The notes beneath the pieces were generated by a model. That model searched no databases, was not told the origin of the DNA, and worked only from the letters and a program-made list of their open reading frames with translations. Shown here piece after piece: positions 1-61,854 of a DNA stretch of 61,854 bases. Position 1 is the stretch's first letter, and each line of letters opens with the position of its first letter. This stretch comes from an uncultured Planctomycetia bacterium (GTDB lineage: Bacteria; Omnitrophota; Gorgyraeia; 2-02-FULL-51-18): the NCBI GenBank assembly GCA_964642015.1, contig CAZXLF010000005.1, positions 1 to 61,854 of the forward strand, read 5' to 3'. The translations under genes and the position numbers were made by a program.

Positions 1-76
1 TGGCTCCCCGGCCAGGACTCGAACCTGGGACATGTTCGTTAACAGCGAACCGCTCTACCAGCTGAGCTACCGGGGA
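1..76 (-). tRNA. tRNA-Asn(GTT)
   Basis: Reverse complement folds as a tRNA: TCCCCGG acceptor, CT-GTT-AA anticodon loop, GGTTCGAGTCC T-arm, encoded CCA end. Confidence 0.97.
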
Positions 77-139
77 AAAATTACCTTACTAAAATGAAAT
101 TTTGGCTCCCAAAGACCGCGGGTTATTCTTACAGAAAAC

Positions 140-1951
140 CTAAGGGCTGTCAACCTTCCGTTTAGAAATAGCGGCCTTGAGCTTTTCAGGAGTAAAAATA
201 GGGGTTGAACACGCTTTATTAGCGCATAAAAATGCAGCCGGCTTTTCGAGTTCAGGATATTCGACGTCAGGATTCGGGAGCGGACCCTCTGCCCTATCCC
301 ACCATTCGATACGTGTATAACCCGAAGGATAACAAAGTGCCTCCAGAAACAGCGTCTTCGCCGATGCATCGTCTTTTTTTCCGATGACCGTGACATGCGA
401 CGGATCGTTCGCGATCTCGTAATCCGCGATCAGGATGCCGGAAAGAAAATGCTTGTTGTCGATAATAACCGGTGAAGCCAGATATTTCATTGCGTAACTT
501 GCCATGAATTTATATTCGGCTTTACCGGTATAATGAAAAAGAAGGTTCGCGAAACGCACAATGCTGACGTTCTCATCGATCTGCTTGACGGGTTTTAGAA
601 AAACACCCTGTGCGTCTTCGGGGATCTTCGCTGTGACGAATCCGGCGGCCGCGGCATCGGAAAAATTCTTTTGAATGAACTGCGCGGCCAATTCGGACTG
701 CGCGAGCCAATTCTTGTCCGCAGTCGAACGGTAAAGATCAAGGAATGCCTGCCCCATCGCCAGCGTGTCTCCGAGATAGGGCCCGGCGCGGTCTTCGAGA
801 TCATGACGGAAACCGCCGTCGGACCGACTGCGGCTTTTCAATATCCATTCCGCTGAATTTTTTGCGCTGTTCAAATACCGCTGATCTGCCGTCACATCGT
901 AAAGTATCAAAAGCGACGAGATCATCCAGCCGTTCTCACGCGCATAAATATGCTCATCGATCCTCGGCCTTTTGCCCAAAGCACGCCGGCCCGCGTCATC
1001 CTTCGCATAAAAATCTTTTCCTTTTAGGTTCTCATCCACATCGGCATCCTGGCTTATATAAAAAGCACCCTGTTTATCCGTCCAGAAATTTGAAACGTAA
1101 TCCGCGACTTTTTTTGAAGCATTCAAATATTTTACGTCTCCCATGACCGCATAAGCCAAAGCGTAAAGTCTCATGTAAGAGGCCTGAATCGACATTATTT
1201 TTTCATAATGAGGCGATTTCCAGTCTCGCGACTCGGAATATTGAAAAAATCCGCCCCAAACCGGGTCCAGTAAATTCAGAGTCTGATCCAAAGTGAGCCG
1301 CGCCATTTTGGTCTCAGATCCGCCTCCGGCCAGAGACCTCATCAGCGCCCATTCCAGGTGACCGGCGTCGATCAGTTTGAGCCGGTCACCCCAACCGCCG
1401 TACTCTTTGTCATAAAAAGATATGTATTCATTTTCCAATTTTTTTCTCTGCTCGGAAGTAAGGAAAGAATTTTCTGACGGCGTGACTTTTTGTTCTTTGA
1501 TGACCGAAGGCCCCGGAGTCGGATCTTTGATCACGGCGTCCAGCAAAGATGCCATCACTTCGGGCGGGATATAACCGCGGCGTTTGACGATCTCGGTACC
1601 TTTCGGTGTAAAAATAACCGTCGCCGGCCAACCCCAATCCTCATAACGGATCGAAATGTCCGGATTCGCGTCCTGATCCATACGGATCGCGACAAATTTT
1701 GAATTAATAAGCTCTACGACCTTTGGGTCGTTATAGGTCGTGTCCGCCATCACATGGCACCAATGACACCACACGGCCTCAAGGTCCAAGATCACGAGCT
1801 TATTCTCTTTTGCGGCTTGTTCAAACGCCTGATCAGACCAGCGTTGCCAATCAATCGGATCTTTTTTGACGTTAGCTTCAGGGGCTTCCGCGAATGCCGT
1901 TGGTAGCATCAAAGAAAACACAAGCGAAAAAATAAAAAATATCCTAGTCAT
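140..1951 (-). CDS. Thioredoxin-domain (DUF255/YyaL-like) protein with six-hairpin glycosidase-like C-terminus, secreted
   Basis: WCHWCHVM CxxC motif and GWPATVIFTP typical of the family; signal-peptide-like N-terminus from ATG 1951 (ORF track start is 2041). Confidence 0.85.
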   Translation of the reverse strand: MTRIFFIFSLVFSLMLPTAFAEAPEANVKKDPIDWQRWSDQAFEQAAKENKLVILDLEAVWCHWCHVMADTTYNDPKVVELINSKFVAIRMDQDANPDISIRYEDWGWPATVIFTPKGTEIVKRRGYIPPEVMASLLDAVIKDPTPGPSVIKEQKVTPSENSFLTSEQRKKLENEYISFYDKEYGGWGDRLKLIDAGHLEWALMRSLAGGGSETKMARLTLDQTLNLLDPVWGGFFQYSESRDWKSPHYEKIMSIQASYMRLYALAYAVMGDVKYLNASKKVADYVSNFWTDKQGAFYISQDADVDENLKGKDFYAKDDAGRRALGKRPRIDEHIYARENGWMISSLLILYDVTADQRYLNSAKNSAEWILKSRSRSDGGFRHDLEDRAGPYLGDTLAMGQAFLDLYRSTADKNWLAQSELAAQFIQKNFSDAAAAGFVTAKIPEDAQGVFLKPVKQIDENVSIVRFANLLFHYTGKAEYKFMASYAMKYLASPVIIDNKHFLSGILIADYEIANDPSHVTVIGKKDDASAKTLFLEALCYPSGYTRIEWWDRAEGPLPNPDVEYPELEKPAAFLCANKACSTPIFTPEKLKAAISKRKVDSP

Positions 1952-2633
1952 GGATCTCGATAACCTGAACCGTGATATTATCATGCCCTCCCTGTTTATT
2001 GGCGAGCGCGACCAGATTTTCGCAGCTTTTTTGAGGGTCATTCTTCACAACGCAGTCCTGGATCTGGCGGTCATCCATCATCGAATAAAGCCCGTCACTG
2101 CACTGAACATAAACATCTTCAGGCAAAATAGCCGTCTCATACACATCCGTTTGAACCATAGGATGCGTACCGATCGCGCGCGTCAGTATATGCCGGCCTG
2201 CGGAATGATCTTTTGTAAGACAGCCTATCTTCTTCCGGCGCACTTGATACATCCGGCAATCGCCGACGTGTCCCACAGAAACTTTATTCTTATAAAAATA
2301 AGAGGCTGTCAGCGTTGTCGCCATCCATTGGTCAGACATTTTAGGAGAATTGATTTTAAAAATCCCGGCATTGATCACGTCAAAGATCTTTTTTATGTCT
2401 GCGACGGTCAAAGGATTCTGCGATCGCTTAAATAGTTCTTCAAAAGTACGCACCGCCTCGCGACTGGCCACTTCGCCGTCAGCAAGACCTCCAAGTCCGT
2501 CGGCGACAACGAACACACTTCCTTTCGATAACCGCTCATCATCGTTTTCGGGAAGAATCGCCGCAAGAGAATCTTCATTGATCTCGCGTATCTTGCCCCG
2601 GTCCGTTTTTTGATAATAAAAAAGTTTCAACAT
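1944..2633 (-). CDS. PP2C-family Ser/Thr protein phosphatase (PrpC/Stp1-like)
   Basis: TDRGKIREINED, VADGLGG, GDCR, CSDGL and GGHDNIT motifs. Confidence 0.92.
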   Translation of the reverse strand: MLKLFYYQKTDRGKIREINEDSLAAILPENDDERLSKGSVFVVADGLGGLADGEVASREAVRTFEELFKRSQNPLTVADIKKIFDVINAGIFKINSPKMSDQWMATTLTASYFYKNKVSVGHVGDCRMYQVRRKKIGCLTKDHSAGRHILTRAIGTHPMVQTDVYETAILPEDVYVQCSDGLYSMMDDRQIQDCVVKNDPQKSCENLVALANKQGGHDNITVQVIEIHD

Positions 2634-2654
2634 CTATGATGGATGAAAAACACT

Positions 2655-3212
2655 TTAAAGAATTCGCGGCGTCAGAACGATCTGAACTGTCGAACCGGAT
2701 TCACGCGTATAAAAATTGTTCTCGAACGGCGATCGAGCGGTGCTGCCGCCGATCTCGAGAGACTGGCCGTCGGCGACAACAACTGTGGTGCTCAATCTTG
2801 TCACCGCGATGGAGCCTGTCCCATCTTGAGTTTCATACGAGACTTCCGGTGTAAGCGTGATCTCGATCTGATCGCCCACGATCCTTGGTTTGACGATCAA
2901 ATTCGTACCGATGTCCCTAAACACCACATTGCCGGTCAGATAACCTTCATTCGCAAGATACGTGCGGTACCATTCAATGCGCGGTGTTTGTTTCCCTATG
3001 AATAAACGCCCCTCATGCCCGTCAGAGATCACCAGGATCTGTGTTTCGCTGGACTGTTGAGTGCTCTGAAAATAGCTGCTTTGCTGTATCGTGGCTGCGC
3101 TCTTGAACGTGACTTCGATCTGCACATTGCGCGAAGCTGTTTCGGCAGAAACCGGTCCGTAAGCCGCTAAAAATAAAAAAACTAAAAATGCCTGGCGATG
3201 ATAGGTTTTCAT
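2655..3212 (-). CDS. Short secreted protein resembling a secretin C-terminal domain (NolW-like)
   Basis: Signal peptide; LIVKPRIVGDQIEITLTPEVS, LSTTVVVADGQSLEIGG and IVLTPRIL resemble secretin beta-strand motifs. Confidence 0.55.
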   Translation of the reverse strand: MKTYHRQAFLVFLFLAAYGPVSAETASRNVQIEVTFKSAATIQQSSYFQSTQQSSETQILVISDGHEGRLFIGKQTPRIEWYRTYLANEGYLTGNVVFRDIGTNLIVKPRIVGDQIEITLTPEVSYETQDGTGSIAVTRLSTTVVVADGQSLEIGGSTARSPFENNFYTRESGSTVQIVLTPRIL

Positions 3213-3241
3213 GATTTCGCGGTTATTTTATCAAAAAAACA

Positions 3242-3273
3242 AAAAGCTACAGAGTTAAATCTCTGTAGCTTTT
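3242..3273. terminator. Intrinsic terminator, likely bidirectional
   Basis: Perfect 13-bp stem AAAAGCTACAGAG-ttaaat-CTCTGTAGCTTTT downstream of the 3300..4232 gene. Confidence 0.8.
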
Positions 3274-3299
3274 AATTGTCGCTGGAAAATATGATAAAG

Positions 3300-4232
3300 T
3301 TACGCGGCGGCCTTTCTGGAAAGCTCTAAATACAATCCTGTAAAACTGGCAGTCACAAAAATCCCGAGGAAAGCGTTCAATAGACTGCTCAATAACGCAT
3401 ACGCGATCTGAGAAGCCACACCCGGAGCGACCGTATTCAAAAGGCCGAGCAAAGCCCCCGTGATAAGGCCTGTCACAAAACCAACGACAACCAAAGTTCC
3501 CAAAAGAACGATCACCGCAACAAAGTTTTTTTGTCCTAGTTTCGAATTTCGGAAACTAGGGAGCAAATAAGCAAGCAATAAGAGCAGGAATGTAAGAACC
3601 AAAACGATCCCGAAAAAGAAATTAGTTTCTTTGCCAATAGTGCTTATACTGTTTTTGATCGATTCGATCGGAGATTTTTCGTCGATCACAACCATATAAG
3701 GCGCAAAAAACATCAGCAAAAGCACATACAGCGCGACGATTGCCACTGGCACCGCAACAACAAGGCCTGGTTTTTTAAGAAAAGCTAACGCAAACGCTGC
3801 GATAATGATAAACAGCGCCGTAATCAGCAATACCATCAGTCCGACCAGAAAAAGCCTTAAGTAATACTTGGAACCGGCGCTTGTGAACGAATTAAGATTT
3901 GCCGTCCCTTGCTTGATCCGATCGCGGATGTAACCCAAAGTGCCGGCTTGAAAAAATATGCTCGTCAGAACAAAAACGAGCGTCGCAATAATGATCAAAA
4001 TGGATACTTTGGCACTCGGATTTTGTGTTCGAGCCTGAATGCGGGGACTAATATATATATTCAGAAAACTCCATATTGATCCAAAAACAAACATGATCCC
4101 CACTACTGGAGCGCTTTTGGTGGCCACAGCAAAACCTTTTTTAACCAGTTGCCCTATAGGAGTTGTAAAAATAACCGCTAATACCCAAGCAATCGCTATA
4201 AACGCCCCTATCAAAACACTAACACCTGCCAT
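3300..4232 (-). CDS. Multi-pass membrane protein of unknown function
   Basis: About 7-8 hydrophobic segments; FAPYMVVIDEKSPIESIKNS loop resembles uncharacterised membrane families. Confidence 0.7.
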   Translation of the reverse strand: MAGVSVLIGAFIAIAWVLAVIFTTPIGQLVKKGFAVATKSAPVVGIMFVFGSIWSFLNIYISPRIQARTQNPSAKVSILIIIATLVFVLTSIFFQAGTLGYIRDRIKQGTANLNSFTSAGSKYYLRLFLVGLMVLLITALFIIIAAFALAFLKKPGLVVAVPVAIVALYVLLLMFFAPYMVVIDEKSPIESIKNSISTIGKETNFFFGIVLVLTFLLLLLAYLLPSFRNSKLGQKNFVAVIVLLGTLVVVGFVTGLITGALLGLLNTVAPGVASQIAYALLSSLLNAFLGIFVTASFTGLYLELSRKAAA

Positions 4233-4298
4233 ATTATTAACCTCTACGTTTTGATTATGACTAAATAAATTTAATTATACTTTATCAATTATGAAAAT

Positions 4299-4327
4299 AG
4301 ACTAGCAAAGACAAAAAAACGTGTCAA
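4299..4327 (-). promoter_or_regulatory. Putative sigma70 promoter
   Basis: TTGACA-17 nt-TAGTCT on the minus strand upstream of 4232. Confidence 0.45.
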
Positions 4328-4350
4328 GGATTAACTCAACGAATAAAGGG

Positions 4351-4947
4351 CTATACTTCCTGGCGTTGTTTAAAAGCGCGTGATAAAGTCGCTTTATCAA
4401 CAAATTCCAGCGCACTGCCTACCGGTACGCCATGCGCTATACGCGTAACTTTGACCTTGAGAGGTTTGATCTGCTTTAAAAGATAGATGGATGTCGCGTC
4501 GCCTTCAGTATCTGAAGTAGTGCCGAGGACCACTTCCCTTATCGTGCCTTTTCTAAGGCGCTGAAGCAGTTCCTTGATCTTAAGGTCCTTCGGGCCGATA
4601 CCTTCCAGCGGCGATAGCGCACCCAATAATACATGATAGACACCTTGAAAATCACCGGATTTTTCTATCGCGATGATATCTTTAGGGTCTTGAACGATAC
4701 AAAGAAGCCCATGATCCCGCGTCGGATCCGAGCAGATGTGACACACCGGCTCTTCGCTTAAATTAAAACACTCCTGACAATAGTGGATATTACCGTTAAC
4801 TTTGAGCATGAGCCGTGACATTTCTTCGACAGTTTCATGCGGAGCTCCAAGAATATAAAAGGCAAAACGTTCAGCCGTACGTATTCCCACGCCCGGCATT
4901 TTTGAGAACGCTTCGATCAAATTGACCATGGATTCCGGATAAGGCAT
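4351..4947 (-). CDS. recR: Recombination mediator RecR
   Basis: PGVGIRTAERFAF HhH motif, C4 zinc finger (CQECFNLSEEPVCHIC), Toprim domain, VTRIAHGVPVG. Confidence 0.97.
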   Translation of the reverse strand: MPYPESMVNLIEAFSKMPGVGIRTAERFAFYILGAPHETVEEMSRLMLKVNGNIHYCQECFNLSEEPVCHICSDPTRDHGLLCIVQDPKDIIAIEKSGDFQGVYHVLLGALSPLEGIGPKDLKIKELLQRLRKGTIREVVLGTTSDTEGDATSIYLLKQIKPLKVKVTRIAHGVPVGSALEFVDKATLSRAFKQRQEV

Positions 4948-4952
4948 CGGTC

Positions 4953-6656
4953 TTACCTGATGATCTTTCCGCCGAAGATCTGCATTGCCGACTTAAGAGC
5001 TTCCGGGGTTTCACCGCTTGGGGACAAGTCAGTTTGTTCGGAAATTGCGGTTTGTCTGGCAGACGCTTTCGGAGAAAGTTCTTTGACGGATTGAAATTCC
5101 ACACGCACCTGTTCATCCAGCAGAGACGAAAGATGTTTTTCGATAAGCTTTCGATTTACCTCCGTTTCCAAAGATTCCCGATGGAACGAAAGTCGTTCAG
5201 GAAATGATATTTTTGCGATACTATTTATCAAACCCAGAGGCTCTCCTTCAGCCAAATATGTCGCGACTGAAATTTTTTCGCCCTTAAGCGCACGCAAAAG
5301 CGGCTCCCATATCGCGTCTAAGGAACTCATCTTTTTTTCTTCCATGACCTCTCTTATCACAAGATCGCCTTCGGGAAGTTCTTCGACATCGGGATCCGAT
5401 GTTTCATCATCATCTTCTTCGGGCTTTGCGCTAGAAGTTTTATTTAAAACCGGTTTTTCCGCAGGCAAACGTGAAGAAATAGCTTCTTTCCTATCAAGGA
5501 TCATTGTTTTTTTTTCTGAATTCCCGAGTTTTTCAAGGATCTTGGAAATATCTTCCATCGGAGCCTTATGGGCGAGCTTGATCAGCGCGATCTCTAAAGG
5601 AATGCGTTTCATTTCGAAACGCTTCATGATCTGCAACGTATGCGTGATCACGCTGAAAAAATAAAAAAGATCTTCCTTCGTAAAACGGCTTTTTTGTTTC
5701 GCAAGAAGTTTTTTATAAGATTCGGTCGCATCGACCAATGCGGCCAGATCCTCCGAGATGTTCAAAAATAAAAGATTGCGCGTATGCTCCAGAAGTTTTT
5801 CCATAAAAAGAGACGCGTCTTTTCCTTTTTCAAGAACACCGTTTAAAATAAGCAGAGCGGACTTGGCATCGTGCTCAGCCAGTGCATCCATGATACCAAA
5901 AAGTTCTTCCTCCTCTAATGAACCCAAAGACTCCATCACATCTTTTGAGTTGATCTTGCCATCCGTCGACGAAGCAACTTGGTCCAGGATCGATTCGCTG
6001 TCCCGAAGGCCGCCGTCGGCGAATTTGGCGATCACGGTCAACGCGTCATCATCGATCTTTATCTTTTCTTTTTTGGAAATTTCTTTCAACGCTTCGACGA
6101 TCACCTGCGTTGGGATACGTCTAAAATCAAAACGCTGGCACCGCGACAGGATCGTGGCCGGTACTTTATTGGCAGAAGTCGTCGCAAAAATAAATTTCAC
6201 ATGGGCCGGCGGCTCTTCGAGAGTCTTAAGAAGCGCATTGAAACCATCGGTCGTGATCTGATGGACTTCATCGATGATGTAGATCTTGAACTTTCCTAAA
6301 GCCGGTGCGAATTTTACATTCTCACGAAGCGCGCGGATCTCGTCAATACCGCGGTTCGATGCGCCGTCGATTTCCAGCACATCGAGCGAACGCGAACCTT
6401 CGATTTCCTGACAAGCCTGGCATTTTCCACAAGGCGAAACCGTCGGGCCGTTCTTGCAGTTCAACGCTTTGGCAAATATGCGCGCCATCGAGGTTTTTCC
6501 TACACCCCGCGGACCGGTGAAAAGGTACGCGTGCGCAATACGATTCATCGTGATCGCGTTCTTCAGCGTCGTAGAAATGTGGTCTTGCCCCAGCACATCT
6601 TCAAAAGTCTGCGGACGGTATTTTCGGGCGATGACCAGATAAGGCTTTGATTCCAT
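4953..6656 (-). CDS. dnaX: DNA polymerase III subunit gamma/tau
   Basis: ARKYRPQTF, Walker A GPRGVGKTS, IIDEVH, SRCQRF. Confidence 0.97.
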   Translation of the reverse strand: MESKPYLVIARKYRPQTFEDVLGQDHISTTLKNAITMNRIAHAYLFTGPRGVGKTSMARIFAKALNCKNGPTVSPCGKCQACQEIEGSRSLDVLEIDGASNRGIDEIRALRENVKFAPALGKFKIYIIDEVHQITTDGFNALLKTLEEPPAHVKFIFATTSANKVPATILSRCQRFDFRRIPTQVIVEALKEISKKEKIKIDDDALTVIAKFADGGLRDSESILDQVASSTDGKINSKDVMESLGSLEEEELFGIMDALAEHDAKSALLILNGVLEKGKDASLFMEKLLEHTRNLLFLNISEDLAALVDATESYKKLLAKQKSRFTKEDLFYFFSVITHTLQIMKRFEMKRIPLEIALIKLAHKAPMEDISKILEKLGNSEKKTMILDRKEAISSRLPAEKPVLNKTSSAKPEEDDDETSDPDVEELPEGDLVIREVMEEKKMSSLDAIWEPLLRALKGEKISVATYLAEGEPLGLINSIAKISFPERLSFHRESLETEVNRKLIEKHLSSLLDEQVRVEFQSVKELSPKASARQTAISEQTDLSPSGETPEALKSAMQIFGGKIIR

Positions 6657-6676
6657 GATATTTTGTTAATTCCTTT

Positions 6677-6760
6677 GATCCCTCTCCGCCACAGGACCTG
6701 ACGGACCCGCCTTCTATTTGGCGGGGACTGCGCTCGGGATGACTTTATTTTGCAAAGTCA
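6677..6760. repeat. REP-like palindromic element with nested small hairpins
   Basis: GATCCCTC...GACTGCGCTCGGGATGAC interrupted by a 41-bp insert containing CCCGCC-ttctattt-GGCGGG; followed by a TGACTTT/AAAGTCA hairpin. Confidence 0.5.
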
Positions 6761-6830
6761 TTTTACCACGATTGCGGGTTTGTTCAATCGAGTTTGTTAA
6801 GACAGTATGTTTATGGTAGATTAACCCGCA

Positions 6831-7301
6831 ATGATGAACAGCAAAAAAGAACTTGATCAATATTACATGCGTCAAGCGATCAAAGAAGCTGAGAAAGCCT
6901 TTGCAGCGGACGAAGTGCCGATCGGAGCGGTGCTCGTGGACCATCAGCAGGTCATCGGACGCGCATACAACCAGACTAAACTCCTCAAAGACGCTACCGC
7001 TCACGCGGAAATGATCGCGATCACGCAAGGATGCGAAGCGCTGAAGTCCGAACATTTACGCACCGCAACGCTTTATGTTACACTTGAGCCTTGCCCGATG
7101 TGCATGGGCGCCATGATATTAGCCCGGATCGAGCGTCTGGTATTCGGCGCCAGAGAACCAAAGACCGGTGCCTGCGGCTCCAAGCTGCATCTTTTGGCGG
7201 ACGCAAAATGGAATCACCGCTTCAAGATCGAGGAAGGGGTATTGGAATTTGAATCCGGTGCTTTGCTGCAGGAATTTTTCAAAAATAAAAGACGCGAGTA
7301 A
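6831..7301 (+). CDS. tadA: tRNA adenosine(34) deaminase
   Basis: EVPIGAV, HAE and EPCPMC zinc-deaminase motifs; adjacent to tRNA-Ser as commonly seen. Confidence 0.92.
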   Translation: MMNSKKELDQYYMRQAIKEAEKAFAADEVPIGAVLVDHQQVIGRAYNQTKLLKDATAHAEMIAITQGCEALKSEHLRTATLYVTLEPCPMCMGAMILARIERLVFGAREPKTGACGSKLHLLADAKWNHRFKIEEGVLEFESGALLQEFFKNKRRE

Positions 7302-7313
7302 AGGATCTTTTTT

Positions 7314-7398
7314 GGAGAGGTGCGTGAGTGGCCGAAACGGCATGCCTGGAAAGCATGTAATCCGCAAGGGTTCCAGGGTTCGAATCCCTGCCTCTCCG
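7314..7398 (+). tRNA. tRNA-Ser(GGA)
   Basis: GGAGAGG acceptor, CATGC-CT-GGA-AA-GCATG anticodon arm, long variable arm, GGTTCGAATCC; CCA not encoded. Confidence 0.96.
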
Positions 7399-7420
7399 AA
7401 TTATTTTTAAATAAAAAACT

Positions 7421-9466
7421 ATGCCGATAAATAACAAATTCCTGTCTCTGATACCGGCCGAATCCTTCGATCAGAAATATTCAGAAGATATTTCTACGGA
7501 TGCTTTTTTCGGCTTTCCTCTCGCGCCGATCCTAAAAGCAGAGGAGGATCTTCTTTCCAAAAATACGCGATCGATCGCTTATTTTTCAATGGAGTTCGGT
7601 TTATCATCAAATACTTATAATGTTTTTCATAGTTGCCGTCCGATCACAGACATGGATATGTCTCCCGAGCATCATATATTCTCGAACTTGCGCGCGATGG
7701 ATTATTATTTATCGTTGGAAACCGGCACACGGCTTGACCTCCCTATTTACAGCGGAGGGTTAGGCGTGTTGGCTGGAGACACACTGAAAAGCACCGCCGA
7801 TCGCGGCATCTCGATGGCTGCCATCGGCATATTATGGAATAAAGGCTACTTCAAACAAAATTTCTGGTTCAAAGATGGTCAAGTGCCCGAAGAAAATGAT
7901 TGGGACCCAACTTCGTATCCCGGCCTTGTACCGCTAACCACGCGCATCGAGATCAAACTAAAAAAAGAAACGATCCATCTGAAACTCTGGAAATATTTTG
8001 TTTACAGTTTTGACAGAAAAAATGTCGTACCGCTCATTCTGCTTGATTCCAACCTCGACGCAAATTCTGAAAATACAAGAAAGCTGACCGACCAGCTTTA
8101 TCGCAGCGATAACGCCGAGTGGAAAATTCTACAGAGAACGATCCTGGGGATCGGAGGTATTAAAGCGATCGAGGCGCTGGGCTATTCGATCGATATGTTC
8201 CATTTAAATGAGGGGCATGCGGCGTTCGCATTCATCGAAAAAGCAAAAAAGCTTCCAGCAAACGAGCTTAATTCTCTTAAAGAACATTTCGCTTATACTT
8301 GTCACACGCCGGTCGCGGCAGGTCATGACCGATTCCAAAAAAAAGCAGTGCAGGAGATCATGGGCGACGAAGAATTTTCCCTGCTAAAAAAATGGGGCAC
8401 GGACTCCGATGACTCGGATCTCATCAATCTCACACAGCTTGCGATGAATACCTGCAAATTTGTCAACGCCGTCGCGCAAAAACACGGCGAAGTCACACGC
8501 GCGCAATTCCCGCAATACCGCGACAAGATCCAATCCATCACCAACGGAGTCCATACACATACCTGGGTATCAAAACCGATCGCGTCACTGCTAGATAAAT
8601 ATGACAATAGAATCGGCGGCTGGAGAAAAGATCCAAAACTTTTAAAGAACGTTCTTTTGCTGAAAGATGATTCATCGTTCCGTTCAGGGCTTTGGACCGC
8701 TCATCAGGAAAATAAGAAAGATCTGTGTCTTTTTTTAAAAAGCTGGCAGATTATGCCGGATATTTTTACGATCTGCTGGGCCCGCCGCATCGCCGCCTAT
8801 AAAAGACCGAGTCTTATCCTTCAGGATGCGCAGCGTCTGCTGGATATCGCCAAACGTATCGGACCGATCCAGATCATCTTCGCCGGCAAAGCGCATCCTA
8901 AAGATAATATAGGATTCACTTACGTAAATGACATGCTGACAGCCATCGATTCTCTGGAAGGCAGCCGCAACATACTTCGCGTGATGATGCTTGAAAATTA
9001 TGACACATTTCTCGGCAAGATGCTTTCGAACAGCGTGGATGTCTGGCTCAACAATCCGCTTCCGCCTTTCGAGGCGTCCGGCACCAGCGGCATGAAAGCG
9101 ATCTTAAACGGAGTCTTACAGCTTTCCACGCTGGATGGTTGGGTCGTGGAAGCGGCTCAGAAAAATATCGGCTGGATATTCGGTTGGGAGCATCACACGC
9201 AGGAGATCGGCGATGAAAGAAATCTTCGTCTCTCCGAAGACGCCTCACTTCTATATCAAATGCTCGAGAAAGTGGTGACACTCTATTATGAAACGAATAA
9301 ACAAGGAAAACTCGAACTTAATTCCGACTGGCTCACGAAAATGACCCACGCGATCTCCGAAGCCGGTTATTTCAATACCGAACGCATGGTGGAAGAATAT
9401 CAGACAAAGATCTGGGAAAGCGGTCACGGTCAGCCAAAACTGGCTAGCATGGCTGCATCCCGATAG
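7421..9466 (+). CDS. glgP: Alpha-glucan (glycogen/maltodextrin) phosphorylase
   Basis: YFSMEFG, YSGGLGVLAGD, HLNEGH, FAGKAHP and the PLP-lysine motif EASGTSGMKA. Confidence 0.93.
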   Translation: MPINNKFLSLIPAESFDQKYSEDISTDAFFGFPLAPILKAEEDLLSKNTRSIAYFSMEFGLSSNTYNVFHSCRPITDMDMSPEHHIFSNLRAMDYYLSLETGTRLDLPIYSGGLGVLAGDTLKSTADRGISMAAIGILWNKGYFKQNFWFKDGQVPEENDWDPTSYPGLVPLTTRIEIKLKKETIHLKLWKYFVYSFDRKNVVPLILLDSNLDANSENTRKLTDQLYRSDNAEWKILQRTILGIGGIKAIEALGYSIDMFHLNEGHAAFAFIEKAKKLPANELNSLKEHFAYTCHTPVAAGHDRFQKKAVQEIMGDEEFSLLKKWGTDSDDSDLINLTQLAMNTCKFVNAVAQKHGEVTRAQFPQYRDKIQSITNGVHTHTWVSKPIASLLDKYDNRIGGWRKDPKLLKNVLLLKDDSSFRSGLWTAHQENKKDLCLFLKSWQIMPDIFTICWARRIAAYKRPSLILQDAQRLLDIAKRIGPIQIIFAGKAHPKDNIGFTYVNDMLTAIDSLEGSRNILRVMMLENYDTFLGKMLSNSVDVWLNNPLPPFEASGTSGMKAILNGVLQLSTLDGWVVEAAQKNIGWIFGWEHHTQEIGDERNLRLSEDASLLYQMLEKVVTLYYETNKQGKLELNSDWLTKMTHAISEAGYFNTERMVEEYQTKIWESGHGQPKLASMAASR

Positions 9467-9474
9467 GAGAAATA

Positions 9475-9882
9475 ATGTCTAAAACCGAACCTACGATCCG
9501 AAAATTCATGACCGTTCAACCGATCTCCATTGAAGCCGGCGAAAATTTGGCAGCGGCTGTCGAGGTGATGGCAAAACACCAGATCCGGCATCTACCGGTG
9601 ATGCAGGATTCCGAAGTCGTGGGGATACTCAGTGACCGCGACATCAAGCTCGCGCAAAGCATAGAAGGGATCAACATTGATCAGCTGCCGGTATTGGACA
9701 TCTGCGTCGAAGAACCGTATATCGTAGGACCCGACGAGCCATTGAGCCATATCGCCTCAACAATGGCTTCAAAACACTACGGTTCAGCGATCATCGTCCA
9801 AAACGACAAACTCGTAGGGATATTCACGACCGTTGACGCATGCCGCGCGCTGTCCGAAATATTGCAGACAAGATTTCATTGA
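9475..9882 (+). CDS. CBS-pair domain protein
   Basis: IRHLPV..VVGILSDRDI and LVGIFTTVD CBS motifs. Confidence 0.9.
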   Translation: MSKTEPTIRKFMTVQPISIEAGENLAAAVEVMAKHQIRHLPVMQDSEVVGILSDRDIKLAQSIEGINIDQLPVLDICVEEPYIVGPDEPLSHIASTMASKHYGSAIIVQNDKLVGIFTTVDACRALSEILQTRFH

Positions 9883-9930
9883 TCACATTTTAAATTGGGT
9901 CCAAAAATCTCCTAGTATCGCGGCAGCGTT

Positions 9931-10923
9931 ATGAAAAATCATGACGGTAATTCATTCTTCAAAATCCTCTTACTTTTTTTTACAACCATATTTGTATTTT
10001 TTTTGACTTTCAGTGTGATTGAAATATGTCACTACTCTTTAATGAAATGGGATACTCATTGGCACGACCCCAACACCCGTTTCGATGAAGAATTAGGCTG
10101 GGCGCCTATTCCCAACCGGCAATCTCAAAACATCAGATCCAATTCACTAGGTTTTCGAGGCGAAGAAATAAGGCCTGATATATCCAAGATATTTCTTTTG
10201 GGAGATTCCGTCGCTTGGGGTTTCGGGGTGAAAGATGACGAAACCATCTCTGCTTATTTGAATTCGGCGATGGGTCATTTTAAATTTCAAGCCGTCAACA
10301 TGGGTGTATCGGGATATGGTTTTGATCAATATTACCTTTTTTTAATGAGGCACATTTCATTATTAAAGAAAGGTGATTGCCTTATTTTAGTCGTTTGCTC
10401 GAATGACCTGGCCGATGTTGCCTGCAATCACGCTTATGGAAAGAGAAAACCTTTTTTCGTGCTTGCAGATTCCGGGGATCTTCAGCTGACTGGAGTGCCC
10501 ATCAAAAAATTCTGCATGAAAAATCTTTTATCAGTCAGCTTTTTCCCAAATATTTTATATAATTTAACACCCGGAAAAAAAATCATGGGTTCCATGATCG
10601 GAGACAAATGCCATGACGAAAATCAAGCTATCACTATATCTTGTTTATTGATCGAGAAGATATCTCAAGCGTGTCATTTGCAGGGGGCTTATTTTGGTGT
10701 CGTCCTCACAGGGCGTCAACATTCAGACGTTAATCCCGGACTGCAGCCTATCAAAAAATATCTAGAATCGTCGGGATGCCGTTATATAGATTTTTCGGCA
10801 GCAGCTGATCAAAAAATGGCACTCGAACAGATCTATCACGGTCCCGATCATCTGACGCCTTTGGGAAATAAATTATTGGCGCAGAGGATCTTGGATTTTA
10901 CTATGACGCTCAGAAAGACCTGA
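9931..10923 (+). CDS. Membrane-anchored SGNH/GDSL hydrolase-like protein
   Basis: N-terminal TM segment, LGDSVAWG block I, NMGVSGY, SND, C-terminal DHLTPLGN. Confidence 0.75.
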   Translation: MKNHDGNSFFKILLLFFTTIFVFFLTFSVIEICHYSLMKWDTHWHDPNTRFDEELGWAPIPNRQSQNIRSNSLGFRGEEIRPDISKIFLLGDSVAWGFGVKDDETISAYLNSAMGHFKFQAVNMGVSGYGFDQYYLFLMRHISLLKKGDCLILVVCSNDLADVACNHAYGKRKPFFVLADSGDLQLTGVPIKKFCMKNLLSVSFFPNILYNLTPGKKIMGSMIGDKCHDENQAITISCLLIEKISQACHLQGAYFGVVLTGRQHSDVNPGLQPIKKYLESSGCRYIDFSAAADQKMALEQIYHGPDHLTPLGNKLLAQRILDFTMTLRKT

Positions 10924-10988
10924 CCAACAAAATAAAAGAGTCCTGAATTTTAAATTAAGGATATCCGGACGGAACAGATCTTATGGAT

Positions 10989-11378
10989 TTAAGTGTTTTT
11001 GTCCAAACCCCATTTGACAGCGCCACGGCAGGCGATCAATAAGAAAATAAAACAATAAAGAGCTGCCATTTCGCCCTGATTCACAGCAGGGAATATTTTC
11101 GAACCCATCTGGAATTTCCAATGGAACTGGAAATAAGCGACGGCCATGGTGCCGCTGCAAAGAAAAGCGGCTATGCGCGTTTGTATGCCCAACATCACGG
11201 CTAATCCCCCGACAAGTTCTATGATTCCTCCGAACCAGGTTTGTGACATCATCGGCGGTTTGGGATACTCAGAGAGTACGCCGAAAAGGATCTGCATCCC
11301 GTGAAAAGCGAACATGAACCCTGCTACAATGCGCATCAAAGCATAAGCGTAGTCTGCGTACTTTTCGAGCTGTTTCAT
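10989..11378 (-). CDS. DoxX family membrane protein
   Basis: RIVAGFMFAFHG, IELVGGL and GEMAALY DoxX motifs. Confidence 0.88.
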   Translation of the reverse strand: MKQLEKYADYAYALMRIVAGFMFAFHGMQILFGVLSEYPKPPMMSQTWFGGIIELVGGLAVMLGIQTRIAAFLCSGTMAVAYFQFHWKFQMGSKIFPAVNQGEMAALYCFIFLLIACRGAVKWGLDKNT

Positions 11379-12301
11379 TAGCGTCCTCCTTTATTTAAGT
11401 AGTCGGTGAGCTGGTCGAGCGTCATGCCCCAGCCTTGCTTGGCGCCCTTCGTCGCCTGTTCGATTTCCGGCGTCATCGTGAAAAAGCTCTGGCGGACGCG
11501 CAGTTTCGTCCCGCCGTCTTCTTCTTCAAAACTCACCATCGTCGACATCTGTCCGGCCGGCCCTGTCGCGAACTCACCGTTCCACGACAACAGAACCGGC
11601 GGAATGATCACGCCGTAGACTCCGGTGAACGGAAAATGTTGTCCGTCCGGACCCTGCATGGCCATGCTGAATTTTCCGCCCGGCCGGAAGTCCATCTGCT
11701 TCACAACGAGCTGGAACGGCTTAGGCGCGAACCAGTGTTTAATCTGGTCGGGTTGGGTCCACGCATCGTACACAAGGTCTCGCGGAGCCTGGATAACACG
11801 CTCGAGCACGAGCTCGAACGGCGGCTTCACGCCCAGATAGTCGACCAAGCGGTCCATATTCTGGTGGCCGCCTTCGATGGCCTTGTAGGTCTTGACCACC
11901 GTCTCGCGTGCCTCTTTACTCGGAAACGCCATGCGCCCAGTCAAGCGCGTCTTATCTCCGAGCGCCTCAAATATCCAGCTGGCCTCAAAGCCCGCGGCCG
12001 GTTCGCCCGCCTTGCCGCCGCCGTGCACGTAGACGATGCGCTCGTACTTTATGATCTCTTTGAAAACGCTTTTGTTCGGATAATCGGTTCCATCCGGACC
12101 GTGCATCGTGTGTTCCCAGCGGCCGCCCACGCGGAAATCATGGATATGAGTCGTATTCGTGAAACCGATGGGCCCCCACCACTTCACGACCTGTTTCGGA
12201 TCGGTCATTGCCTCCCAGACCCGTTCGCGGGGCGCGTTGATAACGCGCGTAATGACGATCTCGCGATCGGATGCGGTGACTTTAGTTTTTAGTTCGGTCA
12301 T
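11378..12301 (-). CDS. Tandem SRPBCC (AHSA1/START-like) domain protein
   Basis: Two repeats of (I/L)xRxIxAPRxxV(W/Y)xAxTxP...DFRxGG. Confidence 0.9.
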   Translation of the reverse strand: MTELKTKVTASDREIVITRVINAPRERVWEAMTDPKQVVKWWGPIGFTNTTHIHDFRVGGRWEHTMHGPDGTDYPNKSVFKEIIKYERIVYVHGGGKAGEPAAGFEASWIFEALGDKTRLTGRMAFPSKEARETVVKTYKAIEGGHQNMDRLVDYLGVKPPFELVLERVIQAPRDLVYDAWTQPDQIKHWFAPKPFQLVVKQMDFRPGGKFSMAMQGPDGQHFPFTGVYGVIIPPVLLSWNGEFATGPAGQMSTMVSFEEEDGGTKLRVRQSFFTMTPEIEQATKGAKQGWGMTLDQLTDYLNKGGR

Positions 12302-12644
12302 GTTTTTTCTCCTTTTGCTGTACTTGTCGCAGATAATCTTCTAAACGAGCAAAACTTTGTTCCCAGAAATTCCTATAATGCTCGATCCAATCCTCTGCTT
12401 CTTTCATGCGATCCACTACCAAGCGGCAGCAATGCTCTCGCCCCGTCTTCTTGCGCGACATGAGACCTGCCCCTTCAAGGATGCGAAGATGTTTAGTGAT
12501 CGCGGGCGCCGAAACCCTGTGTGGTTCAGCCAATTCCGTCACCGTCGCTTCGCCATGGGAAAGGCGTGCGAGAATATCGCGGCGGATCGGATGGGAAAGC
12601 GCGCTGAATACAAGATCAAGTTGGGGTTGATTATACTTAACCAT
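12282..12644 (-). CDS. ArsR/SmtB family transcriptional regulator
   Basis: LDLVFSALSHPIRRDIL, ITKHLRILEGAGL wHTH; start moved to ATG 12644 on promoter evidence. Confidence 0.9.
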   Translation of the reverse strand: MVKYNQPQLDLVFSALSHPIRRDILARLSHGEATVTELAEPHRVSAPAITKHLRILEGAGLMSRKKTGREHCCRLVVDRMKEAEDWIEHYRNFWEQSFARLEDYLRQVQQKEKKHDRTKN

Positions 12645-12680
12645 TAGGTTAAGTATAAAACTCTGGCAGATGTTTGTCAA
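12631..12680 (-). promoter_or_regulatory. sigma70 promoter plus ArsR-type operator
   Basis: TTGACA(12675-12680)-17 nt-TATACT(12652-12657); perfect 12-4-12 palindrome TTATACTTAACC-atta-GGTTAAGTATAA at 12631-12658 covers the -10 box and the ATG. Confidence 0.8.
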
Positions 12681-12707
12681 CAGAGTTTTAAAAGATTTTG
12701 GATGTTA

Positions 12708-14993
12708 TCAGATCGTGATTTTTTTTAATCTTAACGCATTAGTGATCACAGAAACAGAGCTGAAGCTCATCGCGGCACCGGCAATGACGGGGCTCAAGAG
12801 AATCCCGAAAAAAGGATAAAGAACACCGGCTGCAATAGGAATTCCCAAAATATTATAGAAAAACGCGAAAAATAAATTTTGTTTGATATTCGTCATTGTC
12901 GCTCGGCTGAGCATTCTTGCTTTCGCGATACCCCGCAAATCCCCTTTCACAAGCGTAATGCCGGCACTTTGCATGGCCACATCGGTGCCTGTTCCCATTG
13001 CAATGCCAACATCCGCCAGCGCAAGCGCCGGAGCGTCATTAACACCATCACCAGCCATCGCAACACGGTTTCCTTTATTACGGAGATCTTTGACGATATT
13101 GCCCTTTTGTTCGGGCAAAACGCCCGCATGCACTTCATCGATGCCGAGTTTTTTTGCAACGATAGAGGCGGTTACGGGATTATCGCCGGTTATCATGATC
13201 AATTTAAGGCCGTCTTGATGCAATTTTGCGATCGCTTCCGGCGTCGACGTCTTAATAGGATCCGAAATTCCGATAAGTCCCAGAACTTTTTTATCCTGCG
13301 CCAAAAAAATCACCGTCTGCCCTTCTTTCCGCGGATCGTCGGCTTTGGCAAGGAATTCTTTCACAGACATTCCGAGTTCCTCCACCCAAGTCTGATTTCC
13401 CAATACCAATTGCCGCTCAGCAATAGTGCCGATGACGCCTTTTCCGGGAACTGATTGAAAATTTCCGACCGGAGAAAATCTGATGTTCCTGAAAATAGCT
13501 TCTTTTACGACCGCTTGAGCCAAAGGATGTTCGCTTAAATTTTCAAGACTGCCTGCGAGCTGTAGAAATTCGGTTTCATTCACTCCTTCTGAAGTCATGA
13601 CAGAAACTACTTTAGGCTTCCCTTCGGTCAAAGTGCCGGTCTTATCAAAGATCAGTGTGTCGACTTTCTGAAAAATTTCCAATGCTTCGGCATTTTTGAT
13701 CAGAATACCGGCAGAAGCTCCTCGACCGACACCAACCATGATCGACATCGGTGTCGCAAGCCCCAGCGCGCAGGGGCACGCAATGATCAATACGGAAACA
13801 GCGTTCACGAGCGCATAGGCAAATTTGGGTTCAGGGCCGGCGATCCACCAAATGACAAAAGTCACGATCGCCGAAAAAATAACGGCCGGCACAAAATAAG
13901 ACGAAACAGTATCCGCCAGACGCTGTATCTTTGCTCGGCTTCTCAAAGCCTCGCTGACCATCTTCGTAATCTGCGAAAGGAGCGTTTCGCTGCCGACGCG
14001 CTCCGCTTGCATGACAAAAGCGCCAGTTCCGTTCACGGTTCCGCCTATAATTTTCGAACCTTTTATTTTTTCAACAGGAATGGATTCACCCGTCACCATG
14101 GATTCATCCACAAAACTGGATCCTTCGAGGATGGCACCGTCTGTCGGGATCTTTGCTCCGGGCCGTACACGCAAACGATCACCGTGCTTCACATCTTCCA
14201 GCGGTATATCTGTTTCGGTGCCATCAAACTTGATAATACGCGCTGTTTTTGGAGCTTGGTCTAAAAGTTTTCTTATCGCTCCATTTGTCTGACCGCGGGC
14301 GCGCAATTCCAGCACCTGCCCCAAGATCACCAAAACAGTAATCATCGCCGCTGCTTCAAAATAAACTACCAGCGTTCCGTCATGCCCTTGAAAAGAACTG
14401 GGAAATACCCAGGGGAAAATCGTTGCTACTGCGCTGTACCCATAGGCCGTGCCGACTCCGAGAGCGATCAACGTGAACATATTTAAACTCCGGCGGGTGA
14501 TTGATACTGCCGCGCGTTCAAAAAAGAACCACCCGCACCACCACACAACCAGTGTTGCAAAAACAAATTCAATCCAGTTCATAAATCTCATGGGTAATTT
14601 TTTCTGTAAAAAATCTATTCCGGCCATCTCCGACATCGCCAAAAGGAGGATCGGGACTGATAAAAAGATGCTAATTTTCAAACGACGCAGCATCATCCGA
14701 TATTCGGTATCATCTTCTTTAAAGGAAATATCTACCGGCTCCAACGCCATACCGCACTTTGGACACAATCCGGGCTTTTGCTCTTTGACCTCAGGATGCA
14801 TTGGACAGGTATAAAATGATCCGGGTCCGGACGGTTTGACCGCTCTTGGTTTTTGCTCTACTGAATATTGGGAAGGATTTGCCTGAAACTCAGCAAGACA
14901 GCCCGAGCAACAAAATCCATAGACTTTGCCTTGCCATTCTGTTTTTGTTCTTGGAGGTTCACTGACCTTCATTCCGCATACCGGATCTTTCAT
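12708..14993 (-). CDS. copA: Copper-translocating P1B-type ATPase with N-terminal YHS and heavy-metal-binding domains
   Basis: [58 protein letters not shown]. Confidence 0.95.
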
Positions 14994-15048
14994 TTGCTGA
15001 CCTTTTTATCCTTATTAAAGATGATCCGAGCGTTTTTGTTGAAATATT

Positions 15049-15666
15049 TTATGCGGACGTACTGATCGATGGAGCCTGCTCGAGCGCTTTAAGTTCCGCT
15101 TCAAGTGCCGGACGCACCACCGGAGCCGCGGAAGCGTCTTTTGGAATATCAAGCGCCTGGCCTTTTTCTAACATAAAAGTTTTTCCGACATTTTTAGCGA
15201 AAATACTGACAGATCCCTCGCGTACTGCGAATGTCGTTACAGGACTGACTTCACCTTCCACTCGCCCCCAAAACTGCGTACCACGCACAGCCGCGATCGC
15301 TGTAGGAGTTTCGACTTGAAAAGTAGAATTCGCGGGAAGTTTTCTCAAATTCAAGATCGCATTGCCTTTTTTGATCTGGAAGCGCATGTCGGATTCCGAG
15401 CCATTCACGATCACGCACTCGCTGACCGGCAGTAAACGGCAGCCGGCTAATTTGTTCATCGCCACATCGAGATGACATTCGGGAGTCGGAGTTTTTAAAA
15501 CATCGCCTGTCTGGCATGAACCTCCGGCCTCTGCAGGGATCATTTTGTCACCGCGGAGGATCTGCGGATGCCCGGCAACGTGTGAAATAGTTATCTGTTC
15601 AACGGCAAAAACTTTTCCACAAGATAAGATCAAAAATGATAAGAATAAAATCGAAAATTTTTTCAT
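15049..15666 (-). CDS. Secreted FecR-domain protein
   Basis: Signal peptide; VETPTAIAAVRGTQF FecR motif. Confidence 0.8.
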   Translation of the reverse strand: MKKFSILFLSFLILSCGKVFAVEQITISHVAGHPQILRGDKMIPAEAGGSCQTGDVLKTPTPECHLDVAMNKLAGCRLLPVSECVIVNGSESDMRFQIKKGNAILNLRKLPANSTFQVETPTAIAAVRGTQFWGRVEGEVSPVTTFAVREGSVSIFAKNVGKTFMLEKGQALDIPKDASAAPVVRPALEAELKALEQAPSISTSA

Positions 15667-15799
15667 GGCGTCTCCTGATCGATTATGTTGACTGGATTAT
15701 ATTAACCGATACGGTCGCCTATTGTCCAACAACGGATATGCCCTGTATAATAGAGCTGTCTGTATAGGGATAAAAACACTCATTTCTATCTTTTATTTT

Positions 15800-16696
15800 A
15801 TGGCAAAAATCAAGACCACCCAAAATACCTACCCTTCACCCGAGCGCCAAACGCGTTGGGTCGGCATCATTTTTTTTATATTCATCCACATTGTCGGTAT
15901 CATCGGGACACCGCTCTATTTGATCTACCATGGGGTTACGCGTTCGGAATGGGTGCTCTTTGGATTTTATTTTTCACTCTCAACACTGGCCATCACCGTC
16001 GGTTATCATCGGCTATTCGCGCACGTCTCCTATAAAACCAATGCGTTCGTGCGTTTTATTTTACTTTTTTTCGGAGCGGCGACATTTGAACAGTCCGCTT
16101 TAAAATGGGCCTCCCAGCACCGTCAACATCATCAATTCACCGATACGGACCAGGATCCCTACAATATTAAGCGCGGATTCTGGTACGCTCATGTAGGCTG
16201 GATCTTATTTTGGAAACATCGTGTGAATTACGACAATGCGCGGGATCTGCAGAGATCAAAGCTTCTGATGAACCAGCATCATCTTTACACGCTGTGGTCT
16301 CTGGGAGCGGGCGTAGCGCTTCCGATACTGATCGGGGTCTGGATCGGGCATCCGCTAGGCGCGTTCATTATGGCCGTCAGTTTGAGGCTGATCCTCGTGA
16401 TGCATTCGGCATTTTTCATCAACTCCTGGGCACACATGTTCGGCAGTCAGGATTTTGATAAAAATATTTCAGCGAAGGATAATTGGTTCGGGGTTTTTCT
16501 GACAAACGGAGAAGGCTATCACAACTTCCATCATCGTTTTCCCAACGATTACCGCAACGGGATACGCTGGTTTGATTGGGATCCCAGCAAATGGGTGATC
16601 TTCGGATTATCGAAAATTCATTTCACTTGGGACCTTAAACGAACTCCCAAATCAAAAATGAGCCCGATTGAAAAAATAGCTGTCCAAAATCCTTAA
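15800..16696 (+). CDS. Membrane fatty-acid (acyl-CoA delta-9-like) desaturase
   Basis: Three His boxes HRLFAH, HRQHH, HNFHH; start set at ATG 15800 (ORF track gives 15722). Confidence 0.92.
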   Translation: MAKIKTTQNTYPSPERQTRWVGIIFFIFIHIVGIIGTPLYLIYHGVTRSEWVLFGFYFSLSTLAITVGYHRLFAHVSYKTNAFVRFILLFFGAATFEQSALKWASQHRQHHQFTDTDQDPYNIKRGFWYAHVGWILFWKHRVNYDNARDLQRSKLLMNQHHLYTLWSLGAGVALPILIGVWIGHPLGAFIMAVSLRLILVMHSAFFINSWAHMFGSQDFDKNISAKDNWFGVFLTNGEGYHNFHHRFPNDYRNGIRWFDWDPSKWVIFGLSKIHFTWDLKRTPKSKMSPIEKIAVQNP

Positions 16697-18717
16697 GCGA
16701 CGTCTTCTTTAAATTCAGATCCGTCCCAAATGATCCGTATTCTGAGCGCGCGTCCTTCTTTCGGACGCACCGCGCCCCATGCCAGAGCGATATGCTCCAT
16801 TTGGATCTCAGGATCGTATTTGCCTGACCTTCCAACGACCAGTTCTTCGGCTTCCAAATCATAAGCCACTCTGGCCATCGCGTAAAAAGGATCATTTGAC
16901 GGAACGTATAAAGGGATTACCGGATGGCCGATCTTCTCAGCTTCAGTGATGATCTTTGTGAATAAAACTTCCTCGTCTTTTGAGGTTTGGCTAAGGTCTC
17001 CTTCCAAATGTAGCCCTGTGGCCACCTTAGAAGTCATCACCACAACATCCGTGGTCTCTTCGTCAATCTCGGAGAGAGCTTTTGCCAAATGGGACAGATT
17101 ATTCGGATCACGCACCGCGACAAGAATACGTCTAGGTTTCTCACAACCGCAGTCTTTTGGATTCAACACATCAAGACGGTTTAGATTCACACGATCAATA
17201 TGCCCGCCATGATGCAGCGCGGTCATTTCGCTTTTATGTTTTTTCATATGGATCTTTTCTGAACCGACGAACACGATAAAAAAGACGACCGTGAAGATCA
17301 TTCCCGAAATCGTTGCAACCTGTTTAGTCACTAAATTGACAGAGGCGGTGAGAAAAAGTACCGCAAAGATCAAAGCCAGGCCGAACGGAAATTCTTTGCC
17401 GGCTATGCGAAGATTAAGCGGCACTTTCCATTCACGCGGCGTTTTGTCTTTATAACGCAATATCAGAACGGCCATTGATTTGAAAACGAAACTCCAGATC
17501 ACACCGAACGCGTACGCTTCTCCCAGCACGTAAATATTTCCCTGGCATAATAAAATCGTCAAAAGTTGAAGGATCACCGTCAGATCAATAAGCCGTGAAG
17601 AAGTACCATAACGCGGATGCGGTTTTCTTAAAAATTCCGGTAGAATCCCATCTTCTCCGAGACGGTTCAGCACGCCGTTAGAACCGATAATTGATGTATT
17701 TACCGCTCCGGCAAGGATCAGGAATCCCGTGAAAACCACGAACGCCTGGAACAAAAGCCGCAAAGACTCCGGTCCGATCAGATACATCGTGAGCCCGCTC
17801 AGCAGATTATCCGAATATTGACTCATGCGGACCGAATCCGGGATGATCATGATCGCAAAAAAACTGCCGAGCGCCGTTAAAAACAGGCAATACATAAAAA
17901 CGATGAAAGCGGCGCGTTTCAAATTTTTCAGCTTCGGCGCTTCGATCTCCCTGTAAACCTGCGCGAGTGTTTCTTCGCCGCTCATCGCCAAAAGTGAATG
18001 TCCGAACGCGATCGTGATGCCGATCACACCAAGCGGTTTGATACTGCCCTTCAGAGGATACAACCAACCCAGTGATTCCTTATTAAAAACCGGCGCAAAA
18101 GGAGGAAGATGCACGCCGCGCACCCACAACGTCGCAATGCTCCATATAATAATCATAACCGCCATAACTGTCGTGCAGGCCATGATCTTAAGCGCTTTGT
18201 CGCTGGATTCAGGAATGCCTTTCACATTCTGCCACCAAAAATAAACGGTCACTGCTAACGCGAATAAGACAGAAAACAGATTCGCCGGTAATTGCATAGA
18301 AACGTGAAAACGCGGCAGCGTGAGATTTAAAAGGCCGACGAGATATTGTCCCGCTGATACAGCGCTGATCGGTCCTGTCAAAACGTAATCAAACATCAGT
18401 GCCGACACGGAAAGTTTCGCAAGCGTACCTCCCATCGCTTCTTTCACGACCCGGTAAACGCCTCCGCGCACGAACATTCCGCAAGATTCAATGTAAATAG
18501 CACGGACCGCGTAAGCAAAAAGCATGACGCCGAGAATAAACCAAGGCGCTGCCTTGCCGATCGCATGTTCAGCGATGCCGCCGATGTAATAAACAGTCGA
18601 AGCGATATCGCATAGCACGATCGCGGCAGCGCGCCAAAAACTGATGAAAGTTAGCATCGCCGTCGTGACGAGAATAACGTTCGTCGATCTTCTTTTACTC
18701 GCAGCGATCTCCATCAA
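16693..18717 (-). CDS. APC-superfamily permease, KimA(YdaO)/KUP-like putative K+/H+ symporter with cytoplasmic C-terminal domain
   Basis: About 12 TM segments; CDIASTVYY, MFDYVLT and SGEETLAQ align by eye to KimA motifs; lies downstream of a c-di-AMP riboswitch. Confidence 0.75.
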   Translation of the reverse strand: MMEIAASKRRSTNVILVTTAMLTFISFWRAAAIVLCDIASTVYYIGGIAEHAIGKAAPWFILGVMLFAYAVRAIYIESCGMFVRGGVYRVVKEAMGGTLAKLSVSALMFDYVLTGPISAVSAGQYLVGLLNLTLPRFHVSMQLPANLFSVLFALAVTVYFWWQNVKGIPESSDKALKIMACTTVMAVMIIIWSIATLWVRGVHLPPFAPVFNKESLGWLYPLKGSIKPLGVIGITIAFGHSLLAMSGEETLAQVYREIEAPKLKNLKRAAFIVFMYCLFLTALGSFFAIMIIPDSVRMSQYSDNLLSGLTMYLIGPESLRLLFQAFVVFTGFLILAGAVNTSIIGSNGVLNRLGEDGILPEFLRKPHPRYGTSSRLIDLTVILQLLTILLCQGNIYVLGEAYAFGVIWSFVFKSMAVLILRYKDKTPREWKVPLNLRIAGKEFPFGLALIFAVLFLTASVNLVTKQVATISGMIFTVVFFIVFVGSEKIHMKKHKSEMTALHHGGHIDRVNLNRLDVLNPKDCGCEKPRRILVAVRDPNNLSHLAKALSEIDEETTDVVVMTSKVATGLHLEGDLSQTSKDEEVLFTKIITEAEKIGHPVIPLYVPSNDPFYAMARVAYDLEAEELVVGRSGKYDPEIQMEHIALAWGAVRPKEGRALRIRIIWDGSEFKEDVA

Positions 18718-19220
18718 ATGCCCTTTTCCGTTTCGCGGATCAGTTGGATGACCTGGTGGGAAGTTTTCAGGGCCGACAGGCCGCTTCCAAAACTTTCGTT
18801 CTGGAACAGCGAAGAAAGACTTGAAAGGAACAACAGATGATTTTTTGTGTCTTCTTTAGGGCTGAGGAAAAGGAAGAAAAAACGCGGTTCATCTTTCGGT
18901 GCCGAATCCCGGATGCCTAACGCCAACTGAATGGTCTGCAATCCTTTTAACCGAGCATGCGGTATCGAAATAGTGAAATCAATGATGGTGCTTCCCATCT
19001 TTTCTCTCTCCAAGACCGCGTTCAATGCCGGCGCATGATCGGCGATGGGCAGCGAACTGACTAATTTGAACAGAATTTCGTCTTTGGGAGCCTGTTCGGG
19101 AAAAAATAAAACGGAAGCTTCTGATAGATGATCCGAAATCAGAATTGTTTTGACTGAAGGCACCAGTGCCGCGCCATTTTTTTCTTCCATCCGGCCGTTT
19201 TTAAACCATTTCATGGTCAC
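18714..19220 (-). CDS. PTS EIIA (Ntr/Fru-type) domain protein
   Basis: VLEREKMGSTIIDFTISIPHARL with the conserved phospho-His; HLLFLSSLSSLF C-terminal motif. Confidence 0.85.
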   Translation of the reverse strand: MTMKWFKNGRMEEKNGAALVPSVKTILISDHLSEASVLFFPEQAPKDEILFKLVSSLPIADHAPALNAVLEREKMGSTIIDFTISIPHARLKGLQTIQLALGIRDSAPKDEPRFFFLFLSPKEDTKNHLLFLSSLSSLFQNESFGSGLSALKTSHQVIQLIRETEKGI

Positions 19221-19450
19221 ATCTCCGTGGCTGAGCGCAGTTCCTGCTTCAGCGCTTTCAAAAAATTGATATTCTCTTGTTCATGTTTTTCCAGTTTATC
19301 GACGATCGTGATCAATTTCTCACGTGCCGTACTCTTTTCATCTTCTTCAAGCATCGTGGATGGCGGAACTATCGCTTGGGCGGTCTTTGAGAAAACTCCC
19401 GCGATCAACAATAGAATGAAAAAAACTGTCACCATTTTTTTTGGTTTCAT
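19217..19450 (-). CDS. Small secreted protein with a helical C-terminus
   Basis: 77 aa; signal peptide ending AQA; overlaps the next gene by 4 bp (coupled). Confidence 0.6.
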   Translation of the reverse strand: MKPKKMVTVFFILLLIAGVFSKTAQAIVPPSTMLEEDEKSTAREKLITIVDKLEKHEQENINFLKALKQELRSATEM

Positions 19451-19481
19451 AAAATAAAATGCCAGAGAGCTGCTCTGGCAT
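19451..19481 (-). terminator. Intrinsic terminator, riboswitch expression platform
   Basis: ATGCCAGAG-cagct-CTCTGGCAT followed by TTTTATTTT, directly before ATG 19450. Confidence 0.8.
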
Positions 19482-19630
19482 CCTCTCTCAGTTTGTACGC
19501 TTACGAGGTTAGCTGTCGGACTCGGGCTTGAGTGGCCCTAATCTTTTTAAGATATTCGCCCCAAGACTGCAAGGCAGTCAAAACTGGGTTCCCCGCGTTT
19601 TCTTCTGATCAGGAAGAAATTCAGCCTATG
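19482..19630 (-). ncRNA. c-di-AMP riboswitch (ydaO/yuaA leader) no. 1
   Basis: Minus strand reads GCTGAAT..GCGGGGAACCCA..TTGGGGCGAAT..TAGGG..GCCCGAGTCCGACAGCTAACCTCGTAAGCG, matching the ydaO consensus. Confidence 0.93.
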
Positions 19631-19784
19631 AATTGCTTTTTTGATTAACCAACAGGATCTTTTTAACTGAAATTGCCTCCGGCCTGCTCAGCTTTATCGC
19701 CAAAAAAATAAATCCGGCGGCAGCCAAGACAGACAAGATGATCAAGATCGGTTTAAAAGATTCCATCTCCATAAATAGATCCAT
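19626..19784 (-). CDS. Putative 52-aa single-TM peptide, not in the ORF track
   Basis: MDLFMEMESFKPILIILSVLAAAGFIFLAIKLSRPEAISVKKILLVNQKSNS; its TAG abuts the riboswitch 5' end; no clear SD. Confidence 0.4.
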   Translation of the reverse strand: MDLFMEMESFKPILIILSVLAAAGFIFLAIKLSRPEAISVKKILLVNQKSNS

Positions 19785-19794
19785 CAACAATCAA

Positions 19795-19839
19795 AGTGTA
19801 CATGGAAAATAATCAAAACGTGAGTCAATAAAGCGTCAA
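19795..19839 (-). promoter_or_regulatory. Putative KdpE-activated promoter
   Basis: TTGAC direct repeat with 11-bp period (19835-19839, 19824-19828) directly upstream of a poor -35, and a TACACT -10 at 19795-19800. Confidence 0.45.
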
Positions 19840-19864
19840 AAATAGGATAGGGGGAAAAGCAGGC

Positions 19865-20566
19865 TTATTCGTCAGTATGAAGGCGGTAACCAACGCCTGG
19901 TTCCGTTAAAACATAAGAAGGCCTGTCAGGATTGGGCTCTATTTTATCGCGAAGATTGCTAATGGTGACGCGCAGAAGATGGGAAACGCCTTCTAGATCT
20001 TCAGTTTTATTCCAGACTTCCTGCAAGATATGCCGGCGCGTGACCACTTTTCCGGCGTTCATCGTCAACACTTTCAAAACATTATATTCGGTCGGCGTGA
20101 GGCGCACTGCCTTTCCATTCACCTCGACTTGATGTTTGGAGATGTCGATGGACACTTTGCCGATGTTATAAAGCGTTTTTTCGTCCTTGGGCACGAGCCT
20201 TCTCATCACCGCTCTTAAACGTGCTAATAATTCCCCTTCACCGAAAGGCTTTGTCAAATAGTCATCGGCGCCGGCATCCAGCGCGGCGATCTTGTCTGAT
20301 TCATCTTCTCTGACGGACAAGATCACAATGGGTGTCTTGGTCCTTTGCCGGATCTTGCGCGTGATGTCTATGCCATTGGCATCAGGAAGCCCAAGATCCA
20401 AAATGATCGCATCAGGATGAGATGAAACAGATTCATTCAGCGCCTCCTCCCCGTTGGACGCTTCAAAAACACCGTAACCGTGAGAGGAAAGTATTGCTTT
20501 GAGATATCGTCTGATCGATCTTTCATCGTCCACAACCAAGATCCTCAGTCCAGATTCCGCATCCAT
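19865..20566 (-). CDS. kdpE: KdpE-like OmpR-family response regulator
   Basis: ILVVDDE, ILDLGLPD, AGADDYLTKPF, LTPTEY, PDRPSYVLTEPGVGYRL. Confidence 0.9.
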   Translation of the reverse strand: MDAESGLRILVVDDERSIRRYLKAILSSHGYGVFEASNGEEALNESVSSHPDAIILDLGLPDANGIDITRKIRQRTKTPIVILSVREDESDKIAALDAGADDYLTKPFGEGELLARLRAVMRRLVPKDEKTLYNIGKVSIDISKHQVEVNGKAVRLTPTEYNVLKVLTMNAGKVVTRRHILQEVWNKTEDLEGVSHLLRVTISNLRDKIEPNPDRPSYVLTEPGVGYRLHTDE

Positions 20567-21595
20567 TTATTCCCCTTTCGCTGTCGGTAAAACAACGGCC
20601 AGCGTCGTGCCTTTGTCGGAATTATTTTGCGCCCAGATATATCCTCCGTGTGCTTCGACGATCCCTTTGCAGATCGACAGACCCAAGCCTGTGCCGGTGA
20701 TTTGATTAGGTTTCACAGCGCGGTAAAATTTATCAAAAATCCTCTGCAGGTCCTCTTTGGGAACACCAAAACCTTCATCTTTTATCTCCACTTTCACAGC
20801 GTTTTGCATCAGTTCGGATCTGATCTCTATCGGTGCGTCCGGCGGAGAATACTTGATGGCATTATCGATCAAATTAATGAACACACGCATCATCAGATGA
20901 TAATCGACCCGCACTTCGGGAAAATCGTGCGGGATGTGAATACGAACCTCGCGTTTTCCTATTTTGTCATTCAATTGCTGCAACGAAGCGCCGAGGAGGT
21001 CTCGCAATTCACAAGAACGAAGATGTGCCTGCAAAGTGCCCGCCTCGATCCGTGTCATGTCCAAAAGATTTCCAACTAGCCGGTTCAAGCGGTCCGAGTC
21101 TTCATAGGCCGTTTCAAGGATCTCTTTTCGAGTTGAGTCATTCATCGAAGATTCCTGCAAAAGACTGCTGAGAGCTCCGGTGATCGAAACAAGCGGTGTC
21201 CGCAGATCATGAGAAATAGAACTCAAAAGTGCCGTTTGCAATTTTTCCGTTTCACGGCGGATCGTCTGCTCTCTCACTTTCGATGCCAGCGTACTGATCA
21301 CGATACCGACGATCAAAAGAACTGCAAAAGTAAAAATGTATTTAACATCATCTACCGTGAACGCAAAATAAGGGGGCACCAGAAAAAAATCGAAAGCCAA
21401 CAGACTTAAAATCGACGTCGTGATCGCCGGTCCCTGGCCCCACCAAATAGCCGAAACGACTACGGCCAAAAGATAGAACATCACCAGATTCGTGGGTTCG
21501 AGGTCTTTTTTGATAAATTCGCCAAAAGCGGTCGTCAGGATCACAAGGCTGGCGCTGACCAGATAGGGATAAAAATGGGAGAACTTATTTTTCAG
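20567..21595 (-). CDS. kdpD: KdpD-like histidine kinase lacking the N-terminal KdpD, USP and GAF domains (DUF4118-HisKA-HATPase)
   Basis: FDFFLVPPYFAF TM motif, SISHDLRTPL, NLIDNAIKYS, GTGLGLSI; in-frame CTG 21595 follows an AAGGAGG SD (ORF track start is 21544). Confidence 0.85.
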   Translation of the reverse strand: MKNKFSHFYPYLVSASLVILTTAFGEFIKKDLEPTNLVMFYLLAVVVSAIWWGQGPAITTSILSLLAFDFFLVPPYFAFTVDDVKYIFTFAVLLIVGIVISTLASKVREQTIRRETEKLQTALLSSISHDLRTPLVSITGALSSLLQESSMNDSTRKEILETAYEDSDRLNRLVGNLLDMTRIEAGTLQAHLRSCELRDLLGASLQQLNDKIGKREVRIHIPHDFPEVRVDYHLMMRVFINLIDNAIKYSPPDAPIEIRSELMQNAVKVEIKDEGFGVPKEDLQRIFDKFYRAVKPNQITGTGLGLSICKGIVEAHGGYIWAQNNSDKGTTLAVVLPTAKGE

Positions 21596-21713
21596 GAATT
21601 CCTCCTTGCCTGCGGGGTTAGCTGACGGGCTGCGTCGAGGATGAGATCGCTTACCTGCGGTAATTCGCCCCTAAACCTTGGTTCCCCCGGTCCTTTCGGA
21701 TTCGGCTTTTGAA
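21596..21713 (-). ncRNA. c-di-AMP riboswitch (ydaO/yuaA leader) no. 2
   Basis: Minus strand reads GCCGAATCCGAAAGGACCGGGGGAACCA..TAGGGGCGAAT..GCCCGTCAGCTAACCCCGCAGGC and then the AAGGAGG SD. Confidence 0.93.
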
Positions 21714-21719
21714 AAAGGA

Positions 21720-21747
21720 ATTATACGCTTGCTTTAAGGAATGTCAA
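21720..21747 (-). promoter_or_regulatory. Consensus sigma70 promoter of the riboswitch-kdpD-kdpE unit
   Basis: TTGACA(21742-21747)-16 nt-TATAAT(21720-21725). Confidence 0.75.
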
Positions 21748-21771
21748 TTCTGGCGAGATTGACCCAAGCAT

Positions 21772-22302
21772 TTAAAAGAAAAGAAAAAATCCGTTCGCAA
21801 AATAAACGCAGGCAACGATGCCAAATAGAAGACCCGCGAGCCACATCTCTTTTCTTTTCACAAGCGCGCTCACCGAAGACAACATGATGGCAATCTGAAA
21901 GAATACCACAGACAAGGAGAACTGGCCGCCTCTTCGGTGCACAAGCGCATTCTGTTTGCCGACATCTTCGGCCTGAGTTTTGAGATCGCTTTTTTCTTTG
22001 TCATAGCGGCTTATTTCCGATACGGCGGATGAAAGCTTTTTTTCGATCAGATTTTTTTGTTCAGGATTGGCAGCGGCACCGGGTTGTTGCGCCTCCAAAA
22101 TATCTTTTTCTATTTCCCGCAAATTCTGTTTAATGCTCTTCGACTGGAAATACGCCCACTGGCTTCCTTCCTTCGCGGTCAGGATCTGATTGGTCGCCAC
22201 ACACCCGCCTGCTCGTGACGCGGCGATCGCCGTCATGACAGCGAGTATAGTTGTGGTTACGGCGACTCCTTTCATCCATTTTTCTTGCAAAATGTCAGCC
22301 AT
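21772..22302 (-). CDS. DUF4337 family membrane protein
   Basis: VAVTTTILAVMTAI, SQWAYFQSKSIKQ, FFQIAIMLSSVSAL. Confidence 0.75.
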   Translation of the reverse strand: MADILQEKWMKGVAVTTTILAVMTAIAASRAGGCVATNQILTAKEGSQWAYFQSKSIKQNLREIEKDILEAQQPGAAANPEQKNLIEKKLSSAVSEISRYDKEKSDLKTQAEDVGKQNALVHRRGGQFSLSVVFFQIAIMLSSVSALVKRKEMWLAGLLFGIVACVYFANGFFLFF

Positions 22303-22330
22303 TTTTTCTCCTTTGCTTTGGGATCTTTTT

Positions 22331-22888
22331 CTAGTTGTGGTTCACATTATTGCCAGATCGCTTAGAGAAGCACAATTTTACAAATGTCTTGGCAAATTCC
22401 TGCTGGACCAGAGGAATACTTTCAGTTCGCGTCATAGGTGATTTTTTTACTCGGGCCATTACGCGATACTTCCAGATCTCTTTTTTGGATTTTAGGTCGG
22501 TAACTGTCATATCAGCCTGGAGCCTTGCATATTCTCGAACAGTGATCGCATCATATATAGCGGTGCTTGTCCCCATTAACATATCAACCGGCCCATGCTC
22601 GGTCCACATAAACTCTTGGATGTCGGTGTCGACGGACAGATCCGCGGTTTGAGGATCCTGCACCACTTTAAAATTAATTGTCTTTCTCATCTCCAGCCCA
22701 TTCTCGATGTATTTCTTCAGCGCTTTAATATCTGTCTCGTGTTCCTTTGTAGAATCCTTAGGCTCCGCCACATACACTTTTACATCTTTCCCTTCCAGCA
22801 TCGGATAGAGACTTTGAGGAGTTTCTGCCCAGGAAATAGAAGTTATAAATATAGAAAAAAACGCAACGGTTAGGATTCTAAATTTCAT
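22331..22888 (-). CDS. Secreted hypothetical protein
   Basis: Signal peptide ending SWA; 185-aa open frame; no recognisable motif. Confidence 0.65.
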   Translation of the reverse strand: MKFRILTVAFFSIFITSISWAETPQSLYPMLEGKDVKVYVAEPKDSTKEHETDIKALKKYIENGLEMRKTINFKVVQDPQTADLSVDTDIQEFMWTEHGPVDMLMGTSTAIYDAITVREYARLQADMTVTDLKSKKEIWKYRVMARVKKSPMTRTESIPLVQQEFAKTFVKLCFSKRSGNNVNHN

Positions 22889-22962
22889 TTTAAATTAAGC
22901 TCCCATTTTTAGTGGCGATGGTGGTTTGTTCTCTCCCAACTCCTATTACATTACTTAAAAAC

Positions 22963-23268
22963 TGTGCCCGGCAGGGTTGCCGCCTTCCGCTCGCGTCTAA
23001 AGGCGCTCACTTCAGGTCGGGCACTCGAGCAGCTGACGCCGAAGAGTCGGCTTTTCCGCCACTGGCGGCGCCGCTCTCACTTCAACTCCTGCTAGGTACG
23101 TCCGTATAAAACTCGTGTGCCCGGCAGGGTTGCCGCCTTCCGCTCGCGTCTAAAGGCGCTCACTTCAGGTCGGGCACTCGAGCAGCTGACGCCGAAGAGT
23201 CGGCTTTTCCGCCACTGGCGGCGCCGCTCTCACTTCAACTCCTGCTAGGTACGTCCGTATAAAACTCG
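22963..23268. repeat. Two tandem 153-bp units with tRNA-Arg-derived inverted ends
   Basis: Units start at 22963 and 23116; each begins TGTGCCCGGCAGG (identical to the tRNA end at 23269) and ends with the complementary TTCAACTCCTGCTAGGTAC. Confidence 0.9.
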
Positions 23269-23342
23269 TGTGCCCGGCAGGAGTTGAACCTGCAACCCTC
23301 TGATCCGTAGTCAGATACTCTATCCAGTTGAGCTACGGGCAC
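23269..23342 (-). tRNA. tRNA-Arg(ACG)
   Basis: GTGCCCG acceptor, TCTGA-CT-ACG-GA-TCAGA anticodon arm, GGTTCAACTCC T-arm. Confidence 0.95.
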
Positions 23343-23362
23343 AAAACTTGTAAATGGTAGGA

Positions 23363-23391
23363 ATTATAACGGTTTACTACGTATCTTGGAA
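23363..23391 (-). promoter_or_regulatory. Putative native tRNA-Arg promoter
   Basis: TTCCAA-17 nt-TATAAT ending about 20 nt before the tRNA. Confidence 0.5.
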
Positions 23392-23400
23392 AGCTGTAGT

Positions 23401-23439
23401 TTAAACTCCTAAGTGCTTGGTGTCAATATAGGGACAAAA
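23401..23439. repeat. Junction motif, right half only (left island edge)
   Basis: TTAAACTCCTAAGTGCTTGGTGTCAATATAGGGACAAAA, identical to 27989-28027. Confidence 0.9.
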
Positions 23440-23456
23440 AGCCAAACTTGCTTTAT

Positions 23457-24650
23457 TTATTTGATGATGTTCGCACATTGGGCCAAAAATAGTAATCTAT
23501 CATGAAGAGTGGGATGATCCGATTTCAGCTCTCTTGGTGATGAGGGAATAAATAAACTAGATTTCTTGTCCTTTGCTAACTGCTCGACCAACAATTTAAA
23601 CTCGTTTTCATCAATATATCGGTCGCTATAGAATTGCTTGAATTGTTCTTGTATATGTACTTTCCAGCGTTTTCTCCAAATTTTCAGTCGATTTGCTTTA
23701 CGTATTTTTAGTCTCATAATAAGACTCTGCCATAGACTCAGTCTATCTGGTTTTGAGCGGACTTGGAGACGTTGCACCAAACGCAATGCTTGTTCTTCTC
23801 CCGAATCGTTTCTAGTTCTCTGTTCCTCAATACCCATGGCTGCTTTTTCTGCAAGCTCATCCACAGAATCAACCTGAAAACCACTCGCCAATAACATTTC
23901 ATGAGCCTTTTCCCACAGGTTACAGAAATATTCATTCCTTGCATAAATGTTGATTAAAGAGTTAACCGCTGGTAGCAGTCCAGCATAAACGAGTGCATTA
24001 TAGTCAGCGAGTAATTCACAAGCTCGACCAAAACGCTTTGAGCGATACAAAAATGGCCACGGTTGTATCAAGTGCCCCAACTCATGAGCAACTACGGCAC
24101 GGATTTGGTCCCTATTGAGGATAAAGAAAAGGCTCTTATGAAGAACTATTTTTTCAGCTTTAGTATGATGGTCCACAAGATTTGTATAGAATGCGTTTGC
24201 AGCGGACATGTGTTTGTCATAAACAAATACTCCTGGAACTATTAAGAATCCCATTCGAATAGATAGTTTCTCGAGCACATCATGAATTTCAGCTTGCGTA
24301 AACCGCCCGATAGTTTCTTTACTCGAATCTATCTCAACCAATACCAGCTGCTGTTCATAATATTTTTCTATTGATAGAGGCGCTAATAAACGAACTAATA
24401 ACAAATAAATAATACAGACAATTATCACTACTGAGACAATGCCAATAATATCTTCTAAAACCTTTCCATACATGAACACAAAAGCTGGCGAACTGTATAT
24501 CACAACGATAGTGCATGCAATTAGCACAAGGCTATAGAGGACGATTTTATGAATCAATACATAACGCTGAACATAAGACCTTAGATGCTTGACTTGCGGG
24601 GGGATTAATTCTTCTCGTTGACGAACAATGGGTTTAGAAATTAATTCCAT
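23457..24650 (-). CDS. M48-like membrane zinc metalloprotease
   Basis: Two N-terminal TMs, ANAFY, IRAVVAHELGH (HExxH), CELLAD, SDHPTLHDRL. Confidence 0.75.
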   Translation of the reverse strand: MELISKPIVRQREELIPPQVKHLRSYVQRYVLIHKIVLYSLVLIACTIVVIYSSPAFVFMYGKVLEDIIGIVSVVIIVCIIYLLLVRLLAPLSIEKYYEQQLVLVEIDSSKETIGRFTQAEIHDVLEKLSIRMGFLIVPGVFVYDKHMSAANAFYTNLVDHHTKAEKIVLHKSLFFILNRDQIRAVVAHELGHLIQPWPFLYRSKRFGRACELLADYNALVYAGLLPAVNSLINIYARNEYFCNLWEKAHEMLLASGFQVDSVDELAEKAAMGIEEQRTRNDSGEEQALRLVQRLQVRSKPDRLSLWQSLIMRLKIRKANRLKIWRKRWKVHIQEQFKQFYSDRYIDENEFKLLVEQLAKDKKSSLFIPSSPRELKSDHPTLHDRLLFLAQCANIIK

Positions 24651-24745
24651 GTTGTCATTTCTTAATGGGCATTTACTAACTCCTACTTTTTATTAGCCTC
24701 ACTTGCACTCTTTCGGCTGTCATTAATGGGTACAGCAAAATTTTG

Positions 24746-25132
24746 TCATGCCAGACTTTTTTTCTCTTTTGGTTTAAGAGATATGGTAATGATCTTTTCA
24801 CCTGCTAAATCACTTACACTTATAGGATCCACCCAACTTGTATCCATTGGATGGCTGTAAGCTGCGATACTTATATTTGCATTAATGTCATAATTTCTAT
24901 TGTTCAAAATGGAAAATGTTACTTCACTGCTCACCTGGCTTTTTGTCCAATTGACTTCTCTAATAAGTACTGGCTGAAACATTGAAACTACATACTCTGT
25001 CACTTCAATAATTCCAAACCCAATTAATACCAAAGCCATGGCAATTCCTATGATTCCAGAGCGTGATATACTTTTTCTAGCTTTGACATGCTTGGGTTTA
25101 AAATCCGAGAAAATCTTACGCATAGGATTCAA
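24746..25132 (-). CDS. Hypothetical single-TM protein, possibly frameshift-truncated
   Basis: One TM segment followed by a beta-rich region; an A7 run precedes the stop. Confidence 0.55.
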   Translation of the reverse strand: MNPMRKIFSDFKPKHVKARKSISRSGIIGIAMALVLIGFGIIEVTEYVVSMFQPVLIREVNWTKSQVSSEVTFSILNNRNYDINANISIAAYSHPMDTSWVDPISVSDLAGEKIITISLKPKEKKSLA

Positions 25133-25169
25133 TCGTTCTCTGTAATCCTATCGGCTTATTGATAAATAC

Positions 25170-25652
25170 TCAATTAAATTGTTCTTTGATTTTGGGTCGT
25201 GTGAGAAAAAAGATGAATAAAGAACTAAGTCCTACAGCAAATATATAAAATAATGTTGCAGCATAAAAACCTATATTAGCCAGTACATTTACATTTACAA
25301 TGGGTGGTCCTTGTGCCACCGTAGTAAGTGCAATAGAATGACAATATTGTTTAATATCATTCACAGACAGGAAGTACAGTGGGATAGCAATTAATATATC
25401 TAATGAATTAACTATTATAGCAATCCTCCTCATTATATTATTCAATCTTAAAATACCAATCCCCGTAATAAATCCTATTACTGATGAAAGCATTCCGATT
25501 GAAAATAATGCTACAACAGTAGCTTTATTAAAAGACTTATGCAATTCAAAGTAGGTTTGGAAATAAAAAACATTCAGTAAATTAAAAGTGTTAAGGATAA
25601 TGAATACCCAAGCAAATATTGTTATTCCTCTAGACCTTTTCAATGCCATCAA
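25170..25652 (-). CDS. Hypothetical membrane protein (about 4 TM)
   Basis: RSRGITIFAW start and FFLTRPKIKEQF end, with hydrophobic segments between. Confidence 0.65.
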   Translation of the reverse strand: MMALKRSRGITIFAWVFIILNTFNLLNVFYFQTYFELHKSFNKATVVALFSIGMLSSVIGFITGIGILRLNNIMRRIAIIVNSLDILIAIPLYFLSVNDIKQYCHSIALTTVAQGPPIVNVNVLANIGFYAATLFYIFAVGLSSLFIFFLTRPKIKEQFN

Positions 25653-25691
25653 TATCTCTCTTTAATCTTTCTTGGTCTTATTGACAAACAC

Positions 25692-25970
25692 TTACTTAAA
25701 TTGGCCCTTTGCTCGAGTGCTATTTCTTATAATTGTCTTAATAAGGTCAAATATTATAACTGCTATAGATAAAGCAAATAGAACGCCAAATATAAACATA
25801 AAACCCACATCATAACCGCCATAACACGGATATGAGGTTATAGGGTCTTGTTTACAGGGAAAATACACATTTATTAATCTCCCAATGGAAATAGTCGTAT
25901 TATTTGTAAAATAAAACAGCGTAGCCAAGACGCAAGCTACCAAACCCAGTCCGATATACTTGCTCATCAT
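25692..25970 (-). CDS. Small hypothetical membrane protein (2 TM)
   Basis: 92 aa; two TMs flanking a loop with a Cys pair (PCKQDPITSYPC). Confidence 0.55.
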   Translation of the reverse strand: MMSKYIGLGLVACVLATLFYFTNNTTISIGRLINVYFPCKQDPITSYPCYGGYDVGFMFIFGVLFALSIAVIIFDLIKTIIRNSTRAKGQFK

Positions 25971-26515
25971 CCTTTTTCCTTAGTCTTCTCTACCTTCTCA
26001 ACTTTGCCTATCATAGCCCCTAAAATAAGTTCCTTTAATTTTATAGCTCTTTTGTTGCGTGTAGCGAACCGTATCGTGTGTTTTGTGTTGCTTTCATCAA
26101 TATAATCCACTAGCAGCATATCGGTTGTTCCTAAAGTAAGAGACGGGCCGCTAATTGCACCCAATAATTCTGACGGTTTAAAGTCTCGTCTTTGTCCTTC
26201 GCTTAAGTCCTCTAATTCTACGTCCACTTCAACTATGCGATCATAAGGTATTGCAAGAAATGTCTCTTCTAAATCTTTCGTGCTAAAAAGTAAGCCTTTA
26301 TCTGAAATTTGTAGTCGCCCATCCTGCATGGGTTTCAAACTGGGGTAGCCGTCATAATAAACCACGAAATCAAAATGACTGTCGGGAGGAGGCTCATCAT
26401 CATTTATAGTTATCTTAAATACACAATAAAGAAAAAAGACGACGACAAAAACTATCAGGAGAATGTATAGGAATGGCATTGACTTTATTTTATGCCTGAA
26501 CCCAAGGAGGGTCAA
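25967..26515 (-). CDS. Hypothetical membrane-anchored protein
   Basis: N-terminal TM; beta-rich soluble domain (YYDGYP..GRLQISDKGLLF) reminiscent of bacterial PH-like folds. Confidence 0.6.
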   Translation of the reverse strand: MTLLGFRHKIKSMPFLYILLIVFVVVFFLYCVFKITINDDEPPPDSHFDFVVYYDGYPSLKPMQDGRLQISDKGLLFSTKDLEETFLAIPYDRIVEVDVELEDLSEGQRRDFKPSELLGAISGPSLTLGTTDMLLVDYIDESNTKHTIRFATRNKRAIKLKELILGAMIGKVEKVEKTKEKG

Positions 26516-26544
26516 TTTCTAAAAACTTAACCCTATCCTTAGGA

Positions 26545-26611
26545 TCTGACCACTAATCGAATGCTCTTGGGCTAAACTCCTGCCGTGCTGGTATCAATAT
26601 GGTGACAGAAA
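26545..26611. repeat. Junction motif, full diverged copy
   Basis: TCTGACCACTAATCGAATGCTC-ttggg-CTAAACTCCTGCCGTGCTGGTATCAATATGGTGACAGAAA. Confidence 0.8.
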
Positions 26612-26654
26612 CTATACGTTAGCTCTAACGTCTCTCTATAGAACATCATTCGGT

Positions 26655-27032
26655 TTATTGCTTTATTTCATCTAACTCATTTAACATTTTTATATATTTT
26701 CGATCCGCGATGAATCCTGCAACGCACCAAACTTCAATCATCACCAATACAGTAATACCCATCAACAAAACCATTGAGTAAATCTCCTTGACCAAGGATC
26801 TGTTTAGCTTTGTAACCTCAATAACATATCTCTTCATTTTTGATTCAGAGACTGTAGTGGTTTTTTGATTTGAATAAAATTGGGCAATTCCATCCATATG
26901 GGCCAGGATAGAATTAAATAACACAGTTATTGATACTAAACAAATGGACAAGACAACAAGCGAAAAACAACCGAGGATAATTGAAATTTTCTGACTTTTT
27001 TTATGTTTATGGATTATTTGCTCTTTCCCCAA
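26655..27032 (-). CDS. Hypothetical 2-TM protein
   Basis: 125 aa with two hydrophobic segments; GGAGG SD upstream. Confidence 0.6.
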   Translation of the reverse strand: MGKEQIIHKHKKSQKISIILGCFSLVVLSICLVSITVLFNSILAHMDGIAQFYSNQKTTTVSESKMKRYVIEVTKLNRSLVKEIYSMVLLMGITVLVMIEVWCVAGFIADRKYIKMLNELDEIKQ

Positions 27033-27131
27033 TTATCCCTCCTTTGCTAACCTTATACCCTTAACGTTAACCAACTAGACAATATTTTATTTAGCAAAAA
27101 TCTTATCGTCTAAATAAGAAACCGCTTATAA

Positions 27132-27167
27132 TCTGACCGCGGATCGGATGATCCTAAATTAAAATTC
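27132..27167. repeat. Junction motif, left half plus core
   Basis: TCTGACCGCGGATCGGATGATC-ctaaa-TTAAAATTC; the TTA is the stop codon of 27159..27827. Confidence 0.7.
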
Positions 27168-27827
27168 TATAGCTGTCTGTACAAAATAGACTGGTGATCT
27201 TTCTCCAATTTTCTTGGAAACCTTATTGATAGAAGCTATACGAGCATACTTAAAATCCATCGCCATAACAAAATTTCTCTGAAAAATACTCGCAAGTGGT
27301 TTTCTGATGAAAATGAACGCAAAAATATTTAGGACAAGAATTCCTATTACTATGAGTAAGTTAAACTTAACTAAAGGGAACAAAATTGAGGAAATGAATA
27401 AAAGAAGCAATCCAAATCCCTGCACGACAATTGCCGTTGACCCACACCTAGGTGAAAAAGCACATTCATAATCGTTCATACGAAATTTTTCAATAAAAAC
27501 TGTGAATGCAGTTTCAATGTCTCTTTTATTCTCAATCTTCCCATATATCCGAAACCCCTTATTCTCAGCCTTGCCTCCTATTCCCCTTCTTAACTTATAT
27601 GCTTTTTCTAAACATACTATCGTTCCATGCTCTAGTAAATGGTTTCGTTTTGCTTCGACAGATAATTTGATACCCCTCGCACAAACTGAAACTAGAGGTA
27701 AGTACAAAACAATCAGAAGAATGATTATCCAAGGGGATAAAAAACCGAAAGCTATTGCCGCGTCATAGCCACAAAGACCGAAACAAGCTACTAAAATATA
27801 AAAGATATAGTAGCCAATCCATGACAT
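27159..27827 (-). CDS. DUF6391-like membrane protein
   Basis: KRNHLLEHGTI and FSPRCGS motifs recalled for this family. Confidence 0.55.
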   Translation of the reverse strand: MSWIGYYIFYILVACFGLCGYDAAIAFGFLSPWIIILLIVLYLPLVSVCARGIKLSVEAKRNHLLEHGTIVCLEKAYKLRRGIGGKAENKGFRIYGKIENKRDIETAFTVFIEKFRMNDYECAFSPRCGSTAIVVQGFGLLLLFISSILFPLVKFNLLIVIGILVLNIFAFIFIRKPLASIFQRNFVMAMDFKYARIASINKVSKKIGERSPVYFVQTAIEF

Positions 27828-27961
27828 TCTTCTGTAGAAATAAAAAACGATTTTCTTGAAGGATTGGCTTATCAGACTATCTTCTCCTAATCTTAGTTTC
27901 CTATTTTTGTGGTGCTTTTTGAAGAAAATTTGACGCCAGCAAATCTCAAGTTCAAAGAGTG

Positions 27962-28027
27962 TCTGATATCTAATCCAATGTTCTCAAGTTAAACTCCTAA
28001 GTGCTTGGTGTCAATATAGGGACAAAA
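27962..28027. repeat. Junction motif, full copy
   Basis: TCTGATATCTAATCCAATGTTC-tcaag-TTAAACTCCTAAGTGCTTGGTGTCAATATAGGGACAAAA. Confidence 0.85.
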
Positions 28028-28043
28028 TGATTTAATTATGTGA

Positions 28044-28946
28044 CTATAAGCAGTGTTGCAAAAAGACCATCACTAAATTCATCACCAATCTTGCGCTTTT
28101 TTCACTTGCATCAAAAACACTAGGGTGGGCATTACCCTTTTCTTTCCGTTCTTGAGCCAGAACTGATTCAATACTTCTACAAATTTCTCTCGAAATAGAA
28201 TCGCTTGGAATCAATCCTTTCTTTTGAGCTTCTGGTATTAAGACAGATATTTTTCCTTCGCCAATTTTTTTGCCAAGGGTAATTTGCAAAAAAGCCTCTA
28301 GTGCTGATATTGCATGCGTAATACAAGTGCCAAAACTCTCTTTCGTATTCTTTTTATACTCGTCAAAACTATTAAATAGAAGCTGATTAACTTTTGCCCA
28401 TTTATGGCTAGATAAAGCGGCCAATACTGGAACATATATGTCTTCTGTCAATCTCCTATCTTGCTTAGGAATGATGCCATTCCTTGTTATGTGAACGTTC
28501 AGACCAAATTGAGAAAAGACGTCATTAAAATCTTTCATAACATGCTCTATATTTTCACGTCGCCATTTTTCAACGTCCTTTTCAAATTTCGGCGTACGCG
28601 TGTTTATTGCATAAAATATCGACTTTAAATAAATCGAGAACATTTGTAAGACAACATCTGTCGATTCATTCATAAAAATATGATAAAAATCCTTTAGCGC
28701 AGCCTCATAGTTTGCATTCGTTAAAAAATGTCTGCCAAAACTCTTAGCTTTATATAATCGATTAAGAGCACTGATTGAGTCGATAACGTGAGATAAATTT
28801 CCATCTGAAAAATATTTACCCAGATGAGCCCACATTAGAGATTTTTCCTGCGGATTCAATGCGCTCCAATCTCTAAGACCAAAATCTGGTCTTAATACTT
28901 TTTCGGCATTTGGATTAATCTCATTCCAAAGTTTAAATTCGCTCAT
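28044..28946 (-). CDS. Putative abortive-infection-type protein (AbiJ-like N-terminus, Abi_C/HEPN-like C-terminus)
   Basis: CITHAISALEAFLQ helix and ERKEKGNAHPS R..AH motif near the C-terminus. Confidence 0.5.
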   Translation of the reverse strand: MSEFKLWNEINPNAEKVLRPDFGLRDWSALNPQEKSLMWAHLGKYFSDGNLSHVIDSISALNRLYKAKSFGRHFLTNANYEAALKDFYHIFMNESTDVVLQMFSIYLKSIFYAINTRTPKFEKDVEKWRRENIEHVMKDFNDVFSQFGLNVHITRNGIIPKQDRRLTEDIYVPVLAALSSHKWAKVNQLLFNSFDEYKKNTKESFGTCITHAISALEAFLQITLGKKIGEGKISVLIPEAQKKGLIPSDSISREICRSIESVLAQERKEKGNAHPSVFDASEKSARLVMNLVMVFLQHCL

Positions 28947-28986
28947 ATGTATTCTCTTTCAAGTTTCATTATGATTGTAACTAAAA

Positions 28987-29008
28987 TCTGACCACTAACC
29001 CGATGCTC
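28987..29008. repeat. Junction motif, left half only (right island edge)
   Basis: TCTGACCACTAACCCGATGCTC, 19/22 identical to 26545-26566; no right half follows. Confidence 0.8.
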
Positions 29009-29183
29009 TTTTGAGCAAGGGTATAATTAGCCTCAATACAAGGTATTGTAGAACAATGACTTATTGGAATCTAGTTTGGAACAAGTCTGACAGTTTGAGC
29101 TTGCGGGGACAAATTGGGGTCAAAATCGAGCATTTTTACAGCGTTTGCTTTATGATCCAGAACTGGTCTGACTCAGAAACCGG

Positions 29184-29720
29184 TCAATGTTCGTTCAAAT
29201 ATGTTTTGAGCTTTGCCCAGGTTTTCGGACCGACCATGCCGTTCACTTCAAGCTGATTGTTCTTCTGAAAAGTCATGATCGCGTTCTGCGTGTCCTGATC
29301 GATAGTGCCGTTAATAGGGCCGCGGTATAATTTCGCATTCCTAAGAGCGATCTGGGCGATCTGGTTAAATGACAGATCCGATTTCAGCACATCAGGAACA
29401 CTGGCAGTGGCCAGCACTTCTTCTATGACAAACTGAGATTTTTTGTTAGAAACGGTTTGCCGCGCTTCCCGCGCCGCGGTAGCAGTGGTTTTACTCGAAT
29501 GTTTGGAAATTTTGGCGTGGCCGAAGAAAAAGCCCATGATGCCCAGTAACACGATCAATGATAAAATCGACAGAATAAATAACGGAGTGCGGTCCGCGCG
29601 CGGTTTTTCTCTCTGAAGACGCGCCGGTATTTCCGCAAATATAGGAGCATTGTCGGACAATGTTTTTTGTTTGTCTTTTTCTTGCACGGCTTTCTTCAAA
29701 GCTTCATTCATAACGCTCAT
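29184..29720 (-). CDS. GspB/ExeB-like membrane protein with a C-terminal peptidoglycan-binding domain
   Basis: MSVMNEALKKA N-terminus, TM segment, GPINGTIDQDTQNAIMTFQKNNQLEVNGMVGPKTW (PG_binding_1). Confidence 0.8.
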   Translation of the reverse strand: MSVMNEALKKAVQEKDKQKTLSDNAPIFAEIPARLQREKPRADRTPLFILSILSLIVLLGIMGFFFGHAKISKHSSKTTATAAREARQTVSNKKSQFVIEEVLATASVPDVLKSDLSFNQIAQIALRNAKLYRGPINGTIDQDTQNAIMTFQKNNQLEVNGMVGPKTWAKLKTYLNEH

Positions 29721-29783
29721 TGCGGCATATTCCTTACAAGTCTATGATGACCCATATTATACAAAATGACGGCGAGGATAGTC

Positions 29784-30260
29784 TCACTTTTTTTCGGATC
29801 TTTTCTGATTGGGATTAAAGATAGGCAGTTCATACTTCCCTTCGCCCATCGATAAGACCACGGAACTTTCGCGGATATTCAGGATCGTGTGACCGTTGAT
29901 CGTATCACCGATCGTATGGACTTCGCCGTTGATCACGGCCAGCGGATTCGCCTTGTCCCATACGATACCGGTCACCGTCAAGTCCGACAGCGCAGGCATG
30001 CCGTTGGCCAGCATCATCGCGCCAAACGGGTCCTTGCCCCACTCGCTGTCCCAGATCGTATCTTCTTCTTCAGTCCTTTTTTCGCTCTGACGGATCTGCT
30101 GGACTATATTAACATCACCGGCAAAATTGGTTTCGGACGGCGCGGCAACGACTTCAGAAGCCGCATGAGGCCTTTTAGAAAGCACATTGGTCCACAAAAG
30201 AAAAAAGAAAACACCCACCAAGACAACAGCTATGATGAGATTTCTTTTCTGCACGTCCAT
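29784..30260 (-). CDS. PilP/GspC-like pilus assembly protein
   Basis: TM segment, KDPF, LTVTGIVWDKANPLAVING. Confidence 0.65.
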   Translation of the reverse strand: MDVQKRNLIIAVVLVGVFFFLLWTNVLSKRPHAASEVVAAPSETNFAGDVNIVQQIRQSEKRTEEEDTIWDSEWGKDPFGAMMLANGMPALSDLTVTGIVWDKANPLAVINGEVHTIGDTINGHTILNIRESSVVLSMGEGKYELPIFNPNQKRSEKK

Positions 30261-30274
30261 GCGGTCCTCGCCTT

Positions 30275-30880
30275 TTATGCGTTCGCCAAAAAGAAACTGA
30301 TGGTCAATTGACAGTCCAATATATCTGATTTCGCGGAATTTAGTTTCAACTTGAACGAATCGACAACATAAATATTCGATGTCACCTGTTCCAAAGCCCT
30401 TAAAAAATTAGCCAACGCCTTATAACGCGTCTCAAGGTGAATATGCACCGGCATCCGGCTATATTTAACGCCGTTGATGCGAAAATCTTCACCGCTCTCG
30501 TCCTTAAGCGGCATCATCTGGTCCACATTGACATCCAGCACTTTCAGATGATTCTTTTCGGCCTGGTCGGAAACATGGTTCAGCGCTCCGGCCAGTTGAG
30601 ACGCTTTGATAAAACTCGACTTGAACAAAGCGGCTTTTCTTTGAAGTTCAGCCAATTCATGATCAGAAAGCTGACTGATCCCGCTGGCCTTAATAAGGTT
30701 GGTCTCCGTCTGCCTGGCTGCGAGCGCAGCAGAAGCGTGATGAAAGCGGACTTTCAAAGGCAGGAATACCAAAACAAAAAGAGCCGCAAGTGCTGCGGCT
30801 GAATATCCCCAAAAAACAAGCGTGCCCTTTCTAGACTGGTCCGTCAGAATCGACTTGATCTTCTCAACGATAAAGATCAT
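30275..30880 (-). CDS. PilO/GspM-like protein
   Basis: TM segment, coiled coil, MPVHIHLETRYKALANFLRALE; ATG overlaps the pilM stop. Confidence 0.7.
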   Translation of the reverse strand: MIFIVEKIKSILTDQSRKGTLVFWGYSAAALAALFVLVFLPLKVRFHHASAALAARQTETNLIKASGISQLSDHELAELQRKAALFKSSFIKASQLAGALNHVSDQAEKNHLKVLDVNVDQMMPLKDESGEDFRINGVKYSRMPVHIHLETRYKALANFLRALEQVTSNIYVVDSFKLKLNSAKSDILDCQLTISFFLANA

Positions 30881-32445
30881 GATTGCCCTTTCATGACACA
30901 TTTGATCTCAAAGCTCGAACCTTGCATTCCATCAGGTTTAGAACTGTTGACAAGCGCTGCATTCTCAAAAAATGATACTTTCGACAGCTGATTGACAAAT
31001 TCGGTGACCGCTTTGAGATCGGCACCGCTTGCAGTGGACGCAAACCCATGCATCATGACAGTCTGGTCATCGCGGTCATATTCCAACTTATCCAAGTAGA
31101 TCGACGCAGGGATCGCGCGGCTGATCACTTTCAAGAGAACCGCATGCGACAGACTGCCCTTCAGCGCCACGTGCTTGAATCTCTCATACTCGCCGATATT
31201 TTTCATGAGCTCGTTCATGCGATTGATCTCGTTGGATTCGCCGACCAAAGAACGCATCTGCGAATGCACCACGTGAGTGCTCGCGGCAAACCAGACGGAC
31301 GCAAATATCAGGACGATCGCACACGCCAGTACCGCCAGTCTTCCGGCAACGGCTGCGATGTCATTTCTTTTTTGATAGGTGGACGCTGCCGGCAGTAAAT
31401 TGAACTGATCAACCGGCACCGAAGCGGCTCCCAAGGCCGGTTCAAAGGAACCAAAACTCTGAAGCACGACATTTTTTTTATCCGCGTCTATGTCGGGGGA
31501 TAGATGTTCTTCCGTCTTAAGACGAAGTGTTTCCACTTCCAAAAATTGAGCCATGAAATTCAAGAGCCCTTTTAATTCTGACCCGCCGCCGGTGAAGATC
31601 ACTTTTTTAACCGGCCGTGAATATTTTTGAGCTTCGTAAAAATCGATTGATCGTTTGATCTCAGAAACCATCTTGTCCAAATAAGGCCTGATCAAGCTCA
31701 CATGAGCGCTCTGCGGGTCTTGAACGCCCTGCTCCACTTTTATTTTCTCGGCCTGGTTCATATCATATTGGATCCTTTGGTCATCGACCAAGATAGGCGC
31801 TGTCATCATCTCGGTCAGGTGCCATCCGCCTGAAGACAGTGACCTTGAAAAAAAGACCTTTTTGTCCTGAACGATCACGATCCGCGCATGTTGATGGCCG
31901 ATGTGAAATATCAGACAATCCGATACCCCGCCGTCGGTCAGCTCCGCCAGCGCCGTGCAGATAGGGACAACTTCATCCACCTCGATCCCGGCTGATCTCA
32001 AGAACTGCAGCTGCCCCATCACTTCCGGTTTCTGACAATAAAAAACGCTATAAAACTTCTCCTTTCCGCCGCCGTCCACTTCGTTCTCGGTCAAATATTC
32101 GTAAGCGATCAAATGTTCGTCGGGATTAATAAAATATTTATTGTTCAATTCCCAATCAAAGGCGCGTTTAAAATCTTCTTTAGGCACATCAGGCAGGGCC
32201 AGCTGTTTGAACGTCATTTCATCATCCCACGGGACCACCACCCTGACGTTGCCTTTAAGCTTAAGCGAAGACCGGGCTTCTTGTAATGAAGACCTTTTCT
32301 GCTCTTCCGTCATCATGGAGTCTATCCGGCAAACAGCGACATTTCTGATCTTGGAGCTATTGTTAATTCGTTCGATATGGACCAGGCGTATGAGCTGGTA
32401 TCCGAGATCAACGACTAAAGTTTGCTTGGAAGGATTTTTAGCCAC
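30877..32445 (-). CDS. pilM: PilM actin-like protein fused to a PilN-like domain
   Basis: VVDLG, IFHIGHQHARI, IKRSIDFY, IFTGGGS, then a TM segment and ISRAIPASIYLDKLEY..HGFA (PilN-like). Confidence 0.8.
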   Translation of the reverse strand: MAKNPSKQTLVVDLGYQLIRLVHIERINNSSKIRNVAVCRIDSMMTEEQKRSSLQEARSSLKLKGNVRVVVPWDDEMTFKQLALPDVPKEDFKRAFDWELNNKYFINPDEHLIAYEYLTENEVDGGGKEKFYSVFYCQKPEVMGQLQFLRSAGIEVDEVVPICTALAELTDGGVSDCLIFHIGHQHARIVIVQDKKVFFSRSLSSGGWHLTEMMTAPILVDDQRIQYDMNQAEKIKVEQGVQDPQSAHVSLIRPYLDKMVSEIKRSIDFYEAQKYSRPVKKVIFTGGGSELKGLLNFMAQFLEVETLRLKTEEHLSPDIDADKKNVVLQSFGSFEPALGAASVPVDQFNLLPAASTYQKRNDIAAVAGRLAVLACAIVLIFASVWFAASTHVVHSQMRSLVGESNEINRMNELMKNIGEYERFKHVALKGSLSHAVLLKVISRAIPASIYLDKLEYDRDDQTVMMHGFASTASGADLKAVTEFVNQLSKVSFFENAALVNSSKPDGMQGSSFEIKCVMKGQS

Positions 32446-32491
32446 GACTTATTCTAAAATATCGCCTTTTAAAAGACAACGCATGATTACC

Positions 32492-34906
32492 CTAGCATAA
32501 AATTTTTGCACATTTGAAATAATTCAAATAATACAAAAAAAGACCCGTGAGAGTAAAAAGAGTGATAGCCAAACCTATTTTCAATAATATAGGATCATAT
32601 ACCCAAACAACCTCATGCTTGCCAGGCAAAAGATAGAGTGAACGAAACGCATAATTAGCTCGGTATATTTTCGCGGGATGGCCGTCCACCAGCGCTTTCC
32701 AGCCAGGATAATACATGTCCGAGAAAAAAAGCCAAGGTTTATTCAAGACCTTTACGGTCATCCGCACACGGTTTGGCGAATATTCTGTGAAATCCACACT
32801 GTCCTTTAAGTTCTCCGCGGCGGAGGCGCCGGAGCCATCGGGAACGGATGGTTCTTTTTCGATCAACACCTGTTGCTTGGCGTCGAACGCATTTGCGGTC
32901 AATCGGTCGAGCAAGAGTTTGCGATCGGTTTCGACGCGCGCTTTCTTCACCAAAAAAGCGCGAGGCAACGCGTTGGTATTTTTGAATAGATTCGCAAAAC
33001 TCGTTTGGTTCACCAGCCGAAATCCGTAATGAAGGGCCACGTTGGGGCTCGTCATGTATTTCATATTCAGCGCGTTCATCAATCTTGCCGGCCTGGGCCA
33101 TTTCATTTTAGATAATCTCATCCCTATGTCCTCGATGTCTTTCAAATAGATCGAGTTATATCCGTTCAAACTTTGAACACCAAAAAGCATGATGTAATTG
33201 GTGATCAAAAGCTCTTTTTGGTCTTCTTGGAGTTCACCGTGCGGGCGGCCAGTGCCCCAAACTTGCATATGAGCAACCTTTGGGGACGGAAGGATGCGGA
33301 ACAAAGAATGATCTTTCAAGAGAACCTGAAGATTAGTGGACGGTTTATCGAAAATCTCTTTCGGCAAAGAGGGTTCGTAGATATTCGCCGTGAAAAGATC
33401 AGCAAAAATAAGTATCGAAAAGAAAACGACCATAAAATTTTGACGCGGTTTTAGATATTTGGCCGTTAATATCCCGGACAAAGTCAACATCATCAAAATG
33501 ATCGTCCGGCTGGCATTAGCCAAGGCGGCGGATGATGAATCTTTCAAAGCTTCCATCAAGATATCCGATTTGATGATGGGACCGAGTTTTTTCTGCAGGA
33601 TCAATTCCATGCCGCGCCGGATCGATTCAAAATCAAACACAAAATAGACCGCGACTGCGCTCAAGATCAACAAATAAAAAACCCACAGATACATGCGCCG
33701 TCTATTTTTGGGTGAGCTTCGTTTTAATAAAGATAAAACCTGATCCACTCCGAACCCGCAAAGACACGCAACGCCGAAACTGAACAGAAAGAAAAAACGC
33801 ACCGGATAACGGATAAAATGGAACATCGGCACCCATCGAACACAGAGCGGATATATCAAAGAAAATTGGCCTAAAGACAAGGCGATGCCCAAAAGCGCCA
33901 ACAAAACATGATATCCCACCAAAGTTTTTTTACCGCCGAAGTACCAGGCGGCCAGTGAAAAGATCAGCACCGTTCCGCCGGAATAATAATTTTCCAGCCA
34001 GCTTTGTCGCTCCCAATAATTCATGATATACATGCTGATATCCGAAAAGAACGGGATCACCACACCTAAGAGATCGTTGTATTGAACACTCCATATCGTC
34101 CGTTCAAAACTTGCCAGATCTAAACGCTGAGAATAGTGAAGAAACTCGGCAAACAACAGCATTTGAAAAGCTCCTAAACCGAACAAAACAATCAAAATCT
34201 GCATCACAGCCGACAAATATTTCAACAAAATTTTTTTATTGATGAAAAAAAATTCTATGGTTTTAAACAAGGAGAAAAGACAGAAAATAAAAATAGTTCC
34301 ATAAGATATCGCCGGGTCTCCGGCCAAATATTGCCATAAGAGAACGACCGCTGTTACTCCTTTCCAAAAAAAACCGTCATGAAGCAGCGCACGCCGGAAG
34401 GTCAAGATCGCCAAAGGGAAATATGCCGCGGAACACAAAGAAATAGTAAGATTTATCGTGGACGCCATGTACCCGCTCAAAGAATACGCGACGCCGGAAA
34501 GAAAAGCAGAGGTTTGAGATATCTCACAATCTTTTGCCCATAAATACGTAAAAAAACCGGCAAGCGATAAATGGACCAATATATAAAAGTTGAATGCCCA
34601 AGTGTAATTAGGCAGATAAAAAAAGATCGTGAGCGGGTAAAAAACACAACTTTGCGGATTCGCTAAGAACGGAGAACCGCAATAATTATACGGATCCCAC
34701 AACGGGATCGTTCCATGCAGAATAGATTGTGTCGTAAATCGCCAGACAGGATAATAAAACCTCAGGATGTCCCTGCGGAAAAAAGTTTCACCGGCAAAAA
34801 TAACTTTTGAATACGCTGGCAAAAAAATGAACAAAAATAAAAAAAAAACTAAGAGCGTGTTTTTCGCGTCCTTAGTTCTTTGAGAGCAAAGTTCTTTTAC
34901 TCCCAC
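32492..34906 (-). CDS. YfhO-family membrane glycosyltransferase (GT-C)
   Basis: DILRFYYP, IPLWDPYNYCGSPFLAN, FYPL, C-terminal SDMYYPGWKALVDG..YRANYAFRSLYL. Confidence 0.85.
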   Translation of the reverse strand: MGVKELCSQRTKDAKNTLLVFFLFLFIFLPAYSKVIFAGETFFRRDILRFYYPVWRFTTQSILHGTIPLWDPYNYCGSPFLANPQSCVFYPLTIFFYLPNYTWAFNFYILVHLSLAGFFTYLWAKDCEISQTSAFLSGVAYSLSGYMASTINLTISLCSAAYFPLAILTFRRALLHDGFFWKGVTAVVLLWQYLAGDPAISYGTIFIFCLFSLFKTIEFFFINKKILLKYLSAVMQILIVLFGLGAFQMLLFAEFLHYSQRLDLASFERTIWSVQYNDLLGVVIPFFSDISMYIMNYWERQSWLENYYSGGTVLIFSLAAWYFGGKKTLVGYHVLLALLGIALSLGQFSLIYPLCVRWVPMFHFIRYPVRFFFLFSFGVACLCGFGVDQVLSLLKRSSPKNRRRMYLWVFYLLILSAVAVYFVFDFESIRRGMELILQKKLGPIIKSDILMEALKDSSSAALANASRTIILMMLTLSGILTAKYLKPRQNFMVVFFSILIFADLFTANIYEPSLPKEIFDKPSTNLQVLLKDHSLFRILPSPKVAHMQVWGTGRPHGELQEDQKELLITNYIMLFGVQSLNGYNSIYLKDIEDIGMRLSKMKWPRPARLMNALNMKYMTSPNVALHYGFRLVNQTSFANLFKNTNALPRAFLVKKARVETDRKLLLDRLTANAFDAKQQVLIEKEPSVPDGSGASAAENLKDSVDFTEYSPNRVRMTVKVLNKPWLFFSDMYYPGWKALVDGHPAKIYRANYAFRSLYLLPGKHEVVWVYDPILLKIGLAITLFTLTGLFLYYLNYFKCAKILC

Positions 34907-34909
34907 AAC

Positions 34910-35329
34910 TTAATAATTGCTGGTATCTACCGTACCATCCGAAAAAGCGCCTGACCTACCATAATCAGTGCCTGCAGCCGTAACGTACCAAAATCCTCTC
35001 GCATTCGTGTCCGTACCCGCAGGCAGCGCGTTTACTGCGGTCACACCTGTATTTCCGGATATAGAATTGGCCGGATCTTTGCTGTCCGCAAAATCCGTAG
35101 AAGAAATCACCGCGGGATAAGAAGCCGATCCACCGCTGGTCGCTGATTGAGCATATTTGATCGCCAAGACGGATCTTACCGCTCCCAGAGAACCCTTCGT
35201 GGCAGATACTCTAGCTTGTGATGCAAGATCAACATATTTCGGTATCGCAATGCCCGCTAAGATCGCGATGATTACAATAACAATAATAAGCTCGATTAAT
35301 GTGAAACCTTTACGGTTATTGATATGCAT
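34910..35329 (-). CDS. Major type IV pilin (MshA-like), paralog 2
   Basis: RKG|FTLIE class III signal; 139 aa from ATG 35329. Confidence 0.88.
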   Translation of the reverse strand: MHINNRKGFTLIELIIVIVIIAILAGIAIPKYVDLASQARVSATKGSLGAVRSVLAIKYAQSATSGGSASYPAVISSTDFADSKDPANSISGNTGVTAVNALPAGTDTNARGFWYVTAAGTDYGRSGAFSDGTVDTSNY

Positions 35330-35382
35330 GTCAGCATCCTTTTCTGGATTAATCCACACGAAAAGATTTTAAAATTATCAGA

Positions 35383-35411
35383 ATTATATATTGATAATAG
35401 TTATCTGTCAA
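35383..35411 (-). promoter_or_regulatory. Perfect-consensus sigma70 promoter of pilin paralog 2
   Basis: TTGACA(35406-35411)-17 nt-TATAAT(35383-35388). Confidence 0.8.
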
Positions 35412-35467
35412 ATATTATCAATATTACACTTTTTCTCAAAGAAAAAGCTGGGAGGCAAAATTTGAAT

Positions 35468-35887
35468 TTAATAAGTGCTCGTATCTACTGTGCCGTCGGA
35501 ATACGCGCCACTTCTTCCGTAGTTAGCACCGGCCGCTGTAACATACCAAAAGCCATGCGCATTTGTAGCCGTGCCTGCGGGTATTGCAGCAACAGCTGTC
35601 ACACTCGAATTTCCCGATAATGCGTTTGACGGATCTCTATTATCTGCAAAATCTGTTGAGGATATGATCGTAGGATAAGAAGCTACTCCGCCACCCGTTG
35701 CGCTCTGGGCATATTTAATTGCCAATACAGAACGGACTGCTCCCAGCGAACCTTTGGTAGCGGCTATTTTTGCCTGACCTGAAAGATCAACAAATTTAGG
35801 TATTGCTACTGTCGCTAGAATGCCAATAATCGCAATAACAATAATCAGTTCAATCAACGTAAAACCCTGGCGATCACGTATATTCAT
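35468..35887 (-). CDS. Major type IV pilin (MshA-like), paralog 1
   Basis: RQG|FTLIE class III signal; 139 aa from ATG 35887 with a GAGGAG SD. Confidence 0.88.
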   Translation of the reverse strand: MNIRDRQGFTLIELIIVIAIIGILATVAIPKFVDLSGQAKIAATKGSLGAVRSVLAIKYAQSATGGGVASYPTIISSTDFADNRDPSNALSGNSSVTAVAAIPAGTATNAHGFWYVTAAGANYGRSGAYSDGTVDTSTY

Positions 35888-35928
35888 ATTAACTATATCT
35901 CCTCGAAACACACCCTTATATTAACAGA

Positions 35929-35957
35929 AGTATACACTATCTATCGTTTTTTATCAA
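35929..35957 (-). promoter_or_regulatory. sigma70 promoter of pilin paralog 1
   Basis: TTGATA(35952-35957)-17 nt-TATACT(35929-35934). Confidence 0.65.
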
Positions 35958-35978
35958 ATATTGCTATTAATAACTCTT

Positions 35979-37181
35979 TTACCGGACGATATAAGTCAAA
36001 TCCCACATTGGCAAAAAAATACCTAAAGCCAAGAAAAGCACAATTAGCCCAAGAAAAGCGATCAGCACAGGTTCTATAAGCGTGGTCAGATTTTTGATCA
36101 TGGTATTTGCCTGCAGTTCATAATAAGAAGATACATGTTCCAAAAGTTCTTCCGTTTGCCCGCTTTGTTCTCCAACTGCCACCATCTGTACGACCATCGG
36201 TGAGAAAAAACCGGACCGTTTCATCGGTTCGGACATTCCTTTCCCCTCGTTAACGCTCCGCTGAATATCGATCACTGCTTTTTGCACCACGGTGTTGCCG
36301 ACCGTATCCGAAACAAGCTGCAGTGCCTGCAGAATAGGGATGCCGCTGGATAAAAGCTGAGAAAGGATCTTAGCGAATCGCGCCATCACCAAATTGAAAA
36401 GTAAAGGACCTGTCACAGGCATTTTTATTTTAAAATAATCCCACTGATATCTGCCTTGCTTGGTGTTTGTATAAAAACGGAATAAAAATACAAAAGCAAC
36501 GAGAACAAATAGCATCAAAAACCATTCATGTTGTATCAAGTGATTGATGCCAAGCAAAATACGGGTCGGCATCGGCAGCTCTTTCTTAAATTGATGGAAA
36601 AGAATAGAGAATTTCGGGATCACAAATGATACGATCATCAAAAAAGCGAACACCAGAGTTATTAAAGCTAAAATCGGGTATCGGGTCGCCGATTTTATTT
36701 TTTCTCTCGTTTCAGCTTCAAATTCGCACATTTCCGCTAAATAAAAAAGCACTTCATCTAATTTTCCCGACGCCTCACCCGCCTTGACCATATTCACATA
36801 AAGCAGATCAAAAGCTTCCGGATGAGAAGCCATCGCTGAAGACAAAGAGCTCCCGCCTTCTATCGATCTGATGACCTCTATGATGATCTTTTTAAACCGC
36901 GGATCGGTCACTTGATCTCTTAAAGAGACCAAGCTCGCCTGTAAAGGAATACCGGCCTTTTGAAGTGTCCAAAGCTGTCTCGTGAATACCATTACATCCG
37001 TAAGGTTTACTTTTCCGAATAGAGGACCCAAAGAAAATCCAGAAGACACGGCTGTGACCGATACAGGGATGTAACCCTGTTTGGAAAGAGAATTCGAAAC
37101 GCCGGCGGCATTTTCCGCCTGCATTTGACCGCTTGTTGCACGGCCCTTACGGTCATAGGCCTTGTAATTAAAATTTGGCAT
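35979..37181 (-). CDS. pilC: Type IV pilus/T2SS platform protein PilC/GspF
   Basis: FTRQLWTLQKAGIPL, AGEASGKL, VGEQSG, LIEPVLI..IFLPM. Confidence 0.92.
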   Translation of the reverse strand: MPNFNYKAYDRKGRATSGQMQAENAAGVSNSLSKQGYIPVSVTAVSSGFSLGPLFGKVNLTDVMVFTRQLWTLQKAGIPLQASLVSLRDQVTDPRFKKIIIEVIRSIEGGSSLSSAMASHPEAFDLLYVNMVKAGEASGKLDEVLFYLAEMCEFEAETREKIKSATRYPILALITLVFAFLMIVSFVIPKFSILFHQFKKELPMPTRILLGINHLIQHEWFLMLFVLVAFVFLFRFYTNTKQGRYQWDYFKIKMPVTGPLLFNLVMARFAKILSQLLSSGIPILQALQLVSDTVGNTVVQKAVIDIQRSVNEGKGMSEPMKRSGFFSPMVVQMVAVGEQSGQTEELLEHVSSYYELQANTMIKNLTTLIEPVLIAFLGLIVLFLALGIFLPMWDLTYIVR

Positions 37182-37810
37182 CAGATATCGGGTATTTCCG
37201 GCAAGCCATAATGTTTTACTTCAAAACCTGATTTCATCGTGCTCATTCCTTCGGACTCTGTCACCTTTCCGCTGCCGGTCTTGGTCGAAACAGCGGCGGC
37301 CACCAAATAAACATTCGCAGGAATAATCCCCGCTCCGGTCATTTCGGTACCGCTGTTCGTATAATATCTGAAGAAATTGGTTTCCAGCGGATCCACTGTG
37401 ATCCCCGAACTTGAAGTAAGGTAATAAGGGATATTCACCGCCGAGCCGCCGTCTACGGAACGAGTTACCGTGTGCGATACTGCGTTATAGTTTATCACAA
37501 CCGTATGTGCGGACGAACCCGAGCCTGTATAAGTATAGGTCAGCGAGGTGGCGTTAGCTGCGGGTATTGTTTCCGCGAACCGTGCGCCTTTGGCAAAATT
37601 GTCGCCCTCAATGATCGTATCAAGAAGATCAGAAGCGGCATTGTATACTCCGATCCTCTGCGGAAGAAAGAAAAAAAGATTGATCTGAGGTACAGCCAAC
37701 ATCACAAAAGCGGACGCCAATATTCCAGCGATCACCAGCGTAATGATCATCTCAATCAATGTAAAACCCGTATCGGATTTACAACCGCATTTCTCAAATG
37801 ATCGGTTCAA
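37181..37810 (-). CDS. Minor pilin/pseudopilin
   Basis: TG|FTLIEMII class III signal. Confidence 0.85.
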   Translation of the reverse strand: MNRSFEKCGCKSDTGFTLIEMIITLVIAGILASAFVMLAVPQINLFFFLPQRIGVYNAASDLLDTIIEGDNFAKGARFAETIPAANATSLTYTYTGSGSSAHTVVINYNAVSHTVTRSVDGGSAVNIPYYLTSSSGITVDPLETNFFRYYTNSGTEMTGAGIIPANVYLVAAAVSTKTGSGKVTESEGMSTMKSGFEVKHYGLPEIPDI

Positions 37811-38217
37811 ACGCCGTCTCCAAATGTAGTATTACTTTCACGATAAGTCGTAAGCTGAATAAGCGGATTGGCAAATGTGCCGCCAGTGTGATCAACCTTG
37901 ATGTCAATCCGCCTCAGGGTGACCGGGTTCGGAGCTCCGGTGTTTACCAGCGTCACTACGCGCTGCAACGCGAGTCCGGGAAAACTCGGTTCGCCAGTAA
38001 GCGTTGTCGTGCCGACAGGCAAAGACGCATAAGTGGTATTATTCATTTCTGCCATTTTAAGTCTGGCAAGATCCAGCGCCTCAAGAAAGTCCCGCATTTG
38101 TGAGCCATTGCTCACCTGCTGGGCTGTAAATAAAGTGATGCCCAAAACTAAAAGAGAGCCCACCGCAACAACCAGGATCAATTCAACGATGGTAAATCCT
38201 CGAGCACGATTTTTCAT
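37807..38217 (-). CDS. Minor pilin/pseudopilin
   Basis: RG|FTIVELIL class III signal. Confidence 0.85.
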   Translation of the reverse strand: MKNRARGFTIVELILVVAVGSLLVLGITLFTAQQVSNGSQMRDFLEALDLARLKMAEMNNTTYASLPVGTTTLTGEPSFPGLALQRVVTLVNTGAPNPVTLRRIDIKVDHTGGTFANPLIQLTTYRESNTTFGDGV

Positions 38218-39071
38218 GGAATATTTTTATCCACTTCCTGCCAATCCATGATTTCCACATTCGCGCCGCTCGCCGGTGAACCTGAACAAGTCGCCTTGAT
38301 CGTCTTCAATATCGGAAAACCTTCCTTACCGCTTGTCTGAGCGACTTGCCCTGTTGAAGTCACGCAAAATGTATGCATTAAAGGACGGCCGGTATTATTT
38401 TGTGCGCCATTCCAAAATAAAACGTTATGCGTGACAGAATCCTTAGTGGCGCTGTCATCGTTAAAAGTCCATTGAGCATGGATCGTGATACTGCCGGTGT
38501 TTGTCGGATTGCCGGACCATGTAAAACGCGTGTTGTTCCCTGACCAATTCCCGCCGGAAGCCAACGCAGTCGGTGTGAGTGCGATCAAAGCGCCATTGGC
38601 GAAACTGCCGCTTGCGACGACCGTATTATTCAAGCGAACTTCGGTAAGCGTAACTCCCGGCGATGCGGGATTCCAGCTCACTACAACTGATTTTATGGTT
38701 ATTGCGTTTGCACTATGAATATTGGCGATCTGCCAGCGTCTTAACACTGTATTCGCTACTTGCCAATCGCTCTGATCCAGAGCAAAATACGCAAAATTCG
38801 CCTGACAGCCGGTTTTGAATATCTGATTGCCTGTGACCGTCGTATTCAATTCGGCGTATCTTCTGTTAGTTTCATTATTGTTTGAAGCAAGCCAGTTATG
38901 GATCGCGTTCATCACGCCGGCTTGGGCCAGATAATGCGCTTTGACTTTGTCAATGCGAAGCTGCATCGCATTGACTCCGTTCGTTAGGACCAAGGTAGTT
39001 CCGACGAACAAAAGACCGAAGACCGCGATCAGCATGATAAGAATTACAAGTCCGGATCCCTTGCGATTCAA
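38214..39071 (-). CDS. PilX/GspK-like minor pilin
   Basis: RKG|SGLVILI lacking Glu5; KAHYLAQAGV. Confidence 0.7.
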   Translation of the reverse strand: MNRKGSGLVILIMLIAVFGLLFVGTTLVLTNGVNAMQLRIDKVKAHYLAQAGVMNAIHNWLASNNNETNRRYAELNTTVTGNQIFKTGCQANFAYFALDQSDWQVANTVLRRWQIANIHSANAITIKSVVVSWNPASPGVTLTEVRLNNTVVASGSFANGALIALTPTALASGGNWSGNNTRFTWSGNPTNTGSITIHAQWTFNDDSATKDSVTHNVLFWNGAQNNTGRPLMHTFCVTSTGQVAQTSGKEGFPILKTIKATCSGSPASGANVEIMDWQEVDKNIP

Positions 39072-40777
39072 ATCGTTCCCGCTTCTTCCGATGTGAGTTT
39101 GAGGACTTCTTCCAGCGATGTGATCCCTTTTTCGGCTTTTCGAATACCGTCCATCCGCATCGTGACCATGCCGTTCTTTTGCGCTTCCTGCTTGATCTGA
39201 TCTGCGGAGGCTCTTGCCAATATCAATTTACGTATCGAATCATCGATCGGCAGAAACTCAAAAATACCGGTCCTTTTGTCATAACCAGTATTATTGCAGT
39301 TCGGGCATCCTTTGCCCCGGTAAAATACAGAATCCGATCGTTTAGCACCGAATTTTTTCAGAAGTTCCGGATCTACTGTGTATTTTTCTTTGCATTTAGA
39401 ACAGATCGTTCGCGCCAGCCGCTGCGCCAAAACACCGACCAGAGCGCTTGAAACCAAAAAGGGTTCGATCTGCATATCCAGTAAACGCGCTACCGCGCCG
39501 GCTGCGTCGTTGGTGTGAACTGTCGAGAAAACAAGATGCCCTGTCAGAGCTGCCTGGACCGCCACATCTGCCGTTTCGGAATCACGGACCTCACCTACCA
39601 AGATCACGTCGGGATCCTGGCGCAGAATACTTCTCAAACCACTGGCGAACGTCAGACCCGCTTTCACATTAACCTGCGTCTGCCGGACAAGTTCCAGCTG
39701 ATACTCGACTGGATCTTCGATCGTGATGATATTTTTGTCCACCGTATTAATGGTGTTCAGGATCGAATAAAGCGTCGTCGTTTTTCCTGATCCAGTCGGT
39801 CCGGTCACCAGGACCATTCCAAAAGGTTTGTGGATCAGCGGTTCGATCTTGGAGATCAATTCGTTATCAAAACCGAGTTCCGATAAGCCCAAGATCAATT
39901 TGGACTGCTCAAGAAGTCGCATCACGATATTTTCACCATGCATGGTCGGGAACGTAGAAACACGGATGTCCAATTCACGGTTGTTGATCTTAAGGCGTAT
40001 TTTTCCGTCCTGCGGTTTTCGAGTCTCGGCAATATCAAGTTTGGCTAAGATCTTAATTCTTGAAGCGACCGCTGTGTGAAGATTTTGAGGGATCGTAGCA
40101 GCTTCATGAAGCACGCCGTCGACGCGGTTCCGTATCCTCACATGATGCTCTTCCGGTTCAATATGAATGTCGCTGGCTCTTTCTTCAAGCGCCTGCATGA
40201 TCATCATATTCACAAGTTTTATGACAGGCGCTTCTTCAGCGACCTTACCGATCTCCTCGACCGACCGTTTTGTCAAAGAATTCGATGCGGCTCTCGAAGA
40301 CAAGGTCCTATCCACGGATTTAGCCGCATCTTGAAGACTTTTCGCGACACCGTAATACTGATCGATCGCTTTTTTAATGCTGTTCTTTGTGCCCAACACA
40401 ATATTGATCTCCAAACCGGTGATATTCCTTACATCATCCATCGCCAGAATATTCAAAGGGTCCGCCGTAACGATCGTCAGATCGCTCCCTACCTTAAATA
40501 CAGGCATGATCAGATAATTACGGGCAACTTTTTCAGGCACCAATCCCACGATCTGCGGATCGATCAAATATTCTTCCAATTCGATCAAAGGGATGCCCAA
40601 AATATCTGCTTCAACCTGTACGATGTCCGGCTCACGCATCAGGTCCATACGGAGAAGGCATTCTTTCAGAGAAGTTTTTGTCTTGAGGATTTCCGCGTCT
40701 ATTTTTTTCGCTTGTTCGCTAGAAAGAAGGCTGCGGGTGATGAGTTCGTTCTTCAGCTTCTCATCTTGCGGTTTCAT
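39068..40777 (-). CDS. pilB: Pilus extension ATPase PilB/GspE
   Basis: DIHIEP, GPTGSGKTTTLY, TIEDPVEY, LRQDPDVILVGEVRD, TVHTND, tetra-Cys motif. Confidence 0.93.
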   Translation of the reverse strand: MKPQDEKLKNELITRSLLSSEQAKKIDAEILKTKTSLKECLLRMDLMREPDIVQVEADILGIPLIELEEYLIDPQIVGLVPEKVARNYLIMPVFKVGSDLTIVTADPLNILAMDDVRNITGLEINIVLGTKNSIKKAIDQYYGVAKSLQDAAKSVDRTLSSRAASNSLTKRSVEEIGKVAEEAPVIKLVNMMIMQALEERASDIHIEPEEHHVRIRNRVDGVLHEAATIPQNLHTAVASRIKILAKLDIAETRKPQDGKIRLKINNRELDIRVSTFPTMHGENIVMRLLEQSKLILGLSELGFDNELISKIEPLIHKPFGMVLVTGPTGSGKTTTLYSILNTINTVDKNIITIEDPVEYQLELVRQTQVNVKAGLTFASGLRSILRQDPDVILVGEVRDSETADVAVQAALTGHLVFSTVHTNDAAGAVARLLDMQIEPFLVSSALVGVLAQRLARTICSKCKEKYTVDPELLKKFGAKRSDSVFYRGKGCPNCNNTGYDKRTGIFEFLPIDDSIRKLILARASADQIKQEAQKNGMVTMRMDGIRKAEKGITSLEEVLKLTSEEAGTI

Positions 40778-40786
40778 AGGAAATGG

Positions 40787-41212
40787 CTATTTAGAAGGGA
40801 AAATGATTCTTTTATCGCCACGGCGCTCCTGAGTATCTAGGAATTCATGTATAAGACCGTTGTCTTCGCTTGATAATTTTTCAAATTGAACGCCCACGCG
40901 ATATTTTCGGCTGGAAAGTTGTTTGCATATCTTCACAGTGCCGATAATCTTTGTATACAACCTTTTTTTAGATTCGACCTTGTTCACGCGTAATCGATTC
41001 CGGTCCAAAAAAACATCAAGCTTCACACCGACAGGCAAAAAGTAAGGGCTTTCGAGACCACAGCCGCCCAGACTAAGGTCGAGCAGTTTGCACCATATAT
41101 TTTTCTCTTTTAAATGTATCTCTTTTTTTGAAGACCGGTGTAGACGGATGATGCTCTGCAATTCGATCAAAACGCGGAACGATCGGCGGCTATTCCAAAT
41201 AAAATTACCCAT
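40787..41212 (-). CDS. PilZ domain protein
   Basis: RRSFR (RxxxR) and DLSLGG (DxSxxG) c-di-GMP-binding motifs. Confidence 0.85.
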   Translation of the reverse strand: MGNFIWNSRRSFRVLIELQSIIRLHRSSKKEIHLKEKNIWCKLLDLSLGGCGLESPYFLPVGVKLDVFLDRNRLRVNKVESKKRLYTKIIGTVKICKQLSSRKYRVGVQFEKLSSEDNGLIHEFLDTQERRGDKRIIFPSK

Positions 41213-41294
41213 TCAACCCTCTCTACAAAAAATGTGCCCGATAAATCGTTAATAATTTATGCTTGTTTTATCCGCATTTCAAGCTAATTTCAGT

Positions 41295-42596
41295 TCAGAG
41301 ATCGCAGACTAAAAGAGTAATGTCATCATCCGGCTTCTCCGGTCGGCACCACATCTCTACTTCTCTGACAATGCGTGTAGTACTTTCAGACAATGCTAAT
41401 CTCCGGGATTTTCTGAAAATATCCATGAGCCGCTCTTCACCGAACAAATCTCTCTTTTTATTTTTTGCCTCAGTCAGGCCGTCGGAATAAAGATAAAGCC
41501 GATCTCCAGGTTTTAGTTTTAAACATAATTCCGAATATTCAAAATCTTGCGCAACCCCGATCGGCAAGCCGGAACCTTCAACCATGCGGGATTGTCCATC
41601 ACCGGATACAACAACAGGCAGCGGATGCCCTGCGCAGATGTAACAAAATTCGCGCGATTCAACGTTCATCACGCCGTACAACAATGTGAATAATTGCACA
41701 AGATCCGGATTGGAACAAAAATGGCGGTTCAATTTCTCAGCGACCTCCGCTGGGCGGGCTAAGGCCATTTTATCCGGCCCATTGGTAAAATTTCTCACAA
41801 AGGACGCGTCGGAATACGGAGATAAAAAATGGCTCACCGCAACGGACAAAAGCGAAGCTGCCAAACCATGCCCCGTAACGTCTAATACATAAAGGCCTAC
41901 GTGTTTTTCGTCCAAAGAAAAAATATTCAATATGTCCCCGCCCAATTCGTCGCATGGATTAAAAGCCCACGAGGACCGAAGGCCTTTGACCAGCGGTGAT
42001 GAGATCGGAAGCATCGCTTTTTGTATAGCCGACGCAGCTTCGAGGTCTTTTTTCATTTTCTCATTTGCGCTCCGCAGACGCTCCTCTTTTTGTTTAAGCT
42101 CGGTAAGATCATGCCACACAGCTATCAGGGCGGGTTTACCATCGATCTCAATGGAATTTAACGTCACCTGGACCGGAAATACTTCCCCATCTACTTTTTG
42201 ATGCATCCATTCAAAACGGTGATAACCATTTTTTCTGGCTAAAGCATCCATCTTGGCCGCTTTTTCTACTGAAAGCTGTCCGTCCGGTTGGCGCAAAGGT
42301 GAAAGTTGCGCAGGGTGGATTTTCAAAACCTCTTTTTTGGATGAGCATTTCAAAAGCCTGATCGTTGCGTCATTACAATCAGTAATAACGTCATCCATAG
42401 CTATCAGATGCGCGTCTGAGGAATGCTCGAATAGAAGACGAAACCGATCGGACGGCATATGATCAATCGGTTTGGCGGCCGGTTTTTTCGTCAGCATAAT
42501 GGCAGATGAAGTAGGGATGTCAGAGCGGTCAGCGCTTCGCGTCTTCTTGGCTTGATACAGAAGGTGAAGACGATTGAGATTGTTGATGCTGGCCAA
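41295..42596 (-). CDS. PAS-SpoIIE (RsbU-like) Ser phosphatase
   Basis: PAS domain, coiled coil, GGDI, DVTGHG, CAGHP, LYSDGLTE, DDITL; true start may be ATG 42497. Confidence 0.9.
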   Translation of the reverse strand: MASINNLNRLHLLYQAKKTRSADRSDIPTSSAIMLTKKPAAKPIDHMPSDRFRLLFEHSSDAHLIAMDDVITDCNDATIRLLKCSSKKEVLKIHPAQLSPLRQPDGQLSVEKAAKMDALARKNGYHRFEWMHQKVDGEVFPVQVTLNSIEIDGKPALIAVWHDLTELKQKEERLRSANEKMKKDLEAASAIQKAMLPISSPLVKGLRSSWAFNPCDELGGDILNIFSLDEKHVGLYVLDVTGHGLAASLLSVAVSHFLSPYSDASFVRNFTNGPDKMALARPAEVAEKLNRHFCSNPDLVQLFTLLYGVMNVESREFCYICAGHPLPVVVSGDGQSRMVEGSGLPIGVAQDFEYSELCLKLKPGDRLYLYSDGLTEAKNKKRDLFGEERLMDIFRKSRRLALSESTTRIVREVEMWCRPEKPDDDITLLVCDL

Positions 42597-43113
42597 AAAG
42601 ATCCATCAAAAGTCCGCCCGCGATGCCGGCACCCGCACCGATCAAAGCGCCTTTACCGGCTTTTCCACCGGAAGCTCCTGATGCAACAGCACCTGTGATC
42701 GCCCCGGTCAGACCATTACGGATGATCTTCTGCCCTGTCGGACTTTTCAACGCATCCATCAGCGATGGAGAAGAAGGGTTTTGCGCAGATTGGACGGTTT
42801 GAGCGGTTTGTAATTTCGTAATAGAATCCGCGCGCCATACTCCATCGTTTTGTTGGCGCACATCCACGCTGATTGCATCCTGCTTTTTAAGAAGTGAAAC
42901 AACGCCGACACCTTTCAATTGGGTATGCCTATCCGCCTTTAAATGAAGGATATTAGGATAAGGATGGCCTTGTGCATCATATACGATCATATCAAGTGAG
43001 CTCGGACTTGTCGCCGCGACCCTGCCTTGCACTGTATCCGCAAAAGCAATATGAGAAAAGGCTAAGAGCATAAAAACGGATAACGCGCTTACTCGTGTCC
43101 TATTTTTCGACAT
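42529..43113 (-). CDS. Secreted hypothetical protein with an OB-like domain and C-terminal glycine zipper
   Basis: Signal peptide; GLTGAITGAVASG..GALIGAGAGIAGG. Confidence 0.65.
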   Translation of the reverse strand: MSKNRTRVSALSVFMLLAFSHIAFADTVQGRVAATSPSSLDMIVYDAQGHPYPNILHLKADRHTQLKGVGVVSLLKKQDAISVDVRQQNDGVWRADSITKLQTAQTVQSAQNPSSPSLMDALKSPTGQKIIRNGLTGAITGAVASGASGGKAGKGALIGAGAGIAGGLLMDLFGQHQQSQSSSPSVSSQEDAKR

Positions 43114-43135
43114 AATCGCTTCCCCCTTTAGAAGT

Positions 43136-43654
43136 TCAGGATTTCAGTTGCTCTGAAAAAAATGAGTACAAATAAAAACCTTGCCACAAACCAATAGTTA
43201 AAAAGAGGAAATTAATTTGAAATCCCCATTTCCAAGCATCATTCGCCAAAGAGAACGCCGCTACGCAATAATAAGACAAAATAAGAAGAGGCATCGTTCG
43301 AAATAATATTTTAGTTCCGGTTTTCAGTAAAAATTTATGCGCCAAAGGCAGGAGGATGCTGCCGGTAATCACTGCGATAGGTAAAGATCCAAAAAATGAA
43401 TCCGTAAAATCAGAACCGTGATTCCAATTCTGAGACGAAACAAAGAAAACCAAAGCGTAAATCATCGTAGATGAGATCAGGAAAGCGACATGTTTGACCG
43501 CGGCGAAATTCCGAAAATTCCTTGAATCCCAGCAGATGACCGCAAGACCAAAAACAGGTCCGATGACCCAATAGCTATTGGCATACTTGCAGGATATAAA
43601 AACACTGCTGGCATAGATCAAAAAACGAGCGACTTGTTCAAGCATATCTAACAC
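43136..43654 (-). CDS. Hypothetical membrane protein
   Basis: About 5 hydrophobic segments. Confidence 0.6.
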   Translation of the reverse strand: MLDMLEQVARFLIYASSVFISCKYANSYWVIGPVFGLAVICWDSRNFRNFAAVKHVAFLISSTMIYALVFFVSSQNWNHGSDFTDSFFGSLPIAVITGSILLPLAHKFLLKTGTKILFRTMPLLILSYYCVAAFSLANDAWKWGFQINFLFLTIGLWQGFYLYSFFSEQLKS

Positions 43655-43655
43655 C

Positions 43656-44015
43656 TTAAATTGTTTTAATGATCTCTATATCGTGCTTTTTTATCAATTT
43701 ATCCATAATAACCCTGGAACCTGGTTCGGTCTTATAGACGATCGAAGGAAGAACCACAGAAATGGCTGCCGCGGGCATGTCAGGTTTCTGAGCAAAAAGG
43801 TCGTTGATATCTTTCAGGTATTCACTTGCGGTTTTGCTCAAAGGCACGTTCTGGTCCTGCAATTGATTCATCGCCATTTGAACAAATTCCATGCGATCGT
43901 TATCGCGGATCGCAAACCACTCTTTGCTTGTCATCCGGTCAGGATCGGCAAGAAGAGGATTTAAACTCAAGGTTGCCATGACTAACGTAAGAAAAAATAG
44001 CTGCTTCAGCTTCAT
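43656..44015 (-). CDS. Secreted hypothetical protein
   Basis: Signal peptide; 119 aa. Confidence 0.6.
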   Translation of the reverse strand: MKLKQLFFLTLVMATLSLNPLLADPDRMTSKEWFAIRDNDRMEFVQMAMNQLQDQNVPLSKTASEYLKDINDLFAQKPDMPAAAISVVLPSIVYKTEPGSRVIMDKLIKKHDIEIIKTI

Positions 44016-44087
44016 GTGCTCATTCTAACGCTTAAATTCACCGGGCGTCAATTAAACAAAAAGAAGGGGGGTTTTAATGCGTTATCT

Positions 44088-44426
44088 TTACGCGCTTGAG
44101 TCGACAGCGCGGGAGGAATGATACGCTGATGCTATCTTTTTATCTATGCGGTCCTGGAGGTCCATGATGTCGTTCCTGGAGATAATCTGCCGAACATTAT
44201 AAAAAGCAAGGTTCTGCGGTCTATGAGTATCCCAACCGGCTTCAACCATGCCCTGCTCAAAAGCAGATTGTTTCTTACTTAAAATAAAGGGCGTTAAAAG
44301 TTTATTATTAGATCCCGCTGAAAGATAAGCTCCGTCTTGGATGCTCGCTTGATCGGCACTGATAATTGTCGCGAAGAACAGAGCTGATACTGAAAACACC
44401 ATGAGGATGGGTAATTTCCGTATCAT
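44088..44426 (-). CDS. Secreted hypothetical protein
   Basis: Signal peptide; 112 aa. Confidence 0.5.
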   Translation of the reverse strand: MIRKLPILMVFSVSALFFATIISADQASIQDGAYLSAGSNNKLLTPFILSKKQSAFEQGMVEAGWDTHRPQNLAFYNVRQIISRNDIMDLQDRIDKKIASAYHSSRAVDSSA

Positions 44427-44493
44427 GAAGCAGAGTTATTATACTATATCGAACCACGATATTCCAGAGCCTGCGAATAATAGGGGTGCAGAG

Positions 44494-44991
44494 CTATTTC
44501 GTCTGTTTCACTAAACTATTCTGCAGACCAGTAGCAACCATCGCCAGAAGTATAGAGGCACCAAAATAATAAATACCGACTTCCGCTTTAGCGCTGGCCA
44601 AGGCGCCTAATTTCACAGAAACGATCACAATGGCTACCACAAAAACATCCAACATCGACCATTTACCTAGGAATTCCAAACAAGAGAGGATCCATTTTCT
44701 TTGGCGTTCTGTCATTTTCACGAACCAGATCAGAAGAAGCGCCGCAAGTTTAGTGAACGGAAATATTATTGAAAAAAAGAAAACGATGATGGCCAAAAAA
44801 TGATAGTTCTCTTTCCAAAGGTTCTCGATGCCCGTAATAATAGTAAAAGTGTTTTTCTCCCACAACTTACGCACTGTCAGCACCGGTTCATGAAGCCCCA
44901 GAAAAAGCAGCGCAATAGACGCGATGATCAACAGAAAAATATCGATCCTTTTTGGATGAAGACGCCAGAGAGATGCTTTTTTATCTGCCAT
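44494..44991 (-). CDS. Paraquat-inducible protein A (PqiA)-like, single domain
   Basis: FSIIFPFTKL and LGKWSMLDVFVVAI motifs. Confidence 0.85.
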   Translation of the reverse strand: MADKKASLWRLHPKRIDIFLLIIASIALLFLGLHEPVLTVRKLWEKNTFTIITGIENLWKENYHFLAIIVFFFSIIFPFTKLAALLLIWFVKMTERQRKWILSCLEFLGKWSMLDVFVVAIVIVSVKLGALASAKAEVGIYYFGASILLAMVATGLQNSLVKQTK

Positions 44992-45134
44992 AGGGATAGT
45001 TTCCTATTCCAAAGTTTAATGGTTGGGCGTGATTTAATCAAACAAAAATGGCTCGTTGATTATCTTAGAATGGACATTTTTCACGGCATATTTTATGCTA
45101 TGATATAACAAAACAAAAAATCAGAGGTGACCTT

Positions 45135-45464
45135 ATGAAAAAATATTTCATACCTTGTTTGATTCTTTTTGTAGGCTTGGCATTCGGATACAAAGCACAC
45201 GCGATGGAAAATCCCGATCTTGAGGGTTGGATCGTGAAAATCGATGCGGACAAAAGCATGATCCGGGTGTTAAGCGCTAATCCTGAAGGAAACGAATTAC
45301 AGCATGACAGATCCGTTCTGGTCAAATACGGCTGGATCAATGACTTCAAGATGAATGATTACGTCCAGGTAAAATTCAGGAAGGATCTCAGACACGCCCT
45401 GATGATCGAAAAGACAGAGCCGAAGGTCGGTCAGCAAGCTCAGCCGGCACAACAAGGATCGTGA
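45135..45464 (+). CDS. Small secreted OB-fold-like protein
   Basis: Signal peptide ending AHA; GWIVKIDADKSMIRV; GAGGT SD. Confidence 0.6.
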   Translation: MKKYFIPCLILFVGLAFGYKAHAMENPDLEGWIVKIDADKSMIRVLSANPEGNELQHDRSVLVKYGWINDFKMNDYVQVKFRKDLRHALMIEKTEPKVGQQAQPAQQGS

Positions 45465-46364
45465 TCAGGGATTCTTTTTAAAAGCGGGCTTGATCTGGCG
45501 GTTTTGTTCCTCTAGATCCGAAAGAAGTTTTGCATTCTGAATAGCTTCCGCCATTTCAGAGACGAATTTCGATGCGTTCTCAAGGTCATCTTCTGTGAAA
45601 TTCTGAGAATTCAAATGACGGTTCAAATTCAATACCCCGATCAGCTTGTCCCGGTTAAAAACCGGAACAATCAATGAAGAAGCAATCCTTGGATTGGTCT
45701 GTATCCCTTCAAACTCAGGATAACGTTCAAGATTCCCATTGATCAAAAATTTTCGGTTATTCTTTGCCGCAAGTCCGGCAATGCGTTCGCCGAGCGTCAA
45801 GACCGTCGAATAAAGCATTTCTTCCGATAGACCTTTGCTTGAGGCAATATAAAGGCAATTTGCACTGTCCATCAGCATGAACGAACCACCGTCGGCGTGC
45901 AACGCAGCTAAAAGTCTATTCATCAGGGTCTCAAGCAAATCCTCAAATTTTGCCGACGCCGAAGATCCCTTGCTTACTTCATAAGCTTTTTCCACCAGAA
46001 CAAAAAGATCGGCTAAAGCAATAGGCTTATGCAAAAAGTGATAAGCCCCCTTACGCATCGCATCCATGACGGTATCCACATGTCCTTGCCCGCTGACTAC
46101 GATGATCTGCACACTCGGATCTATTTTATGTATCGCTTCCATGGTCTCAAGCCCATCCATTCCCGGCATTCGTATATCGCTGATGACCACGTGAAATTTT
46201 GAATTTTGGATACATTCTACAGCTTCCGCCCCATTATCAGCGGTCATGACCTTGTAACCCTGGTCAATAAGCTGATCAGCAAGAAACTCTCTGAGCTCCT
46301 GATCATCCTCAATCACAAGGACATAAATGCTTTTGGCATATTTAGATGGCATAAGAAACCTCAA
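45465..46364 (-). CDS. Response regulator (REC) fused to a GAF domain
   Basis: VIEDD, SDIRMPGMDG, HKP; then GSFMLMD..LGERIAG..VPVFNRDKLIGVLNL. Confidence 0.85.
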   Translation of the reverse strand: MRFLMPSKYAKSIYVLVIEDDQELREFLADQLIDQGYKVMTADNGAEAVECIQNSKFHVVISDIRMPGMDGLETMEAIHKIDPSVQIIVVSGQGHVDTVMDAMRKGAYHFLHKPIALADLFVLVEKAYEVSKGSSASAKFEDLLETLMNRLLAALHADGGSFMLMDSANCLYIASSKGLSEEMLYSTVLTLGERIAGLAAKNNRKFLINGNLERYPEFEGIQTNPRIASSLIVPVFNRDKLIGVLNLNRHLNSQNFTEDDLENASKFVSEMAEAIQNAKLLSDLEEQNRQIKPAFKKNP

Positions 46365-46474
46365 TTCAAACTATATACTATACAAAGCTTAAATCAATAA
46401 TCAATTTTAAGTATATTTAATTAATAATAGTTATTACTAGTTAATATTGATTAAAATTATATATTTTGCAGGAA

Positions 46475-47677
46475 TTAAGATCGGTGATTTTCGTGTGAAA
46501 GTAAATTCGTAGATAAAGCGGTAAAAATACCAATGAGAATCCAGAACAAAGTGCGCAGTTGAGTTGATTGCAATAAGGACTCAAAAAGAGCGTTGATCAG
46601 CAGACCCAATACACTTGATAAGACCCCGATTGTAAGAGTTCGATGTTCTGATAAGGTCGAAGAAAATACGGTTTTCAAGGTTCCCAAAAAAAGAGCGGCC
46701 AGAAACAAAAGATAGAAGAAAACGCCTACAAGACCGATCTCCACCGCCATCTGCAAGTAGCTATTATGCGCATACATCAATCCGCGATAACCGACAGGTC
46801 TGAATTTTGGGAAATATTCGGAGTACGTGTTAATACCGAAGCCAAAGAGGGGTTTGGATTTAATCATGGATAGAGAGGTTTTAACCAAAAGTATCCTTTC
46901 GGGAGTACTGCTACTAAAAAGATCCTTTAAACGTGTACTCAGTGGAGATGGAATAAGCCAAGCTAATAAAATCATTAGTATTAATCCGCTGATCGCAAAC
47001 CATCGAAAACGGAAAAATATACAAAAGAAAAAGAGCGAAATAAATACGGATAATATCGCGCTGCGAGATAAGGTGCGGATAAGTACATAGCCAAGTAATA
47101 TGAGCAAAGATGAATAAAGGAAGCCGCTCAGAATTCTCTTATTTGAAAAAGAGTTGAACATCAAAGCAAAAATGACCGCAAAACCCGGCACCAGAAAAGA
47201 GCCGTAGTCATTATAATGTTTAAATGCTCCTGTGATACGTTTTGGCAACTCGGAAGTGGTATATATCGCCGCACGATGATAAACAAAATCGAATCCAATA
47301 ACATCTTGGGATAGCCCTGCGAGAACGGAAAACGAATAAACGCTGATTAATGTAAATATTACCATACGTGCTTCTTCCGCAGTACGGATCACATCCACAG
47401 CTGCGTAAAGAAAAATAAATCCTTCCATGAATTTCCAAGATCCACGCAGTGATACGTTAAAATACCGGCTTATTAAAAGAGAGATCATAAGGCTTAGCAA
47501 CAGAGGAAATAAAAACTTTCCGGATGGAAACCGCGGATGAGGATAGCTCTTATCAAAAGCAAGCTCTAAAAAAAGACCTGTGAGATAAAAAGACAATCCT
47601 ATCGCGCATAAAGTAATAGAAAAAGCGGCACCGGCGATCGCGATCAACAGACCGCACATTTTTATATTCCGGTTCAC
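46475..47677 (-). CDS. O-antigen ligase family protein (WaaL/PglL-like)
   Basis: Multiple TMs; RITGAFKHYN, TLSRSA, PLFGFG, AHNSYLQ. Confidence 0.85.
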   Translation of the reverse strand: MNRNIKMCGLLIAIAGAAFSITLCAIGLSFYLTGLFLELAFDKSYPHPRFPSGKFLFPLLLSLMISLLISRYFNVSLRGSWKFMEGFIFLYAAVDVIRTAEEARMVIFTLISVYSFSVLAGLSQDVIGFDFVYHRAAIYTTSELPKRITGAFKHYNDYGSFLVPGFAVIFALMFNSFSNKRILSGFLYSSLLILLGYVLIRTLSRSAILSVFISLFFFCIFFRFRWFAISGLILMILLAWLIPSPLSTRLKDLFSSSTPERILLVKTSLSMIKSKPLFGFGINTYSEYFPKFRPVGYRGLMYAHNSYLQMAVEIGLVGVFFYLLFLAALFLGTLKTVFSSTLSEHRTLTIGVLSSVLGLLINALFESLLQSTQLRTLFWILIGIFTALSTNLLSHENHRS

Positions 47678-48609
47678 GAGACTTTTTTCTCCAAGAATAA
47701 TGCTCCCAAAAAACCTCTTTCGTCTTGGAAATCGATCAAATCTTGATTCCCATAGATCTTCAATCCTGATGGATGTATAACATCCGCGTTCAATTTGTCG
47801 CGGTAACCGAAACGCAGACCTTTATCGACCAAAAGCACTTCATGATTAGGATCATAACACATAGTAATAGCAATAATACCACCCGGTTTCAACACACGGC
47901 CCGCTTCTTTCATCATAAATTGGCGCGTTGGCGACGTCAAATGCTCGATCGTACAGATCGAAAAGATCCGGTCGAAGGTTTCATCCTCGAAAGGCCAGCG
48001 TTTGGCTATATCGTGATCGATCGCCTTGAGATCCCAACCCATTTTCTTCGCGATATCGTTCGCGTTGAATATTGTCCCGCAATTACCCCAATCGTTATCC
48101 AGAACACGAACTGAACAGCCTAACCGAGCTAGGAAAAAAGAGAATGGCGTAGACGCTCCTCCCACATCCAGCACATGATGTCCGTTTTTAACCCCGGAGT
48201 GAAATATGGTCCAGATATTTTCCCAAAGCTTTGTAAATTCAGAACGCGGATAAAACATTCTCGGTAAAAAAGTAGCGGCGGTATTGGTAAATCGAAATCT
48301 TTTGGATTTAAGTTCTTCTTTGAGCGCTTCGATCTGTTGTGCCACCGCTTTGAGATCCGGCTGGACCATATCCTCTTCGATCCACACAGCGCTTTTATTT
48401 ATAAAACCGACCGGATTCGAAAACGAATCTTTGCGGACTGACAACCACGAACCATCGCCGTCGTTCATGACGCCGAACGGCCTTTTTTTCCGTGCCTTTG
48501 TTTCAGCAAAACGCACGGCGACTTGACGATAGTTTTTTCGAAGTTTCAGGAACAATCGATAGTACCAGGGCACACAGGCCGGATAGCGCTCTTTATTTTC
48601 GTCTCTCAA
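47674..48609 (-). CDS. Class I SAM-dependent methyltransferase
   Basis: VLDVGGAS, WPFEDETFDRI, RVLKPGG. Confidence 0.85.
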   Translation of the reverse strand: MRDENKERYPACVPWYYRLFLKLRKNYRQVAVRFAETKARKKRPFGVMNDGDGSWLSVRKDSFSNPVGFINKSAVWIEEDMVQPDLKAVAQQIEALKEELKSKRFRFTNTAATFLPRMFYPRSEFTKLWENIWTIFHSGVKNGHHVLDVGGASTPFSFFLARLGCSVRVLDNDWGNCGTIFNANDIAKKMGWDLKAIDHDIAKRWPFEDETFDRIFSICTIEHLTSPTRQFMMKEAGRVLKPGGIIAITMCYDPNHEVLLVDKGLRFGYRDKLNADVIHPSGLKIYGNQDLIDFQDERGFLGALFLEKKVS

Positions 48610-48622
48610 TCTTTATCATTCC

Positions 48623-50119
48623 CTATGAACCAGACGATCCGGTATTAGTCAAAGGTATCGTGAAAGAAAAAAACGTATATTTCCCAATTTCAGAATCGAC
48701 AGTGATGATACCTCCCTGAGCCGAAACTAAATATTGCACAATAGCCAATCCTAATCCCGTGCCGCAAACATTACCCGTACGGTTCTTATCAACTTGATAA
48801 AAAGGCCTGAAGATATTTTCCCTTTCTTCCGGCGGGATCCCGGGGCCGTCATCTTTAAAGAAAATTTCCACAAAATCTCTGGATGTTTTTGTGCCTGCGT
48901 TAATATTTATGACATCCTTATCGGAAAATTTCACCGCATTTTCAAATAAATTTTGCAGAACAACCTCAAAATGCTTTTTATCATATAAGACTTTTGGATC
49001 AGGGTCTTCTAAATGCATATCAAGAACGATCTTTTTCTTTTTTTCTCGTTTTACAAAATTTTCCAGACATTTTTTCATCAGAGAGCCGGCCTCGATCGAT
49101 TCATTGAAAAGATCCGCTTTTCTGTTTTTGACGGCCATGAACTGGATCAATTTTTCGAAAGACCCAACCAATTCAGAAGATTTTTCAAAGATCGCTTGAA
49201 TCAACACTTTTTGATCGGCCGTCAATGAACCGGCTATGTTTTTATGAAGCAATGTAGCGTTCTTGTTAACAATCGCTAATGGAGTACGAAGCTTATGAGA
49301 AATAAAATTCAGAAATTCTTCTTCTTTAAAAGCTTTATTACGGACGTCCGTAACGTCATCGAGTGTGACAATAATACCGCTGATATCGCGGAACGCGCTT
49401 TTAATAACATTAGATCTCACTTCCAAAATAAGCGGTCTCAAGATCTCTGTTTCAGGTCTTTCAATATCAAACCTCAAGGATTCGCTTTTCATGGATCGGG
49501 CCAGATCGCCTTCATAATGCACATTATAAATTTTCTGAATGTATTCGGGAAAATGGAGCGCGTTTCTTAGATCTTTCGCATGTAAAAGATCCCGGGCTTT
49601 CTCATTTAAACGAATGATTTTAAGCTGGCCGTCCAAAAGAACCACTCCGTCTTCCATATAATCAAAAAGGCTGTCAAACTTCGCCTGTCCTTCCAATGCC
49701 GCGCGCGAACTGGAAAGTTTCAATATCGTATCTACTCTAGTCTGAACTTCGGTCCTGTCATAAGGTTTCGGAAGAAAATCGTCGCAACCTGCTTCAATGC
49801 TCCTTGCCCGGCTCCTTCCGTCGTTTTCATTGGCCGTAATAATAATAGGGGTCAAGCGTAACCTATGGTCCGACTTGATCTTCTTAGTGACTTCAAAAAC
49901 ATCGATCCCATCGGTAGCGGTATCTAAAATAAAAAGATCAATATTGTCTTTGCTCATATATTGCGTCATTTCCACCAGGTTTGAAGCCAATATTAGCTCA
50001 TAGGGCTGGGAAACAAAATAGGCTTCAAGTTGTTTTCGGTCTTTAGACGGGGGCGAAGCGATAAGTATATGGTAGATATTCTGCAAATTTGGCCTCAAGC
50101 ATAAAGAATCGTGGCGCAA
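48623..50119 (-). CDS. REC-PAS-HisKA-HATPase sensor kinase
   Basis: Atypical REC domain, PAS domain, SHKLRTPL, NLFENAVKFS, DDGPG, GTGLGLAI. Confidence 0.88.
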   Translation of the reverse strand: MRHDSLCLRPNLQNIYHILIASPPSKDRKQLEAYFVSQPYELILASNLVEMTQYMSKDNIDLFILDTATDGIDVFEVTKKIKSDHRLRLTPIIITANENDGRSRARSIEAGCDDFLPKPYDRTEVQTRVDTILKLSSSRAALEGQAKFDSLFDYMEDGVVLLDGQLKIIRLNEKARDLLHAKDLRNALHFPEYIQKIYNVHYEGDLARSMKSESLRFDIERPETEILRPLILEVRSNVIKSAFRDISGIIVTLDDVTDVRNKAFKEEEFLNFISHKLRTPLAIVNKNATLLHKNIAGSLTADQKVLIQAIFEKSSELVGSFEKLIQFMAVKNRKADLFNESIEAGSLMKKCLENFVKREKKKKIVLDMHLEDPDPKVLYDKKHFEVVLQNLFENAVKFSDKDVININAGTKTSRDFVEIFFKDDGPGIPPEERENIFRPFYQVDKNRTGNVCGTGLGLAIVQYLVSAQGGIITVDSEIGKYTFFSFTIPLTNTGSSGS

Positions 50120-50125
50120 ACATTA

Positions 50126-50235
50126 TGGCAGAGAAAGAAGGATTCGGCGCCCTTTGGGTCGGCCATTCGCCGCATTCGTTGCTCCTAACCGTCGCAACTC
50201 ATAAACACGCGGCTCTCTTCGAATCCTCTATTCTC
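50126..50235. repeat. tRNA-Ser-3'-derived inverted-repeat element
   Basis: TGGCAGAGAAAGAAGGATTCG ... CGAATCCTCTATTCTCT arms around a GC-rich insert, about 13 bp downstream of tRNA-Ser. Confidence 0.75.
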
Positions 50236-50248
50236 TACTATTTTAAAC

Positions 50249-50333
50249 CGGAGAGAGGAGGATTCGAACCTCCGAACCCTTTCGGGTTACACGCTTTCGA
50301 GGCGCGCGCATTCGACCACTCTGCCATCTCTCC
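50249..50333 (-). tRNA. tRNA-Ser(CGA)
   Basis: GGAGAGA acceptor, CT-CGA-AA loop, long variable arm, GGTTCGAATCC. Confidence 0.96.
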
Positions 50334-50458
50334 TAATCGTCTAATATTTGAATAATATCTTTGGCATATATATACCATAACCCCTCTAAACTGTAACTAG
50401 CAAAGTCGGCAGCTGGCTTGTGGTATAATTTGTCCTCAAAACAACTTACGGAGACACT

Positions 50459-52246
50459 ATGTCCGATCAACTTGCCAAAGATATTCGCTGGGACCTTTCG
50501 GATCTTTACCAGTCCATTCAAGATCCCCGGATCGAGGCGGATCTCAAGCTGTCTGAATCTAAAGCGATAGAGTTCGCGAATAAATACAAAACAATTTTTG
50601 AGAAACAGCCTAATGGCCATGCATCGTTGGCGGCTTTGATGAAGGATTATAAAGAGATCGTTACGCTGATGACCAAACCCGGCGTTTTCGCCCACCTCTC
50701 ATTCGCCGAAAAAACCAATGATCCGGCTGTCGGCGCTTTCATGCAAAAAATGCAGGTAAGGCTCACTGATATCTCGTCGCATCTGATCTTTTTTGAAGTG
50801 CAATGGAATCGTCTTGAACCAAAGACAGCTTCTCAATGGCTAGACGATGCTTCAGTCCGAAATGACAGGCATTTCCTGGAAAAATTGCGCGCTTATGCGC
50901 CGTATACGCTGAATGAAAGCGAAGAAAAGATCATGGCCATTAAATCGAACACCAGCGGAAACGCATTCAGCCGGTTGTTTGATGAAGTCATGAATAATAT
51001 CCCATTCTATATTGAGATCGGCGGTCAGCGGGTGAAAAAAACCGAAGGCGAAGTGCTTTCGACGCTCCATTCCGCCGATAGAAGCGAAAGAAAAAAAGCG
51101 GCCGAAAGTCTGGCTGAGGGATTGAATAATAATACCCATCTTTTGACCTATATCCACAACATGATCCTTGCGGATCATCGCTCCTCTTTAAAGATCAGAC
51201 ATTATAAACATCCGATGGATCCTAGAAATCTATCCAACGAGATAGACCTCGAAAGCGTCGAACATCTGGTCCAAAGCGTTAAGAAAGCTTATCCGCTCGC
51301 GCAGCGCTTTTATCAGCTAAAAAGAAAATTACTCAAACTGGACAAGCTTTTTGATTATGACAGATATGCGCCTATTGATCATTCCGAAGACAAGCTTGAC
51401 TTTGCGCGTTGCAAAGAGATCGTTGTTTCAGGTTACCGCGATTTTTCGCCGGAGGTCGGAAAGATCATCGAACAATTTTTTTCAAAACGCTGGATCGACG
51501 CGGAAGTGCGCGAAGGAAAACAAGGCGGCGGCTTCTGCTGCGAAACAACTCCGGAACTACACCCTTACATATTGGTTAATTACACCGGTACGATCCGCGA
51601 TGCAATGACCGTCGCCCATGAATGCGGACATGGTCTGCATCAATGGTTAGCGCGAAAGTCCGGCATATTAGAGTCCGGCGCACCGCTGACGATGGCCGAA
51701 ACCGCATCGGTTTTCGGTGAAATGTTGATATTCGAAGAAATCCTCGAAAAAGAAAAAGATCCAAAAAAAAGATTAAGTCTCCTCTGCGGAAAGATCGACG
51801 ATAATTTTTCCACGGTCTTCAGGCAGATCGTTTTGACAGATTACGAACTTTTATCCCATGAAGCCGGATTGAAAGAAGGCGAACTTTCAAGTGAGAGACT
51901 GAGCGATTTCTGGATCCAGGCCAACCAGGCTATGTACGGCAACAGCGTGGAGCTGACTGAAAACTACCGCCACGGCTGGAAATATATCGGTCATTTCATC
52001 CACTCGCCTTTTTATTGCTACGCCTATGCCTTTGCCCAACTTTATGTGCTATGCTTGTATCAGAGGTACAAAGAAGGCAAAGAATCTTTCATCCCGAAAT
52101 ATCTTGAAATGCTGTCACTCGGCGGATCAAGAAAACCGGAAGAGATCGCAGCGATAGTCGGATTGAATATCCGCGATCCCCAATTTTGGGATGCAGGCAT
52201 CAATCTTTTGGACCAGTTAGTTACTGATGCAGAAAAGATGGCCTAA
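50459..52246 (+). CDS. pepF: M3B oligoendopeptidase F
   Basis: WDLSDLY, GKQGGGFC, AHECGH (HExxH), AETASVFGE, HFIHSPFYCYAY. Confidence 0.92.
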   Translation: MSDQLAKDIRWDLSDLYQSIQDPRIEADLKLSESKAIEFANKYKTIFEKQPNGHASLAALMKDYKEIVTLMTKPGVFAHLSFAEKTNDPAVGAFMQKMQVRLTDISSHLIFFEVQWNRLEPKTASQWLDDASVRNDRHFLEKLRAYAPYTLNESEEKIMAIKSNTSGNAFSRLFDEVMNNIPFYIEIGGQRVKKTEGEVLSTLHSADRSERKKAAESLAEGLNNNTHLLTYIHNMILADHRSSLKIRHYKHPMDPRNLSNEIDLESVEHLVQSVKKAYPLAQRFYQLKRKLLKLDKLFDYDRYAPIDHSEDKLDFARCKEIVVSGYRDFSPEVGKIIEQFFSKRWIDAEVREGKQGGGFCCETTPELHPYILVNYTGTIRDAMTVAHECGHGLHQWLARKSGILESGAPLTMAETASVFGEMLIFEEILEKEKDPKKRLSLLCGKIDDNFSTVFRQIVLTDYELLSHEAGLKEGELSSERLSDFWIQANQAMYGNSVELTENYRHGWKYIGHFIHSPFYCYAYAFAQLYVLCLYQRYKEGKESFIPKYLEMLSLGGSRKPEEIAAIVGLNIRDPQFWDAGINLLDQLVTDAEKMA

Positions 52247-52280
52247 AAAATTTCCGCTGGTCAGAGTTTTGAGAAACGCC

Positions 52281-52910
52281 ATGAAAAAAACATTTCCACT
52301 GATAATGCTTTTCTTCGCTTTCATTATTTTTGCCGTTTCTAGCTGGGCTGCGGAAAGAAGTTTTCTTTACGACTACGACGGGAACGTGATCCTTATGCGT
52401 GACGGCGTTGGACTCACCTTAAAACCCGACATCAGCATTCAGCAAAATGATATTCTAAAAACTGACTCAAATGCCACAGCGGATGTTTTAATGAATCAAT
52501 TGGCGGGCATCCGCTTTTACGGAGATTCCGAATGTGAATTTGAAAATATCAGAACAGATTCGATGTACGTGGTCTTCAATCAGGGTAAAGCCATCTTGAA
52601 CATGAAAGCAATGCCGACCGCCACTGTCTTCAGCATAGAAACCCCTACGGCCGTCATTAAGACTGATGTGCTCGCGCAATTTTCCTGTGTGATCACCGAA
52701 CAAGACGGGAAATTGATCACTACCGTCGCCATCAGAAAAGGGAGTATTTTAGTACACGTCAAATCTTCCGAGAGCGATATCAACGTGTTGCAGAATCAGG
52801 CGCTGGATATATCGACTGATACTTTCATCAGTGCGCCAAGAAATGTGAATGAAGAAGAAGAGAAACTTTTAAAAAGCATTACATCGGTGATCGTCAGCGA
52901 CGAATTTTAG
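52281..52910 (+). CDS. Secreted FecR-domain protein
   Basis: Signal peptide from ATG 52281; FSIETPTAVI; paralogous in layout to 15049..15666. Confidence 0.7.
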   Translation: MKKTFPLIMLFFAFIIFAVSSWAAERSFLYDYDGNVILMRDGVGLTLKPDISIQQNDILKTDSNATADVLMNQLAGIRFYGDSECEFENIRTDSMYVVFNQGKAILNMKAMPTATVFSIETPTAVIKTDVLAQFSCVITEQDGKLITTVAIRKGSILVHVKSSESDINVLQNQALDISTDTFISAPRNVNEEEEKLLKSITSVIVSDEF

Positions 52911-53692
52911 AGCTTAATCTGGGCAATCAGGCCGTCTTGCATGAGTTGAGAAAACCACTCCGTCGCTGAATGAAGTTCTTCTGCGAAATGATCAGCCACT
53001 TTCTCACAAGCAGATTCGAGATCCAGGCCGCCTAGCAATCCTTCGAGCATCAATGTTTGCCATCCATTCAGCAATTTACATTCCACGCGAAATTCGTGCC
53101 GGTAGACCATGACACTTTGCGGATTGTCCTTGATCCGGATATTGGACTGATCCTTTGATCCCTTCCTGGAATTCCAGATATCCAGTATAGGCCAGGATGA
53201 ATTGATCCATGAAACGGAAGGTTGAAAAATAAAAACCGCCTGCGACATCGATTCCGGCGAAATCTGAGAAAGTGACGTCACATCAAGCGGGGTTCTATCA
53301 AAAGCGTGAAAAGCTTCGCATATAAGCCATTCAAGTTTTGCCAAATCCGGTAAGAACGGAAGCTCTTTCGTTAATGAATAAGACTCGATAAATTCAGGCA
53401 AATGTTCCCCGACAAAACTGAGATTATAATTATGCGACGGGTACTTTGCTGAGTAAGCTTTTGACAATTCCGAAAAATGAACTTCTCCGATCACCCATCG
53501 TACCGCCTCGTAAACCTCCGCAAGTCCGTCACGAAAACGGATCTCATAACCTTCCGCATAAACGGACAACCGCTCTTGGCCCGGCGTACCAGCTTGAGGA
53601 TTTAGATCCACCAACGTAGCAGACAAAGCGCCGGAAGGATGGACTTTGGACTTAACCCATTGTTGTGTTTCAGCGAGCGAGGGCTTTTTCAT
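52907..53692 (-). CDS. DUF2063 / BufC-HvfC-like RiPP maturation partner
   Basis: RLSVYAEGYEIR, FLPDLAKLEW; directly downstream of DUF692. Confidence 0.85.
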   Translation of the reverse strand: MKKPSLAETQQWVKSKVHPSGALSATLVDLNPQAGTPGQERLSVYAEGYEIRFRDGLAEVYEAVRWVIGEVHFSELSKAYSAKYPSHNYNLSFVGEHLPEFIESYSLTKELPFLPDLAKLEWLICEAFHAFDRTPLDVTSLSQISPESMSQAVFIFQPSVSWINSSWPILDIWNSRKGSKDQSNIRIKDNPQSVMVYRHEFRVECKLLNGWQTLMLEGLLGGLDLESACEKVADHFAEELHSATEWFSQLMQDGLIAQIKL

Positions 53693-54512
53693 GGACTCTT
53701 TCATAAATTTGGCGTGCTCGAGCTGCTTCTGCCGCGAGCGTTTCATAAGGCGGTACCGCTTCGTCCCACTCGATCAAGGTAGTCACGGGGCCCCAAAGAT
53801 CAAGCGCTTCTTCATATAATTTCCAAACTTCGTTGACAACAGGAGCGCTGTGAGTATCAAAATAATAATCACCCATGTCGGTGTAGCCTGCTAGATGGAT
53901 CTGACCGACCAAATGACCGGGTACTCCGTGCAAAAATTCACGAGCATTAAATTTGTGATTGAATGCGTTGACAAAAATGTTGTTCAGATCCATTAGAATA
54001 CCGCAACCGGATCTTTTGGCAATGTTGACCAAGAATTCCCACTCAGGCATAACGGAATGCTTATAAGTAACGTACGAAGACACATTTTCCAAAAGGATCG
54101 TGCGGCCGATAAAATCCTGGACTTGTCTCACGCGGTCAGCGATGTGATCAACCGCTTCTTCGGTGAAAGGTAAAGGTAAAAGATCGTGCAGATTTTCTCC
54201 GCCGACACCTGTCCAGCAAAGATGATCGGAAACAAGAAATGGATCAACACGATCGATTAGCATTTTTAGACGTTCAAGATATTTTGGATTAAGCGGATCA
54301 ACCGATCCGATCGAAAGTGAAACTCCGTGTATCGCGACAGGATAATGACGGCGTACTTCTCCGAGGATATGGATAGGTTTTCCACCGGAGTCCATGAAGT
54401 TTTCCGAGATCACCTCAAACCAATCCATCGCAGGACGCTCACGCATCACAAGATCATAATGCTCCCTTCGGAGCCCTACTCCGCAGCCCATTTTCGACCA
54501 TTGATGATCCAT
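53670..54512 (-). CDS. DUF692 multinuclear non-heme iron oxidase (MNIO, BufB-like)
   Basis: GVGLR, FEVISENF, HGVSLSIG, SDHLCW, LLENVS, DLNN, QIHLAG, DTHS, IEWD. Confidence 0.95.
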   Translation of the reverse strand: MDHQWSKMGCGVGLRREHYDLVMRERPAMDWFEVISENFMDSGGKPIHILGEVRRHYPVAIHGVSLSIGSVDPLNPKYLERLKMLIDRVDPFLVSDHLCWTGVGGENLHDLLPLPFTEEAVDHIADRVRQVQDFIGRTILLENVSSYVTYKHSVMPEWEFLVNIAKRSGCGILMDLNNIFVNAFNHKFNAREFLHGVPGHLVGQIHLAGYTDMGDYYFDTHSAPVVNEVWKLYEEALDLWGPVTTLIEWDEAVPPYETLAAEAARARQIYERVHEKALAR

Positions 54513-54611
54513 AGAATTATTTTCCGTTACATTCATCATCATAAATGGCATCGGTGTACAGTTTGCAGTTCAAGCAAACCGTACACCGAAAACCAATCAC
54601 CTTTTATAGAA

Positions 54612-54881
54612 TTACTCCGTAAGCTTCCCGCCCTGGATCTTCATGCAAGAACCCTTGGCGACATCAATAAATCCTGCGCCTTTGCAAGAATTCTTACCTG
54701 CGCAAGAATTACCGGCTTTGCTTCCGCAAGCGCCCGTTCCCTTGCAAGCATTGATACCATAGCAGTGCTCCAACTCACCCTGAGCGGCGCTCGCCTGGCT
54801 CAAAATCCCTGAGCCAACCGTTGCGATCAAACCCGCCACAGAAGCGGCAATCAACATCTTTTTCTTTTTATCCAGTGCCAT
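54612..54881 (-). CDS. Secreted Cys-rich RiPP precursor (bufferin BufA2-like)
   Basis: Signal peptide, then HCYGINACKG..AC..NSCAGKNSCKG..GSC (6 Cys); AAGGAG SD before ATG 54881. Confidence 0.85.
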   Translation of the reverse strand: MALDKKKKMLIAASVAGLIATVGSGILSQASAAQGELEHCYGINACKGTGACGSKAGNSCAGKNSCKGAGFIDVAKGSCMKIQGGKLTE

Positions 54882-55026
54882 TTTATCTCCTTCTTTATTT
54901 GCGGTTGTAAGAAAAGCATGCTTTTTAAGCATGTTTTAATGACTGCGTAAAACTGTGGTATTATATCAAAAACCATCAAAATGTACATTCAACGCGTAAA
55001 GAGGGTTTTTCATCAAAGGAGTTTAT

Positions 55027-55416
55027 TTGGCATCTGTTTTCACGAAAATTTTGAGCGGTGAGATCCCGTGCCACAAGCTGCTTGAGGACGAAAAGTACTT
55101 CTCATTCCTGGACATTCGGCCCATCAATCCGGGTCATACATTGGTCATACCCAAAAAAGAGGTCGATTACATTTTTGATATGGATGATCCATCCTTGGGC
55201 GGGCTAATGATCTTTTCGAAGAAACTCGCGCATGCGATCAAGAAAGCCGTACCGTGTAAAAAAGTCGGCGTTATGGTCGCTGGACTCGAAGTTCCTCACA
55301 CACATATTCATCTGATACCTATTGAAAGCATTCACGATCTTTCATTTGCTAAAGCGAAACCTTGTGGACAGGAAGAATTGGCAAAAATGGCTGAAAAAAT
55401 CCGTAGTTATCTATGA
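55027..55416 (+). CDS. HIT family hydrolase
   Basis: FLDIRPINPGHTLVIPK and the PHTHIH histidine triad. Confidence 0.93.
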   Translation: MASVFTKILSGEIPCHKLLEDEKYFSFLDIRPINPGHTLVIPKKEVDYIFDMDDPSLGGLMIFSKKLAHAIKKAVPCKKVGVMVAGLEVPHTHIHLIPIESIHDLSFAKAKPCGQEELAKMAEKIRSYL

Positions 55417-57581
55417 ATATCTTTGAATTTGGCTTCAAGGATCTCAAAATTCCAGCTATCGGCTATGAATATTTTGCCCTCTTTATCCATTAGAACCTGA
55501 AAAGGCCTGCCTAGCTTCGGATCTTTGCCATATTCATTCTCCATTTTACCCAGATATTTTCCTTCATTAGAATAAAATGAAATTTGCGTCGTTTTTAAAT
55601 TCAAAATGCTGAAAGATCCCTGAGGGCCGACCGTAAGACGCACTTGCGGCTCGAATATTCTCACATTGATTTCAAGTAATTTATTCCCTTCAGCGCTGAA
55701 TACACTCACCTTCCTCCGTACACTATCTAAAACATAGATCTGTCCCTTGTTGTCCATCCCGATGTCAAAACTTTCAGATTTTTTTACGCCGCCTCGAAAA
55801 TTATAAGGGATCCTGCTCTGAACTGCACCTGTATGATTCAAAAGATAAACAGTATTTGAACCGCAATCTATAACAGCCATCTTTCCATCATGGCTCACCG
55901 CAATCGAGGATGGCGCGATCATCTCTTTTGCGTCAAAAGACGGAACAAGATTACCGGTTGCATCAAACTTCGCTAAAAAACCGCTTTCGATCTCTGAAAC
56001 CATAAGCGTGCCGTCAGGGCAAATTTTGAGATCGCGGATGTTCAATATCTTTCCATTTTTAGGGTTTTTCAAAAAAATCTTTGATTTCAAAGAGCCATTC
56101 TTACCCATGAATTGCAAAGACTTATCGGTTGGGTCGAACCACACAAACCCTTCACCGCTCACCGCCGCTTTCGGAGAAGGCATGCTCCTCAATATTTGTC
56201 CGGAAGTGGTTTTTTTCTGTTCAGCATCAACGGATATCCTTCGGACAACATCCCATGAGTCAGACCGATCTAAATTTAAAATATAAATGCTTTCAAAAAC
56301 CGCCAGCAAAGACACCAAAACGTAAACCGCAAGTTTCATTGAAAAAGAAGAAAATTTTTCATTAAAAACTATCGGTCGACGAGTATTATTCGATCTCATC
56401 ACACTGATCATTAAAATTCCTATCACAAGCCAGAATCCTGTCTCGGAAAAAAATCCAAGCCAATATTCTGCAGCAACAGAAAGCCGAGCAATCGGAAAGA
56501 TTCCGAACAACATCTCCGGATATATTGCCCAGTAAAGAACTAGCAGAGCGAATCCGCCGATAATTGAATAAACAAGCGCCGCTCGGCGTGACCATAAAAA
56601 TAAAAAAGGCAGAACCCAGATAAAATATTGCTGAGCCACAGTGGTCAGAGAAAAATAGATAAGAAGAAAAATAAAAATGATCGATTGCAATAAATCCTTT
56701 CTTCGCTTCATCCAAAAAAGAGAGCTGAGGTAAATGATCGAAAAAATGATCTTATCGACGTGCTGAGCGTTCTGAAGAAGATAAGCGGCTAATTTTTTTA
56801 ACAAAAATGAATTGGCAAATAACGAGCCCGATGCCAATGTAGGCAGCACATGCCACCCGACCACTCCGTTCACGCCTGAATAAGAAAGACTTTTTAGCAT
56901 TGGTTCGGGCGAGATCATCAAAAATGGAAGTGTTGTAACGATTACCGGCATACTCGCAAATAAAATAAACCTAAGAGCAGATCGGAAATCTTTGACGTTC
57001 AATAAAAAGGCCGGCAACAGCAAAATCGGATAAGTCCTCCAAGCGATCGCAAGCCCTAAAAATAGCGCTGAAAGATCATGTTCATCTTGCTCAAAAAATA
57101 AGTAAGAAACAAGTGTCAGCAGCGTAGGCCCGGCCATGATATTTCCATGGAATGAAACGATCAATATCGAGATAGGGCATAATGCATAAACCCATGCGGC
57201 CTTAGCTGCTTCCTCTTTGCTTTTTTGAGATAAAACCGCATAAAGAACGGTAAATATCGCAAGATCCGACACGACCGGAATGATTTTGATCGCAGACGCA
57301 AAAGGAATTTGCGTTATTTGAGAAAACCAAAGACAGAAGGGCGCGTAGAAAATTGAAAAAGGCAAATAAACGTAGGGCTGTTTCAGAGTCGAAAAAGCCG
57401 GAGAAATTTCGTAAAGATATGGATTGATATGGTCGAGTATGGCTATTGCCTGATGGCGATAAAGCGTAACATCGAAAACCTCCGTGCTCCAAAATAAAGG
57501 AATACAGCGAATGAAGGCGGCAAATATAAACGGGATCAGAAAATGGTGTGAAACAAAATTTTGATCGCGGAGAACCCGCAT
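55407..57581 (-). CDS. GT87/PIG-M-like polytopic glycosyltransferase fused to an NHL beta-propeller
   Basis: FDVTLY, YVYLP, YALCP, QQYFIW in a multi-TM N-terminus; PSSIAVSHDG, IYVLDS and IFIADSWN NHL repeats. Confidence 0.7.
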   Translation of the reverse strand: MRVLRDQNFVSHHFLIPFIFAAFIRCIPLFWSTEVFDVTLYRHQAIAILDHINPYLYEISPAFSTLKQPYVYLPFSIFYAPFCLWFSQITQIPFASAIKIIPVVSDLAIFTVLYAVLSQKSKEEAAKAAWVYALCPISILIVSFHGNIMAGPTLLTLVSYLFFEQDEHDLSALFLGLAIAWRTYPILLLPAFLLNVKDFRSALRFILFASMPVIVTTLPFLMISPEPMLKSLSYSGVNGVVGWHVLPTLASGSLFANSFLLKKLAAYLLQNAQHVDKIIFSIIYLSSLFWMKRRKDLLQSIIFIFLLIYFSLTTVAQQYFIWVLPFLFLWSRRAALVYSIIGGFALLVLYWAIYPEMLFGIFPIARLSVAAEYWLGFFSETGFWLVIGILMISVMRSNNTRRPIVFNEKFSSFSMKLAVYVLVSLLAVFESIYILNLDRSDSWDVVRRISVDAEQKKTTSGQILRSMPSPKAAVSGEGFVWFDPTDKSLQFMGKNGSLKSKIFLKNPKNGKILNIRDLKICPDGTLMVSEIESGFLAKFDATGNLVPSFDAKEMIAPSSIAVSHDGKMAVIDCGSNTVYLLNHTGAVQSRIPYNFRGGVKKSESFDIGMDNKGQIYVLDSVRRKVSVFSAEGNKLLEINVRIFEPQVRLTVGPQGSFSILNLKTTQISFYSNEGKYLGKMENEYGKDPKLGRPFQVLMDKEGKIFIADSWNFEILEAKFKDIHR

Positions 57582-57841
57582 TAATTTTTAATCCCTAAGC
57601 GATTTTTCACAACAGAAAGATTTTCTCCGAAGGCCGAGATCCGACGTCTTTCGATATTTGAAGATATTTTTCTGATTTCCCATTATTTATGGACGTTTAG
57701 TGTTTAAGTTACGACTTAATAGAGCGGAAATCAATTGAAAAAGTTTTGTGTACTTTCACATCAAAAGTATCAAGTGAGATTTAGCTGTTTTTACATCTTA
57801 AAATTGATAATATTATCGGTAAAGGAACAAGGCTTCTTATC

Positions 57842-58828
57842 ATGCGAAACGTTTGTAAATGTTTCATCTTATTTTTCGGCGGAATTTTTTTCATTCTATC
57901 GATTTGCATTCCCGGCGGTGCCGAAAATTCTTGGCGTGAAATGTATCTTTATAGGAGAGCGCAGCGTTTGGCAGCCAAAAAAGATGCGCCGACGGCTGAT
58001 GAAATCAGAGGATCTTTGATCCAAAATGGTCTGGAAAGAACTTATCTTCTGCATGTTCCGGAAGGGTACGACGGCAAACAAACGCTGCCTTTGGTGATCG
58101 TCATGCATGGCGGAGCCGGTAAAGCCACTAGTGCGGTGCGGATGGCGGAGATGGATCCCTTGGCCGATCAAGAGGGGTTTTTTGTGGTGTACCCCAATGC
58201 CGCAGTTGGAATGGGCGGTCGGCAATTCTGGAATTGCTGCGATGACTATCAGCGAAGTCAATCAGATGATATAGGTTTTTTCCGTGCATTGCTCGATAAA
58301 TTGGAGAAAGAGTATCTGATAAATCCCAAACGCATCTATGCAACAGGACTTTCAAACGGCGGTAAAATGGCGCATCGTCTGGGATGTGACCTTTCAGATA
58401 AGATCGCCGCGATCGCTCCCGTAGCTGGCGCTTTGGACCTGGATAATCCGCACGCTTCCGAACCGGTATCGGTCATTATTTTTCATGGAACGGCCGATCA
58501 ATATCTTCCCTATAATGGCGGAATATCTCAAAAAGCGGCACTGGGAAAGGGTTCTGAAAAATCGGTAGCTTATGCGTTATCTTTTTGGATCAAAAACAAT
58601 GGTTGTCAACCAACTCCTAAACGCGAACAATTCGGAAATATCGTGCATGAAACCTATGGCGGCGGAAAAAATAACAGCGAGGTCCAGCTCTATACAATTC
58701 TCGGGCAAGGTCACGCGTGGCCCGGCGGGAAATACGGTCCCATATACGAAAATCTAGATCCACCAACCCAAGAAATTTCAGCCACCCAACTGATGTGGAA
58801 ATTCTTTAAAGACCACCCAAAGCTCTGA
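57842..58828 (+). CDS. Secreted PHB-depolymerase/LpqC-like esterase
   Basis: RTYLLHVP, MHGGAG, GLSNGG nucleophile, HGTAD, GHAWPG. Confidence 0.9.
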   Translation: MRNVCKCFILFFGGIFFILSICIPGGAENSWREMYLYRRAQRLAAKKDAPTADEIRGSLIQNGLERTYLLHVPEGYDGKQTLPLVIVMHGGAGKATSAVRMAEMDPLADQEGFFVVYPNAAVGMGGRQFWNCCDDYQRSQSDDIGFFRALLDKLEKEYLINPKRIYATGLSNGGKMAHRLGCDLSDKIAAIAPVAGALDLDNPHASEPVSVIIFHGTADQYLPYNGGISQKAALGKGSEKSVAYALSFWIKNNGCQPTPKREQFGNIVHETYGGGKNNSEVQLYTILGQGHAWPGGKYGPIYENLDPPTQEISATQLMWKFFKDHPKL

Positions 58829-58840
58829 GAAATAAATAAA

Positions 58841-58864
58841 CCCCTTGGAAATTAATCCAAGGGG
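58841..58864. terminator. Intrinsic terminator between convergent units
   Basis: CCCCTTGGA-aattaa-TCCAAGGGG with an A-rich left flank (U-tail on the minus strand). Confidence 0.7.
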
Positions 58865-59192
58865 ATCAAATCAACGGAGGAACTTAAGCGCTTTCAGTAA
58901 AAGTCTCCCTCCTGGAGCAAGTTCGTCAGGCAAATTATTAAATGACTTCTCGCGGATCCATTTCTCTGATGAGAAAACACCAAGATTTATTTGAAAAAAG
59001 ATATGATGGGATGCTCAGCGGTCGGAATCCATGAAGCATTCAACAATGGCAATTCAAAAACTTCATTTAAAATTGCATCTATTTTTCTATTTTGATTAGC
59101 CTGCTCCTTCGATTTAAGTGGCTTCAACGCCCAACTTATGCGGGATTTTATAGAACCGTCCAAATTTTTTAATGTAATTTAAATTGTTTCGA

Positions 59193-61854
59193 TTATGGAT
59201 TGCCTCCGCCTCCACCTGATCCGGCTGATGCTACGTTTGAATAACCGGAATCACCCGATTGGTTATAGGCCTTCACTCTATAGCTATAGGAAAATCTATT
59301 TGGCAAAACGCCAGTGTTTTTGTAACTTGTCACATTAGCGGACACTGCGGCTATCTGTATAAAATTGTTGCTCCCATTCATGCTGCGTTCTATCTTGAAT
59401 CCGCTTTCGTTATTTGAATTATCTTTCCAAGATAAATCGATCTCTGTGGCAGAAACTGCCGTCGCGGTAAGTCCCGATGGAGCGGACGGTGTATTCAGCG
59501 TAGTGGCCGAAGCAACATTGGAATAAGAAGATTCGCCAACACTATTATAGGCCCGTACTCGGTAATAATAGGTCGTATTCGGTGATAAATACTTTGTGCT
59601 TTGATAAGCTGTCACGTTAGCGGCTGTTTTATCTAATGGTTCAAAAACGCTTCTATTAGTGCTGATCTCTATTTCAAACCCGAGCTCATTATTGGAGTTA
59701 TCATTCCATGTGAGATTGATCTGTGAATTTGAAACAGCTTTGGCTACTAAATTCGTAGGGGCTACCGGTGGCGCATCAAATGTAGTGGCAGAAGACGTGT
59801 TAGAATAATCTGAATTGCCCATGCCATTATAAGCTCTCACACGGTAAATGTAAGTGGTATTCGCGGTCAAGCCCTTGTCCCTATAACTAACGACATTGGC
59901 TCCCAAGATCGCTATCTGCGCAAAGTTCACTTGGTTCGAGGCTCGTCTCTCGATTTTAAATCCTGTTTCGTTATCTGAATTGTCCTTCCAGGATAAATCT
60001 ATTTCGGCCGAAGAAACGGCTTTTGCGGATAATTCTGATGGAGCGGCCGGCAAACTTAAAGTTTTCGCGCTTGCCACATTTGAATAATCTGAATCCCCTG
60101 CGCTATTGGTGGCTTTGACACGATAATAATAAGTCGTATTGGAGGTCAGGCCTGCGTCATTGTAAACCCTCATATTCGCCGTTGTTGTCCCTACCTGAGT
60201 AAATGTGACATTGTCTGTGCTACGCTCAATCTTGAATCCAGTCTCATTATTAGAGTTGTCGGACCAGATCAAACTAATCTGAGAATTTGAGACGGCTCTT
60301 GCAGTAAGATTTGTAGGGGCCACTGGCGGCACTTCAGGCGTTTCGGCAGAAGCAATGTTAGAGTAATCGGAATTACCGATGTTGTTATAAGCTCGTACCC
60401 TGTAATCGTATTTGGTCCCTGGCGATAAAAATCTAGTGTCTTTATAACTGCTTGTATTAGCAGGTACGATCGCTATCTGCGCAAAGTTCACTTGGTTCGA
60501 GGCTCGTCTCTCGATTTTAAATCCTGTTTCGTTATCTGAATTGTCCTTCCAGGATAAATCTATTTCGGCCGAAGAAACGGCTTTTGCGGATAATTCTGAT
60601 GGAGCGGCCGGCAAACTTAAAGTTTTCGCGCTTGCCACATTTGAATAATCTGAATCCCCTGCGCTATTGGTGGCTTTGACACGATAATAATAAGTCGTAT
60701 TGGAGGTCAGGCCTGCGTCATTGTAAACCCTCATATTCGCCGTTGTTGTCCCTACCTGAGTAAATGTGACATTGTCTGTGCTACGCTCAATCTTGAATCC
60801 AGTCTCATTATTAGAGTTGTCGGACCATAGTAAGAATATATAATTTGAGGAAACCGCTGTCGCCGTTAGGTTCGAAGGAGCCGTAGGCGCACGTTGTGGA
60901 ATAACTAGGCTTACAATGTTGCTTATACTCTGGCCAAGTGAATTTACAGCAACCACACGAAAATATACAGTTGAACCTACAACAAAGTTTGTATTTTGAC
61001 TATAATCATAAGAAGCCGAAGTTACGTTTTCCGACGTAGAAACAATGTCATAATACACATTACCCAATGCGCTAGTTGTATACTGGATCTTGAAACCCGT
61101 CTCGTTATTAGAATTATCCGTCCAACCGAAATTCACCGAAGATGGAGGGGTAAGAACAGCTTTAAAATTCGTTGGTGCCGGAGGTATTGTATTCAATGTC
61201 GTCGCATTCGCTACATTGGAATAAGGAGAATCTCCTGCGCTATTGGTGGCTCTGACACGGTAGTAATATTTCGTGTTGGCGGACAGGCCGGTATCACTGT
61301 AGGTAGCGGAAGTAGAGGTGCCGACCTGAGTGAATGTGACATTATCTGGGCTGCGCTCGATTTTAAAGCCAGTGACCGTGTTATCCGTCTCAGACCAAGA
61401 TAGATTGATCTGGCTATAAGAAGCTGCGGTGGCGGTCAGGCCTGTCGGGGCTGGGGGCACATCTGAAAGTGTGGTAAAAAGACCATTCACCGTGTCGACT
61501 TTGAATGAATTAGGATCGTTTTTCATCACAACCATCACACTGACATCGTACTTAGTGTTAGGGGTTAAGTTGTTGAGTACGGTCGCTGTGGGATTCGTTT
61601 GGTCAATATCCGAATAATTGAATGAAGCTCCGCTGCCATTGACCCTGTAGGCGATCTGTACTTTCATTGTAGTAGGATCAAGATTGGCGATCGCCCATGT
61701 TATTCCCGCTTTGTTAGTGGAAACCGGTACCAGAATTCCCGCCGCAAGGTTTTGGATGGACACAATATCCATGGGGTTTGCGGGAGTGGTCGCATTCGTT
61801 ACATTGGAATAAGGAGAATCTCCTGCGCTATTGGTGGCTCTGACACGGTAGTAA
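59193..61854 (-). CDS. Large fibronectin type III repeat protein, 5'-truncated by the window edge
   Basis: At least 8 PxAP..L.A.A..W.DNS.NE.GF.IER..YY.RVRA.N repeats; the frame stays open to the window end (YYRVRATNSAGDSPYSNV upstream of Met 61772). Confidence 0.92.
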   Translation of the reverse strand, partial: YYRVRATNSAGDSPYSNVTNATTPANPMDIVSIQNLAAGILVPVSTNKAGITWAIANLDPTTMKVQIAYRVNGSGASFNYSDIDQTNPTATVLNNLTPNTKYDVSVMVVMKNDPNSFKVDTVNGLFTTLSDVPPAPTGLTATAASYSQINLSWSETDNTVTGFKIERSPDNVTFTQVGTSTSATYSDTGLSANTKYYYRVRATNSAGDSPYSNVANATTLNTIPPAPTNFKAVLTPPSSVNFGWTDNSNNETGFKIQYTTSALGNVYYDIVSTSENVTSASYDYSQNTNFVVGSTVYFRVVAVNSLGQSISNIVSLVIPQRAPTAPSNLTATAVSSNYIFLLWSDNSNNETGFKIERSTDNVTFTQVGTTTANMRVYNDAGLTSNTTYYYRVKATNSAGDSDYSNVASAKTLSLPAAPSELSAKAVSSAEIDLSWKDNSDNETGFKIERRASNQVNFAQIAIVPANTSSYKDTRFLSPGTKYDYRVRAYNNIGNSDYSNIASAETPEVPPVAPTNLTARAVSNSQISLIWSDNSNNETGFKIERSTDNVTFTQVGTTTANMRVYNDAGLTSNTTYYYRVKATNSAGDSDYSNVASAKTLSLPAAPSELSAKAVSSAEIDLSWKDNSDNETGFKIERRASNQVNFAQIAILGANVVSYRDKGLTANTTYIYRVRAYNGMGNSDYSNTSSATTFDAPPVAPTNLVAKAVSNSQINLTWNDNSNNELGFEIEISTNRSVFEPLDKTAANVTAYQSTKYLSPNTTYYYRVRAYNSVGESSYSNVASATTLNTPSAPSGLTATAVSATEIDLSWKDNSNNESGFKIERSMNGSNNFIQIAAVSANVTSYKNTGVLPNRFSYSYRVKAYNQSGDSGYSNVASAGSGGGGGNP
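59907..60827. repeat. 360-bp internal direct repeat in the FN3 gene
   Basis: 59907-60266 matches 60468-60827 (offset 561 bp = 187 codons); 61213-61266 also matches 61801-61854. Confidence 0.85.

Follow-up and report, generated by a model that had tools for sequence, protein, structure and literature searches.

A candidate c-di-AMP-gated potassium-uptake cassette with a short KdpDE pair and a distantly KimA-like permease

In Escherichia coli EIIA-Ntr, the nitrogen-related phosphotransferase protein, binds both KdpD and TrkA, and the classical target of the response regulator KdpE is kdpFABC. The N-terminal domain of KdpD is a serine kinase of KdpB (PMC11018627). Split and short versions of KdpD have been catalogued by Silberberg et al. 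in 2024 (PMC11018627); the kinases consisting only of TM, GAF and DHpCA parts are described only in pump-bearing species, in which a separate chain supplies the serine kinase (PMC11018627). In Bacillus thuringiensis a c-di-AMP riboswitch lies 5' of kdpD-kdpFABC (PMC6488665); the KdpD linked to it is reported to have no histidine-kinase part, kdpE is absent, and kdpFABC is what the system controls (PMC6488665). In KimA (YdaO) of Bacillus subtilis the K+ site comprises D36, Y43, T121, S125, T230 and Y377, and D117 and E233 are tunnel or H+ residues (PMC6994465).

Here we describe a cassette found in a window of 61,854 nucleotides (the whole stretch of DNA that was analysed) from a small uncultivated bacterium, the genome of which (2.2 Mb, 98.8% complete) was examined as well. 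The cassette comprises two c-di-AMP aptamers, a kinase-only KdpD with its KdpE, and an exported protein-EIIA-permease operon, in a genome without Kdp, Trk/Ktr or Kup.

The cassette and its genome

The features are as follows.

21720..21747, minus strand: sigma-70 promoter of the kdpDE leader (TTGACA-16-TATAAT, 12/12 consensus matches)
21597..21717, minus strand: c-di-AMP riboswitch 1 (RF00379; Rfam 66.1 bits, E 4e-13)
20567..21595, minus strand: short KdpD of about 342 aa (four-TM DUF4118, HisKA and HATPase_c)
19865..20566, minus strand: KdpE-type response regulator of 233 aa (receiver and Trans_reg_C)
19823..19839, minus strand: candidate KdpE box, TTGACGCTTTATTGACT (direct repeat, period 11 bp)
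19626..19784, minus strand: 52-aa upstream ORF with a single TM segment, its stop codon adjoining the 5' edge of riboswitch 2
19482..19636, minus strand: c-di-AMP riboswitch 2 (RF00379; 73.7 bits, E 3e-15)
19447..19484, minus strand: intrinsic terminator belonging to riboswitch 2 (stem of 12 bp followed by UUUUAUUUU)
19217..19450, minus strand: ORF of 77 aa encoding a signal peptide and a charged helical tail
18714..19220, minus strand: PtsN-like EIIA (EIIA_2, PF00359; Pfam 58 bits)
16693..18714, minus strand: APC-superfamily permease of 673 aa (PF13520, 167 bits) with a Usp-like C-terminal cytoplasmic domain

The first-pass annotation had placed two ydaO-type riboswitches about 2.2 kb apart. 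An RF00379 scan bears this out: both leaders, 2.1 kb apart and on the minus strand, score well above the gathering score of 38 and cover the full model (positions 1-134). For each, an expression platform of the OFF type is predicted. In the minimum-energy fold of riboswitch 1 the Shine-Dalgarno sequence AAGGAGGAA is base-paired to UUCCUUUUU in the 5' leader, which lengthens P1; the orthologue in a related genome (G069) keeps this pairing with different flanking bases, and the distance from riboswitch to start codon is too short for a terminator. From this fold, riboswitch 1 is probably a translational OFF switch. Riboswitch 2, which by eye shares about 90% of its positions with its counterpart in G069, is predicted from its terminator to be a transcriptional OFF switch. 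The kdpDE promoter is identical in G069.

The start of kdpD had been set at GTG 21544. The frame stays open 5' of this codon, an AGGAGG Shine-Dalgarno sequence lies at 21606-21601, and CTG 21595 is the most likely start because the G069 orthologue has ATG there; we have corrected the gene accordingly. As had been suggested, KdpD is truncated; only its membrane and histidine-kinase half is kept. DUF4118 (residues 2-96, 98 bits) is separated by a gap of only about 7 residues from HisKA (103-169, 61 bits), HATPase_c scores 100 bits, and neither Pfam nor NCBIfam detected an N-terminal KdpD (PF02702), Usp or GAF domain. The best PDB matches are 6LGQ_C for the kinase core and 2KSF, the KdpD TM domain. 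The regulator matches E. coli KdpE (4KNY) with 206 bits, the next regulator being MtrA (152 bits); its best NCBIfam model is also KdpE (NF007820), at 228.6 bits, which is under the equivalog cut-off of 325.

The absence of kdpFABC holds beyond the window, as no KdpA or KdpC was found in the whole genome, nor any KdpD N-domain (PF02702), TrkH/KtrB or Kup. That KdpD has lost its serine-kinase half is consistent with a genome that lacks KdpB, the substrate of that half. A single diadenylate cyclase (DAC) gene is present. RF00379 has three matches in the genome, two of them in the cassette; the third precedes one of two true KimA genes, both of which lie on contig C6, separate from the cassette contig. 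Contig C6 also carries a second short KdpD/KdpE pair, the KdpE of which is 69% identical to that of the cassette, and cross-talk between the two pairs could occur.

The second riboswitch had been described as leading an operon for a small secreted protein, an EIIA and an APC permease, and all three genes were confirmed. The 77-aa protein matched no Pfam or NCBIfam family; its homologue in G069 occupies the same position and is 47% identical. The 52-aa upstream ORF is 48% identical over 50 aa to its G069 counterpart, with changes in the TM stretch falling mostly at third positions and one in-frame 6-nt indel, and by this alignment it is conserved as a protein.

The EIIA probably starts at ATG 19214 (MKWF...), and its gene appears to be translationally coupled to that of the permease. 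Its best NCBIfam and PDB matches are PtsN/EIIA-Ntr, the TIGR01419 PtsN score (46.8 bits) being below the equivalog cut-off of 138.7. The canonical EIIA of the genome is encoded at C2:41239-41682 (Pfam 138 bits) and shares 28% identity with the cassette protein. The phosphotransferase context assigned to this EIIA stands: the phosphorylatable His of the IPHAR motif is kept in 8/8 permease-linked homologues, and the genome has an HPr (C2:45043, 101.6 bits) with an EI-like ORF next to it, the latter called by reading the sequence and carrying no model score. Homologues with the MxWF N-terminus and the PHAR His lie directly 5' of the permease at five loci, and the subfamily accompanies the permease in MAGs of Elusimicrobiota, on a metagenome contig and in G069.

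The permease and its relation to KimA

The permease had been called KimA-like. As a true KimA it was rejected: neither phmmer nor the family profile matched KimA 6S3K in the PDB, it is 22% identical to the KimA of its own genome, and true KimA genes are present on C6. We take the likeness to be a distant one. Alignment with hhalign to the genome's KimA gave a probability of 91.5% (E 8.5e-7, 559 columns), against 4% for a control, another APC permease of the same genome. KimA residues D36, Y43, D117, T121, S125, T230, E233 and Y377 correspond to D37, Y44, D110, T114, S118, S246, E249 and Y402; seven of the eight positions align exactly and D37 falls one position off D36 in automated alignments, its 7-residue spacing to Y44 equalling that of D36 to Y43. 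All eight positions are invariant in 87/87 members of the permease family from several phyla.

The predicted fold is a LeuT-fold core with a C-terminal cytoplasmic domain of nucleotide-binding type. Foldseek searches with the AF2 model, which is of moderate quality (pLDDT 72), returned KimA structures first (8B70, 8B71 and 6S3K, about 660 columns), with cation-chloride cotransporters scoring nearly level. Usp is a weak match to the C-terminal domain of this permease (E 0.012); for a homologue (P0119) the score exceeds the threshold. On these data we class the permease, whose family has no name, as a candidate K+/H+ symporter.

An amino acid or other organic osmolyte (e.g. glutamate, proline or a polyamine) might be imported in place of K+, in which case the cassette would be an osmotic-stress module, resembling a K+ regulon because c-di-AMP and KdpDE both answer osmotic state. 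Pfam and NCBIfam indeed match the permease solely to amino-acid permease families, source annotations name it "amino acid transporter", the TM-scores of GkApcT, LAT and ApcT on the TM core are above that of KimA, and c-di-AMP regulons include osmolyte carriers too. We nevertheless think this unlikely, given the invariance of every K+ and H+ residue of KimA, the full-length likeness, C-terminal domain included, to KimA and not to the genome's other APC permease, and the recurrence of the family next to KdpDE and kdpA. In addition, TM1 of the permease lacks GxG, the carboxylate-binding motif typical of amino-acid APC carriers, and has D at that place.

Gene neighbourhoods and the proposed switch

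The permease family is large and spans several phyla; it has at least 587 loci. As a survey of these neighbourhoods revealed, a short KdpDE pair, an EIIA gene or a riboswitch is repeatedly the neighbour of the permease in other phyla too. A short DUF4118 kinase and a KdpE-like regulator adjoin the permease at eight loci; of 80 family loci about 10% have an adjacent KdpDE pair, across phyla and in varying gene orders. An EIIA gene lies directly 5' of the permease at 7 loci and RF00379 at 9, where it is the sole copy in most of those genomes scanned whole. G069 keeps the entire cassette, both riboswitches included. At the majority of family loci (about 70%) all three partners are missing. At three Acidobacteriota loci kdpA lies within 10 kb of the permease. 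Since in some Acidobacteriota the permease and short KdpDE stand beside kdpA, the proposal that KdpDE serves a symporter instead of Kdp applies to this pump-less genome and not to the module generally.

The intergenic region 3' of kdpE contains the TTGACGCTTTATTGACT repeat (consensus TTGACGCyTTmTTGACT), a candidate KdpE site on sequence grounds. It is kept at 16/17 positions in G069, where its flanks are poorly conserved, and at 15/17 in L005, where it is directly 5' of the permease gene; 11-bp direct repeats between kdpE and the permease occur also in L075 and L084. A -10-like hexamer, TACACT, is located at 19800-19795 with the candidate box 22 nt upstream, a spacing that matches no standard promoter. 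No terminator was found after kdpE, so that read-through from the kdpDE promoter may suffice for the transporter operon.

KdpDE and the transporter operon could be mere neighbours, the pair controlling other genes, as KdpDE does in some pathogens, and the riboswitches alone controlling the permease. TTGAC-N6-TTGAC is not enriched in the genome (7 observed, 5.6 expected), and KdpDE is missing from many family loci. Set against these points, the frequency of adjacent KdpDE pairs exceeds by far the roughly 0.1% that we estimate for chance adjacency of a single-copy gene pair, and the 17-nt candidate box, of which the genome has one exact copy, is kept in three loci, in one of them with kdpE directly 5' of the permease; mere proximity is in our opinion quite improbable.

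The first-pass reading was borne out wherever computation could check it. On balance we favour a two-layer switch of potassium uptake, which as a whole we regard as reasonably probable. High c-di-AMP would signal the K+ replete state; riboswitch 1 would then trap the kdpD Shine-Dalgarno sequence in an extended P1, preventing synthesis of KdpD and KdpE, and riboswitch 2 would end transcription ahead of the transporter operon. At low c-di-AMP the consensus promoter would drive kdpDE expression, and KdpD, which may sense through EIIA or the transporter as well as through its membrane domain, would phosphorylate KdpE. Phosphorylated KdpE bound to the TTGACGCTTTATTGACT repeat would activate a weak promoter, the transcript would pass through riboswitch 2, and the permease, from a family distantly like KimA, would import K+ coupled to protons. 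EIIA, phosphorylated by way of EI and HPr, would tune the permease or KdpD, in the manner of EIIA-Ntr with TrkA and KdpD in E. coli.

We consider it very unlikely that the permease has a different small cation as its substrate (NH4+, Na+ or Cs+) or works as a K+ exporter, with KdpDE and c-di-AMP serving general cation balance: KimA-type sites could perhaps take NH4+ or Rb+, one of the genome's true KimA copies belongs to an amtB-glnK operon, and Acidobacteriota permease loci also carry MgtE and NhaA, but both predicted platforms are OFF at high c-di-AMP, as would suit an importer required when K+ is scarce, and E249, matching the proton-coupling residue of KimA, is invariant.

More tentatively, as a possibility to which we lend rather less than even credence, the "APC family permease" clade with the Usp-like tail may represent a new class of KimA-related importers, found across phyla, that couple K+ uptake to protons, and the natural second target of kinase-only KdpD/KdpE (the only one in pump-less genomes). 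Here the cassette would form a coherent AND gate with two points of c-di-AMP action on RNA, the sensor and the effector; a dedicated EIIA would provide a protein-level brake, and the translated TM-peptide upstream ORF, ending at the aptamer P1, would couple the movement of ribosomes to the folding of the riboswitch. The cassette singles out a widespread family of "amino-acid permeases" as a testable candidate for a new potassium importer.

Comparison with known systems

The cassette permease shares with KimA of B. subtilis (6S3K, 8B70) the LeuT fold followed by a Rossmann-like cytoplasmic domain at the C terminus, the residues of the K+ site and of proton coupling, and an OFF-type c-di-AMP riboswitch in the leader. 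It differs in that its C-terminal domain scores as Usp-like, its family has E or D opposite R337, the residue with which KimA contacts c-di-AMP, and it coexists with bona fide KimA paralogues, from which it is remote (about 22% to the genome's KimA). Its operon adds an EIIA and a small exported protein and adjoins KdpDE.

With the E. coli KdpDE-kdpFABC system the cassette has in common the DUF4118 four-helix domain, the DHp and CA domains, a KdpE-type regulator of the OmpR family and, in the candidate box, a direct-repeat operator with an 11-bp period; in contrast, it is without the KdpFABC target, the GAF domain and, genome-wide, the KdpD/Usp serine-kinase half. Unlike the short forms of KdpD in the catalogue of Silberberg et al., the cassette kinase occurs in a pump-less genome with no serine-kinase chain. 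The B. thuringiensis system likewise places a c-di-AMP riboswitch before a kdpD-type gene and turns K+ uptake off at high c-di-AMP, whereas the cassette keeps the opposite half of KdpD, has KdpE, and has as its proposed target a secondary carrier gated by a second riboswitch. Lastly, as in the PTS-Ntr, a PtsN-like EIIA with a conserved His, in a genome with EI and HPr, is linked to K+ genes; the cassette EIIA differs in being a second, divergent copy, apparently translationally coupled, of a subfamily that travels with the permease.

Leaders of the cassette and potassium genes of the genome

Two ydaO-type riboswitches, as claimed in the first-pass annotation, are matched by the Rfam RF00379 scan of the window, both well above the gathering score of 38.

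Features of the cassette leaders in the window
21717-21597, minus strand: riboswitch 1 (RF00379), 66.1 bits, whole model covered
19839-19823, minus strand: candidate KdpE box
19784-19626, minus strand: upstream ORF (uORF) of 52 aa, single-TM, between the putative KdpE-dependent promoter and riboswitch 2
19636-19482, minus strand: riboswitch 2 (RF00379), 73.7 bits, whole model covered

Leader 1 starts at a perfect promoter (TTGACA-16-TATAAT), and its aptamer directly abuts the SD AGGAGG (21606-21601). In the minimum-energy folds from the window and from a related genome with the same cassette (G069), the first nucleotides of the transcript pair with the SD, extending P1; the bases involved differ between the two (UUCC/GGAA in the window versus UAAUCC/GGAUUA in G069). 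Since the 5' end of the transcript is paired with the SD in both genomes, the fold points to an OFF switch acting on translation. At the end of leader 2 stands a 12-bp terminator with UUUUAUUUU after it, from which we infer a transcriptional OFF switch. The stop codon of the uORF touches P1 of aptamer 2 or lies 1-4 nt before it, and its protein is kept in G069 (48% identity), the differences including third-position changes and a 6-nt indel that keeps the frame. A ribosome terminating there would sit over the 5' strand of P1, so that translation of the uORF could disturb the folding of aptamer 2.

The entire genome (2.21 Mb in 14 contigs, 98.8% complete) contains one further RF00379 copy and no more. 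It lies on contig C6 ahead of a true KimA homologue (6S3K in the PDB is hit with E 1.4e-60), so that all three riboswitches are attached to K+-related genes. A second KimA paralogue is found 9 kb from the first, and between them are a second kinase-only KdpD (374 aa) and KdpE, 56% and 69% identical to the window pair, with a PII protein, an APC permease fused to PII and a ClC channel as neighbours. The third riboswitch and KimA1 are transcribed divergently from the rest of this island.

Ion-homeostasis island of contig C6
C6:74440-87675 (loci L094 and L001): KimA2, glnK, amtB, LexA-like regulator, kdpDE, PII, APC-PII, ClC

A search of the whole genome gave no KdpA, KdpC, KdpD N-terminal domain (PF02702), TrkH/KtrB or Kup; with KdpA and KdpC absent at this level of completeness, the earlier statement that kdpFABC is missing is borne out. 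The only K+ importers that can be recognised are of the KimA type, plus the window permease as a candidate. One DAC-domain cyclase is encoded, as are HPr, followed by an EI-like gene, and a canonical-looking EIIA on contig C2. On contig C1, at about 60-88 kb (L092, L093), an ORF listed as 14,048 aa, which would be a giant protein gene, contains two weak HPr-like matches.

The short KdpD, KdpE and the candidate box

The ORFs and domains of the window agree with the gene set first proposed (kinase, regulator, small secreted protein, EIIA and APC permease). The kinase consists of DUF4118, HisKA and HATPase_c, and in the PDB it is matched best by the kinase core of KdpD (6LGQ_C) and by its four-helix membrane domain (2KSF). 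The regulator, a receiver joined to a winged helix, scores 206 bits with E. coli KdpE (4KNY) versus 152 for the next regulator; by sequence it is clearly of the KdpE type. CTG 21595 lies 5 nt past the AGGAGG. Because the kdpD frame is open from the SD onward and the G069 orthologue has an ATG at exactly this position, CTG 21595 is likely the kdpD start, giving a protein of about 342 aa. GTG 21544, the first canonical start in the ORF listing, would remove 17 residues conserved in the orthologue. The EIIA_2 protein has PtsN as its best named relatives, the small protein (77 aa) carries a signal peptide, and the overlapping genes for these two and the permease are probably translationally coupled. 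At the far end the permease gene overlaps a convergent fatty-acid desaturase gene (15722-16696, plus strand) by 4 nt at the stop codons (16693-16696), which leaves no space for a terminator between them.

The candidate KdpE box, located between kdpE and leader 2, is the 17-mer TTGACGCTTTATTGACT, in which the half-site TTGAC recurs after 11 bp. G069 has it almost unchanged between diverged flanks, and the window's genome has no second exact copy of the 17-mer. At locus L005 of another genome the permease gene comes directly after kdpE, with neither riboswitch nor EIIA, and the spacer between the two contains TTGACGCCTTCTTGACT. Direct repeats are found in two further kdpE-permease spacers, both from Acidobacteriota: three copies of TTTTTAGG as 11-bp direct repeats in L075, similar to the E. 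coli KdpE operator, and a perfect 10-nt repeat, TCTTAATGCC, present twice with an 11-bp period in L084 ('Candidatus Angelobacter' MAG). Repeats with this spacing are the signature expected of candidate sites for the OmpR/PhoB family. TTGAC-N6-TTGAC is not enriched in the genome (7 found versus 5.6 expected), and no copy lies near the K+ genes of contig C6; what points to a KdpE box is its cross-locus conservation and the uniqueness of the full 17-mer.

A different arrangement occupies the kdpE-permease gap of a Pyrinomonadaceae MAG (L052:5475-5600): tandem AGTGAAC (at least four copies) followed by inverted GTTCACT (about eight), a long inverted array of short repeats. In the 'Candidatus Angelobacter' MAG (L084:814-8130) the short KdpD/KdpE pair is flanked by two permease copies.

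The permease and its family

The window permease (16693-18714, minus strand; 673/674 aa, PF13520) gave no significant match in the PDB with phmmer or with a 26-sequence family profile, and it is 22% identical to the KimA of its own genome; on these grounds it is not a KimA proper. As there is no usable PDB sequence match, its placement depends on residue conservation, the predicted fold and the hhalign comparison. A KimA-specific model exists in neither NCBIfam nor Pfam, where the true KimA of the genome is itself recognised as AA_permease_2 only; a curated membership test is therefore absent.

Profile comparison of the permease with the KimA of the genome gave 91.5% probability over 559 columns, C-terminal domain included, as against 4% over 28 columns for a control with another APC-superfamily permease from the same genome. 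In KimA the K+ site is formed by D36, Y43, T121, S125, T230 and Y377, while D117 is the cytoplasmic-tunnel/trans-inhibition residue and E233 the proton-coupling residue (PMC6994465; PMC10284832). Residue-by-residue alignments place these at D37, Y44, T114, S118, S246 and Y402, and at D110 and E249, respectively. All eight positions are invariant in 87 of 87 family members (many phyla, 48-89% identity). In automated alignments D37 falls one position past KimA D36, but both proteins have the same distance of 7 residues from D to Y. TM1 of the permease reads CDIASTVYY, unlike the amino-acid APC carriers, which have a glycine-rich loop in this helix. With an AlphaFold2 model of moderate confidence (pLDDT 72), the KimA structures 8B70, 8B71 and 6S3K rank 1, 2 and 8, with cation-chloride cotransporters close behind KimA and amino-acid carriers later.

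The C-terminal domain is Usp-like, below threshold in the window copy and above it in homologue P0119. The c-di-AMP motif of the KdpD Usp domain is (A/G/C)xSxSxxN(Y/F) (PMC8214093); the permease has AVRDPNNL at this place, which rules that motif out, and KimA R337, a c-di-AMP contact, aligns with E or D. Neither known protein-level c-di-AMP motif was thus found in the permease.

The family comprises more than 8000 candidate proteins, named just "APC family permease" or "amino acid transporter", and at least 587 loci in species-representative genomes, spanning Acidobacteriota, Binatia, Deltaproteobacteria-like lineages, Elusimicrobiota, Ignavibacteriota, Bacteroidota and Planctomycetota. In a survey of about 86 neighbourhoods three partners, KdpDE, EIIA and RF00379, each recur beside the permease. 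Short DUF4118 kinases (384-520 aa; some with GAF, none with the KdpD N-domain) and KdpE-like regulators (41-71% identity along the full length) adjoin it in varying gene order at eight loci (L005, L048, L052, L059, L071, L075, L077, L084). At seven (L009, L012, L013, L026, L027, L047, L098) the gene immediately upstream, in the same orientation, encodes a PtsN-like EIIA; five of these EIIAs share an MxWF N-terminus with the window copy, and the PHAR histidine motif is present in all. RF00379 is found directly upstream at L007, L031, L033, L036, L038, L057, L059 and L073, and weakly at L060; of the seven such genomes scanned whole, five have no other c-di-AMP riboswitch. At L059 a single riboswitch heads permease-kdpD-kdpE.

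Three Acidobacteriota genomes have kdpA no more than about 10 kb from the permease-KdpDE group; it was not found in four other genomes with this group, a call limited by MAG incompleteness.

Cation island of an Acidobacteriota genome
L075:776-11160: short KdpD(GAF), KdpE, permease, MgtE, NhaA (opposite strand), OmpL-like porin, kdpA

From the recurrent KdpDE adjacency, and with kdpA beside some of the groups, the permease is taken to be a regular companion of kinase-only KdpDE, and of that partnership it alone seems to have survived in the window's genome. Two of 61 genomes of the window's class carry the permease, and the cassette is therefore patchy in its own lineage. The other carrier, G069, keeps the entire cassette including both riboswitches (identities: KdpD 63%, KdpE 83%, uORF 48%, small protein 47%, EIIA 63%, permease 89%).

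A riboswitch pair 3.8 kb apart in a Thermodesulfobacteriota MAG (L099; G035:C198:19000-32000) is not the cassette: an ordinary riboswitch precedes small membrane proteins and kdpABC, and the other a different APC permease (533 aa, weakly similar to KimA and to the window permease) followed by a TrkA-like gene.

Proposed mechanism and known systems

We propose that at high c-di-AMP both riboswitches would be off. At low c-di-AMP KdpD and KdpE would be produced, KdpE~P would turn on a weak promoter behind the candidate box, and the transcript would run past riboswitch 2, allowing the exported 77-aa protein, EIIA and the permease to be made. The permease would then import K+ together with protons, and EIIA, charged via EI and HPr, may tune the permease or KdpD. 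In KdpD, the N-terminal half is an atypical serine kinase which phosphorylates KdpB, as surveyed in species with the pump only (PMC11018627). Its loss here is logical, since the genome is without KdpB. What the computational analysis shows are the sequence features, the domains, the missing genes, the gene neighbourhoods and the conserved residues; the substrate and its direction of transport, binding by KdpE, the mode of switching and the part played by EIIA belong to the proposal.

If this is true, thousands of genes carrying only the generic names would gain a function, in Acidobacteriota, Binatia, Elusimicrobiota, Planctomycetota, Omnitrophota and other taxa. KdpDE would not be bound to the Kdp pump, its kinase half and KdpE having been re-aimed at a secondary carrier, and the serine-kinase half of KdpD would vanish together with its substrate. 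The cassette would also be a natural, compact case of one second messenger gating a regulator and the operon it regulates, by two riboswitches of different mechanism. Above all, it offers a very large and unnamed transporter family a functional assignment that can be put to the test, and it would be a clear example of KdpDE re-targeting.

A full-text literature search showed the permease family nowhere described as a K+ carrier, no KdpDE directed to a secondary carrier in a genome lacking the pump and no description of the double-riboswitch arrangement. None of the components is new in kind, as ydaO riboswitches with KimA, KdpDE, and PTS-Ntr control of K+ systems are all known. As in kdpFABC-kdpDE, the island on contig C6 has transporter genes before kdpDE, and the riboswitch ahead of kdpD in the window has a known counterpart in Bacillus thuringiensis (PMC6488665).

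Follow-up and report, generated by a model that had tools for sequence, protein, structure and literature searches.

The AT-rich island and its surroundings

The window analyzed here, i.e., the whole 61,854-nt stretch of DNA, contains an AT-rich island of ~5.7 kb on the 5' side of a tRNA-Arg gene, 58 nt from the first tRNA base. The GC content within the island is 33 to 37%, compared to ~45% outside, and all eight of its open reading frames are on the minus strand. They fall into four modules, three of which consist of a single gene. The features of the locus are as follows.

22963 to 23268, minus strand: tandem pair of GC-rich mini-elements, 153 nt each, immediately after the 3' end of the tRNA (family D1, 100% identical)
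23268 to 23342, minus strand: intact tRNA-Arg(ACG), the sole ACG isoacceptor in the genome and the source sequence of the junction motif
23363 to 23392, minus strand: promoter-like site of the tRNA gene itself (TTTCCA-18-TATAAT), separating it from the island edge
23457 to 26515, minus strand: module 1, five genes, encoding an M48/HtpX-like membrane metalloprotease (23457 to 24650) and four small membrane or unknown proteins (24746 to 25132, 25170 to 25652, 25692 to 25970, and 25967 to 26515)
26655 to 27032, minus strand: module 2, one gene, encoding a 125-aa membrane protein, function unassigned
27159 to 27827, minus strand: module 3, one gene (gene 7), encoding a DUF6391 membrane protein
28044 to 28946, minus strand: module 4, one gene, encoding an Abi_C/HEPN-like (STM4504-family) protein whose homologues carry PF14355

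The island is foreign in base composition, and phyletic patterns differ from module to module. The nearest homologue of the M48/HtpX-like protease (50% identity) occurs in an Omnitrophica MAG in a non-island context, the DUF6391 protein has no homologue across 400 other genomes of the phylum, and the Abi_C/HEPN-like protein, probably the product of a defence gene, has a 53% homologue flanked by DUF3800 and HNH genes. None of the eight genes has a paralogue elsewhere in the genome, and there are no congeneric genomes in the collections searched. Composition, phyletic patterns, and the absence of paralogues mark the island as foreign and mosaic, and the genes are, as the preliminary description had stated, co-oriented, AT-rich, and unrelated.

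None of the eight island proteins showed a recombinase domain, neither an integrase (intact or as a pseudogene) nor an excisionase lies in or near the island, and nothing on the window's contig matches the Phage_integrase (tyrosine) or Resolvase (serine) Pfam models, in agreement with the earlier statement that the window has no recombinase. There is also no regulator gene within the island. Elsewhere the genome encodes XerC/XerD-like recombinases, one integrase, and two serine recombinases; PF00589 matches are confined to contigs C1, C3, and C6, and the window's contig is without any. The only phage-type integrase of the genome belongs to a 16.9-kb island at tRNA-Met, which has a 46-nt exact repeat extending from the anticodon loop to the 3' end. 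A tRNA-His array in the same genome is integrase-less and has tRNA fragments at its bounds.

The tandem mini-elements lie outside the AT-rich island and are given as context. Each has an antisense T-arm piece at its start and a copy of the tRNA's last 12 nt at its end, and the family is found behind at least five other tRNA genes here and also in relatives. On the other side of the tRNA gene, the island had been placed just upstream of tRNA-Arg; it is indeed on the 5' side and close by, but the tRNA promoter-like site lies between the two. Relatives in the family have CTTTACA-N17-TAGAAT at this promoter position.

Junctions and their source in tRNA-Arg(ACG)

The junctions are labeled A to E and G, and all sites with an assigned strand read on the plus strand.

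23375 to 23400: putative decayed left half of junction A
23401 to 23439, plus strand: junction A, right half only, a T-loop-to-3'-end tRNA-like copy TTAAACTCCTAAGTGCTTGG plus a 19-nt extension (HMM E=1.2e-7)
26544 to 26614, plus strand: junction B, full site, tRNA-Arg positions 26 to 72 (31/47, ungapped), then the GGTATCAATATGGTGACAGAA extension
27131 to 27201, plus strand: junction C, left half nearer to the tRNA than any other (18/27, anticodon-arm CGGATC kept), right half weak
27961 to 28030, plus strand: junction D, full site, 25/47 to the tRNA, right half identical to that of A
28986 to 29010, plus strand: junction E, left half only, anticodon-arm-like, with 21/24 bases as in the left half of B (HMM E=0.006)
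29085 to 29127, plus strand: junction G, shortened, a probable extra junction, TCTGAC, then AGTTTGAGC, then two 11-nt repeats

The left motif, TCTGAYCNCNRAYCSRATGMTC, matches the plus strand at 26545, 27132, 27962, and 28987, four matches compared to 0.22 expected in shuffles. From the start of the motif to the start of the core is exactly 27 nt in all three internal junctions (26545/26572, 27132/27159, and 27962/27989), which confirms the spacing first reported. The 39/39 identity between 23401 to 23439 and 27989 to 28027 is likewise confirmed, and the right half at 26572 to 26610 is 69% identical to that sequence. A right half common to the three internal junctions, as first proposed, stands for B and D; that of C overlaps the 3' coding end of gene 7, is only weakly similar to the others, and is absent from repeat family D3. 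The core of C does include the stop codon of gene 7 (TTA at 27159 to 27161), as had been noted.

Overall, the internal sites have diverged to 65 to 76% identity and their stem pairing is lost. The left and right halves that would form one cassette co-vary, E being close to B and D equal to A. The identity between A and D stops exactly at the left/right boundary, and the edge sites are split at one fixed point, tRNA positions 50 to 54, in the T-stem/T-loop.

The edges had been described as a right half alone on the left and a left half alone on the right. Both of these halves are present, but neither edge is quite so clean. At the left edge, a strongly decayed left half may persist, judging from the match of ACTACGTATC at 23376 to 23385 to the tRNA anticodon loop ACTACGGATC and from the similarity of the whole junction A region to the tRNA (p=0.001). 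On the right, a junction-like element ~100 nt past E combines TCTGAC, TTTGAGC, and two GGKGWCAAWW repeats like the right-half extension; this pattern, chosen post hoc, has 41 occurrences in 4.4 Mb (both strands), or ~0.002 expected in this stretch.

Outside this locus, neither the rest of the 2.2-Mb genome nor 32 family genomes nor the scanned collections contain the motif, and no second copy of the site family was found in ~185,000 genomes, JGI metagenomes, IMG/VR, plasmids, phages, or the class sample. Genome-wide scans, together with the family genomes, found no copy at backbone promoters, and the candidate of a general promoter or regulator motif was rejected on this basis. The motif is confined to the island, and the junctions look like recombination sites instead. 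When both strands of B, C, and D were folded as single-stranded DNA, no attC-like hairpins appeared (z of −1.46 to +1.63), as the preliminary description had held. Judged only by eye against the E. coli dif consensus, XTTAAAC looks like the end of the XerD arm, but there is no inner palindrome.

What the junction motif copies, in degenerate form, is tRNA-Arg(ACG) between the anticodon stem and the 3' end, with ~22 conserved non-tRNA bases appended. The copied span is the last two-thirds of the tRNA, with TCTGA corresponding to the anticodon stem and the "core" to the T-loop. When 46 tRNAs were compared in both orientations, tRNA-Arg(ACG) in the sense orientation was the best match for A, B, and D and tied for best for C; relative to 1500 random genome segments, the likeness has p<0.001 for B and D, 0.001 for A, and 0.005 for C. 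The fragments are 53 to 66% identical to the tRNA and follow a single ungapped register (31/47 for B, 27/47 for C, and 25/47 for D), which is common to all copies. A 48-column junction profile gave its top score to tRNA-Arg(ACG) at offset 26 (z of ~4.4). Furthermore, an HMM built from the junctions only had the tRNA-Arg gene as its best non-self match in the genome (23316 to 23275, model positions 1 to 42, E=0.08; next match, E=1). Taken singly, E and the right half of C have no significant tRNA similarity. In the tRNA register the copies start at position 26/27 (B, C, and E) or at about 21 (D), and none retains the 5' third of the tRNA. All are antiparallel to the intact gene, with tRNA sense on the plus strand and the tRNA gene on the minus strand.

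Origin of the island

We think it probable that small acquired modules were stacked here without an integrase gene of their own and that the junctions are attachment-site relics of tRNA-targeting integration; among described kinds, CIME/accretion arrays and tycheposon-type islands come nearest. Integrative elements that target tRNA genes have attachment sites laid out in this way, as a tRNA-like core with an adjoining arm, and the block boundaries, i.e., the start at 26/27 and the split at positions 50 to 54, fit an integrase site of the known sublocation classes (PMC4383910). Integrases often cross over at the T-stem/T-loop, and the T-stem region is the attP class for 1836 of 3919 Islander islands (PMC4383910). 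The foreign, mosaic make-up of the island agrees with this reading, and the tRNA-Met island and the tRNA-His array are comparable structures within one and the same genome.

The four small modules would have been acquired independently and joined by site-specific recombination, most likely by a tyrosine integrase that was supplied in trans and crossed over where the T-stem meets the T-loop. With a right half still present at one end of every module and a left half at the opposite end, the internal junctions would be composite and the outer ends hybrid with non-homologous DNA. The perfect 39-bp repeat shared by A and D presumably marks the latest event, in which either a 4.6-kb composite that spans genes 7 to 1 and includes B and C, the older junctions, was inserted beside module 4 or the whole stack came as one circle. 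What is present now may be a fossil or a cis-mobilizable (CIME-like) array.

The repeated site-specific insertion proposed at the outset is retained in part: the recombination-site look, the fixed edge split, the differing module phyletic patterns, and the restriction of the motif to this island speak for it, but the claim of an undescribed system is not supported. The motif is a tRNA-Arg copy, and integrase-less stacks with partial tRNAs at their bounds are on record: integrase-less elements with retained att sites and tandem accretion (PMC5704250), partial tRNAs scattered through islands (10.1101/2020.12.28.424599), and Islander tandems (PMC4383910).

Three features of the island are odd for an integrase-less stack of this kind: the fragments are antiparallel and on the tRNA 5' side, there is no matching integrase, and three of the four modules consist of a single gene, which is unusually small for decayed genomic islands. 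Canonical integration leaves parallel fragments on the tRNA 3' side. Wrong fragment orientation is a false-positive class in Islander (PMC4383910). Further points against the stack are that there is no enzyme trace, that the sole phage-type integrase does not fit, and that no second instance of the site was found. A look for recombinases co-occurring with the motif had been suggested; no candidate is tied to the sites, and the att region of the tRNA-Met island shares no arm motif with the junctions.

An unlikely alternative is that the junctions are a reused regulatory module, the right half being a sigma-70-type promoter (TTGACA-N17-TAAxxT, minus strand), the left half an operator or 5' leader of four transcription units, and the tRNA likeness a coincidence or an exaptation. 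Every junction is indeed upstream of a minus-strand transcription unit, the A right half scores 10/12 as a promoter, and, as read from the sequence, the left half would begin at about +1 of such a transcript. However, the region has no excess of promoter-like sites (15 compared to 20.8 expected), the −10 elements of B (TAGCCC) and D (TAACTT) are poor, the motif is upstream of no other gene in the genome or family, the island is without a regulator, and copy A would be useless ahead of the tRNA's own promoter. Nor does a regulatory role agree with an identity that ends exactly at the left/right boundary or with the common tRNA register.

Quite unlikely, too, is the cassette-capture idea of the preliminary description in a form that takes in the tRNA result: an active integron-like platform in which small circular cassettes (right half, gene, left half) are taken up and excised by a recombinase in trans, with tRNA-like sites replacing attC. 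The single-gene modules (three of the four), at 0.5 to 1 kb, have the size of cassettes, the halves of one presumed cassette co-vary (E with B at 21/24; D with A), recombinases are encoded elsewhere in the genome (XerC/XerD-like, one integrase, and two serine recombinases), and the perfect 39-bp repeat indicates that one event was recent. Against this, the array is the single one in all data searched, no enzyme is tied to its sites, and the divergence of the internal sites with loss of stem pairing fits decay better than functional selection. Four sequencing runs show no variation, but k=31 unitigs (Logan) break inside the 39-bp repeat, which makes the forms indistinguishable.

We consider it very improbable that the junctions are simply remains of duplicated tRNA-Arg genes or pseudogenes (a decayed array or local segmental duplications), with foreign genes inserted by unrelated means and no dedicated site-specific system. 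The junctions are tRNA-derived, and tRNA gene fragments are described as common in prokaryote genomes (PMC9897764), but random decay of whole tRNA genes would not produce copies with such close starts, and the common ~22-nt non-tRNA extension, the loss of the 5' third from every copy, the single split point of the edge sites, and the foreign base composition all argue otherwise. It is equally doubtful that the junctions belong to the unexplained system of GC-rich 130- to 155-nt mini-elements trailing many tRNA genes of the lineage, through a mechanism that is not classical integrase recombination: mini-elements with an antisense piece of the T-arm and a sense 3'-end copy occur behind at least six tRNAs here and also in relatives, and minus-strand junctions likewise read, by eye, as antisense T-arm and then (A)AGAGC, but the junction HMM matches no mini-element, the GC content of these elements is 59 to 63% (52% in one) compared to the AT-rich island, and the likeness amounts to a few short words.

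Comparison with known systems

Integrons and CALINs (attC clusters without an integron integrase) resemble the island in having co-oriented, mostly single-gene cassettes with sites that differ between cassettes, and A and D start to be identical at the TT of GTTAAAC, a word that conforms to GTTRRRY. Unlike theirs, the island sites are tRNA-derived and without an attC hairpin, there is no IntI, and relative to the core the genes point in the other direction. The integron/CALIN assignment was rejected on the lack of R''-L''...L'-R' hairpins and of IntI on the window's contig.

The tycheposon islands of Prochlorococcus (10.1101/2020.12.28.424599) are also variable islands beside tRNA genes, with partial tRNAs separating successive integrations, more partial tRNAs and degenerate remnants scattered within, and defence genes among the cargo. 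The island differs in its host phylum, its anomalous orientation, and the lack of a tycheposon-type integrase or replication module.

In CIMEs and tandem accretion of the ICESt1/ICESt3 type (Pavlovic 2004 and Bellanger 2011, as reviewed in PMC5704250), att sites are kept and integration genes lacking, blocks are stacked beside a target gene by att-site recombination, and the whole composite may move as a unit. Similarly, a right half and a left half flank each island module and recombinase genes are absent. However, the island fragments run antiparallel to the target tRNA and sit 5' of it, and the modules, at 0.5 to 3 kb, are much smaller. Neither the genome and family nor the class sample and public collections yielded an autonomous relative that has an integrase and an att site to match, and mobilization of the island is hypothetical.

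The tRNA/tmRNA islands catalogued by Islander (PMC4383910; sublocation classes of Williams 2002, cited there) are bounded by fragments of the adjacent tRNA and may occur in tandem arrays. Here, too, a tRNA-Arg(ACG)-derived fragment marks the island end or ends, running from the anticodon stem to the 3' end and split at the T-stem region, so that the boundaries lie at a known sublocation (anticodon loop or T-stem region). In contrast to those islands, the fragments are only 53 to 66% identical to the tRNA. Two Islander filters exclude the island, which contains no integrase gene and whose fragments do not share the orientation of the tRNA gene on the restored side. Since the motif is a decayed tRNA-Arg copy, the usual footprint of integrase-driven insertion, the island looks like an oddly oriented, integrase-less example of the known tRNA-anchored kind rather than a new cassette-capture machine.

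Layout of the island and its junctions

The AT-rich block at 23401-29130 has a GC content of 33-37%, compared to about 45% on either side, and holds eight open reading frames. It is flanked on one side by the 5' side of a tRNA-Arg(ACG) gene and on the other by the 3' end of a pilus/secretion-like operon.

23268-23342, minus strand: sole tRNA-Arg(ACG) gene
23401-23439: junction A, right half
26544: junction B, full
27131: junction C, right half weak
27961: junction D, full
28986: junction E, left half
29184-29720: PG_binding_1 protein, final gene of the operon

The genes had been described as co-oriented, AT-rich and unrelated, in agreement with their strand (8/8 minus), their GC content and the differing patterns of their homologues. 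For the HtpX/M48-like protease, a homologue with 50% identity is present in an Omnitrophica MAG, in a housekeeping context; no homologue of the DUF6391 protein (gene 7) was found among 400 other genomes of the phylum; and the final island gene (gene 8) is Abi_C/HEPN-like, with a 53% homologue that is flanked by DUF3800 and HNH genes. The histories of the island genes are unrelated to one another. For the PG-binding protein beside the island, neither JGI metagenomes nor a 5.8-billion-protein set yielded a close relative.

A left half carries the TCTGA motif and a right half the core motif. The preliminary description placed these motifs correctly: four left motifs are present, compared to 0.22 expected by chance, a constant 27 nt separates the start of the left motif from the core at each of the internal junctions (B, C and D), and the gene at 27159-27827 has its stop codon within the junction C core. 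The 39/39 identity of 23401-23439 and 27989-28027, the right halves of A and D, was borne out, and the right half of B (26572-26610) is 69% identical to this 39-nt sequence. As had been stated, the junctions did not fold into an attC-type hairpin, and an Rfam scan of 22000-30000 matched the tRNA alone. A dif-like reading of the core was rejected, on a by-eye comparison only.

Outside the island, a genome-wide scan and a junction HMM did not find the motif in the 2.2-Mb genome, and it is absent from the 31 other genomes of the family. Its occurrence at the island only, and not upstream of ordinary backbone genes, excludes a general promoter or regulator motif; promoter-like sites are also not enriched. 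The composite junction pattern had 0 matches in viral, genome and metagenome collections. The right-half pattern had 6 + 1 matches, which we rejected as related sites and regard as chance, since their likeness is limited to the pattern itself. No significant BLAST match to junction D was obtained in 400 genomes of the class, and the island DNA matched no plasmids or phages. Logan unitigs of four runs from one study (SRR12313477-SRR12313480) agree exactly with the window; their sole breaks fall inside the 39-bp repeat, which is too long for k=31.

The junction motif as a copy of tRNA-Arg(ACG)

Read on the plus strand, the junctions are degenerate copies of tRNA-Arg(ACG), running from the anticodon stem to the 3' end. 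The parts of the motif correspond to the tRNA as follows.

TCTGA: anticodon stem, 5' strand
(TAA/GGA): anticodon loop
core YTAAACTCC: T-loop and T-stem, TTCAACTCC in the tRNA

The tRNA-like portion stops about 20 nt into the right half, and beyond it comes a conserved non-tRNA stretch of about 22 bases that A/D share with B (GGTRTCAATATRGNGACA). With one common ungapped register, the matches to the tRNA number 31/47 for B, 27/47 for C and 25/47 for D, and in the same register the edge sites match at 15/27 (left part, E) and 10/20 (right part, A). When the junctions were compared with 46 tRNAs in both orientations, tRNA-Arg(ACG) in the sense orientation was the best match for A, B and D, and C was tied. 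In a comparison with 1500 random genome segments, the p values for similarity to the tRNA were <0.001 (B and D), 0.001 (A) and 0.005 (C). A profile made from B, C and D likewise scores highest on tRNA-Arg(ACG), at offset 26, and each of its six top-scoring tRNAs is in the sense orientation at offset 26-27. When the whole genome was searched with an HMM built from the junctions only, the best non-self match was the tRNA-Arg gene itself (23316-23275, model positions 1-42, E=0.08), and the next match had E=1.

The similarity starts at tRNA position 26/27 in B, C and E and at about 21 in D, and no junction copy keeps the 5' third of the tRNA. By these starts and the missing 5' third, the junctions are copies of a defined block and not randomly decayed tRNA genes. 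Integrases that target tRNA genes duplicate a block extending from the anticodon arm or the T-arm to the 3' end of the gene, and the ends of the resulting islands are marked by a regenerated tRNA gene and a displaced fragment. The edge sites are split in the T-stem region, where the similarity of E ends at about position 50 and the A-D identity begins at position 54; this region is the attP class of 1836/3919 islands in the Islander catalogue (PMC4383910). The comparison points to the junctions being tRNA-derived attachment-site relics. Identity among the internal sites has fallen to 65-76% and their stem pairing is gone, which fits relics better than sites kept by selection. What appeared to be a new cassette junction motif would thus become an understood thing.

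Orientation, edges and assembly of the array

The junction fragments lie antiparallel to the intact tRNA-Arg gene and on the side of its promoter, with 7 nt between them and the tRNA -35 downstream. This promoter-like site reads TTTCCA-18-TATAAT; the corresponding site of relatives is CTTTACA-N17-TAGAAT. An antiparallel, promoter-side geometry is not one that canonical integration can produce, and chance adjacency to the very tRNA from which the sites derive is unlikely. Several inversion schemes were worked through by hand and rejected, each of them either breaking the sole, presumably essential tRNA-Arg(ACG) gene or needing extra sites that are unsupported.

The half-sites described at the two edges are present, a right half at A and a left half at E, but the edges are less clean than had been described. 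Junction A may retain a trace of the anticodon loop (ACTACGTATC), and the alignment of the whole of A to the tRNA has p=0.001. About 100 nt past E there is a shortened junction-like element at 29085-29127 with two arm-type repeats. The word TCTGAC recurs on the plus strand at 29086 and 29167, followed each time by GGxxCAAT-type words, and the second copy shares bases with the PG-binding stop codon (29184). Both words may be further decayed junction copies; the copy at 29086 alone passes a pattern test, for which the pattern was set post hoc. The minus strand of 29092-29150 aligns marginally (p ~0.03) to the tRNA -10, leader and first 18 nt, and might represent a 5' fragment displaced in the manner of the tRNA-His fragments. 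We did not adopt this reading, which is ambiguous because the symmetry of the acceptor stem makes the 5' and 3' ends of the tRNA alike.

Each module would consist of a right half, one or more genes and a left half. Writing R and L for the halves of each junction, the array on the plus strand would read y' / Ra - genes 1-5 - Lb.Rb - gene 6 - Lc.Rc - gene 7 - Ld.Rd - gene 8 - Le / x', that is, a canonical accretion array in which unrelated DNA (y' and x') has taken the place of both outer partners, namely the 5' part of the tRNA together with its left half, and the original 3' end. Two routes might lead there. Circles could have inserted serially, the first into a secondary site and the later ones into hybrid sites, or an accreted composite could have been excised from the canonical tRNA-Arg site and its circle re-inserted via the Le.Ra junction, a type of composite transfer considered in PMC5704250. 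The perfect 39-bp repeat (Ra = Rd), which brackets a 4.6-kb segment, would mark the most recent event. Putative halves of the same cassette co-vary, Le being near Lb (21/24) and Rd identical to Ra, although this is one data point that would arise at random with a chance of about 1 in 6. If the antiparallel placement recurs elsewhere, it would indicate secondary-site integration of accreted composites or an unrecognised rearrangement route.

The sites could also be read as parts of a tRNA-templated analogue of integrons in this Omnitrophota-like lineage, where tRNA-like sites would let a recombinase encoded elsewhere capture and shuffle very small cassettes that lack an integrase and often hold one gene. 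Cassettes could then be placed antiparallel before the tRNA-Arg promoter, and the right half would supply an outward promoter. We consider such a system very improbable. In a related and likewise improbable reading, the cassette mRNAs would carry antisense tRNA-Arg sequences that are functional themselves, beside the HEPN-type gene.

Other tRNA-associated structures and known systems

Two further tRNA-associated islands were found on other contigs (C6, C2) of the same genome.

C6:128464-145414: canonical tRNA-Met island, with a 46-nt exact repeat of tRNA positions 32-77 located 16.9 kb downstream
C2:18028-25792: integrase-less tRNA-His array, on the tRNA 5' side

The sole phage-type tyrosine integrase of the genome lies inside the tRNA-Met island (C6:139725-140816); it was rejected as the enzyme for the junctions, its att region having no motif in common with them. 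The tRNA-His array has two copies of the leader plus positions 1-42, 95-97% identical, with a similar arm of about 40 nt after each copy. These fragments bound two cargo blocks of 5.4 kb and 2.2 kb with metabolic genes (dehydrogenase-like, cyclase-like, 6-phosphogluconate-dehydrogenase-like, glucoamylase-like and PaaK-like ligase, assigned by eye from the protein sequences). Two recombinases are encoded 2 kb from each other at C1:224043-228204, a large serine recombinase (522-aa open frame, C1:224043-225611) and a small one of resolvase type (214 aa, C1:227560-228204); they probably belong to a different mobile element.

Relatives yielded no empty site or variant array: this genome is the sole one of its genus, and the tRNA-Arg neighbourhoods of the family are not syntenic, with many contigs ending beside tRNA-Arg. 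Among the family loci L081-L100, many contigs end tens to a few hundred bases from tRNA-Arg(ACG), which suggests repeats or variable DNA beside this tRNA across the family. In the relative with locus L094, a tRNA-Arg 3' fragment (positions 36-73) lies 3.1 kb downstream, which makes a canonical small island.

Separately, GC-rich elements of 130-155 nt lie directly behind at least six tRNA genes of the genome (Ala-GGC, Leu-CAA, Tyr-GTA, Arg-TCT, Leu-CAG and, twice, Arg-ACG).

22963-23268 of the window
C1:213017-213170
C1:213294-213424
C2:259595-259740
C4:2824-2971
C9:45743-45897, behind tRNA-Leu(CAG), interior a run of N

Each begins with an antisense T-arm copy of its tRNA, continues through a common core (GAAGAGAGC ... 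GCCGCCAGTGGCGGAAAAGC ... TGGCCGACCTGAAGC ... AAGGCGCC) and ends with a 12-21-nt sense copy of the 3' end of the same tRNA. They have no Rfam match. Other genera of the family likewise have antisense T-arm copies behind their tRNA-Arg.

Being one fossil-like case, the island carries modest weight, and it offers an example, from a poorly known uncultured lineage (probably Omnitrophota, going by the name of one homologue), of small defence and membrane genes accumulating beside a tRNA without a resident integrase. It differs from an integron in having no hairpins and no IntI, and it departs from a canonical tDNA island, as formally defined, in its orientation and in having no integrase. In structure it works like a CIME/accretion array (a cis-mobilizable element keeps its att sites and has no integration genes), and it can be likened to the tycheposon islands studded with partial tRNAs (10.1101/2020.12.28.424599). 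The preliminary description recognised a real pattern, but the undescribed capture system that it proposed is not supported by the sequence, the motif being a tRNA-Arg copy; the island appears instead to be a variant of the already described tRNA-anchored, integrase-less stacks.
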